DNA from: Eledone cirrhosa
Taxonomy: Eukaryota
Direction of reading: 5' to 3'
Length of the DNA stretch: 64,000 nucleotides
NCBI GenBank assembly: GCA_964016885.1
Contig: OZ024743.1
Location: 331,080,001 to 331,144,000 of the forward strand
Under the pieces are notes generated by a model. It was not told the DNA's origin. It worked only from the letters and a program-made list of their open reading frames with translations, and did not search any database. Within the stretch, counting starts at the first letter, position 1. Each line of letters begins with the position of its first letter. A program made the position numbers and the translations under genes. Positions 1-64,000 of the stretch are shown here, piece by piece.

Positions 1-14556: not shown

Positions 14557-17018
14557 ATATACATATATATATATACATAAATATATATATATGTATATAC
14601 ATATAAATATATACATATACAGCAGTAACAGCAGCAACAGCAGCAACAGCAGTAACAGCAGTAACAGCAGCAGCAGTAACAGCAGCAGCAGTAACAGCAG
14701 TAACAGCAGCAACAGCAATAGCAGTAACAGCAGTAACAGCAGCAATAGCAGTAACAGCAGCTACAGCAGTAACAGCAGTAACAGCAGCAATAGCAGTAAC
14801 AGCAGCAATAGCAGTAACAGCAGCAACAGCAGTAACAGCGGTAACAGCAGCTACAGCAGTAACAGCAGTAACAGCAGCAATAGCAGTAACAGCAGTAACA
14901 GCAGCTACAGCAGTAACAGCAGCAATAGCAGTAACAGCAGTAACAGCAGTAACAGCAGCTACAGCAGTAACAGCAGCAATAGCAGTAACAGCAGTAACAG
15001 CAGTAACAGCAGTAACAGCAGCAATAGCAGTAACAGCAGTAACAGCAGCTACAGCAGTAACAGCAGCAACAGCAGTAACAGCAGCAACAGCAGTAACAGC
15101 AGCAATAGCAGTAACAGCAGTAACAGCAGCAATAGCAGTAACAGCAGCTACAGCAGTAACAGCAGTAACAGCAGCAACAGCAATAGCAGTAACAGCAGTA
15201 ACAGCAGTAACAGCAGCAACAGCAGCAACAGCAGTAACAGCAGTAACAGCAGCTACAGCAGTAACAGCAGTAACAGCAGTAACATCAGCAATAGCAGTAA
15301 CAGCAGCTACAGCAGTAACAGCAGTAACAGCAGCAATAGCAGTAACAGCAGCTACAGCAGTAACAGCAGCAACAGCAGTAACAGCAGCAACAGCAGTAAC
15401 AGCAGTAACAGCAGCAACAGCAGTAACAGCAGCAATAGCAGTAACAGCAGCAACAGCAGTAACAGCAGTAACAGCAGCAATAGCAGTAACAGCAGCTACA
15501 GCAGTAACAGCAGTAACAGCAGCAATAGCAGTAACAGCAGCAACAGCAGCAACAGCAGTAACAGCAGCAACAGCAGTAACAGCAGTAACAGCAGCAATAG
15601 CAGTAACAGCAGCAATAGCAGTAACAGCAGCAATAGCAGTAACAGCAGTAACAGCAGCTACAGCAGTAACAGCAGCAATAGCAGTAACAGCAGTAACAGC
15701 AGCTACAGCAGTAACAGCAGCAACAGCAGTAACAGCAGTAACAGCAGCTACAGCAGCTACAGCAGCAGCAGCAGCAACAGCAGTAACAGCAGTAACAGCA
15801 GCTACAGCAGTAACAGCAGCTACAGCAGTAACAGCAGCAACAGCAGTAACAGCAGCAACAGCAATAGCAGTAACAGCAGCTACAGCAGTAACAGCAGTAA
15901 CAGCAGTAGCAGCAGCTACAGCAGTAACAGCAGCAATAGCAGCAGTAACAGCAGCTACAGCAGTAACAGCAGTAACAGCAGCAATAGCAGTAACAGCAGT
16001 AACAGCAGCTACAGCAGTAACAGCAGTAACAGCAGCAACAGCAGTAACAGCAGCAACAGCAGCAACAGCAGTAACAGCAGCAACAGCAATAGCAGCTACA
16101 ACAGTAACAGCAGCAACAGCAGCTACAGCAGTAACAGCTGTAACAGCAGCAATAGCAGTAACAGCAGCTACAGCAGTAACAGCAGTAACAGCAGCAATAG
16201 CAGTAACAGCAGCTACAGCAGTAACAGCAGTAACAGCAGCAATAGCAGTAACAGCAGCAATAGCAGTAACAGCAGCAACAGCAGTAACAGCGGTAACAGC
16301 AGCTACAGCAGTAACAGCAGTAACAGCAGCAATAGCAGTAACAGCAGTAACAGCAGCTACAGCAGTAACAGCAGCAATAGCAGTAACAGCAGTAACAGCA
16401 GCTACAGCAGTAACAGCAGCAACATCAGTAACAGCAGTAACAGCAGCTACAGCAGCAGCAGCAACAGCAGTAACAGCAGCAATAGCAGTAACAGCAGCTA
16501 CAGCAGTAACAGCAGTAACAGCAGCTACAGCAGTAACAGCAGTAACAGCAGCAACAGCAATAGCAGTAACAGCAGCTACAGCAGTAACAGCAGTAACAGC
16601 AGTAACAGCAGCTACAGCAGTAACAGCAGCAATAGCAGCAGTAACAGCAGCTACAGCAGTAACAGCAGCAGCAGTAACAGCAGTAACAGCAGCAATAGCA
16701 GTAACAGCAGCTACAGCAGTAACAGCAGTAACAGCAGTAACAGCAGCTACAGCAGTAATAGCAGTAACAGCAATAGCAGTAACAGCAGCTACAGCAGTAA
16801 TAGCAGTAACAGCAATAGCAGTAACAGCAGCAACAGCAGTAACAGCAGTAACAGCAGTAACAGCAGCAGCAGTAACAGCAGCAGCAGTAACAGCAGTAAC
16901 AGCAGCAACAGCAATAGCAGTAACAGCAGCAACAGCAGTAACAGCAGTAATAGCAGTAACAGCAGCTACAGCAGTAACAGCAGTAACAGCAGCAACAGCA
17001 GTAACAGCAGCAATAGCA
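10925..17018. repeat. Two blocks of AGC-AGT-AAC (9-bp) satellite, 10925-14296 and 14618-17018
   Basis: Trimer-phased repeat; each block is followed by the same ~135-bp unique tail and a TA-rich microsatellite. Confidence 0.95.
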
Positions 17019-17168
17019 AGGACCATAAGAAATAGGTGCCTGTTTGGTTAGATGAGCTTAACAAAGCTGAGAGGAACAAGTGTCTCTGAATGGTTCCTTA
17101 ACAAATGTTATCTGTGTTTCTTATGGAAGAAGGATGTCTGTGTTTAGATAGGGATATATATATATGTA

Positions 17169-17214
<46 letters not shown>

Positions 17215-17507
17215 TATGTATATGTATATATATATGTATATATATACATATATATACATAAATATATATATATGTATATACATATATATATATACATAAA
17301 TATATATATATGTATATATATGTATATACATATAAATATATACATAAATATATATATACACACATATATATATATACACACATAAATATATATACACACA
17401 TATATATATATACACACAAATATATATGCACATAAATATATACACATACATATATATACATATATATACATACATAAATATATATACACACACATATTTC
17501 ATTTCAT

Positions 17508-17564
<57 letters not shown>

Positions 17565-17769
17565 CATAAATATATACACACACACACTCACATATATATG
17601 TATATATATATACATACAAATATATATATATATACATGTGTGTGTTTTTTAACTTTTGATTTTTATATAATTGGTTTTGTTATCTTTTATTCAGTGGCTA
17701 TGTAAATAGTGAAGTTCTGAAATATTGTTGTCAGTTGTGTTTTGGGGGAGTTAGTAACCTTAATTGATC

Positions 17770-18222
17770 TTCTATTGGCAGACAGACACCATTCCTTGCT
17801 ATAGTGAAAAGATGGAAGCTTGCCTGGTGTGGTCATATAGCCCACCACAACTCCTTGTCCAAAACCATCCTTCAAGATACAGTCAAGGGAGGACAAAGGA
17901 GAAGCAAAGAAAATCCTGGTCCGACAACATCAAAGACTGGACTGGTCACAACACCAAAACCCTTCTACACATGATGGAGAATAGGGACCAATGGCAACAA
18001 CTGATACAGACTAGACAGATTGAATAACAATGTCCTCTTCATATCCATATTCTGCATAGTTTCTACAGATGGTCTTCTCCCACATATTCCTGAGAGGGTT
18101 GTAGAGGCAGAGGTTCTCAAGTAATCCTTCCAGTGGGTCCTGTCAGAAGCAACTGCCTCCAACTGATCAGGCTGGATCCCCAAGTGAGACCATCCAAGCT
18201 CATGGATGTTATCCAACCATTT
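17770..18222. mobile_element. Two old RTE-type C-terminal fragments in opposite orientation
   Basis: Plus: KRWKLAWCGHI...RKSWSDNIKDWTG. Minus: WLDNIHELGWSHLGIQPDQLEAVASDR, with a related plus copy at ~2225-2360. Confidence 0.6.
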
Positions 18223-19744
18223 TAATCTGTATGGTGCATGGCCTAGTGGTAAATGTGTTGGACTTACAATCATAATGTCATGGGTTTGAATCCTGGGCTG
18301 GGTTGTGTGTTGTGTTCTTGAACAAAACACTTCATTCCACATTGCTCCAGTATACTCAGCTGAAAATGAGTACCAGCAATAGCTGGGGGTTTAACCCTGC
18401 GATGGACTGGCGTCCTGTCCGGGTGTGTTGCGTACCCTCAATCACTTCATGTCTTGAAACAGACTTTAGCTTTTTATTTTAGGGTATACTTAATTGTAGG
18501 CTTGCCTTTTAGGTTTTCCCATAAAATCTGTCCAGAGATTCTTTCCTGACACATTATAGTCTCCTACTCATGGTATCGGAGAGAGGAAAAAGAAAAAACG
18601 GTGGGTCAGGGAAGAAAAAGTTTTTAAAAAAAAAAGGGGCAAATACAGTTGGCTGTGCCAGGTATCTAAGCTGTGCCCTGCAGATAAAATATTGAAAGTA
18701 CTGCCACTGAGAATAGCCAGTGATACCCACTGCATCAGCCATTCCACCGAACAAAGCTCCTTCTTCAGATTGTTTGAATGTATTTCTTCAAGACCAGTGT
18801 CCAGCAAATGATGTGTTGACTGATGAACACGTAGAAAGGAAGCAGAAAGTCTGTCTGTATGTATGTGAGTGTGTGCATGTAGTATACATGTATGTATTTG
18901 TGAATGTATGCATGTATGCATATGTATATGCATGTATATATGTATGTATGTGTATGTATGTGTAAGTATATTTATATGTATGTGTGTATGTATATATATA
19001 TATGCAGATGTATATGTATGTATATGCATGTATCTACATATGTGTATGCATGTATATGTATGTATGTAGATATGTATGTATGTATGTATGAATGCATCTA
19101 TATATGTATGTATGTACATATGTGTATGTATATGTATGTTTAAGTATGTATACTGGTGTAAGCGGCAAAGTCCTTAACATGTCACCTATACTCTGCACTA
19201 TTAATTCTACTATATGTACAAGTGTGTGTGTATTTGTGAACTTACAGGTAAACAGAGGAGGGGGTGTATGTGCACCTGTATATGTGTTTGTGTATGTACA
19301 TTCGAATGTATACATGCAGATGTGCAAATACAGATATTTAAACAGCGTCTATATGTGCATGTGGATCTCTCTATTTGTCTCTCTCTCTCTCTCTCCATAT
19401 ATATATATATACTGAGAGAGAGAGAGGAGAGTGAGAGAGAGATAGGAGAGAGTGGGAGAGAGAGAGGGCGATGGAGAGAGAGAGGTAGAGAGAGAGTTGG
19501 GTATGCATATATATATATATGCACACATGAAACTGTGCAGCTGTGTGTATATGTATACGTCGACACGAAACTGTACATTACTGTACAGTTGTGGTGATAG
19601 TGTGAAGTGATTAATCATTACAACACTACACACAGTTAAACATGTTTATGCACACATGATGCACCTGAGTGCACTGTTTTGCACATCACTGCACCATTGT
19701 GATACACATATACAAACTACTGCTGCAGTAGGATGGGAACTGTT

Positions 19745-20550
19745 AGTGGGAGGTGGCGGTGGTGAGGTGGCGGTGGTGAGGTGGTGGTGGAAGGTGGTGG
19801 TGGTGGTGGTGGTGGTGGAGGTGGTGGTGTTGGTGGTGGTGGTGGAAGGTGGTGGTGGTGGTGGAAGTGGTGCTGGTGGTGGTGGTAGTTGGAGGTGGTG
19901 GTAGTTGGGTGGTGGAGGTGGTGGAAGTTGGTGGTGGTGGAGGTGGTGGTGGAAGGTGGTGGAGGTGGTGGTGGAGGTGGTGGTGGTGGTGGAAGGTGGT
20001 GGTAGTTGGAGGTGGCGGTAGTCAGGTGGTGGTGGTGGGAGGTGGTTGTGGTGGAAGGTTGTAGTGGGGTGTGGTTGTGGTTGTGGGGAGGTGGAGGTGG
20101 TTGTGGGGAGGTGGGTGGTGGAGGTGGTGGGAGGTGGTGGTGGTGGTTGCGGGGGTGGGGTGGTGGAGGTGGGTGTAGTGGGGTGTGGTTGTGGTGGAAT
20201 GCGGTGGTGGTGGTTGTTGTTGTTGTGGTGGTGGTGGTGGTGGTGGGGGTTGTAGTGGAGGTGGTAGTTGTGGCTGTTGTGGTGATGGGGAGTGGTTGTG
20301 GTGGAGCTGGTGGAGGCGGTGGTGGTGGGGTGGGGTGTATGTGGGGTGTGGTGGTGGTGGTTAGTAGTAGTGGTGGAGGTGGTTGTGGTGATGGTTGTGG
20401 TGGGGTGTGATTAAGGTGATTGAGGTAGTTGTGGTGGTGGTGGGAGGTGGATTTGTGATGGTATGGTTATGATGATGGTTATGATGGAAAGTGGTGATGG
20501 TGGTAGTAGTAGTGATATGTCAGTGGGGTAGTTCTAGTGGTGGTGGTGGT
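19745..20550. repeat. Degenerate (GGT)n tract
   Basis: Direct inspection. Confidence 0.9.
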
Positions 20551-20734
20551 GACTTGGGCCAATTTGAAGCTAAAGTAAAAAGACTTGCTCAAGATGCCAC
20601 ACAGTGGGACTAAACCCTAGAACCTGTAAACCACTCAGCCATACCATCTGGTAATATATCTAAAGACAGTGTATAATCACAGTCAATTGCTGTTGTAACT
20701 GTTGGTACAATTAACTATGACTACAGCACCTGCT

Positions 20735-23060
20735 ACACACTAGTACATGCTTCTCTATAGTATATATATTTTTATAGTACCTGCTTCTCTATAGTATATC
20801 TATTTTTATAGTACCTGCTTCTCTATAGTATATATATATTTCTATAGTAGCTGCTTCTCTATATTATATATATTTCTAGAGTAGCTGCTTCTCTATAGTA
20901 TATATGTATTTCTATAGTAACTGCTTCTCTATATTATATATATTTCTAGAGTAACTGCTTCTCTGTAGTATATATATATTTCTATAGTAGCTGCTTCTCT
21001 ATAGTATATATATTTCTGTAGTAGCTGCGCCACTATACAGGTAAAATTTCATTATAACAAATACCATTATAACGAAATTGCCCCCCCCCCCCCCCCCCCG
21101 TGAATTTCACTGTAGTATATATATTTCTGTAGGACATGCTTCTCTATAATATATATATTTCAATACTACCTACCTCTCTATAGTATATATATTTCTATAG
21201 TATCTGCTTCTCTATACCATATATATTTCTACAGTACCTGCTTTGCTATAGTATATATATTTCTATAGTACCTCCCCCACTATAGTACATGCTTCTCTAT
21301 AGTTTATATATTTCTATAGTACCTCCCCCACTATAGTACATGCTTCTCTATAGTATATATATTTCTATAGTACCTCCCCCACTATAGTATATACATTACT
21401 ATAGTACCATCCCCACTAGGGTCATGCTTCTTTATAGAATAAATATTTCTATAGTACCTGCTCCACTATAGTACATGACTCTCTATAGTATATATATTTC
21501 TATAGTACCTACCCATCTATAGTACTTGCTCAGTTATAGTTCATATATTCTATAGTTTTTGTTTTATCCTGTAACTCCAGATGGAGTTGTAGGGGCACCA
21601 TATTGGTATACAGTGTTTTGGGGGCATTTTAAATCCCTGGTAGAGCCCAACCTGCTCCATTATAGTACATAGACTTTATATAATAATAATAATGAAATAT
21701 TGTGTACAGTGCTCAGGTGCACTACAACTCATCAAAAGTGTATGTATAGTACATAGTGTAATGTACAAACATCAGGAAAATGAACAGTGCATGAGTCATG
21801 ATATACACATGTGTGCATGTGTATGGAAGGGGTACATCAGGTGTAGTTTTGGCGTATTTCGGGAAGCAGTGTCTCGGCAGCTAACAACTGACGCAGGCAG
21901 TTTTTTCCATGCTTCAGCAACTCTAAGCGTGACAAAATGTTTCCGAAAGTCATGGGAGCTGTGCTGTTTTCTGATTTTGTAGGCATGTCCACGTGTGTTA
22001 GACACATGGAGATCAAAAAGGGTAGTACCTCTCCACTATAGTACTTGATCTTGTATATACTTCCATAGTAGCTACCCTTCTATAAGTTTCTGTACTCTAC
22101 TGTATATTTCTATTTCATCAATAGTACATATACTTCCATAATAGTTGCTCCTCTATACTACCTGCTCTTCTATAGTACCTACCCTCCTATTGTACCTGCT
22201 CTTCTATAGTACCTGCCCTCCTATTGTACCTGCTCCTCTATATACTTCTATAGTGCTTGCTCTACTATATATTTCTATTTTACACCTATAGTATCTGTAA
22301 ATATATATACTTCTATAGTACCTGCTTTTCTATATGCTTATATAGTACCTGCACTTTTATAAGCTTCTATATTACCTGCTCTTCTATATGCTTCTATAAT
22401 ATCTGCTCTTCTATATACTTCTATTGTACCTATCCTTCTATATGCTTCTATAGTACATCTATAGTATGTGCTCTACTATATAATTCTATTGTATATCTTC
22501 TATAGTATCTGCTCTTCCATATACTCCAATAGAACTTCTATTCTATTTACTTTTCTATATATACATCTACTATTTTAGCTGCTCTTCTATATACTTCTAT
22601 TGTACATTTAATATTATATCTGCTTCTCTATATACTGTTATTGTGCATCTACTATAGTATCTACTTCTGTATATACTTCTATATACATCTTGTATAGTTT
22701 CTGCTCCTCTATATACTTCTATAGTACTGTGTCTAATACTGTTTTTACATACTTCTATAGTGTTTGTATAGTATCTACTCACTCTTCTGTATACTTCTAG
22801 GGTGTCTAGTGTTCTACATACCCTATAGTACCTACTCTTATATACTTCTATATACTTCTATATGACCTAGTCTTCTATAATACTGTGTTTTTACATACTT
22901 CTACTATAGTGTTTTTGTATAGTATCTACTCACTCTTTTATATACATCTAGGGTGCCTAGTGTTCTACATACTCCTATAGTACCTACTCTTCTATATACT
23001 TCTACTAAATCCTCTTCTCTCTTATATACTTCTATAGTACTGTTTCTATAATATTCTACT
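20735..23060. repeat. Degenerate AT-rich minisatellite (ctatagtacctgcttct core) interrupted by the CR1 fragment
   Basis: Recurrent tatagta.ctgct.ctctata motif. Confidence 0.8.
21680..22020 (-). mobile_element. 3' fragment of the CR1-group LINE
   Basis: SNTRGHAYKIRKQHSSHDFRKHF matches the element end at ~41870-42218; same tail. Confidence 0.88.
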
Positions 23061-24981
23061 GTTTCAGTAGAATATTACAGAAAACACTGTTATGATTCTC
23101 CTCTTTAAATTGTACTAAACTGTTCTACTCAATACAATATTTATACATAATACATATAAAATGCATAATAACTACATATAATATGTATAATAACTACATA
23201 TAATATAATAACTACATATAAACTGTATAATAAATACATTTAATATGTATAATAAATACATATAATATGTATAATAAATACATGTAATATATATATACAG
23301 CAATTAGGCATAATACATATAATATGTACCATAGTATATAATGTATAATAATATATATAATTGTTTCGACTTTTGGCACAAGGCCAGCAATTACCCGGTA
23401 CATTACTGCTACTTTATTCTATCGACCTCGTAAGGATGAAAGGCAAAGTTAACCTCGGCGGGATTTGAACTCTGAACGTAAAGGGCCGTAACTCTATGCT
23501 GCAAAGCATGGCGTCAGACCCTCTACCAATACTGAATATATATAATATGTATGATATATATAACAATTAGGCAAAATACAAATCACATTTAGTCAGGTTT
23601 CATTTGTAAAGATTTTAAATAGGAAATTTCCCCAAATACCACTTAAATGTACACATGTATATAAATTATGTATACAACACATACATCTAAGTGGATTGGC
23701 AGTATCGGTAGAGGGTCGGACGCCATGCTTTCCAGCATAGTTACGTCCCTTTACGATCTGAGTCCAAATCCCGCCGAGGTTGACTTTGCCTTTCATCCTT
23801 ACTGGGTCGATAAAATAAAGTACCAGTAATGCACTGGGTAATTGCTGGCCTTGTGCCTAAAGTAGAAACAATTATATATTTATATATATGTAAATATATA
23901 CACACACACATACACACAAAATTATATACAAAGAACCATACAGAAATATCATTTGATGATATAAATACACATGTATATCAACTCACAATACATACATATC
24001 TATATGTATGTATACACACTTACATACATACATTCATAGAAATCATTTGATATAAATACACATACATATATATCTATATGTATATATACACACATACATA
24101 GATAGAAATCATTTGATATAAATACACATGTATACAAATGCACACAATATATATACATATATACACACACAAGTGAAACATCTGCTGTTACTATATTTAA
24201 AACTCAACTTTACTTTATGTATATCCTCCAACAAATACACTTTAGTTGATGCCATATTGGATTAGCAATATTGACAGGCAGAAAGCTTACAATGTGAAGT
24301 AAATATCAAGGCAAACGTTAGGATTTTCATTCTCCTTCTTTCAGTTGGTGGCAGCCATTAAATCTTACATGTTGGAGTTCTGCCATATTTTCCCTTCTTT
24401 TGGTTTTACTTCAAAATTTTCTTTTCTACATATGTACTTATACACACATATGTATGTATATATTTATGTATATGTTATGTATGTATATATTTGTAAGAAT
24501 ATATATATATATATGCATATATGTATGATTATACATATATACATACATAAGTATATATATACAATGATATTAAATGAATGGAAACTACAGTATATATATA
24601 CATATATACATACATAAGTATATATATATACATATATACATACATACATAAGTGTGTATATATATATATATATATATATACATATATACATACATAAGTA
24701 TATATATATATATACATATATACATACATAAGTATATATATATACATACATATATACATAAGTGTGTATATATATATATATATATATATTTACTTGTTTC
24801 ATCCATATATTCTGATATCAGATTTTTATAAACATATATACATATATATTTATCAAATCGTTTCAAATTGTACATATATTTATTTATTTGTATACACACC
24901 CACACAATTTTTTTTTATTTGTACACACATACATGAATTACATATATTACTTTATACACAAATTTACGTATTATATATATA

Positions 24982-25480
24982 TGTAGCGATGTGGTTAGTC
25001 AGTCTGGTCACTACTTCTGATCAGATCCGAGAATAGCCCTTAGAAGGACTGTTATCACATACGGTCTGATCAGATCTGAAGATAGCCCTCAAAAGGACTG
25101 TTGTCGCATATAGCCCTTAAAAGAACTGTTGAGGATGGACAGACGAAAGCACAAGTTGAAAGGACGAAGCAAGGCGAGATGTAAATTTGATCAGCTATTT
25201 ATTTTCACATGAAGCGACGATACGAGGTACAAGGCGTGTGTGAGTGACAAAGTGTGGCAGAGGCGAGGAACAACGATGCGCTAGCTGACTCTGCCAAAAG
25301 TTGACTGGCGAAGTGTTGGGAACCACTCTATTTATACAGAAATAATCGTTTGATGTTTAGCCGCTGTGTAGGCGTTTATTCTGGTAGGTTTTAAGGGTTC
25401 TTTTGTTTCACGTTGAGGTAGCTAGATAACAGGTAGATGGCGCTGTATATTTCACAGCTGTTATTTCCGGTGGCTGTACA
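24982..25480 (-). mobile_element. Probable ~500-bp LTR (TGTA...TACA) preceded by a PPT-like tract
   Basis: Minus strand starts TGTACAGCC and ends CTACA, contains TATAAAT and AATAAA, and is preceded by ggcaggggactaa. No TSD. Confidence 0.55.
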
Positions 25481-25749
25481 TTAGTCCCCTGCCAGATCTT
25501 TTGTACAACAAAAGAGCGAAATATCGTATAGTAATTGGCCAGTGGTGCATTTGTCATGACAATAGCCCCAGGAGTGTCCAGCACGTTGTGAAATTTTGTG
25601 ATCATCGAGTACAGGACAGAGTCGATGTAGAGATGATATGGCAAGATGTGTGTGTCAGGAAGAGAAAAAAGAAATAAACCATAAAATGACTTTACCCAGA
25701 TTTATGCAGGTGTGATGAATGAGCCTGTTGTGGTTTGGGTTGAGCTGCC

Positions 25750-26037
25750 TGTACAGCCACCAGAAATAACATCTGTGAAATATACAACGCCATCTACCTG
25801 TTAGCTAGCTACCTCAACAGGAAACAAAAGAACCCTTAAAAGCTACCAGAATAAACGCCTACACAGCGGCTAAACATCAAACGATTATTTCTGTATAAAT
25901 AGAGTCGTTCCAAACACTTCACCAGTCGACATTTGGCAGAATCAACTCGCGTATCGTTGTTCCTCGCCTCTGCCACGTTTTGTCACTCACACACGCCTTG
26001 TACCTCGTATCGTCGATTCATGTAAAAATAAATAGCT
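25750..26037 (+). mobile_element. Partial inverted copy of the LTR
   Basis: 288-bp reverse complement of 25193-25480 with scattered substitutions. Confidence 0.8.
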
Positions 26038-26387
26038 ATATATAGGTTGGTGTTAGGAAGGGCATCCAGCTGTAGAAATCAAGCCACAATCAGTTCCCGT
26101 CCCACCCTTGCAAGCAGGGAAAAGTGGACGTAAAAGGCATGTTGGCTGAGTGGTTAGAGAATTGGATTCACAATCGTGATGTTGTGAGTTCGATTTCTGG
26201 ACCGAGTGATGTGTTATGTCCTTGAGCAAGACACTTTATTTCACTTTGCTCCTCCTTCTACCTGGAGTCGCGATCAATAAATACTATTAGCAATTGGAAA
26301 GACCATTGGAAATATTGTTTCCTCAGTCCGATCGACTCTCTATATATATAAATGGAGAGAGAATAACTAATATAACCATATATATAT

Positions 26388-27476
26388 CATCATCATCATC
26401 ATCGTTTAACGTCCGTGTTCCACGCTTGCATGGGTTTGGACGGGGGTTTTCCCACTTGAGGCAAGAGTGATTGTCTTGCTCGCATAGGACTGTCTGGCAG
26501 GTTTTCTACAGTTGGATGCCCTTCCTAACACCAACCACATTTACAGTGTGGGTCTGGGAGGTTTTTACCGTGTTGCCTACACGGCCACATTACAGCGTGG
26601 ACTGTGTGTTTTTTTTTGTCGTGACACCTACACGATCTCATTTGTTTCGGCCTGGATGGTGTGGCACCAACATAACTTTACATAGAAGGGGGCGGTGTGG
26701 ATGGGGTGGGGGTGGTGGAACGGGGTGTATTTTGTTAGAGATGCCTACTGACTGTAGTAGGTTTTACTTTGTATTTAGGTAAGGCGGGTCTTCTCTATTA
26801 CTGAGTACCGCCAAAGGTCTCGGTCCAGTGACATTGTCTTGGTGAGGTGTAACTGTGTGAGGTCGGAGTTTATCAGCTCGTCCCAGGTTTTTCTGGGTCT
26901 GCCTATTCCGTGGCTACCGTCTATCTTTATTGCCCTGCACTTTGTTATACAGCTATCGTCCTTCATGCGCATCACGTGACCATACCAACGTAGCCTTCTC
27001 TCTAGTAAACAACATCTGATCCCTCTTATCTCTAATTGTTTCCTTAGTTCGTTTATGCTTTGTCGTTCACGTATATTACTATTACACATCCAGCGGAGCA
27101 TGCAAGCTTCGTTTCTCTCTAGTCTGCGTATATCCTCTGCACACAATGCCCAGGTCTCACTGTCATGCAACATTGCTGTTCGTATGCAGGCATCGTACAA
27201 CCTGCCTTTCATTTTTAGGGAGAACCCTTTAGCGGCTAATAGTGGTATAAGCTCTCTGAACTTTTTCCACCCAGTTCTGACTCTAGCTACTGTACTTTCA
27301 GAGCACCCTCCCCCACTGCTGATTTTGTCACCCAGGTAACGGAAGCTGTCCACTATTTCTATAGAACCCTCTGCGCAGTTGAAAGCGCTAGTATTTCGTG
27401 GGCACTTGCTGCTACTTATTGCCCCAGAACACCGGCCACATGTAAAATCTATGTTCTTAGCTTACCTGTGATCCCA
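26388..27476 (-). mobile_element. 5'-truncated copy of the same RTE family
   Basis: ORF 26775-27353 is near-identical to the C-terminus of the full ORF; same 3' UTR and tail. Confidence 0.92.
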
Positions 27477-28353
27477 TATATATATATTATACATATATAT
27501 ATATTATTGTTTCTACTATTGGCACGAGGCCAGCAATTACCCAGTGTATTACTGGTACTTTATTTTATCGACCCTATAAGGATGAAAGGCAAAGTTAACC
27601 TCGGTGGGATTTGAACTCCATAAAGGGGCGTAACTCTATGCTGGAAAGCATGGTGCCCAACCCTCTACCGATACTGCCAATTCATATTATATAGATATAT
27701 TATATATACACACTGAAACATTATGATGGTCTCTCTCACACAGACACACATATGCTGAGAAAATACAAGAATGGCTCATAGCTAATTACTGGGATGGCAG
27801 TACAATGGCAAATGTGATGCTCTAGATGAATACAATTACAGAGATATGAAACAGATGGACCAAGCTATGAAAGTAAATATCTAAATGAAGGATTTTTAGT
27901 ACAATTGATTAGGAAGGGATTTGTTGAACAAGGGGTGGGAGTATTGCTGACCTACTTAAAGGGATATTGTCCGGAATGGGGTATATTCTTGTCCATCACT
28001 GCCAAACCTTACACAAATAACCTTCGATTCGGAATGTATAAACATATAACCACAGTATATACAGCAAAAACGTGTTTCTCCCCACACTGACCGATAGGTC
28101 TCCAAAGGCCTTCTGCTTCTGGCAAGGGCCCACAACCAACACCATGATGTCACTGACCCTTTTCTTCCAGCCCCACAAGATTTAACCCGAATCACACACA
28201 CACATATATATATATATGAAAATGAGGGGTTTTTGGCGAGACAAACCACAACAGAAACAGAAACCATCCATCTCAATTTTAAGAACTGTGAAACCAGCAA
28301 AGTAAATAAATATATATTCTTAAAAGACTCCAATTGCATTTTCAATTTCTTTT

Positions 28354-28388
<35 letters not shown>

Positions 28389-28611
28389 AAACATTTTTAA
28401 CTTATACAATTATATGAGTTAGACAAACTTATTTTAGTCTGTCTGATTTATACACAACCTAAATTGAGATGTTTTGGCATAAGTTTAATATCTTAAATTA
28501 CTCTGAATATCTGTATATTTTATCCATTCATTGAGATGTCTAAGTATTAGAGACAAATAACTTTTAATTGATATATAAATACACACACACACACACACAC
28601 ACACACATACG

Positions 28612-28645
<34 letters not shown>

Positions 28646-28647
<2 letters not shown>

Positions 28648-28990
28648 GGCACATGGCTTAGTGGTTAGAGCATTGGCCTTGCAATCGAAAGGTTGTGAGT
28701 TCAATTCTCAGACTGGGTGATGTGTTGTTTCCTTGAGCAAGACACTTTATTTCACATTGCTCCAGTTTACTCAGCTGTAGAAATGAGGTGATAGGGACTG
28801 GGGTCCATATCATACCACTGCAAAGTGGTCGTGGAGGTGCCACGGCAAAAAAGCACCCAGCACTCTCTGTAAATGAGGTTGGTGTTAGGAAGGGCATCCA
28901 GCTGTAGAAATCAAGCCAGCATCAGTTCCCGTCCCACCCTTGCAAGCAGGGAAAAAGCAGACGTAAAATGAAATGAAAATGATGAAATGA
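28646..28990 (+). mobile_element. tRNA-derived SINE family A (other copies ~37987-38322 +, 52251-52685 +, 42954-43293 -, 26128-26255 +)
   Basis: A box tggcttagtggttag, B box gttcaattc, central ccttgagcaagacacttt, RTE-like 3' part, ATG-repeat tail. Confidence 0.85.
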
Positions 28991-29967
28991 TATAACGAAG
29001 GAAATGTGGTAAGGAACCAGGTGGACCATAACGCACCAAAGTACTCAATACTTAGGGTAGTAGAGTGGGTAATAGGAACGAGTAGGACCCCGACGGCTGA
29101 GCTCAAGCCGTTTCGACGGCTAATTCTGGACTAAATGAAAATTTTTATCCTGGTATATGAATATATGGTAAAAGTGATTGTCACAAGGATTGGTCATTTC
29201 TCGTATATCAGTATTTATTTTTTTTGGGGGGGGTGGGGATTCTGAATTAATTTTCCGTATCAAATTTTTCATATACTTCATACGAGCATTTATGTAGTTT
29301 GCACTAGAATTTTTGTACCGTATTAGTATTCTTTTTCGGGATTCTGAATTATTATTTCGTATTAGTTTATTTTTTGCACTGGGTGGTTGCTGGCCTGGTG
29401 CCTAGGGTAGAAACAATTATTTCGTATTAGTCTCGGGACTCTGAATTATTATTTTGTGGTAGTTTCTTTAGTATTTTGGTCCCCCCACTTGTTGACCCGT
29501 CACCGTAAGATATACTCGGTTGATTACTACTACCTCTTAAAAGGGTCTCATTATAATTCCGTCCCACCTAGTAAACTTTTCTATAGTCTAGCAGTACCAG
29601 TGAGAGACTTGATGGCTGTCGTTAGGTTATAGTAACCAGAAATTGTTTTTTTTTTTTGTTTTTTTTTTATATTTAATTGTTTTGTTAACCTTCTCGGTAT
29701 TCTTCTATATATTTACCCCATATTGTTTTAATTATTGTTTCGACTTCCTCCCCCTCCCCCTCCCTAGTATACTTGCTTGACCTCCTGCCCTGCTGTAGCT
29801 GGCACTATCAACGCACGACTGGGTTTCCTCCACCCCCTCTCCCTCTTTCTTCTACTGGCAGGTTCAGCTACCCCTTCCTTCCACAAATTGCCATGATAGA
29901 ATTATGTGTCTCAACAACAAACTTTTGACTAATCCTTGTGACAATCACTTTTACCATATATGGAATT

Positions 29968-30063
29968 ACCCCCTGAGAAGCTTGGCTATTCATATACCAG
30001 GATAAAAATTTCCATTTAGTCCAGAATTAGCCGTCGAAACGGCTTGAGCTCAGCCGTCGGGAT
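29968..30063 (+). ncRNA. HHR-like motif with variant core (CUGAGAA)
   Basis: acccc-CTGAGAAG..ggcta...tagcc..c-GAAA-cggct(tgagctc)agccg-TC^ggg; lies in an inverted repeat arm. Confidence 0.4.
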
Positions 30064-32436
30064 CCTACTCGTTCCTATATATATATATGACTACTGGAAA
30101 GGAATGCCAAAACAATGATAACTCCAGTAACATATCAAAAACAAAAATACCACAACTTCCCACCTGCCTGAAGAGAACATGTCAAATGAACATGTCAAAT
30201 GGTTATTATACAACCACTCTGAAGTCTTCAAAATATGTATAACAGGATTATATAATAAACAGAATGTACATTTAAAACCATCTCTCTTCTTTATAGTGTG
30301 AGTGTGTGTTGTGTGTGTTGTGTGTGTGTGCATGTGTGTGTGTATAGTGTAGTTATAAATTGAATATCAAAGATTGGAGATCACTTTTTCACTTTCTCTG
30401 AGATACACTTTCACATGAAGATTGTGTTTTTCAAATATGGCTTCTCACCTGAACAACTGTATACTGTTGACTTTTCTAAACTAAAAGCTAAAGAGCATCT
30501 TCTGCAGGCAGCGAAACAGCTATAGCAATTATTCAATATTTATAGTAGTGTAATAAATTCATATATATATACACACACTCACACATATATATATATGTAT
30601 ATATATATGCATATATATATATACATATATATATGTGTGTGTACATATATCATATATATATATATATACACATGTATGTATATACATATATACATACACG
30701 TGTATATATATGTATATACATATATATGTATATACATATATATATACACATGTATATATGTACATATATACATATATATATATACACACACACATATATA
30801 TAAAAACAAATTTATAATTTAGTGCAAAAGACATTTGGTTGGAGTTGGGAAATATTCTTTATTGGAGCCAACTGTAGATAATTTTTTGTGGAAGCCTTTA
30901 AAATGAAGCATCTGTCTAATTCTTCATAGATCTCATCTGATCCACAAATAAATATATAAATATATTAGGGGGCTCCTCAAAGACTGTTGCCATAAAATGG
31001 AATCTGTCTAATTCTTTAGAGATGCCATCTATAGATATATAAATAAATATATAAGAGGGCTCCTCAAAGACTGTTGCCATAAAATGGAATCTGTCTAATT
31101 CTTCATAGATCAAATCTACAGATATAGAAATATACATTATAGATGTTTCTTAAAGACTGCAGAATGTGACTGACACAAAGGAATTTGAACACTTGGCAAC
31201 ATTCTTTAATTTATTTGTGGGTAATGGTTTCTGATTTAGGCACAAGGTCAACAATTTTTGGGGAAGGGAAAATTGATCAAATTTCCCCAGTGCATTACTG
31301 GTACTTTATTTTATCGATCTTGTAAGGATGAAAGGCAAAGCTAACCTCAGCATGATTTGAACTCAGAACATAAATGGCAGTAACTCTATGCTGTGAAGCA
31401 TGTTGTCCGACACTCCACCAATCCACTGCTGATTTGTAGATAATACTTGCAGAAGTAGTTACAGTGGAGCTGGACACTTTCAAGAACTCTCTCATATATA
31501 CACTTCGGCCCCAAATAATAGAGGGGTCAGATGGAAAATTGGTAATTTTTTAAGGTTATCTCTATTGATTTTTTTTTTAAATCAGAATTAATCATTTAGT
31601 TTACATATTGAGACCCCAACACATCCTATTTATTTTATAAAGTATGGGATTCTTTGTACTTTTTTTTGTCATGTATAATGTTTTTTAATGTATAAAGAAA
31701 ATTAATAGTTGATTAGCAGTATTTAATAATCAAAGGGGGGGGGTATAACAGCAGAGGTAGGTGGAAAAAATCTGAAAAATTAACAAGTGGGGGGATGATT
31801 ATTTCAGACACTTGAGTAACTACATAATATTCCCCTCTCTCATCTCTTCAGTGTAGAGAAAAAAGAAGGGGTAGAGCTTGGAGGCTACTCCAATGGCTAT
31901 TAGTATACTCCAACCTATCAGTATCTCAGACATTTGACCATTTTGATACCAACCTCCTCCACTCACTTCTATGACACAAACATTCTTGTTCTGAAGTATT
32001 CATATTTTGATTAAAACCTCCCATCATAATTTCATTTAAGAAACTTGTGCTAAAGACACGAACCTACAATCTAAAATGTGACATGTTATTATCAATGCGG
32101 TGCTGTACAAAATATTTCTATCTTCAACAGTTTATATGCCCAACTTATTAGACTACTCTTCATAGTCAAACAACGTTGATGCTTCTTTCAACTATATATA
32201 ATATATATATATATACACATACAAACACATATATACATATAGGCCATCCAGCTGTAGAAACCAAGCCAAAATAGGTTCTGTATGAGCAAGACATGGTCAC
32301 CTGACCTGGCATTGATCACAACAGGATAACTCATCTAATCCATGCCAGCATAAAAACATGGGTGTTAAATGGTGATGATGATGATATAAATATATGTATA
32401 TATTAAATGGTGATGATGATGATATAAATATATGTA

Positions 32437-35400
32437 TTTATTAATTGTTAAATACGAAAGTTTTTGGTCGTATTGAACAGAACAAATTTTGTATTTTTGT
32501 TAATCGCTTGTTAAATGCAAGGACCCCATTCAATCATTACCTTCTATCTAGCGTATTTTCAAACCTTAATTCCTAACATATTTTCAAACCTCAATCCCTA
32601 ATTCTAGCGTATCTTCAAAACAAAAAAAAACAAAATCCTTTCCTTCTTCCTTCTTCGAAGGCATGGGGCGGTCAAACGCCTAACACACACAACCATCATG
32701 CGGCCACCCCCCCCTCTCTCTCTATATATATATATATATATATGATAGGAATTCACTTCGCCAAATTTCATTGCTTGCTGTCTACCCCACGATATTCATG
32801 TAACGTAATGTACAGATTTTCCTTCATCTCTCTACCTCCACAAATCCTAATTCTAGCGTATTTTAATCCTAATTCTAGCGTATTTTCAAAACAATCCATA
32901 TTTCGTATCAAGTCCAAATAGCCAATCTATCGCTAAAACAAACTACATTTTTTGTTTTTATTAATTGTTAAATACGAAAGTTTTTGGTCGTATTGAACAG
33001 AACAAATTTTGTATTTTTGTTAATCGCTTGTTAAATGCAAGGACCCCATTCAATCATTACCTTCTATCTAGCTACCCAACACCCCTCCCTCCCACCCCCA
33101 CGCACCACCATTGCTATTACGTGGACCAATCATAAACCAGAGCCCCCACGCATCACCAGTATTATTACGCGGACCAATCAGAAGCCAGAGGCCTATACTA
33201 TCGCTTGCCTGGTTGCCTTTCGATATATGATGGATGGATGGACTGCGGAATCCTGGAGAGTGGAGGAGAGAGAGAGAAAAATCTGGACGCTCAGCGATAA
33301 TGCCAAAGATAAAGACAAATTCACCTCTTGGACGAGAATGCGAGCACTCCTCATTGTTTCGACCGCGGACGGCTAACATAACCCCATCGCCCCCCGCCCC
33401 CCACCGCCCCCAACCCCCAAACGCAATCCAAAACTTCAGAGTTGGTACCATAAATGTAGGCACCCTAAAGGGTCGCGCTAACGAGGTTGTAGAAATGCTT
33501 GAACGTAAGGAGGTCGATGTTTGTTGTATTCAAGAGACCAGGTGGAGGGGTGGGTCTGCTAGGTTCATTGAGGGTACAAAACGATGTTATAAGCTTTTCT
33601 GGGTGGGAAACGACGATGGGCTGGGTGGAGTAGGAATCATGGTAGCAGAAAAGTGGGCAGATAAGATAATAGACGTAAATAGAGTGAACGACAGAATAAT
33701 TAAAATACGACTTGTCCTCAATAGAACTACGGTGACAGTAATATCTGCGTACGCACCCCAATCCGGACTGCCCGGCACTATAAAAGACAGATTCTATGAG
33801 ACACTGATGCTAACTACCTCCCAAATATCCGACAGTGACTATATAATTATCGCAGGCGACCTAAATGGTCACTTTGGACAACATTGTGACGGCTACGACG
33901 AAATCCATGGAGGCTATGGGTTTGGTACTAGAAATGAGGAAGGCTCCAGAATCCTGGAATTCTGTGATGCAAATAACCTAACTATCTGTAACACTAACTT
34001 CAAAAAACGTGACAATCACCTGATCACCTATAGATCCGGGGAACACACAAGCCAGGTAGATTATATCCTTACCAGAAGACGTGACAGAGTGTCTGTTGTA
34101 AACACTAAATCCCTCCCCCATGAAGAATGCACCTCCCAACATAGACTGATAATTAGCGACCTCATAGTCAGGACGAGACGTACTCGACAGCAGAAGAGGA
34201 CTATCCTCAGGAGAAAAATATGGAAGCTAAAGGACCCCACAGCCAGGAATAAATTTCAAAGCATATTACTTGATGCTTTCAGTAAGGAAGAACATTTAGA
34301 GTCGGACAATATAGAGGGAGAGTGGGAATTTCTGAAAGCAAACCTGCTGTTGGCGACAGACGAAGTCTGTGGCTGGAGCAGGCCTGTAGGCAGGAGGAGA
34401 GTAACATGGTGGTGGAACAGTAAGGTGGAGGGGTCAATTAAGGCCAAAAAGCAGGCTTGGAAAGTATGGCGGGATGGGGGAAGTAGAGAAGACTATCAAG
34501 TGGCCAGGAGGGAAGCTAGGAGACAAGTGTACTTAGCAAGAAGGGAAGCTGACGAAAGAAAGTTCAAGCATGTTCTACAACGCGATGACCAAAAACGTGA
34601 GGTGTTCAGGATTGCTAGGCAATGCGTCAAGGAAAACCGTGATATTGTCGGGGAGAAGTGTGTACTAAACGACGATGGCACACTTGCCATCACCGACGCT
34701 GATAAGACGGTAGCTTGGAAGTGTCACTATGAAAGGCTACTAAATGAGGAGAATAAATGGGAGAAAGACAGTCTCCCCCATATCGACCCAATAGAGGGAC
34801 CAGCAGTGTTAGTCGAGGGGAGTATAATAAGTAAGGCAATCAAGGATATGAAGACGGGTAAGGCGGCTGGGCCTTCGGAAATAGTTGCTGAGATGCTGAA
34901 GGCATCTGGCACGGTGGGACACACCATGGTCACCCGCATAGTTAACCAAGTCGTACAGAATGGGGTTGTTCCGAAGGACTGGCATAGCAGCATCATCGTT
35001 AACTGTTATAAGGGTAAAGGAGACGCCCTAGATAGGAGTAACTATAGAGGCATTAAATTAATCGACCAGGTCATGAAGGTCACGGAAAAAGTAATAGCGC
35101 AACTAATCAGAGAGAGAATTGACCTAGATGAAATGCAGTTCGGGTTTGTGTCAGGCAAAAGTACCACAGACGCTCTTTTCATAGTACGACAACTACAGGA
35201 GAAGTACCTAGCTAAAGGTAAACCCCTCTACTTAGCTTTTGTCGACTTGGAGAAAGCCTTCGACACAGTCCCCCGCTCCATTATCTGGTGGGCTCTTAGA
35301 AAACTAGGCGTTGACGAATGGCTTGTGAGGGCTATACAAGCCATGTATAAAGAAACAGTCAGCAAGGTTAGAATTAACAACGAATATAGTGAAGAGTTTA

Positions 35401-36860
35401 GCGTAAAAGTTGGTGTCCATCAGGGCTCTGTTCTCAGCCCACTACTATTTATTATTGCCCTTCAGGCTATAACAGAGGAGTTCAAGACAGGCTGCCCATG
35501 GGAACTCCTATACGCAGACGACCTGACACTCATAGCGGAATCAATGGCCGAGCTAGAGAAGAAATTCCAAACATGGAAGCACGGCCTAGAGTCAAAAGGA
35601 CTTAAAATTAACCTGGCTAAGACCAAAGTACTAGTTTGTAGGAAAGAAAACAAGGCGGCGGTCCCTTCTGGGAAATGGTCGTGCTCGGTGTGTAGGAAAG
35701 GCGTAGGTAGAAACTCCATTTTATGTCCTAAATGCAAAGTATGGGTGCATAAAAGATGTAGTGGGATCACAGGTAAGCTAACTAAGAACATAGATTGTAC
35801 ATGTGGCCGGTGCTCCGGTGCAATAAGTAGCAGCAAGTGCCCACAAAATACTAGCTCTTTCAATTGCGCAGAGGGTTCTATAGAAATAGTGGACAGCTTC
35901 CGTTACCTGGGCGATAAAATCAGCAGTGGAGGAGGGTGCTCTGATAGTACTGTAGCTAGAGTCAGAACTGGTTGGAAAAAGTTCAGAGAGCTTATACCAC
36001 TATTAGCTGCTAAAGGGTTCTCCCTAAAAATGAAAGGCAGGTTGTACGATGCCTGCATACGAACAGCAATGCTGCATGGCAGTGAGACCTGGGCATTGTG
36101 TGCAGAGGATATACGCAGACTAGAGAGGAACGAAGCTTGCATGCTCCGCTGGATGTGTAACAGTAATATACGTGAACGGCAAAGCATAAACGAACTAAGG
36201 AAAAAATTAGAGATAAGAGGGATCAGATGTTGTTTACTCGAGAGAAGGCTACGTTGGTATGGACATGTGATGCGCATGAAAGTCGATAGCTGTATAACAA
36301 AGTGCAGGGCAATGAAGATAGACGGTAGTCACGGAATAGGCAGACCTAGAAAAACCTGGGACGAGCTGATAAACTCCGACATCACACACTTACACCTCTC
36401 CAAGACAATGTCACTGGACCGAGACCTTTGGCGGTACTCAGTAACAGAGAAGACCCGCCTTACCTAAATATATAGTAAAACCTACTCCAGCCAGTAGGCA
36501 TCTCTAACAAAATACACCCCGTCCCACCCCCACCACCCCCACCCCATCCACACCACCCCGTTCTATGTAAAGTTATGTCGGTGCCGCGCCATCGAGGCCG
36601 AAACAAATGAGATCGTGTAGGTGTCACGACAAAAAAACACACAGTCCACGCTGTAATGTGGCCGTGTAGGCAACACGGTAAAAACCTCCCAGACCCACAC
36701 TGTAAATGTGGTTGGTGTTAGGAAGGGCATCCAACTGTAGAAAACCTGCCAGACAGTCCTATGCGAGCAAGACAATCACTCTTGCCTCAAGTGGGACTAC
36801 CCCCGTCCAAACCCATGCAAGCGTGGAACACGGACGTTAAACGTTGATGATGATGATGAT
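32437..36860 (+). mobile_element. Apparently full-length RTE LINE with 5' region, 3' UTR and (GAT)n tail
   Basis: Intact ORF; 3' UTR ends aaacgttgatgatgatgatgat and matches other copies in the window. 5' boundary uncertain and no TSD identified. Confidence 0.85.
33234..36467 (+). CDS. RTE-clade LINE polyprotein: AP endonuclease + reverse transcriptase with embedded PHD finger
   Basis: Uninterrupted 1077-aa ORF with APE motifs (GTINVGTL, IQETRW, AGDLNGH, VDYIL, SQHRL), RT motifs (NYRGIKL, DLEKAFD, GVHQGSVLSP, YADD), C4HC3 motif and RTE-type C-terminus (RRLRWYGHV...GRPRKTW). Confidence 0.95.
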   Translation: MDGLRNPGEWRREREKSGRSAIMPKIKTNSPLGRECEHSSLFRPRTANITPSPPAPHRPQPPNAIQNFRVGTINVGTLKGRANEVVEMLERKEVDVCCIQETRWRGGSARFIEGTKRCYKLFWVGNDDGLGGVGIMVAEKWADKIIDVNRVNDRIIKIRLVLNRTTVTVISAYAPQSGLPGTIKDRFYETLMLTTSQISDSDYIIIAGDLNGHFGQHCDGYDEIHGGYGFGTRNEEGSRILEFCDANNLTICNTNFKKRDNHLITYRSGEHTSQVDYILTRRRDRVSVVNTKSLPHEECTSQHRLIISDLIVRTRRTRQQKRTILRRKIWKLKDPTARNKFQSILLDAFSKEEHLESDNIEGEWEFLKANLLLATDEVCGWSRPVGRRRVTWWWNSKVEGSIKAKKQAWKVWRDGGSREDYQVARREARRQVYLARREADERKFKHVLQRDDQKREVFRIARQCVKENRDIVGEKCVLNDDGTLAITDADKTVAWKCHYERLLNEENKWEKDSLPHIDPIEGPAVLVEGSIISKAIKDMKTGKAAGPSEIVAEMLKASGTVGHTMVTRIVNQVVQNGVVPKDWHSSIIVNCYKGKGDALDRSNYRGIKLIDQVMKVTEKVIAQLIRERIDLDEMQFGFVSGKSTTDALFIVRQLQEKYLAKGKPLYLAFVDLEKAFDTVPRSIIWWALRKLGVDEWLVRAIQAMYKETVSKVRINNEYSEEFSVKVGVHQGSVLSPLLFIIALQAITEEFKTGCPWELLYADDLTLIAESMAELEKKFQTWKHGLESKGLKINLAKTKVLVCRKENKAAVPSGKWSCSVCRKGVGRNSILCPKCKVWVHKRCSGITGKLTKNIDCTCGRCSGAISSSKCPQNTSSFNCAEGSIEIVDSFRYLGDKISSGGGCSDSTVARVRTGWKKFRELIPLLAAKGFSLKMKGRLYDACIRTAMLHGSETWALCAEDIRRLERNEACMLRWMCNSNIRERQSINELRKKLEIRGIRCCLLERRLRWYGHVMRMKVDSCITKCRAMKIDGSHGIGRPRKTWDELINSDITHLHLSKTMSLDRDLWRYSVTEKTRLT

Positions 36861-37029
36861 ATATAATAATTATAACAAACCAGATTTTTTCTAGGATGCA
36901 TATACTATGTTAAGGTATCAATACATATTTAGTATGTATGATGATCATGTTTCTTAATAAATAAGCTCAATAGACCTTGGTTCAGAGCATCAATAATTCA
37001 AATTTAAAAGATATATATATTCACAGAAA

Positions 37030-37556
37030 GAGAGAGAATAAGCCACTATACTTAGCTTTTGTTGTTGACCTAGAGAAGAGCTTTGATAGGGTATCCCGAT
37101 CTGTCATCTGGTGGTCCCTAAGGAAACTAGGTGTAGAGGAATGGCTTGTGAGGACAGTGCAAGCTATGTACAGAGGTGCTGTCAGTAAAGTGAGAGTAGG
37201 AATGGAGTTTAGTGAGGAATTCCAGATACAAGTAGGTGTACATCAGAGTTCGGTCCTCAGCCCGCTCTTGTTCATTATAGTCCTCCAAGCCATAACAGAG
37301 GAGTTTAAGACTGGATGCCCATGGGAACTTCTCTACATTGATGATCTGGTTCTTATAGCAGAATCAGTAGAGGAGCTAGAGAATAAATTCTGGCTATGGA
37401 AACAGCAGTTGGAATCAAGAGGACTGAGAGTGAACATAGCTAAAACAAAGGTGTTGATAAGTAGAAGAGAGGACAATACTCTGATTCCATCAGGGTAATG
37501 GCCATGTTCGATATGTAGGAAAGGAACTCGCATAAATTCCATAAAATGTATGCAAT
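37030..37556 (+). mobile_element. Divergent RTE RT fragment
   Basis: KPLYLAFVVDLEKSFD...GVHQSSVLSP...YIDDL...KTK, then a stop and the PHD start (WPCSICRKG...CMQC). Confidence 0.85.
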
Positions 37557-37798
37557 GCAGTGCACCTTACTGCTGCATTAGTTCGGCAGAAACTCGAGTC
37601 CAGGAACCTTATAGGCACCCGTTTTACGTGTGTTGTGTTGAGGCAAATAACTATGTGTATACTCTGGTAATGTATCTTACATTGGCCATTGAGTGCGCTG
37701 AGATACAACTGGTACTGGCATTGATAAATATATATTATATATATATATATATCATATATCTATCTATCCATCATCATCATCGTCGTCGCCGCCGTCGT

Positions 37799-37838
<40 letters not shown>

Positions 37839-37916
37839 TGCTTTTGTATAAACATGTTCTAACAGTCTGTATTCTCCTTCGTAATCCTTTCATTTATATA
37901 CATATATACACATACA

Positions 37917-37952
<36 letters not shown>

Positions 37953-38607
37953 AATATACATCTATATATATATATATAAATACATGGAGGCACATGGCTT
38001 AGTGGTTAGAGCATTGGCCTTGCAATCGAAAGGTTGTGAGTTCAATTCTCAGACCGGGTGATGTGTTGTTTCCTTGAGCAAGACACTTTATTTCACTTTG
38101 CTCCAGGTTACTCAGCTGTAGAAATGAGATGATAGGGACTGGGGTCCATATCATTCCACTGCAAAGTGGTTGTGGAGGTGCCACGGCAAAAAAGCACCCA
38201 GCACTCACTGTAAATGAGGTTGGTGTTAGGAAGGGCATCCAGCTGTAGAAATCAAGCCAGAATCAGTTCGCGTCCCACCCTTGCAAGCAAGGAAAAGCGG
38301 ACGTAAAATGAAATGATGATGATATATATATATTTCTATGTATAATTAAATAATACGTACATATATTTATTTTTTTAATATCCAGTTGAGTTCTTAACAT
38401 GAGGTTTGGATTCCTAACAGGGTTCAATGACCTGCGTGTATTTTGTTTTATATTTTACAATAACCTCCCCTTCCCATTTGGGGACAGTGTGAGATTTTTT
38501 TTGAAGGACTGCTGGACTTTCAAACTTAGCGGTTCTTCTAGCACTGACGGTGACTATCGCTAAATATTAATATCGATATAGTTATTTATATTGATATTGC
38601 TTGGGCA

Positions 38608-38731
38608 TTCCACTGAAGAGTTATAAGATCCCACTTGCACGCGAATCTGTTGATCATATGCAAGCTTCTACATAACTTGGACATTTTTCTCCCACCTTGT
38701 AGAAATCTTATAACAAAACGATCGTATGGAA
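38608..38731 (+). ncRNA. Decayed HHR with extended stem II (GAAA read as AAAA)
   Basis: ttcca-CTGAAGA-gttataagat...atcttataac-AAAA-cgatcg-TA^tggaa. Confidence 0.6.
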
Positions 38732-39045
38732 AGTGAGATTTATTTAATTATGTCTCCTATAAAATAATACAGCCAACTATCCACACAATACAATATAGTT
38801 AGCACCCCAAACGTATAATTGGGAATATATTTAGGTATTTCCTAATGTTTGTTGAGTGAGATGGAAGTTGGTCGGAGTATCACTAATAGCTTTCTCTGTT
38901 AATGTATTAAGTATATATATATATATATACATACACACATATATATATATACATACACATATATATACATACACATATATATACATACACACACATATAC
39001 GTACGCACACATATATATATACATACACATATATATATATATATT

Positions 39046-42000
39046 AGTTAGGTGTGTAACTACAGTTACAGGTAGTGCACCATTTGAAGCACTCAACGCT
39101 GTTACGAGGTCCGTATCGTGTGGGTCGTATTCCAGAGTTAAGGCAGATGTAGTGCGCAGAGTGTAAATAGAAAAGAGACACCAGCTGGTCTGAAAACACT
39201 GTACCCACAACAACTGACAATAAAGAAACTGAAAAAACTCTGGGAAACTAAATCAGAACAACCTGCCATCCCCTGCACATAATCATAGACTGGAATCAAG
39301 GTACAAATTGTTGTCCTTGAATGCACGTAGTCTATGCAATAAGATTCATCTTTTTGACTCCTACGTCAAAAGTATCAACCCTGACTTCATTACAGTCACG
39401 GAAACTTGGGCACTTCCCTTACTCTGTGATGCGGTTTTCAGCATGACTGGCTACAACCTGTTTCGTAAAGACCACATTAATCGTTGTGGTGGTGGTGTAA
39501 TGGTCTACGTACGGTCAAATCTGTCGGCAATTCCTTGTGTTGATTTGAACACAGCAGGAAGTTTTTTTCTGCGATATACGTATGACCATGTCAACACTGC
39601 TACTTGGAGTCGTTTACCGTCCCCCAAACTACCATCAGGACACTCAACTTTGTGATATCCTCAGAGCTGTTGCCAGGTAGACAGCCACTTATGTTTTCAT
39701 TGCAGGAGACTTCAACCACCCTGAGATTGACTGGGAAACCTTTCGTTGGCCACCAAGTGCAAATGACTTCCTTGAGCTGGTGCTGGACTCGAGTTGGTCC
39801 CAAGTGGTCACCTCCCCAACAAGAGGTGACAACACTTTGGACCTACTCTTCACCACTACTCCTGAAACGGTCATTTGTGTTACTGCTGAGGAACCTTTAA
39901 GTGACTCTGATCATGCTATGATCATTTCCAATCTATCCCTCATGGGCAGTAACAAGAACCACAATCATCTCCAAACTGCTCACTTTGACTGGAATAAAGC
40001 AGACTGGAGCTGTTACTGCACCGAGTTGCAACGGCCAAACTGGCTTGAGTTCTACGACTCTGGAGATGTCAATACTGTACTCCAGAACATCCTGAGCTCA
40101 ATATGGACAGCATGTGCAGCATTGGGGCCACGTAAGCGGAAAAAACATCCCAAAAGTGAAATTTGGGAGACTGCAGCAGTCTGTCTTGCCAGAAAAGAAC
40201 GGCGCAATGCTGAATGTGAGTACAAACTTCACAATCAGACATTAATAGGAAGAGGCGAAATAGATCGTCCAACCACCTCAAACAGGTGACAAAAAAGGCA
40301 GTGCTTCAATTTGAGCAGCGCATAGCAACCAGTCCTGACAGTAAGGTGTTCTGGAAGTATGTTCACTCAAAGCAGAGGCCTCACTCTCCAGTTGGTCCTC
40401 TTCGCAATCCCCACACAAGCCAGGTTACTGACGATCCCAAGGAATGCGCAGAGCTCATTGCTGAATGCTATGCAGGCATTTTCACTATTGAAGACCAGAG
40501 TGTACCATCTCCACCACCTATGACACCGGATTCTATTACAACCATGGAATTTACACCTGCAATGCTGCGACGTCACCTAAAAAATAAACGCAATCATGCC
40601 TCTCCTGGTCTTGGTGGTGTTACGTACCTGCTTCTTAAACGTGGTGGGTACTTCCTTCTACACCAGTTATCATGCTTCTTCCAATTCTGTCTGAACAACA
40701 GTGCTACTCCAGAACAGTGGAAAACTGCCAGTGTCATTCCTCTGTTCAAAAAGGGTGACCTCACATCACCTGTGAACTATCGTCTAGTCAGTCTTACTAG
40801 TTGCATCGCCAAACTGATGGAATCCTGTGTCAGAGAAACACTTTGGAACTTCTGGAGCTCTCAGTCTTATCCAGCCCTCGCAATTTGGATTTATCCCCAA
40901 CTCCAGCTGCTGTGATCAACTTATAGAGTTTCTTGAGGACATCACCCGGATCACTGATGGCGGCTCATGGGTGGATGTTGTTTACCTTGACTTTGCGAAA
41001 GCCTTCAATTCTGTGCCACACAAAAGGCTTATGGTAAAACTCTCTGCAATGGGTGTGAAGGATGATCTTTTTAACTGGTTGAAGTCCTTCATTCTCAGTT
41101 GAAGAGAGGTAGTGACGGTTCTGGGACAGCATTCCTCACCATATGAGATGTCATCTGGTGTACCACAGGGATCTGTTCTTAGCCCCCTTTTGTTTGTGGC
41201 ATATATTAATGACATATATGCAAACTTAAAGAATGCCACAGTACTAAAGTACGCAGATGACATCAAGCTGTACCTTGAGATAAAAAGGACAGATCCTGAA
41301 CACTATAGATCTTGCTTGCAGTCTGACCTGCACACAATGCAACAATGGATCTCAGACTGGCAACTCAAGCTAGCTGTGGACAAGTGCACCACCATGCATT
41401 TTGGGAGTAAAAACCCAGCGTCGACATACTCCCTCCACAGCACTAATATCAAGAAGTCTTCTTGTGAACGTGACCTGGGCATTACGGTCAGCAGCGATTT
41501 GCGTTGGATGAAGCACATCTCTAAAATTGTCAAGAGGGCCGAGGGTGTTTTGGCATCACTAAGCAAGGCCTTTGTTAGCAGCTCTCCAGATATCTATTTA
41601 AGGCTGTACATGACTATGGTACGGCCACACTTAGAATTTGCATCACCAGTCTGGAACCCCTATCTTGCTCAGAACACTGACCGTCTGGAAACTGTTCAGA
41701 GACGTGCAACCAAGCGAATACCCTCCATCAAGCATCTACCATACTCTGAGCGCCTTGCTTCCCTGGGCATGGATACATTGAAGCTCCGACATCTGGCAAT
41801 TGACTTGGTAAACACCCACAAAATTGTTAACCATCTTGCCAACAACAACCCTGAGTACCTTTTTGATTTCCATGTGTCTAACACACATGAACATGCCCAC
41901 AAAGTCAGAAAACAGCACAGCTCCCATGACTTTCGGAAACATTTTTTCATGCTCAGAGTTGCTGAAGCATGGAACAAACCACCTGCATCAGTTGTTAGCT

Positions 42001-42187
42001 GCATCCTTTAAAACCTCCATGCTTCCCGAGATCCGCCAACACTACAGCTAATGTTCCCCCTCCATACACATACATGTATACCATGACTCATACACTATTC
42101 ACTTCCCTGACATTTGTGTATTATTCTATGTACTATACATACACCTTTGACGAGTTGTAGTGCACCTGAGCACTTTACACAATAATT

Positions 42188-42218
<31 letters not shown>
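39046..42218 (+). mobile_element. CR1-group LINE, ORF2 pseudogenised by frameshifts and stops, (ATT)n tail
   Basis: LNARSL, TETW, GDFN, SDSDH (APE); DFAKAF, GVPQGSVLSP, YADD (RT); HLEFASPVWNPY...LETVQRRATK. Split over several ORFs; ends aataatttc(att)n. Confidence 0.9.
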
Positions 42219-43559
42219 GTTGCTACAATAAAAAAAATTGCTTTTTAATCCCAATGTTCTGGGTTCTAAACCCTACATGACTAAAGGTAAGGGTTGGCAT
42301 AAATACCGAATTGAAAAGAACAAGTTTGATTTTTACACATACCTCCCTTCTTCTATGGACTGAATGCTGAAACTAACACATTACGGCACCAGATCCAGTA
42401 ATTCTTGCACTTAATTTAGCCTCCTGCCTTCCATCACTTGTGAACATGGCCCTGAGATACTTAAACTTCTCCACCAGTAATAGAATACCATAGAAGATAC
42501 TTAAACTTCTCCACCAGTAATAGAATACCATAGAAGAAACCTATATGTTTTAGTCCTCATTGTATGTATAAACTAATTGTAATTAATTAATTAATTAGAT
42601 ATATTGGACAATCATAATGGCTGTCCCTTGTGTTTAGGCAATTTCATTGTGAACAGTAAAAGAAGGATTGCAGTGAAATTCAATAAACAAAAGGACATCC
42701 TTTATTACTGTTCAACATATTTAATTAATTCTAATTAGTTTACACATGCAGTGGTGACTAAAATCTATAGGTTTATTCTATAGTATATAATAGAATGTAA
42801 AGAAGTAAAGTGGCAGAGTCATTTGTTGACTCCAGGGCGATGGATTGGCAGGATCAGTAGAGCATCGGACAACATGCTTTGCAGCATAGAGTTATGTCCC
42901 TTTACGTTCTGAGTCCAAATATCGCCGAAGTTAGCTTTGCCTTTCATCTTTACATCATCATCATCATCCTTTTACGTCCGCTTTTTCCCTGCTTGCAAGG
43001 GTGGGACGGGAACTGATTCTGGCTTGATTTCTACAGCTGGATGCCCTTCCTAACACCAACCTCATTTACAGTGAGGGCTGGGTGCTTTATTGCCATGGCA
43101 CCTACACGTCCACTTAGCAGTGGAATGATAGGGACCCCAGTCCTATCATCTCATTTTTACAGCTGAGTAAACTGGAGCAATGTGAAATAAAGTGTCTTGC
43201 TCAAGGAAACAACACATCACCCGGTCTGAGAATTGAACTCACAACCTTTTGATTGCAAGCCCAATGCTCTAATCACTAAGCCATGTGCCTCCACTTACAG
43301 GTTCGATAAAGTGATGTACTGGAGTTAATTTAATAGACCCCCCCCCCCACACACACACACACAAATCGTTGGCCTTGCACCTAAATCAGAAATCCTTGGC
43401 TCTGAGCACTTAGCACTTCATTCTTTTGAAATTGATAAATAAAGTACCAGTTTAATACTAGGATCAATGATTCTTCTATATCTCTTTCTAGCTCTCTCAA
43501 TTTCTCCCCACAAAATAATAAAAAAAATCAACTATGCTCCAACCTGGAGAAAGATGGGT

Positions 43560-44037
43560 TCTTCGTCAACAAATGAACAAAATATTAGGATGATTTCTAA
43601 AGAAAAGAGCTTGGATAAAATGCATTACACAGAATTTTAACATGCCAAAAATTGGTGCAAAACTAGTGCCCAAACATAGCACTTTCAATTAGAGAACTTC
43701 TGATGCAGAAAAACATTCCCACTCTTCATCCTTCTTATAGCCCAGATCTAACTCCATGTGATTTTTACTGCTTTGACTTGATTTTTACTTCTGAAATCGA
43801 AGTTGAAGGGTCATCTTTTGGGACTGTGGAAAATATACAAAAAATGTTAACTGACGAGCTAAGGACATTCATAGAAAATGACTTCCAGTACTGCTATGAC
43901 CAATGAAATAAATGTTGGAACCATGTGTGACTTCCCATGAGAAGTATTTTGAAGGAGGTAACTTGCAGTTTCATGTATGTCTAATATACATTTAAATAAA
44001 ACACCTGTACCCTTAATTTTGGGACAAATTTTGTATA
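43560..44037 (+). pseudogene. Mariner transposase C-terminal remnant with 3' TIR-like end
   Basis: HPSYSPDLTPCDF (YSPDLAP motif), then ENDFQYCYDQ*NKCWNH...KYFEG; ends ...ttttgggacaaattttgtata. Confidence 0.8.
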
Positions 44038-44739
44038 TCATCATCATCTCCATTTTACATCCATAGTCAACACTGTAAAGTGGTTGTGTAGGTATCACAA
44101 CAAAAAGCAACAAGTCGACACTGTAAAGTGTTCATGTAGGTGTCATGACAAAAAACACCCAACCCACACTGTAAAGAGTAAAGCGGTTATGTAAGTGTCA
44201 TGCCAAAAAAGCACCCATTCCACACTGTAAATGTGGTTGACATTAGAAAGGGCATCTAGCCCTAGAAACCAAGCCAAAATCAGTTCTGTAGGAGCAAAAT
44301 ATGGTCATCCGACCTAGCTTGTCTCACAACAGAACTGCTCATCAAACCCATGCTAGCATGGAAAATGGACATTAAATGGTGATGATGATGATGATATTCC
44401 ATGTTTGCATGCATTGGATGAGTCTTTTTCAGCACAGCACCCACCCACACATTGCATTCTTTCATCACATCCGCTATCAGCTTCAGCAGTTTGAAATGAG
44501 CTCACACCACCTCTGCCCAACAAATGGAAAATATGTTCAATATGACAACAACGTGTGAAATATGACCAGCACAAATTAAAACATAACTCTATAAAGCTAC
44601 TCAAAGAGAAACTGCTTAGTACAAATACTAGTTAGTGTCTGGAAGATACACGGTTCAATTCCTCATAAGGGACGATAGCTACTTCTTTTTCCATCTTTTA
44701 AGGGTCATCACCTTATTTTATAAGCTATCTTTTTTCACC

Positions 44740-44866
44740 TAATGCAGACGCTAGGAGATCAAAAAGTTTATGTGCATAACACTCCCTGAAACATAAGTAA
44801 TACACATGTAAAGTTTGAAAAAAATCGGTTGGGTTCTTCTCGAGTTTTAGGGATTCAAACTCACAG

Positions 44867-44897
<31 letters not shown>

Positions 44898-45210
44898 GAC
44901 AGACAGACATCCTCAGGGAAGTGACGTAATGCAGACAGCCAGACATACAGACAGATATTATAAGGGCGCGACGTTATATGTATGTATCTATCTAAAAAGA
45001 GAAAGACTAAGAATTATAGAGAGAGATCGCTAAATCGCCTGATGTGGTCCCTAGGGCATTGAAAATTTGAATTTTTTTGCTCAGAACACTCCCTGAAATA
45101 TAAGTATTACATGTGTAAAGTTTGAAAACAGTCGGTTGGGTGCTTCTCTAGTTTTAGTGATTCAAACTCTCACGCACGGAGACAGACATCCTCAGTTTTA
45201 TAGATAAGTA
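44740..45210 (+). mobile_element. Two partial copies of a microsatellite-bearing, Helitron/DINE-like non-autonomous element end
   Basis: Repeated acactccctgaaa..gtaaagtttgaaaa..tcggttgggt...(CA)n(CAGA)n catcctcag. Confidence 0.45.
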
Positions 45211-45343
45211 AAGGGATATTTAATTTGTTGGTGATTCAACAAATATATATGTTTATAACTGATTCAAAGCACTCGACAGATTTTCTGGAGTATAATATCA
45301 ATGATATTTATAAATGGAAACTATATTTATAAAACCATATTTA

Positions 45344-45400
45344 TTCTATTATATATATTTCAAGGGAACCAAAACTCTGGTACGCTCTCATCAGATAAAA
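45344..45400 (-). ncRNA. Decayed HHR
   Basis: ttttat-CTGATGA-gagcgtacca(gagttt)tggttccctt-GAAA-tatata-TA^atagaa; two mismatches in stem II. Confidence 0.55.
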
Positions 45401-46433
45401 TACAAAGTTTTAACAGTTCAAGTTTTACCTGGTAAAACTTGAACTGTTAAAATCTCGTTCCTAGATATGTTAATATTTATAAGACAAACTTTATAGTTTC
45501 CATTTATTAATATCACTGATATATATATATATATATACTAATTAGATAGTCATGGCTATTTCTGAAAACGAGACCCAAGAAGACCTGGGATGAGGTGATA
45601 AAAGCCGACCTTACCCAATTACACCTCAAAGGCGATGATGACACATGACCGTGACCTCTGGCATCACGCAGTAATACAGAGTACCCGACCTCCCATGGGT
45701 ACAAGCTGAAGCATAAAGACAATATGCCCCCACACACTCCCACTGCAAGGTGGTCGTGGAGGTGCCACAGCAAAAAAGCACCCAGCCCACACTGTAAAGT
45801 GAACATGTAGGCGCCACGGAAAAAAGCACCCAGCACTCACTGTAAATGAGGTTGGTGTTAGGAAGGGCATCCAGCTGTAGAAATCAAGCCAAAATCAGTT
45901 CCCGTATGAGCAAGGCATGGTCAGCCGACCAGACGCTGCCCACAACAGGACAACGCATCTAACCCATGCTAGCATGGAAGAACGGACATAAAACGGTGAT
46001 GATGATGATGATGATGATACTTATATCTAAAAAATCAAACAAACCAAAACTATAGTTTATTTTGTATGAACTAATTTCTTACCATTGTGTATTGTAAAGT
46101 TGTGTGTGGGTATATATATATTTATATATATATATATATATAAAAACAAATAACGAAACGAAATTAAATTTCGTTTCGTTTGTAACTCACTTTTGTATGA
46201 CTGACGCTTAAACAATTAAGTTAAAAATGTACATCCACATATGTATACTGAAATACTAGTATGCATATGAATACACACACGTGTACATATGTAGATGTAC
46301 CGAGTTTTTCACTGGACACTTTACTGTGAGTGTTCAGCTATTCTGTATGTAAACACACAGACAAACCGGTTTTTAGAGTCATACTGGTTTTCGAGGAAAC
46401 ACCTTTCCTCTATTCTCCAGAAAGCCAGACAGG

Positions 46434-46478
46434 AATATTGGACTAGTTTCGATGTTGTTACATCTCATCAGCAATATT
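46434..46478 (-). ncRNA. Minimal type I hammerhead ribozyme, intact (inverted copy)
   Basis: Exact reverse complement of 47044-47088. Confidence 0.85.
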
Positions 46479-47043
46479 TACCTATCCTCCGGCCTTTCTA
46501 GAGAATCGTAAAAGCACATATCGTTATATGCCTTTTCTATGAAAATTAGTAGTGGGCAGACTAATTTGCATAGAGCGTGAGTACGTACCGGTTCAGCGGA
46601 GACGATAAAAACAAATAACGAAACGAAATTAAATTTCGTTTCGTTTGTAACTCACTTTTGTATGACTGACGCTTAAACAATTAAGTTAAAAATATACATC
46701 CACATATGTATACTGAAATACTAGTATGCATATGAATACACACACGTGTACATATGTAGATGTACCGAGTTTTTCACTGGACACTTTACTGTGAGTGTTC
46801 AGCTATTCTGTATGTAAACACACAGACAAACCGGTTTTTAGAGTCATACCGGTTTTTAGAGTCATACTGGTTTACAAACGAAACGAAATTTAATTTTGTT
46901 TCGTTATTTGTTTTTATCGTCTCCGCTGAACCGGTACGTACTCACGCTCTATGCAAATTAGTCTGCCCACTACTAATTTTCATAGAAAAGGCATATAACG
47001 ATATGTGCTTTTACGATTCTCTAGAAAGACCGGAGGATAGGTA

Positions 47044-47088
47044 AATATTGCTGATGAGATGTAACAACATCGAAACTAGTCCAATATT
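47044..47088 (+). ncRNA. Minimal type I hammerhead ribozyme, intact
   Basis: aatattg-CTGATGA-gatgt(aaca)acatc-GAAA-ctag-TC^caatatt: 7-bp stem I, 5-bp stem II, palindromic stem III, GUC site. Confidence 0.85.
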
Positions 47089-47346
47089 CCTGTCTGGCTT
47101 TCTGGAGAATAGAGGAAAGGTGTTTCCTCGAAAACCAGTATGACTCTAAAAACCGGTTTGTCTGTGTGTTTACATACAGAATAGCTGAACACTCACAGTA
47201 AAGTGTCCAGTGAAAAACTCGGTACATCTACATATGTACACGTGTGTGTATTCATATGCATACTAGTATTTCAGTATACATATGTGGATGTACATTTTTA
47301 AATTAATTATATATATATATATATATATACATTTATATATATATAC

Positions 47347-47380
<34 letters not shown>

Positions 47381-47532
47381 ATACTTTGGGAGGGTCATGT
47401 TGCCAATAAGAAACACACGCACCAGTTGCTTTCACTTCAATTTATTATAATAAATTTATAATAAATTTATAAATTTATAAATTTCTGGTTGGTTGGTTGG
47501 TTGGTTCCACAACCAGATAGTTGTTTATATAT

Positions 47533-47577
47533 AGTCATAGTTCTTTCGTCACACACTCTGTGACCTCTTCAGTGACT
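47533..47577 (-). ncRNA. Minimal HHR variant (extra G after CUGAAGA)
   Basis: agtca-CTGAAGA-g-gtcaca(gagtg)tgtgac-GAAA-gaac-TA^tgact. Confidence 0.65.
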
Positions 47578-47734
47578 GGGGATTCCTTTCTTTGTTTCTG
47601 TGCCTCTCCTCTGTTCTGTCCTACGCCATTTTGTTTCTGTTTCTTATTGGCAACATGACCCTCCCAAAGTATAACAATATCGGTTTCAACACACGATTTC
47701 AGATAAAGAATCTTGCTAAACAAATTCAGAAACG

Positions 47735-47769
<35 letters not shown>

Positions 47770-47875
47770 ACATTAGGTGTTTCTTCAAATCTTTATCATT
47801 ATTTTCACTATATAATGTGATTTGTACAAAAGGCCTTAATTTTTTAACATTTTGATTTTTTTTACTATATATATA

Positions 47876-47911
<36 letters not shown>

Positions 47912-47924
47912 ATATATGTATATA

Positions 47925-48425
47925 CAACCTACTACAGTCAGTAGGCATCTCTATCAAAACACACCCCCGTCCCACCACCTCCACTCCACCCACACCGCCC
48001 CTTTCAATGTAAAGTTATGTTGGTCCCACAACATCCAGGCCGAAACAAATGAGATCGTGTAGGTGTCACGACAAAAAACACACAGTCCACGCTGTAAATG
48101 TGGCTGTGTAGGCAACACGGTAAAAACCTCCCAGCCCCACACTGTAAATGTGGTTGGTGTTAGGAAGGGCATCCAGCTGTAGAAAACCCGCCAGACAGTC
48201 CACGCTGTAATGTGGCCATGTAGGCAACACGGTAAAAACCTCCCAGCCCCACACTGTAAATGTGGTTGGTGTTAGGAAGGGCATCCAACTGTAGAAAACC
48301 CGCCAGACAGTCCTATGCGAGCAAGACAACCACTCTTGCCTCAAGTGGGAAAACCCCCGTCCAAACCCATGCAAGCGTGGAACACGGACGCTAAACCTGA
48401 TGATGATGATGATGATGATGATATA
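47925..48425 (+). mobile_element. RTE 3' UTR-only copy with internal duplication (related copies ~6230-6505 -, 45570-46018 +, 58416-58720 -, 58760-59215 +)
   Basis: Matches 36480-36860, including ggttggtgttaggaagggcatcc and the (GAT)n tail. Confidence 0.8.
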
Positions 48426-49199
48426 TATATATATATATATATATAATTGGCAATATTGGCAACCAGACCATCCCCATATATAACAATATATATATTTACA
48501 TATGCACTGACAGTTAAAACAAACACTGCTGACACAATAGTTATTTATATAAAATGCAAGGATCTGAATAATCAGAGAGAGGTCAGAGCAGAATGTGTAA
48601 AGAAACATAATAATAATAATTTTTATTTCTGATTTAGGCACAAGGCCAGCAATTTTGTGAGGAGGGGAAACTCGATTAAATTGACTCCAGTGCATTATTG
48701 GTGCTTTATTTTATCGATCCCGCAACGATGAAAGTCAAAGCTCACCTCTGACCATAAAGGGCTGTAACTCTATACTGCAAAGCATGTTGTCCAGTGTTCT
48801 GCCGATACTACCAGTCCACCACCCTATAATAATTGTTTCTACATTTGGCACAAGGCCAGCAATTACCCAGTGCATTACTGGTACTTTATTTATCGACCCG
48901 GTAAGGATGAAAGGCAAAGTTAACCTCGACGGGATTTGAACTCAGACCGTAAAGGGACATAACTATGCTGGAAAGATTGGTGTCCAACCCTTAATGTTTC
49001 TACTTTTGGCAATTACCCCAGTGCATTACTGGTGCGTTATTTTATCGACCCTGTAAGGATGAATAATTGTTTCTGATATATGCACGAGGCCAGAAATTTT
49101 GGAGGAGGGGAAAGTAGATTAAATCAACCCCAGTGCATGACTGGTACTTTGTTTTATCGACCCCGATAATAATAATGATAATAATAGTGGTTTATTTAC

Positions 49200-49341
49200 C
49201 TGTGCCATTAGTGATGCTAATTCTACAGCTAAGTCCCTATTCAAAGGGAATCGGCCCTGTACAATTTCTTCTTTAATTTGATAAGCCAACAGCAGTTTTT
49301 CTTTTTCTGTTTCATATCGACTGGTACTTTTGAAATATAAC
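49200..49341 (-). CDS. PLEKHH2: Exon (142 nt, phase 2/0) of the PLEKHH-like gene, FERM F2 lobe
   Basis: tttcag...gtaaat boundaries. (R)LYFKSTSRYETEKEKLLLAYQIKEEIVQGRFPLNRDLAVELASLMAQ matches LYF...ET.REKLLL.YQ....I..G.FPLN.DLA.E.A.L. Confidence 0.9.
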
Positions 49342-49982
49342 CTGAAAATACAAAAAAAAAAAAAAGACATTGTTTAACTCTTTGATGTCCTGTACCACAT
49401 GAAAACACATTAGCAAGACATTCTTTAAAAGTACAAAACAGCACTATAACTACATCATATTAAATATTTAAGTCTTTACCCTAATACTACAAATGTCAGA
49501 ATGATCTGTCCTGCAATAAAATATATTACACACATATATGTGTGTGTGAGTGTGTGTGTTCAGAGGGAAAGATATTTTTTCTTTACGAAAAAGTATTATT
49601 TCTTTGATAGCAAGACTACCATATATTCATTGTATATAATCATATAGTATATGCTTTCATATACACCCTATTTATGCTTAAACACTGTATTAGTGCAACT
49701 GCCAATTTATTATAAATGGGCAAGTTCGCACAATATGCAAATGACCATATCCATCCAATGTTTTCTATTTGCTATATGTAAATGAGTATTTCCAGCTAAT
49801 GTTAATCACACAAAATCTATATAGACATTAATCCAGTGATGAGGAACCTGTGGCCTTCTATACCATTCTGTGTGGCCTTTTGAAAGTATAAAAATATCGA
49901 GACTTACCAGAGCTACATTACAACAACCACTCCATCTAGATTACAGTTAACCTGACATTATACAAAATATAAACCCCTAGGT

Positions 49983-50636
49983 CAGAGATGGCGGACCTCA
50001 ACTTTCTATGCCATTCTGTGCAGCCTTTTGAAAGTATTAAAAATTTACAATAAATTTTCAATTTTTATTGATATGTTTTTATCTTTTATTGTGGATTGGC
50101 AGTATTGGTAGAGTGTCGGATGCCATGCTTTGGCGCATAGAGTTACGGCCCTTGCCATTCTGAGTTCAAATCCCGCCGAGGTTAACTTTGCCTTTCATCC
50201 TTACGGGGTCGATAAAATAAAGTACCAGTAATACACAGGGTAATTGCTGGCCTTGTGCCTAACGTAGAAACAATTATTTTAATTTAAACCATAAGATGAA
50301 CATATCTTAAATATCAAAGAGTAAAAGAAAACAATGAAATAATTCACACTGACAGACAGCCAGAATTAAAAACATTAGTAAATCATAAGGACCTCCATGT
50401 TGAAACTAAATATCAAACTGCTTTCCTGCAACAAGCAATCACAAAATCATTAAAAGGTAATTAGCTTTAACATTTTTTTTCCTGTTTTTTTTTAGATAAT
50501 TAGTATACAGTAATTAGATATTTTACAAAATAATGTAGATTTTAAGAATATATAATTATGGTGTCTTGAATGTGGCCTTATTATATTACAAGTAACTTAA
50601 TGTGGCCTTTCAACATGAAAAGGTTCACCACCTCTA
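49983..50636. mobile_element. Old hAT-Charlie-like non-autonomous element carrying a nested SINE
   Basis: TIR-like ends cagagatggcggacct / aggttcaccacctcta; both flanks contain a central CTAG. A related fragment lies at ~49833-49897. Confidence 0.6.
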
Positions 50637-50645
50637 ATCTAGTGT

Positions 50646-50694
50646 ATGTCACTGATGAAAGATTGACAAATCTTGAAACAGTGCTGTCTGGCAT
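50646..50694 (+). ncRNA. Type I hammerhead ribozyme, intact
   Basis: atgtca-CTGATGA-aagatt(gaca)aatctt-GAAA-cag(tg)ctg-TC^tggcat: all three stems pair, with one G.U in stem I. Confidence 0.8.
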
Positions 50695-51570
50695 TCTCAA
50701 CTGCTTCTGACACCATGTAAAGCAGTTGTGATGGTGACACAAAGAAGAAGTGCCCTGTCCACCCAGTTAGATGGTTATTTTGGTGCCATGATAAAAAGGA
50801 CTGTAATACGGTTGGCATTAGTAAGGGTAGCCAGCTGCAGAAGACAAACCAAAATATAGATCTGAACAAACATGGCATGGTTACTTCACTTAACTTGTTT
50901 TGTACTGTGACAACGTTTAACCCATACAAGCATGGAAAAATACACATGATGATGATGACATACAAATACATGCACATATATAGACCAACACACACATACA
51001 TACACACACACACATATGGGCATGTGTGTGTGTGTATCATCACCATCATCATTTAACTCCAAATTTCTATGCTGGCATGGGTTGGGCATATGTTGTGTGC
51101 ATGTATGTATGAATGTGAGCTAGTGTGTGTGTGTGTGCATGTGTCTATGTATATATGTGTGTGTATGTATATATGTATGTGTATGTGTGTAAGTAAGTAA
51201 GCATGTATGTATGTACGTATGTAAGTATATATGTATGTAAGCATATATGTATGTAAGTAAGTATGTACACACACACATTTATATAATTGTTGTTTGATTG
51301 TTGGAGTGATTATAAAAATAGAAATACATTTTGTACATCATTGATTTCTGTATTATTAGCTAGAGGTACAATACACTTGTTGAAACAGGAGAGTTTGAAA
51401 GGGAGGTAATTGCATTCGATGTTCAGCACTTTAAACACTTAGCTACTCTATTGTTTACTTATATATATAAATACATATATATGTACACACTCAAAATTAA
51501 CTACACTATATATAAATATATGTGTGTGTATTTATATATATATATAAATATATGTGTGTGTGTGTGTGTT

Positions 51571-51608
<38 letters not shown>

Positions 51609-51980
51609 TATATATATATGTATGTGAATATAAACTTATACATATATATACATAAACAAATATACATATTTATATACACACATATATATCTTATCAAATA
51701 TGCCTTTTGACACAAAAAGGTTTAATATACAATTAGTTAATGTGTGTGTATATGTTTGTGTGCATGTGAGCATGTATACATAGTAGGTATGTGTATATAT
51801 ACATGGCAAGTATGTGTGTATACACATGGTGTTTCTGTATATTTGTATATATTAGTGTTGTTAAATTTGTTGAAAGAATCTAAAATTATTTCATGGAATA
51901 ATTTTGTTTTGTATTTGTAAGCAAACAAATTCTCTTTTATAGATTAATACTTACAGACATACAGAAACACACATGCACAA

Positions 51981-52028
<48 letters not shown>

Positions 52029-52185
52029 ATATATATATATATATATATATATCTATATCTATATATATATATATATCTATATCTATATATATATCTATAT
52101 ATATATATATATATCTATATATATATATATATCTATATATATATATATATCTATATATATATATATCTATCTATATATATATCTA

Positions 52186-52249
<64 letters not shown>

Positions 52250-52972
52250 GAAGGCGCATGGCTTAGTGGTTACAGCATATTGGGCTTGCAATCGAAAGGT
52301 TGTGAGTTCAATTCTCAGACCGGGTGATGTGTTGTTTCCTTGAGGAAGACACTTATTTCACATTGCTCCAGTTTACTCAGCAGTAGAAATGAAATGATAG
52401 GACTGGTGTCCTTATTCCACTGCAAGGTGGTCGTGGAGGTGCCACAGCAAAAAAGCACCCAGCCCACACTGTAAAGTGGACGTGTAGGCGCCACGGAAAA
52501 AAAGCACCCACCACTCACTGTAAATGAGGTTGGTGTTAGGAAGAGCATCCAGCTGTAGAAATCAAGCCAGAATTAGTCCCGTATGGGCAGGACAAGGTCA
52601 GCCGGCTGGACACTGCCCACCACAAGACAACCCGTCTAACCCATGCTAGCATGGAAGAACAGACATAAAACGGTGATGATGATGATATATATATATATAA
52701 GTATATATATATATATATATAAATAATGATGTAGTATCTTCGCTTTGTCTCCACAAACCAAAGTATCGTCTTCCTGTTTTCCTTCGGTTGCAAGGTTTTT
52801 CGAAATATCTACTTCTGCGTTCACGGATTGATTTTTTTAGTTTCAGAAGATCCCGTTAAGGGTGAAAGCGATTCTTTGCTTAAACTTTAATCTGGTATTT
52901 TAGTAAATATTTGCTCTAGGGTTCTTATATATTTGATATATATTTATCTTTATCAAGCCCTCTTATTATTAT

Positions 52973-53010
<38 letters not shown>

Positions 53011-53362
53011 AAATATATAATAACTGAATATAAAAGAAAAACAAACACAGAAAGGGACCAGATTCGCTAAGGTGAAAAGAATATCAAAGCTGTCTGGGTG
53101 ATTGGTAGTTACCACAATTCCGGTTTGTATTTACTTTCTTGATTTATTCTTAAATTGAGTCTGGCAAACCCTATTCTCTATAGTTAGTATTCTTTTCACC
53201 TTAGCGAATCTGGTCCCTTATGATTTGAACACATATATGTATATGTCTGTGTTCGTTTTTCTTTTATATTCTGTTATAATATACGGCTCGGAAAAATCTC
53301 TTTCCTAGAGCTATTTTATTGTAAGAGACTATTTTGAGTTTCTAACTCAATATATACCTTTG

Positions 53363-53410
<48 letters not shown>

Positions 53411-54063
53411 TCATCATCTCATCATCTTCGTTTAACGTCCATCTTCCACGCTAGCATAGGTTAGACGGGAGTTGTCCCACTTGAGGCAAGGTTGGTCGGG
53501 TAACCGTGTCTCGCTCATATAGGACTCATATATAAATATATAAATATATATATCCCAAATAGTGGTTTCCTCTCCTTAGAATCTCACATGTGCTTTCACA
53601 ACCTGAGAGATTCCTGCGAAAAATGAACAAAAACCCATTGAGAAAGTGATGCCTTGTTCGATTATTATACCAAAAGCTTATTTTTATTTTTATAAGCAGA
53701 CAGTATTATTGATTTAGGTGTTGCAGAAACCCAAATTTCGGAGTATTACATCTTCCCCGAGGGTCCGGGTAACTATTTCAATCATATCTCATTTTGTTTG
53801 ACCCGTTTAGCTTGTTCGCTTTTTTGGCTATGGTGGCTATGGCTTCTTAACCATCGTCTCAGCGTGTATTATCATTTTAACTTATGTTTATAGCTCTGCT
53901 ATCCTCTTCATATGCATGGAGCGCTTGTCTGCACATTATTCAAGTTGCGTTTCGCTAATTTCTACCCACCAAAATGCGATTCTCGCTAAATTATATCTAT
54001 ATATATATATTTATATATTTATATATATATTCTGTCGATCGATTGGTTATTGATTAGGCGATA

Positions 54064-54173
54064 CCCACTGATGAAGCCGCACAAGCCGATTGTGCATTGT
54101 TGCATAATATATGCAGACAGATAGTGCAGTGCACCTTACTGTTGCATTAGTTTGGCAGAAACTCGAGTCCAGG
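54064..54173 (+). ncRNA. Decayed HHR with extended stem II
   Basis: ccca-CTGATGA-agcc...ggca-GAAA-ctcgag-TC^cagg. The 3' half recurs at ~37556-37730. Confidence 0.5.
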
Positions 54174-54324
54174 AACCTTATAGGCACCCGTTTTACGTGT
54201 GTTGTGTTGAGGCAAATAACTATGTGTATACTCTGGTAATGTATCTTACATTCCTATTGAGTGCGCTGAGATACAACCGGTACTGGCATTGATAAATATG
54301 CTGGGCCCGTCAACCCTTATTATA

Positions 54325-54405
<81 letters not shown>

Positions 54406-55836
54406 CTATATATACATATAAATATATATATATATAGAGAGAGAGAGAGAAAGCTATATATAGAGATATACACACATAAAGAAAGTCCTCTACAGATTAA
54501 TCAAAGGAATCAAAGGAAGGCAGGAATTGTTATTTTTGTTGTAATATCTTTTCCAAGAGATTTCCAGTCTGGCTGAGTCTGTCATATATTCTTCATCACT
54601 ATTTAATATTTAGTTAGTAGGTAGCAAGTTGGTAGAGTTGTTAGAACACCAGATATATTATTTTACCAGTTCTCATTATGCTGCTCTGATCTTAACTCAA
54701 TTCCCAGTGAACCCAATTTGGTCTTATATTCAAAGGCATGTAGCTAGCTTAGTTGGATTTACAATAGTGAGAATGTGAGTTTCATTCCCAGGCAGAGCAA
54801 TGCATAGTGTCTTTGAGCAAGACATTTACTTTTGCAAGTATTCAGTCTTCCGCTCTAATCTCTGAGTGCAATATTGCTTTTATTTGAAGACATGTGTTTT
54901 GCTTAGCAGTTAGGGAGCTGGATTTGCAATTGTGGAGGATGTGAGTTTGATTCCCGGGTAGAGTGATGCATGGTGTTTTGAGGCAAGATGCTTTACTTGA
55001 CATTGCTACTTCTGCCAGGAGTTGTGACTGGTAGATGGTATCAGCATTTGGAAAGACCAATGGAAACATTGTTTACTTTGTCTAATGTGATGAGTTCCAC
55101 CTCACTTGGTAACTGAATGTTTGGGATCTTGCCAATTCGGATCAAAATCCTTCATCCTTTCAGGAGCCAACATATAAAACACCAGTAAAATACTGGTGTT
55201 GCTTCTTGTTCTGTCTGTCTTTCTCTCTGGAAGAAGTTGTCTGTAGTTAGATGTGAAGAGTGGCGGACTCTGAGAGGTTTAAAATGCCCAGTACACACTG
55301 TATGTCTTGATGATAAGATTCAGATTATTCCCTCAACATTTGAGGTAAGGACTCCATGAGCTTCAAAATGCCCAATAGACACTGTATATCTTGATAATAT
55401 CTTGATAACATCACTGTATATCAAGCCATAGAAGGAAAGATATTTAGATTGGAATGTATTTACTTAGTAAGAACAACCTTAAGAAACTGAACCTTATGGA
55501 GAAGACAACTGAACTCACTGGTGATATGCCATAATGCAAAAGACCTATCACAAGTATACTAAACACTGTTGACACTAAAAAGTAAATGTGGTGATAGACC
55601 AGAGGCTACAGTGTTTCACAACTGAAATCAAATGGGTTCAACATAAAGTTGAAGAAGACTCTCCAGTCAGGTCTAGTGCCATGATGAAATGCACCCAGTA
55701 CACCCTGTAAAGTGTTAGTGGAATATAATCAGCAAGATTGGTCTCTCTGGCCAGTCTGGTAACAGACTATGACAACCTGTCTAACCAATGCCAGTGTACA
55801 GACCTGACGTAAAATTATAATTATGATAAAGATAAA

Positions 55837-56055
55837 TTTAGTTAGTAATATATTTAGTTAGTGATATATTTAGTTAGTGATATATTTAGTTAGTAATATA
55901 TTTAGTTAGTTATATATTTAGTTAGTTATATATTTAGTTAGTAATATATTTAGTTAGTTATATATTTATTTACCAATATATTTAGTTAGTAATATATTTA
56001 GTTAGTTATGTATTTAGTTAATAATATATTTAGTTAATAATATATTTAGTTAGAA
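55837..56055. repeat. 18-bp tandem repeat (tttagttagtaatatat-type)
   Basis: Direct inspection. Confidence 0.85.
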
Positions 56056-56289
56056 AATTTCTAACAAGTTATTGATTTAAGTTTATTTTTTTCATTGTCT
56101 GAGAATATGGAAAGAAGGAAACAATATTTCCATTACCCACCCTATCTGCCAGTCACAACTCCTAGCAACAATGTGAATTAAAGTATTTTGCTCAAGAACA
56201 TAATACACCACCAAGTGAGTCCAACACTGTAACCACTTGGCTTTCACAAAATATGGAAAAGAGAATATCTTTATATAATTCTTCTTCTT

Positions 56290-56625
56290 CTGTCTCAAGC
56301 TAGGAAGCTCATCAGGCCAGTACTTACCCTGGTTTCAGGGCATCAAGTGACTCAGAATACAAGACTCTCCCATGGACAGGACACCAGCCCATCAAATGAT
56401 TAAAGTCTGTCTCAAGCCAGGGAGTTCATCAGGCCAGTACTTACCCTGGTTTCATGGCATCAAGTGACTCAGAATACAAGATTCTCCCATGGACAGGACA
56501 CCAGCCCATCAAATGATTAAAGTCTGTCTCAAGCCAGGGGGTTCATCAGGCCAGTACTTACCCTGGTTTCATGTCATGAAATGACTGAGAGTACAAAACT
56601 CCCTCCTGGGCAGAACGCCAGTTCA
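56290..56625. repeat. ~119-bp tandem triplication at the end of a SINE-like element
   Basis: ctgtctcaagc...catcaggccagtacttaccctggtttca occurs three times. Confidence 0.8.
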
Positions 56626-59600
56626 TCGCAGGGTTAAACCCCCAGCTATTGCTGGTACTTATTTTAAGCTGAGTATACTGGAACAACATGAAATGAAATG
56701 TTTTGCTCAAGAACACAATACACAACCCAGCCCAGGAATTAAACCTACGGCATTATGATTGTAAGTCTAACACCCTTACCACTAGGCCACACACCTTCAC
56801 ACCTTTATATACAGAGTTCTGTGAATTCAAATTACAAGATGGAATTGTAACCGCTACATATAAATTACAAAACTGTGTGATAAAACATTTGACACAAAGA
56901 AATAAATGATAAATGTAGAGTGAATTTAACCTTGTGTGAGTGTGTGTGTGTGAGAGAGTGTGTGTGAAGGGGGCTCTTTAACTCTTAACATCCTGCAATG
57001 ATCTAGCAGAAAACCTATAAAAACAGGTTTGGTCATTAAAATCTTTATAAGGTCTTTATTGGTGGACAGATTATTGTGAAAGTTTGAAATATTAGTTTAA
57101 AGGCTTCAATGTTTAATGTGATGCAGTAGAGTTAATTGCTAAAATGACACTTCTGTGATGTAATAGTTTTAGTTTCAACACAAAGTTGCAGATCAATTGA
57201 CTTGCAAGGCAAGTACAACTGTGGCTAAAGTGGCTCTTCCATGATGGAATTGTTTTAGTTTAAACAGCCAGTCTCAAATCAAGTCACTTGCCAGACATGT
57301 TCAACTGTGGCTAAAATGACTCTTCTATGATGTAATTGCTTTAGTTTCAACAACTAGTCTCAGATCAAGTCCCCTGACTTGATCTCACTCAAGTCCCAAG
57401 ACAAGTACAACTGTGTCTAAAGTGACTCTTCCACAATGAAATTGCTTTAGTTTCAAGACAAAGTCTCGGATCAAATCCCCAGACTTGTACAACTGTGGCT
57501 AAAATGACTCTTCCATGATGTAATTGCTTTAGTTCCAACACACAGTCTCAGATCAAATCCCCAGACTCAAGTCCCCAGACAAGTGGCTAAAATGACTCTT
57601 CTATGGAGTAATTGCTTTAGTTTGAAGACAGTCAGATAACTCTCACTCTCATATGGTGGGAGTGAGGGGGGATAATATATTTATTTAAGCTGTAGAATGG
57701 AAGTATATTTAGATAATAGTGATTAACTCAATCCTTCAACACTTAACCTTAACATATTAACAGATTTACTTTAATATGACTTTGAGGATATCAATAACTA
57801 GAATAATTCTCAATTTTCACAGAAATAACATCATCTCTTTCTTCTTGAAACATTCACCTCACATATAATATTGCTCCCTCTCTCACACACATTAACCTTC
57901 TTTCCCTCTCTCTCTCTCACACACACACATTAACCTTCTTTCCCTCTCTCTCTCTTACACACACACATTAACCTTCTTTCCCTCTCTCTCTCTCCCTCAC
58001 ACACACATTAACCTTATTTCCCTCTCTCTCTCTCTCTCCCTCTCACACACACATTAACCTTCTTTCCCTCTCTCTCTCCCTCACACACACACACATTAAC
58101 CTTATTTCCCTCTCTCTCTCTCCCTCCCTCTGACATGCACATTAACCTTCTTTCCCTCTCTCTCTCTCCCTCTCACATGCACATTAACCTTATTTCCTTC
58201 TCTCTCTCTCTCACACACACATTAACTTTCTCTCCTAAGCTCTCTCTCTCTCTCATACACATTAACAAACGACATTCCTTACTCTCTCTCTGTATATATC
58301 TCTTGCTCAGCACCCCCTTCTCTCTATATAGACAAGGGGGACGTCATAACTTTCTGTCTATCTACCTCTATCACTCACCTCAAAAACACACAACATTCTC
58401 TTTTCTCTCTCTCTATCATCATCATCATCGTTTAACGTACACTTTCCACGCTAGCATGGGTTAGACGGGAGTTGTCCCACTTGAGGCAAGATTGGTCGGG
58501 TGACCATGTCTCACTTGTATAGGACTGTCTGGCAGGTATTCTACGGCTGGATGCCCTTCCTAACACCAACCACATTTACAGTGTGGACTGTGTGTTTTTT
58601 GTCGTGACACCTACACAACCTCATTTATTTAGGACTGGATGTTGTGGTACCAACATAACATATATATAGAAAGGGGTGGTGTGGATGGGGTGGGGGTAGT
58701 GGGACGAGGGTGTATATACATATCTCTCACTTGCTGCTCAAGTGAGAAACTGTATATATATATGTTGATGGAAGCGATGGAGTGGGGAGACCCAAGAAGA
58801 CCTGGGATGAGGTGATAAAAGCAGACCTTGCCCAATTGCACCTCTCAAAGGCGATGACACAGCACCGTGACCTCTGGTGTCACTAAGTAATACAGAAGAC
58901 CTGACTTCCCACGAGTACAAGCCAGAGCTGAAGCATATAGACAATATGTCCCCACCCCCTCTCACTGTAGGTGTCACAACAAAAATCACCCCCTTTCCAC
59001 ACTGTAAAGTGGCCATGTAGGTGCAACGGTAAAAAGCACCCAGCACTCACTGTAAATGAGGTTGGTGTTAGGAAGGGCATCCAGCTGTAGAAATCAAGCC
59101 AAAATCAGTTCCTGTATGAGCAAGACAAGGTCCCCTGACCTGGAATTGTCCACAACCAGACAACCCATCTAACCCATGCTAGTGTGGAAGAATGGATGTA
59201 AAATGATAATGATGATATAATCTAAAGTCTGTCTCAAGATATATATAATCCAAGAGGTATAGATAATAATAAGAGAGAGAGGTATAGATAATAACTGTTT
59301 CTACTTTAGGCACAAGGCCAGCAATTAACCAGTGTATTACTGGTACTTTATTTTATCGACCCTGTAAGGATGAAAGGCAAAGTCAACCTCAGCGGGATTT
59401 GAACTCAGATCGTAAAGGGACGTAACTATGCTGGAAAGCATGGCGTCCGACCCTCTACTGATACTGCCAATCCACCGCTAGGTATAGATAATAACAACTG
59501 CTATATAGAGGATAAAGAGAGAATATTGATAATATGGAATGAACCTCCATTGGTTTCCACAATGAACTGTTCCAGTTTTTTTGATCAACAGAACTGCTTG

Positions 59601-59941
59601 CTCATGACATTGATATGTAAGTCACGAAGCATTCCAGTTGACAGGATTTCAACTTAGACAGCAGAGAGCTAGAACAAATACCTGCAAAGAATTCTATCTG
59701 ATGATCTAATAACTCTGCAAATTTGTTACTATGTGGAGAGGAAGTCAGAGAGCAAAGAAAAACAAGAGGTAGGTGTAGGAGAAAAAGAGGATAAAAACAG
59801 AACCTTTTTATATATCCAAATGGTCACAGTGAGTATTTGTCTACCTTTCTTGTTAGTAAGAGTTGGATGGGTTATTACACACCAAGTCAGTACTTTGTTG
59901 GAGTCCTCAACCTCTCAAACAGGTTGGTGACTACATCTCAC

Positions 59942-60215
59942 CAGGGCTGGATTTAATGGGGTCAATTGCCTCGAGCCCCCCTGCAGTGGGAGTTCCCACC
60001 AGCGACGGCTGTAGCAATTTAATTTATGCCCTCTGCTGGGCTTTTTAGTTTTAGAATGGCTAGAATTTTTGAATTTAATACTTGTATGTATAACTTTTCA
60101 ATTCTAATTACTTGCGTCAAGCAAACTTTGATATGTAAAATTGGGAGGTTGCTGTGTATTCTAATTTTTTGTGTATGAGAGGCCTTGGGCCACCTAAAGT
60201 CTAAATCCAACGCTG
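59942..60215. mobile_element. hAT-type MITE
   Basis: TIRs cagggctggattta / taaatccaacgctg (2 mismatches in 14) with a perfect 8-bp TSD catctcac. Confidence 0.88.
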
Positions 60216-60607
60216 CATCTCACATCTGTTTCTACAGTCTGCAGAGAACACTGTGTTTTATCATGATGTCAGCATTAGGGAGGTTGTCATATCTTTGACA
60301 CAACTGAAGAGTCCTCTCAACTCCTTGTTTGGCAAGTTTTCGATAGCCTGCTGGCTGCCCTTATCTCCAGCCACTTTACAGAATGTATTAGGTGTGTTTT
60401 ATAGTGTCATCAACACTGGAAAGGTTACTGTCCTCATAATATAACTGGTATGAGTTCATATACGTTTTTATAATATTTGCAATGTATTATATACTTTGAA
60501 TTGAAGTTTTATAGTTCAGTAGAAAAGACATGTGCTGGGTTTTAATGTCATATTTTCATCTAGTATACATGATGTTTAAACATTAGAGAACAAGGGAAGT
60601 AACTCAC

Positions 60608-60705
60608 CTATTTTTGAACAGAAAACGAATTGTGCTATTAGAGTCTATTTTCCCTGAGTGACTGTCACGGAAAGCTTGTTCCCATTTTGATATAACATCG
60701 CAGAC
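60608..60705 (-). CDS. PLEKHH2: Exon (98 nt, phase 0/2) of the PLEKHH-like gene
   Basis: ttacag...gtgagt boundaries. VCDVISKWEQAFRDSHSGKIDSNSTIRFLFKN(R) matches the family pattern CD.ISKWEQA...KNR and is in frame with both neighbouring exons. Confidence 0.9.
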
Positions 60706-60843
60706 CTGTAAATAATAAAATGCAATATATATATATATATACACATACATACATATGTAAAAAGTAAACAAAAATAACAAAAAAAATGACATAGCATATC
60801 AAAGAAATATATTAGTTTAATCCTTGAAATGGCAGGAAAAGAG

Positions 60844-60879
60844 TCTTAACGTTTCAGACACTAGTCCTTCATCAGAAGA
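60844..60879 (-). ncRNA. Minimal HHR variant (extra A)
   Basis: tctt-CTGATGA-a-ggac(tagt)gtct-GAAA-cg-TT^aaga. Confidence 0.6.
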
Positions 60880-60991
60880 TAGAATTAGAAATAAAAATAA
60901 AATAGAAAGTTAAAGAATGAGAAGAGGAAAGAATGGGAAGAAAAAAACGAATATATATGATGATATATACACCCATACATACATATATTAA

Positions 60992-61141
60992 TTTCAATCA
61001 GGACAAATTTTTATCATAAAAAATAATTTTACCTGTTCATAAAAAAATGTAATATGTGTCATCAGGTGTAAAGAAGACTACATAGGACAAACAAACTTTA
61101 CCCTCAGAAACAGATTTACTACCCTCAGGTCTCAAATAATT
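60992..61141 (+). pseudogene. Penelope-like GIY-YIG endonuclease remnant
   Basis: FQSGQIFIIKNNFTCS*KNVICVIRCKEDYIGQTNFTLRNRFTTLRSQII fits the PLE pattern FTC.S.NVIY.I.C..C...YIGQT..LR.RF. Confidence 0.7.
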
Positions 61142-61209
61142 GTTCCCCAGCCCCGCTTGTTAAAATTTCTGATTATTTCTAAACCACGTGCTCTTATTCC
61201 ACCCCACCA

Positions 61210-61790
61210 GCTGTGCACCTTAGAGAGACTGTGCATCTATGCACCTTAGAGAGACTGTACATCTGTGCACCTTAGAGAGACTGTACATCTGTTCACCTTA
61301 GATAGACTGTACATCTGTTTACCTTAGAGAGACTGTACATCTGTGCACCTTAGATAGACTGTACATCTGTTTACCTCAGAGAGACAGTACATCTGTTTAC
61401 CTCAGAGAGACTGTACATTTGTGCACCTTAGAGAGACTGTACATCTGTGCACCTTAGAGAGACTGTACATCTGTTTACCTTAGAGAGACTGTACATCTGT
61501 TTACCTTAGAGAGACTGTACATCTGTGCACCTTAGAGGGACTGTAGATATGTTCACCTTAGATAAACTGTACATCTGTTTACCTTAGAGAGACTGTACAT
61601 GTGTGCACCTTAGAGAGAGACTGTACATCTGTTTACCTTAGAGACTGTACATCTGTGCACCTTAGAGAGACTGTACATCTGTTCACCTTAGAGTGACTGT
61701 ACATCTGTTCACCTTAGAGTGACTGTACATCTGTTCACCTTAAGGGGACTGTACATCTGTTTACCTTAGAGAGACTGTGCACCTTAAAGG
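61210..61790. repeat. 26-bp minisatellite
   Basis: ctgtacatctgtgcaccttagagaga units. Confidence 0.92.
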
Positions 61791-62379
61791 CACTTTTGCC
61801 TGGAACTGTTTTAACTCTGTTGGTATTTGGTCATGTTAGACAATAGTCCATATTTACTTACAGACATAGATGTACATACATACACACAGAGCTACAGATG
61901 CACTTACAACCACACACAAATGTACATATAAACACAAGAAGATGCTAGTAGTAGTGGTGGAGGTGATGGTAGTAATGGTGGTGTTGGTAATGGTGTTATC
62001 AATGATGCTAGTAGGAATGGCGGTGGTGTTGGTAGTAGTACTGGTTGTGGTGATGGTAGTAATAACGGTGTTGTTATTAGTTGTAGTAGTAGTACTGGTG
62101 GTGGTGATGGTAGTAATAGCAGTGGTGGTAGTGGTTGTAGTAGTAGTGGTGGTGATGGTGTTGTTAGTAGTGCTGGTATTGGTGATGGTAGTAGTAGTGT
62201 TAATGGTAGTAGTATTGGTGGTGGTAATGGTAGTAGTGGTGATAGTGTTGGTAATGGTAGTAGTGGTGATGATGGCAGTGGTAGTAGTGAAGGTGATTGA
62301 ATTGGTATGGTAGTGCTGGTAGTATTGATGTTAATAGTGGTAGTAGTAGAAGTAGTAGTAGTAGTAGTGTGAAACTTAC

Positions 62380-62535
62380 CTTTACTTGGGATGGGAGGCA
62401 ATGCTCAATGTCCTGGCCCGTTGGGTCATCAGTAAATAGAGCAAAACCTGATTCCTTGATGTCCCGAATATAAAGGGTTTTACGAAGACTTTGAAGAAGT
62501 TCTGTAACAGTGGTGGAGCCATCAAAACTGACTAC
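62380..62535 (-). CDS. PLEKHH2: Exon (156 nt, phase 0/0) of a PLEKHH1/2 (MAX-1)-like MyTH4-FERM protein, FERM F1 lobe
   Basis: AG/GT-bounded (ttccag...gtaagt). Translates VVSFDGSTTVTELLQSLRKTLYIRDIKESGFALFTDDPTGQDIEHCLPSQVK, matching the recalled PLEKHH pattern VVGFDxSTTV...SGFALFTDDP.G.D.EHCL. Symbol denotes the family; the paralog is not resolvable. Confidence 0.9.
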
Positions 62536-62619
62536 CTGGAAAATAATTAAAACAAACAAAACATTAGTAAATTAGAAGTTTAAAATATTCATAATATTCA
62601 CAATAGGAGTTCCTTCTCC

Positions 62620-64000
62620 TAATAGACTCATAGGGGTCCCTTTAACTTCTGATAGAGTCGTAGGGGTGTCTTTAACTCCTGATAGAGTCGTAGAAGTGTC
62701 TTTAACTCCTGATAGAGTCGTAGGAGTGTCTTTAACTCCTGATGGAGAGGTAGGGGTGTCTTTAACTCCTGATAGAGTCGTAGGGGTGTCTTTAACTCCT
62801 GATAGGGTCGTAGGGGTGTCTTTAACTCCTGATAGAGTCGTAGGAGTGTCTTTAACTCCTGATGGAGAGGTAGGGGTGTCTTTAACTCCTGATAGAGAGG
62901 TAGGGGTGTCTTTAACTCCTGATAGAGAGGTAGGGGTGTCTTTAACTCCTGATAGAGAGGTAGGGGTGTCTTTAACTCCTGATAGAGAGGTAGGGGTGTC
63001 TTTAACTCCTGATAGAGAGGTAGGGGTGTCTTTAACTCCTGATAGAGAGGTAGGGTGTCTTTAACTCCTGATAGAGTCGTAGGGGTGTCTTTAACTCCTG
63101 ATAGAGAGGTAGGGGTGTCTTTAACTCCTGATAGAGAGGTAGGGGTGTCTTTAACTCCTGATAGAGAGGTAGGGGTATCTTTAACTCCTGATAGAGAGGT
63201 AGGGGTGTCTTTAACTCCTGATAGAGTCGTAGGGGTGTCTTTAACTCCTGATAGAGAGGTAGGGTGTCTTTAACTCCTGATAGAGAGGTAGGGGTGTCTT
63301 TAACTCCTGATAGAGTCGTAGGGTGTCTTTAACTCCTGATAGAGAGGTAGGGGTGTCTTTAACTCCTGATAGAGAGGTAGAGGTGTCTTTAACTCCTGAT
63401 GGAGAGGTAGGGGTGTCTTTAACTCCTGATAGAGAGGTAGAGGTGTCTTTAACTCCTGATAGAGAGGTAGGGGTGTCTTTAACTCCTGATAGAGAGGTAG
63501 GGGTGTCTTTAACTCCTGATAGAGAGGTAGGGGTGTCTTTAACTCCTGATAGAGTCGTAGGGGTGTCTTTAACTCCTGATAGAGAGGTAGGGGTGTCTTT
63601 AACTCCTGATAGAGAGGTAGGGGTGTCTTTAACTCCTGATAGAGAGGTAGGGGTGTCTTTAACTCCTGATGGAGAGGTAGGGGTGTCTTTAACTCCTGAT
63701 AGAGAGGTAGGGGTGTCTTTAACTCCTGATAGGGTCGTAGGGGTGTCTTTAACTCCTGATAGAGAGGTAGGGTGTCTTTAACTCCTGATAGAGTCGTAGG
63801 GGTGTCTTTAACTCCTGATAGGGTCGTAGGGGTGTCTTTAACTCCTGATAGAGAGGTAGGGGTGTCTTTAACTCCTGATAGGGTCGTAGGGGTGTCTTTA
63901 ACTCCTGATAGAGAGGTAGGGGTGTCTTTAACTCCTGATAGAGTCGTAGGGGTGTCTTTAACTCCTGATAGAGAGGTAGGGGTATCTTTAACTCCTGATA
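62620..64000. repeat. 30-bp minisatellite running off the window end
   Basis: tttaactcctgatagagaggtaggggtgtc units. Confidence 0.95.

Follow-up and report, generated by a model that had tools for sequence, protein, structure and literature searches.

Introduction

The locus at 46140-47308 of the window (the whole 64,000-nt stretch of Eledone cirrhosa DNA that was analysed) raises the question of what kind of element carries a hammerhead ribozyme (HHR) in each of two opposed arms, and by which machinery such a repeat is copied. Non-LTR retrozymes are known (PMC7229834), and Penelope-like elements (PLEs) were put forward as mobilisers of retrozymes on the basis of co-occurrence and similarity to pseudo-LTRs, or pLTRs (PMC7229834; bioRxiv 2026.07.22.740005). 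The latter work argues for a PLE origin of retrozymes and calls the mechanism open. The sequence-only reading of this locus offered retrozyme and PLE as alternatives. The results presented here indicate that the repeat is in all probability a non-autonomous HHR element mobilised by PLEs, and that the retrozyme insertions themselves carry the full PLE signature.

Results

The window copy starts with a unit of 465 bp, which is followed by a partial repeat of 252 bp and by an inverted arm of about 437 bp, all located between two (TA)n tracts identified by TRF (46111-46142 and 47308-47376). The tandem plus fold-back layout and the insertion in (TA)n, both claimed in the sequence-only reading, were thus recovered, the two outer ends abutting the tracts; target-site duplications are unreadable within (TA)n. 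The full unit (46140-46604, minus strand, GC content 36.8%) has its outer end at unit position 1, referred to as site A. It is followed by a 5'-truncated inner portion (46605-46856, minus strand), a copy of unit positions 1-252 with 2 mismatches, and the left arm therefore amounts to 1.54 units, with its RNA sense on the minus strand and directed outward. The inverted right arm (46872-47308, plus strand) carries unit positions 46 to 1 and then 465 to 75, thereby spanning the unit junction, and contains 2 internal mismatches (46897 and 47029). Its RNA sense is the plus strand, and its outer end lies at unit position 75, within what is referred to below as site B. The inner junction (46830-46873) consists of an 18-bp slippage duplication and a 2-nt overlap of the arms. 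The PLE-type 'tail', the 69-74 nt between sites A and B, is present in one arm only (46140-46213, minus strand). A hairpin with a 13-bp stem is located in the tail (46152-46180, also at 46617-46645 and 46877-46905) and a GAGGAAA/TTTCCTC hairpin at 46393-46410, so that both hairpins described earlier are present. The absence of protein coding likewise held, the longest stop-free frame of the window copy being 94 codons.

A type I HHR is found in each arm, at 46419-46489 (minus strand) and 47033-47103 (plus strand), on the grounds of covariation and of Rfam HH9 matches that reach 34.2 bits (E 7.6e-6 each) and lie under the gathering score of 52. Cleavage is predicted after GUC at 47081/47082, with its mirror at 46441/46440 in the left arm. 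In the ribozyme, helix I measures 7 bp, is bulged and extends distally, helix II measures 5 bp, and the palindromic helix III is 1-2 bp long. Because these helices fit the definitions in PMC4209133, where 'canonical' metazoan type I HHRs are distinguished from 'minimal' ones, the form is canonical; the claim of a perfect minimal type I HHR per arm was correct as to type and presence and wrong as to the minimal form. The short palindromic helix III predicts that cleavage would depend on dimers. Among 15 HHRs from this family and a sister family described below, 86% of cells are paired and 9 of 23 pairs are changed on both sides. Most of this covariation goes back to a single split, that between the two related families; an A-U to U-A swap in helix II also occurs within the retrozyme family. 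Folded as a circle, the unit reaches -149 kcal/mol, compared with -96 +/- 5.6 for 60 shuffles (z -9.6). The window copy contains one HHR per arm, without two consecutive intact HHRs, and is therefore probably no source of circles; it is probably a dead-end product.

The exact 31-nt HHR core occurs 2,600 times in the genome and its reversed control 0 times, and the HHR repeat of the window is therefore not due to chance. Moreover, (TA)n joined to unit position 1 (A ends) was found 2,088 times genome-wide, with 0 control matches. A search of the 3.0-Gb genome with the unit gave 875 candidates, of which 40 were scored, yielding 187 matches; the 150 matches listed are 95-100% identical. The family thus comprises at least 2,000 recent copies, in agreement with the earlier description of a young family, and the genome-wide search for tandem arrays revealed thousands of further copies. 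The longest arrays contain about 32 HHR units and no ORF, and no LTR architecture was seen by eye. Retrozymes with two or more consecutive intact HHRs are termed 'active' in bioRxiv 2026.07.22.740005, where only 1 of 9 Xenopus retrozyme dimers was cleaved in vitro, a result that weighs against the mechanism proposed below. Two consecutive intact HHR cores are present here in 30 of 59 loci, within the 6-10 kb taken per locus. A sister family, whose repeats measure about 450-470 nt, can be aligned over the full unit at about 70% identity and includes both old and very young copies (L034:1-4250, L045:6300-10000, L109, L110, L171). Before site A its young subfamily has T4 runs, whereas T6-T8 runs are found in the older copies. 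Family variants also occur in four of six contig runs of unknown kind, with TA-joined A ends in X1; single low-depth contigs of unit length in two other organisms may be cross-contamination, and these contig data were left out of account. At L229:1-640 a retrozyme array adjoins a tandem U1 gene cluster.

The ends of the insertions follow a rule. In the 38 loci nearest the window copy, they cluster at unit position 1 (site A) or at positions 69-75 (site B), and neither A+A nor B+B arm pairs were seen by eye among these loci. A sample independent of similarity was obtained from the first 63 A-end matches on contig C1 in order of position; one long array, one match inside another region and one locus already among those examined were left out, 60 were taken and one duplicate was dropped, giving 59 loci. 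Three of these ran off the stretch. The other end of the remaining 56 was an inverted B arm in 34 cases, a B stub in 5, TA without B in 12 and other DNA in 5; 39 loci thus end in B and 0 of 56 in a second A. By eye, two further A-end loci are B ends. The genome-wide number of B ends (about 1,350, that is 675 on the strand free of overlap inflation, doubled) against 2,088 A ends fits the sampled end ratio. All two-strand loci among the first 100 HHR matches are head-to-head. The median divergence is 0.9% between the arms of one locus (56 loci) and 1.0% between units within an arm, compared with 7.8% between loci, and the arms of one locus therefore derive from the same or sibling templates. Arm lengths range from 21 to 7,278 bp with truncated inner ends, the inner junctions are enriched at the tail hairpin (13 of 68 against 5.3 expected, p=0.002), and the ends show 1-3 nt of A/T pairing to the target.

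These observations change the meaning of the fold-back. It had been correctly recognised, but it is not peculiar to this copy: it is the rule of the family and the known inverted-arm-plus-tail signature of PLEs (PMC8557442; PMC3846280). 'Retrozyme' and 'PLE' are therefore not alternatives. The permuted ends, in turn, are neither random nor placed at the HHR cut, and fall at the two fixed sites. In vitro, both strands are cut and extended by a PLE protein, which initiates at two sites, one on either side of the tail (PMC11167929), and one DNA end may accordingly prime at A and the other at B. An alternative for head-to-head arms, self-priming on an antisense template, is given in PMC3846280.

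The arms also carry information on the template. Among 68 arms, 53 span an HHR cut site and 20 span two or more; in the two-arm loci at least one cut site lies within 27 of the 34 A arms and 26 of the 34 B arms. The pile-up of inner ends at the HHR cut is not significant (5 of 68, p=0.085), and there is no excess at the predicted transcription start (1 of 68). Because the arms cross cut sites without significant pile-up, the template would be a circle or an uncleaved multimer, and a linear cleaved monomer is disfavoured on the same grounds. The earlier suggestion of reverse transcription from circular or multimeric RNA thus gains support. Circles are favoured by the 260 singletons among 306 within-locus variants and by an array of 11 identical units; in 3 of 37 multi-unit loci the units show no differences at all. 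Long arrays, however, contain higher-order repeats of 3, 4 and 6 units, and polymorphisms recur in both members of a few locus pairs; arrays alone are for this reason no proof of rolling-circle copying. It is proposed that some long arrays grew later by block duplication.

A motif conserved between the retrozyme and sister families, overlooked in the sequence-only reading, led to a comparison with host snRNA genes. Five host genes (three U6 loci, independent of one another, together with the best U6atac gene and RNase MRP) carry an element of U6 type at -77 to -79 and a TATA box at about -30, 47-49 nt past the element. Most other examined U6/U6atac matches are without the element and look like retrocopies. 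With a matrix built from the 5 host genes only (leave-one-out scores 12.3-21.7), the retrozyme scores 20.5 bits and the sister family 20.1 bits. In a scan of 2.72 million positions, 307 of 308 matches at the retrozyme's score fall in the two retrozyme families. The one remaining match is probably due to a separate repeat family with a near-match to the element, seen at L041:5900-6000 and, in L212, at -275 of a U6 copy. In the window copy, the element reads TATGCAAATTAGTCTGCC in the right arm (46950-46967, plus strand, 20.5 bits) and is followed after 44 nt by a TATA-like box (46994-46999, plus strand); the left arm carries the element at 46555-46572 and the mirrored TATA-like box at 46523-46528, both on the minus strand. 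The spacing of 44 and 43 nt in the two families is 3-6 nt shorter than in all 5 host genes. A transcription start is predicted near 47024-47028, where the extended helix I has its 5' edge.

Several features bear on which polymerase would use this motif. The RNA strand of the unit contains two T5 and two T4 runs, older copies of the sister family were copied through T6 or longer runs, and the terminators of host U6 and U6atac genes are T6-T11. Pol III would therefore have to read through T runs inside the unit, T5 here and T6 or longer in the old sister copies. Neither retrozyme family has the distal motif that lies at about -260 in 11 of the 12 host snRNA upstream regions. A U1/U2-type promoter was rejected, since the proximal motif of host U1/U2 genes (TCAGT, at about -58) is absent from the unit, its best score (-3.1) being equal to the shuffle median. 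A reading as octamer plus downstream PSE was dropped in favour of the U6-type, PSE-like element, which includes an octamer-like core. On the strength of these comparisons the promoter is somewhat more probably functional than not, and its use by Pol III specifically is somewhat less probable than not. In the host, U1/U2 (Pol II) and U6/U6atac/MRP (Pol III) genes have different proximal motifs and a common distal motif at about -260 (L185-L233, L234, L242). Several of the U6/U6atac retrocopies (L213-L218 and L235-L241) are directly preceded by (TA)n, which suggests that snRNAs are copied by the PLE machinery as well.

GIY-YIG PLEs abound in the genome (10,596 candidates, 150 scored) and are of Neptune-like and Hydra types by their motifs. 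One young PLE has RWK, DKT and CxCX5C motifs and many open frames of 781 aa. As pieces of its protein gave no significant match in Pfam or PDB, the assignment to the Hydra clade rests on the motifs described in PMC8557442. This PLE ends in (TA)n at two fixed sites, separated by about 107 nt, its two-arm copies are paired A+B (20 loci, read by eye), and its A end reads TTTTAT, like that of the retrozyme. Several Hydra-clade families are present (L033:5420-9112, L149-L184), two of them with many intact frames of 778-784 aa; the one in L033 combines a tail of about 107 nt with an HHR-like core of non-canonical form. An ORF with the retrozyme unit as its pLTR was found in 0 of the 97 loci inspected, out of at least 2,000, so that the check for linkage to RT/GIY-YIG ORFs speaks for a retrozyme rather than an ordinary pLTR. 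The unit also shows no similarity to the pLTR or ORF-start regions of 8 among the many resident PLE families (z no higher than 0.8), the sister family giving z 6.0 as a positive control. A by-eye impression of homology between the site-A region and the Hydra ORF-start region was unsupported (z 0.1). Chimeric loci join the retrozyme to the Hydra family (L033, L055), to two Neptune-like families (L059, L290) and to another family (L043), and the chimeras carry other pLTRs. They were rejected as proof of a helper, because at least 4 families are involved and later insertion with deletion also explains them. Judged by the signature of the insertions, the helper would be a PLE; the young Hydra PLE is the leading candidate, tentatively and with the balance of probability against it.

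Other repeats surround the window copy. The right TA tract of the retrozyme copy is also used by a small fold-back at 47373-47736, which is a copy of a different PLE pseudo-LTR with 43-bp inverted arms; it has its own HHR-like core (minus strand, near 47540-47580) and a tail of about 55-60 nt, and its pLTR is also found after a C-terminal GIY-YIG ORF in L059. Further hammerhead-like cores from other repeat families are located at 45335-45412 (minus strand), 50652 (plus strand) and 60875 (minus strand), and long tandem repeats at 595-2124 (81-bp period), 10928-17018 (9-bp) and 61211-61778 (26-bp).

Discussion

What the sequence shows is a repeat family with an HHR fold, a promoter-like motif, arms placed head-to-head and the two fixed ends A and B. 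Taken together, these features are best accounted for by a non-LTR retrozyme that likely produces a self-cleaving RNA by way of the U6-type motif and is likely copied by PLE machinery into (TA)n, a mechanism that as a whole is considered reasonably probable. In arrays of at least two units, the promoter would fire just upstream of an HHR, and some transcripts would reach the next HHR. The paired HHRs would excise 465-nt monomers, which a host ligase would close into circles with the promoter sequence included. A PLE RT-GIY-YIG protein, probably dimeric, would then cut both strands of a (TA)n tract, and each DNA end would prime reverse transcription by 1-3 nt of A/T pairing, one at A and the second on the far side of the hairpin, at B, which lies about 70 nt upstream. 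Each cDNA would run for a variable length round the circle or along a multimer, and the inner ends would finally be joined.

The main competitor retains the PLE and dispenses with the circle. The repeat would be a passenger copied from linear, uncleaved Pol II read-through multimers, with the HHR and the U6-like motif serving another step or being passengers as well. In vitro, HHR cleavage proved unnecessary for PLE activity and unprocessed RNA was the main substrate (PMC11167929), and newt satellite 2 uses a snRNA-type Pol II promoter (cited in PMC2220036). The T5/T6 runs and the shifted TATA box also speak against simple Pol III transcription, and the higher-order repeats and common polymorphisms of the arrays are a further point in favour of this reading. 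However, both HHR pairing and the promoter-like motif have been kept across two families that are only about 70% identical, the variants within arrays are mostly singletons and some arrays are identical, related retrozymes form abundant circles (PMC7229834), and the proximal motif of host U1/U2 genes is missing from the unit. Copying from linear multimers is therefore held to be unlikely, though it is the most serious of the rivals.

Two other explanations would remove the retrozyme altogether. The unit could be the terminal repeat of an autonomous PLE and the loci its 5'-truncated copies, as the inversion, the tail and the (TA)n target are hallmarks of PLEs, L033 joins a retrozyme arm to a full Hydra PLE, and retrozyme-pLTR homology has been reported in 24 of 57 Xenopus families (bioRxiv 2026.07.22.740005). 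A rare parent element would fit an inspection that covered 97 of at least 2,000 loci. This ordinary pseudo-LTR reading is nevertheless very unlikely in view of the pure unit arrays of up to about 32 HHR units without an ORF, the unrelated pLTR that the PLE in L033 has of its own, and the canonical rather than minimal form of the HHR. Spread at the DNA level, as a satellite or a fold-back/MITE-like element moved by recombination or a DNA transposase, would suit the inverted terminal arms and the block duplications in long arrays. It is the least probable explanation, scarcely credible for an element whose two termini differ (A and B), whose arms are truncated at the inner end and anywhere between 21 and 7,278 bp long, whose conserved features are RNA structures, and whose architecture is the same as that of autonomous PLEs in the same genome.

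Within the preferred reading, a PLE-copied retrozyme with a U6-type motif, a more specific proposal can be made. Type 3 Pol III promoters lie outside the transcript and are normally lost on retrotransposition. The repeat could act as a circle factory made of a U6 promoter and tandem ribozymes, in which a captured promoter of this type is kept by circularising and is inserted by a dimeric PLE enzyme via double target-primed reverse transcription, the two DNA strands being primed on opposite sides of an RNA hairpin. Engineered U6-plus-ribozyme circle vectors resemble the retrozyme layout. This proposal is speculative and rather improbable as it stands; if true, it would explain the inverted-arm-plus-tail structure of PLE insertions generally. 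As for the mobiliser of animal retrozymes, the insertions themselves bear the PLE signature at thousands of sites. As for the origin of PLE inversions and tails, the rule of one A and one B end, found in the passenger and in an autonomous PLE of Hydra type alike, predicts that the two ends of a single break prime asymmetrically. Both questions become testable with a 465-nt substrate, and, should such repeats be strongly transcribed, the U6-type motif supplies a specific explanation. In a literature search covering few subscription journals, no retrozyme paired with a U6-type element and no counted A/B end rule was found.

The family resembles metazoan non-LTR retrozymes in its non-coding tandem units, each of which carries a canonical type I HHR, its low GC content, its dispersal from monomers to multimers and its coexistence with PLEs. 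It differs from retrozymes as described in the available parts of PMC7229834 and bioRxiv 2026.07.22.740005 in its fixed A/B ends, head-to-head arms, (TA)n targeting and promoter motif, and, unlike the Xenopus retrozymes reported there with pLTR homology, it has no pLTR homologue among the 8 PLE families compared. In common with PLE insertions (PMC3846280; PMC8557442), it has a partial tandem, a head-to-head inverted arm and a tail on one end, and the (TA)n target is common to the retrozyme and to Hydra, Naiad and Neptune PLEs. Unlike PLEs as presented in these sources, the retrozyme is without an ORF, its tail measures 69-74 nt instead of 30-40, and its pairing to the target is short and of A/T type; the rule of one A and one B end, set against the PLE insertions in this literature, is counted here (39 to 0). 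The non-autonomous Chlamys elements (MRC1; PMC8557442) are likewise non-coding PLE dependants with multicopy head-to-tail insertions, but at the 3' end they are similar to their helper, and canonical HHRs are described as mostly missing from their clade. The closest parallel in layout is offered by Schistosoma SMalpha and newt satellite 2, in which a promoter is followed by an HHR in each tandem unit (via PMC6765202 and PMC2220036), an arrangement in which the upstream unit transcribes the next. According to these accounts, SMalpha is SINE-like and transcribed by Pol III, and newt satellite 2 has a snRNA-type Pol II promoter. The same order of promoter motif and HHR is found in the present unit, but here the motif matches the element of the host's own U6, U6atac and MRP genes and not its U1/U2 motif.
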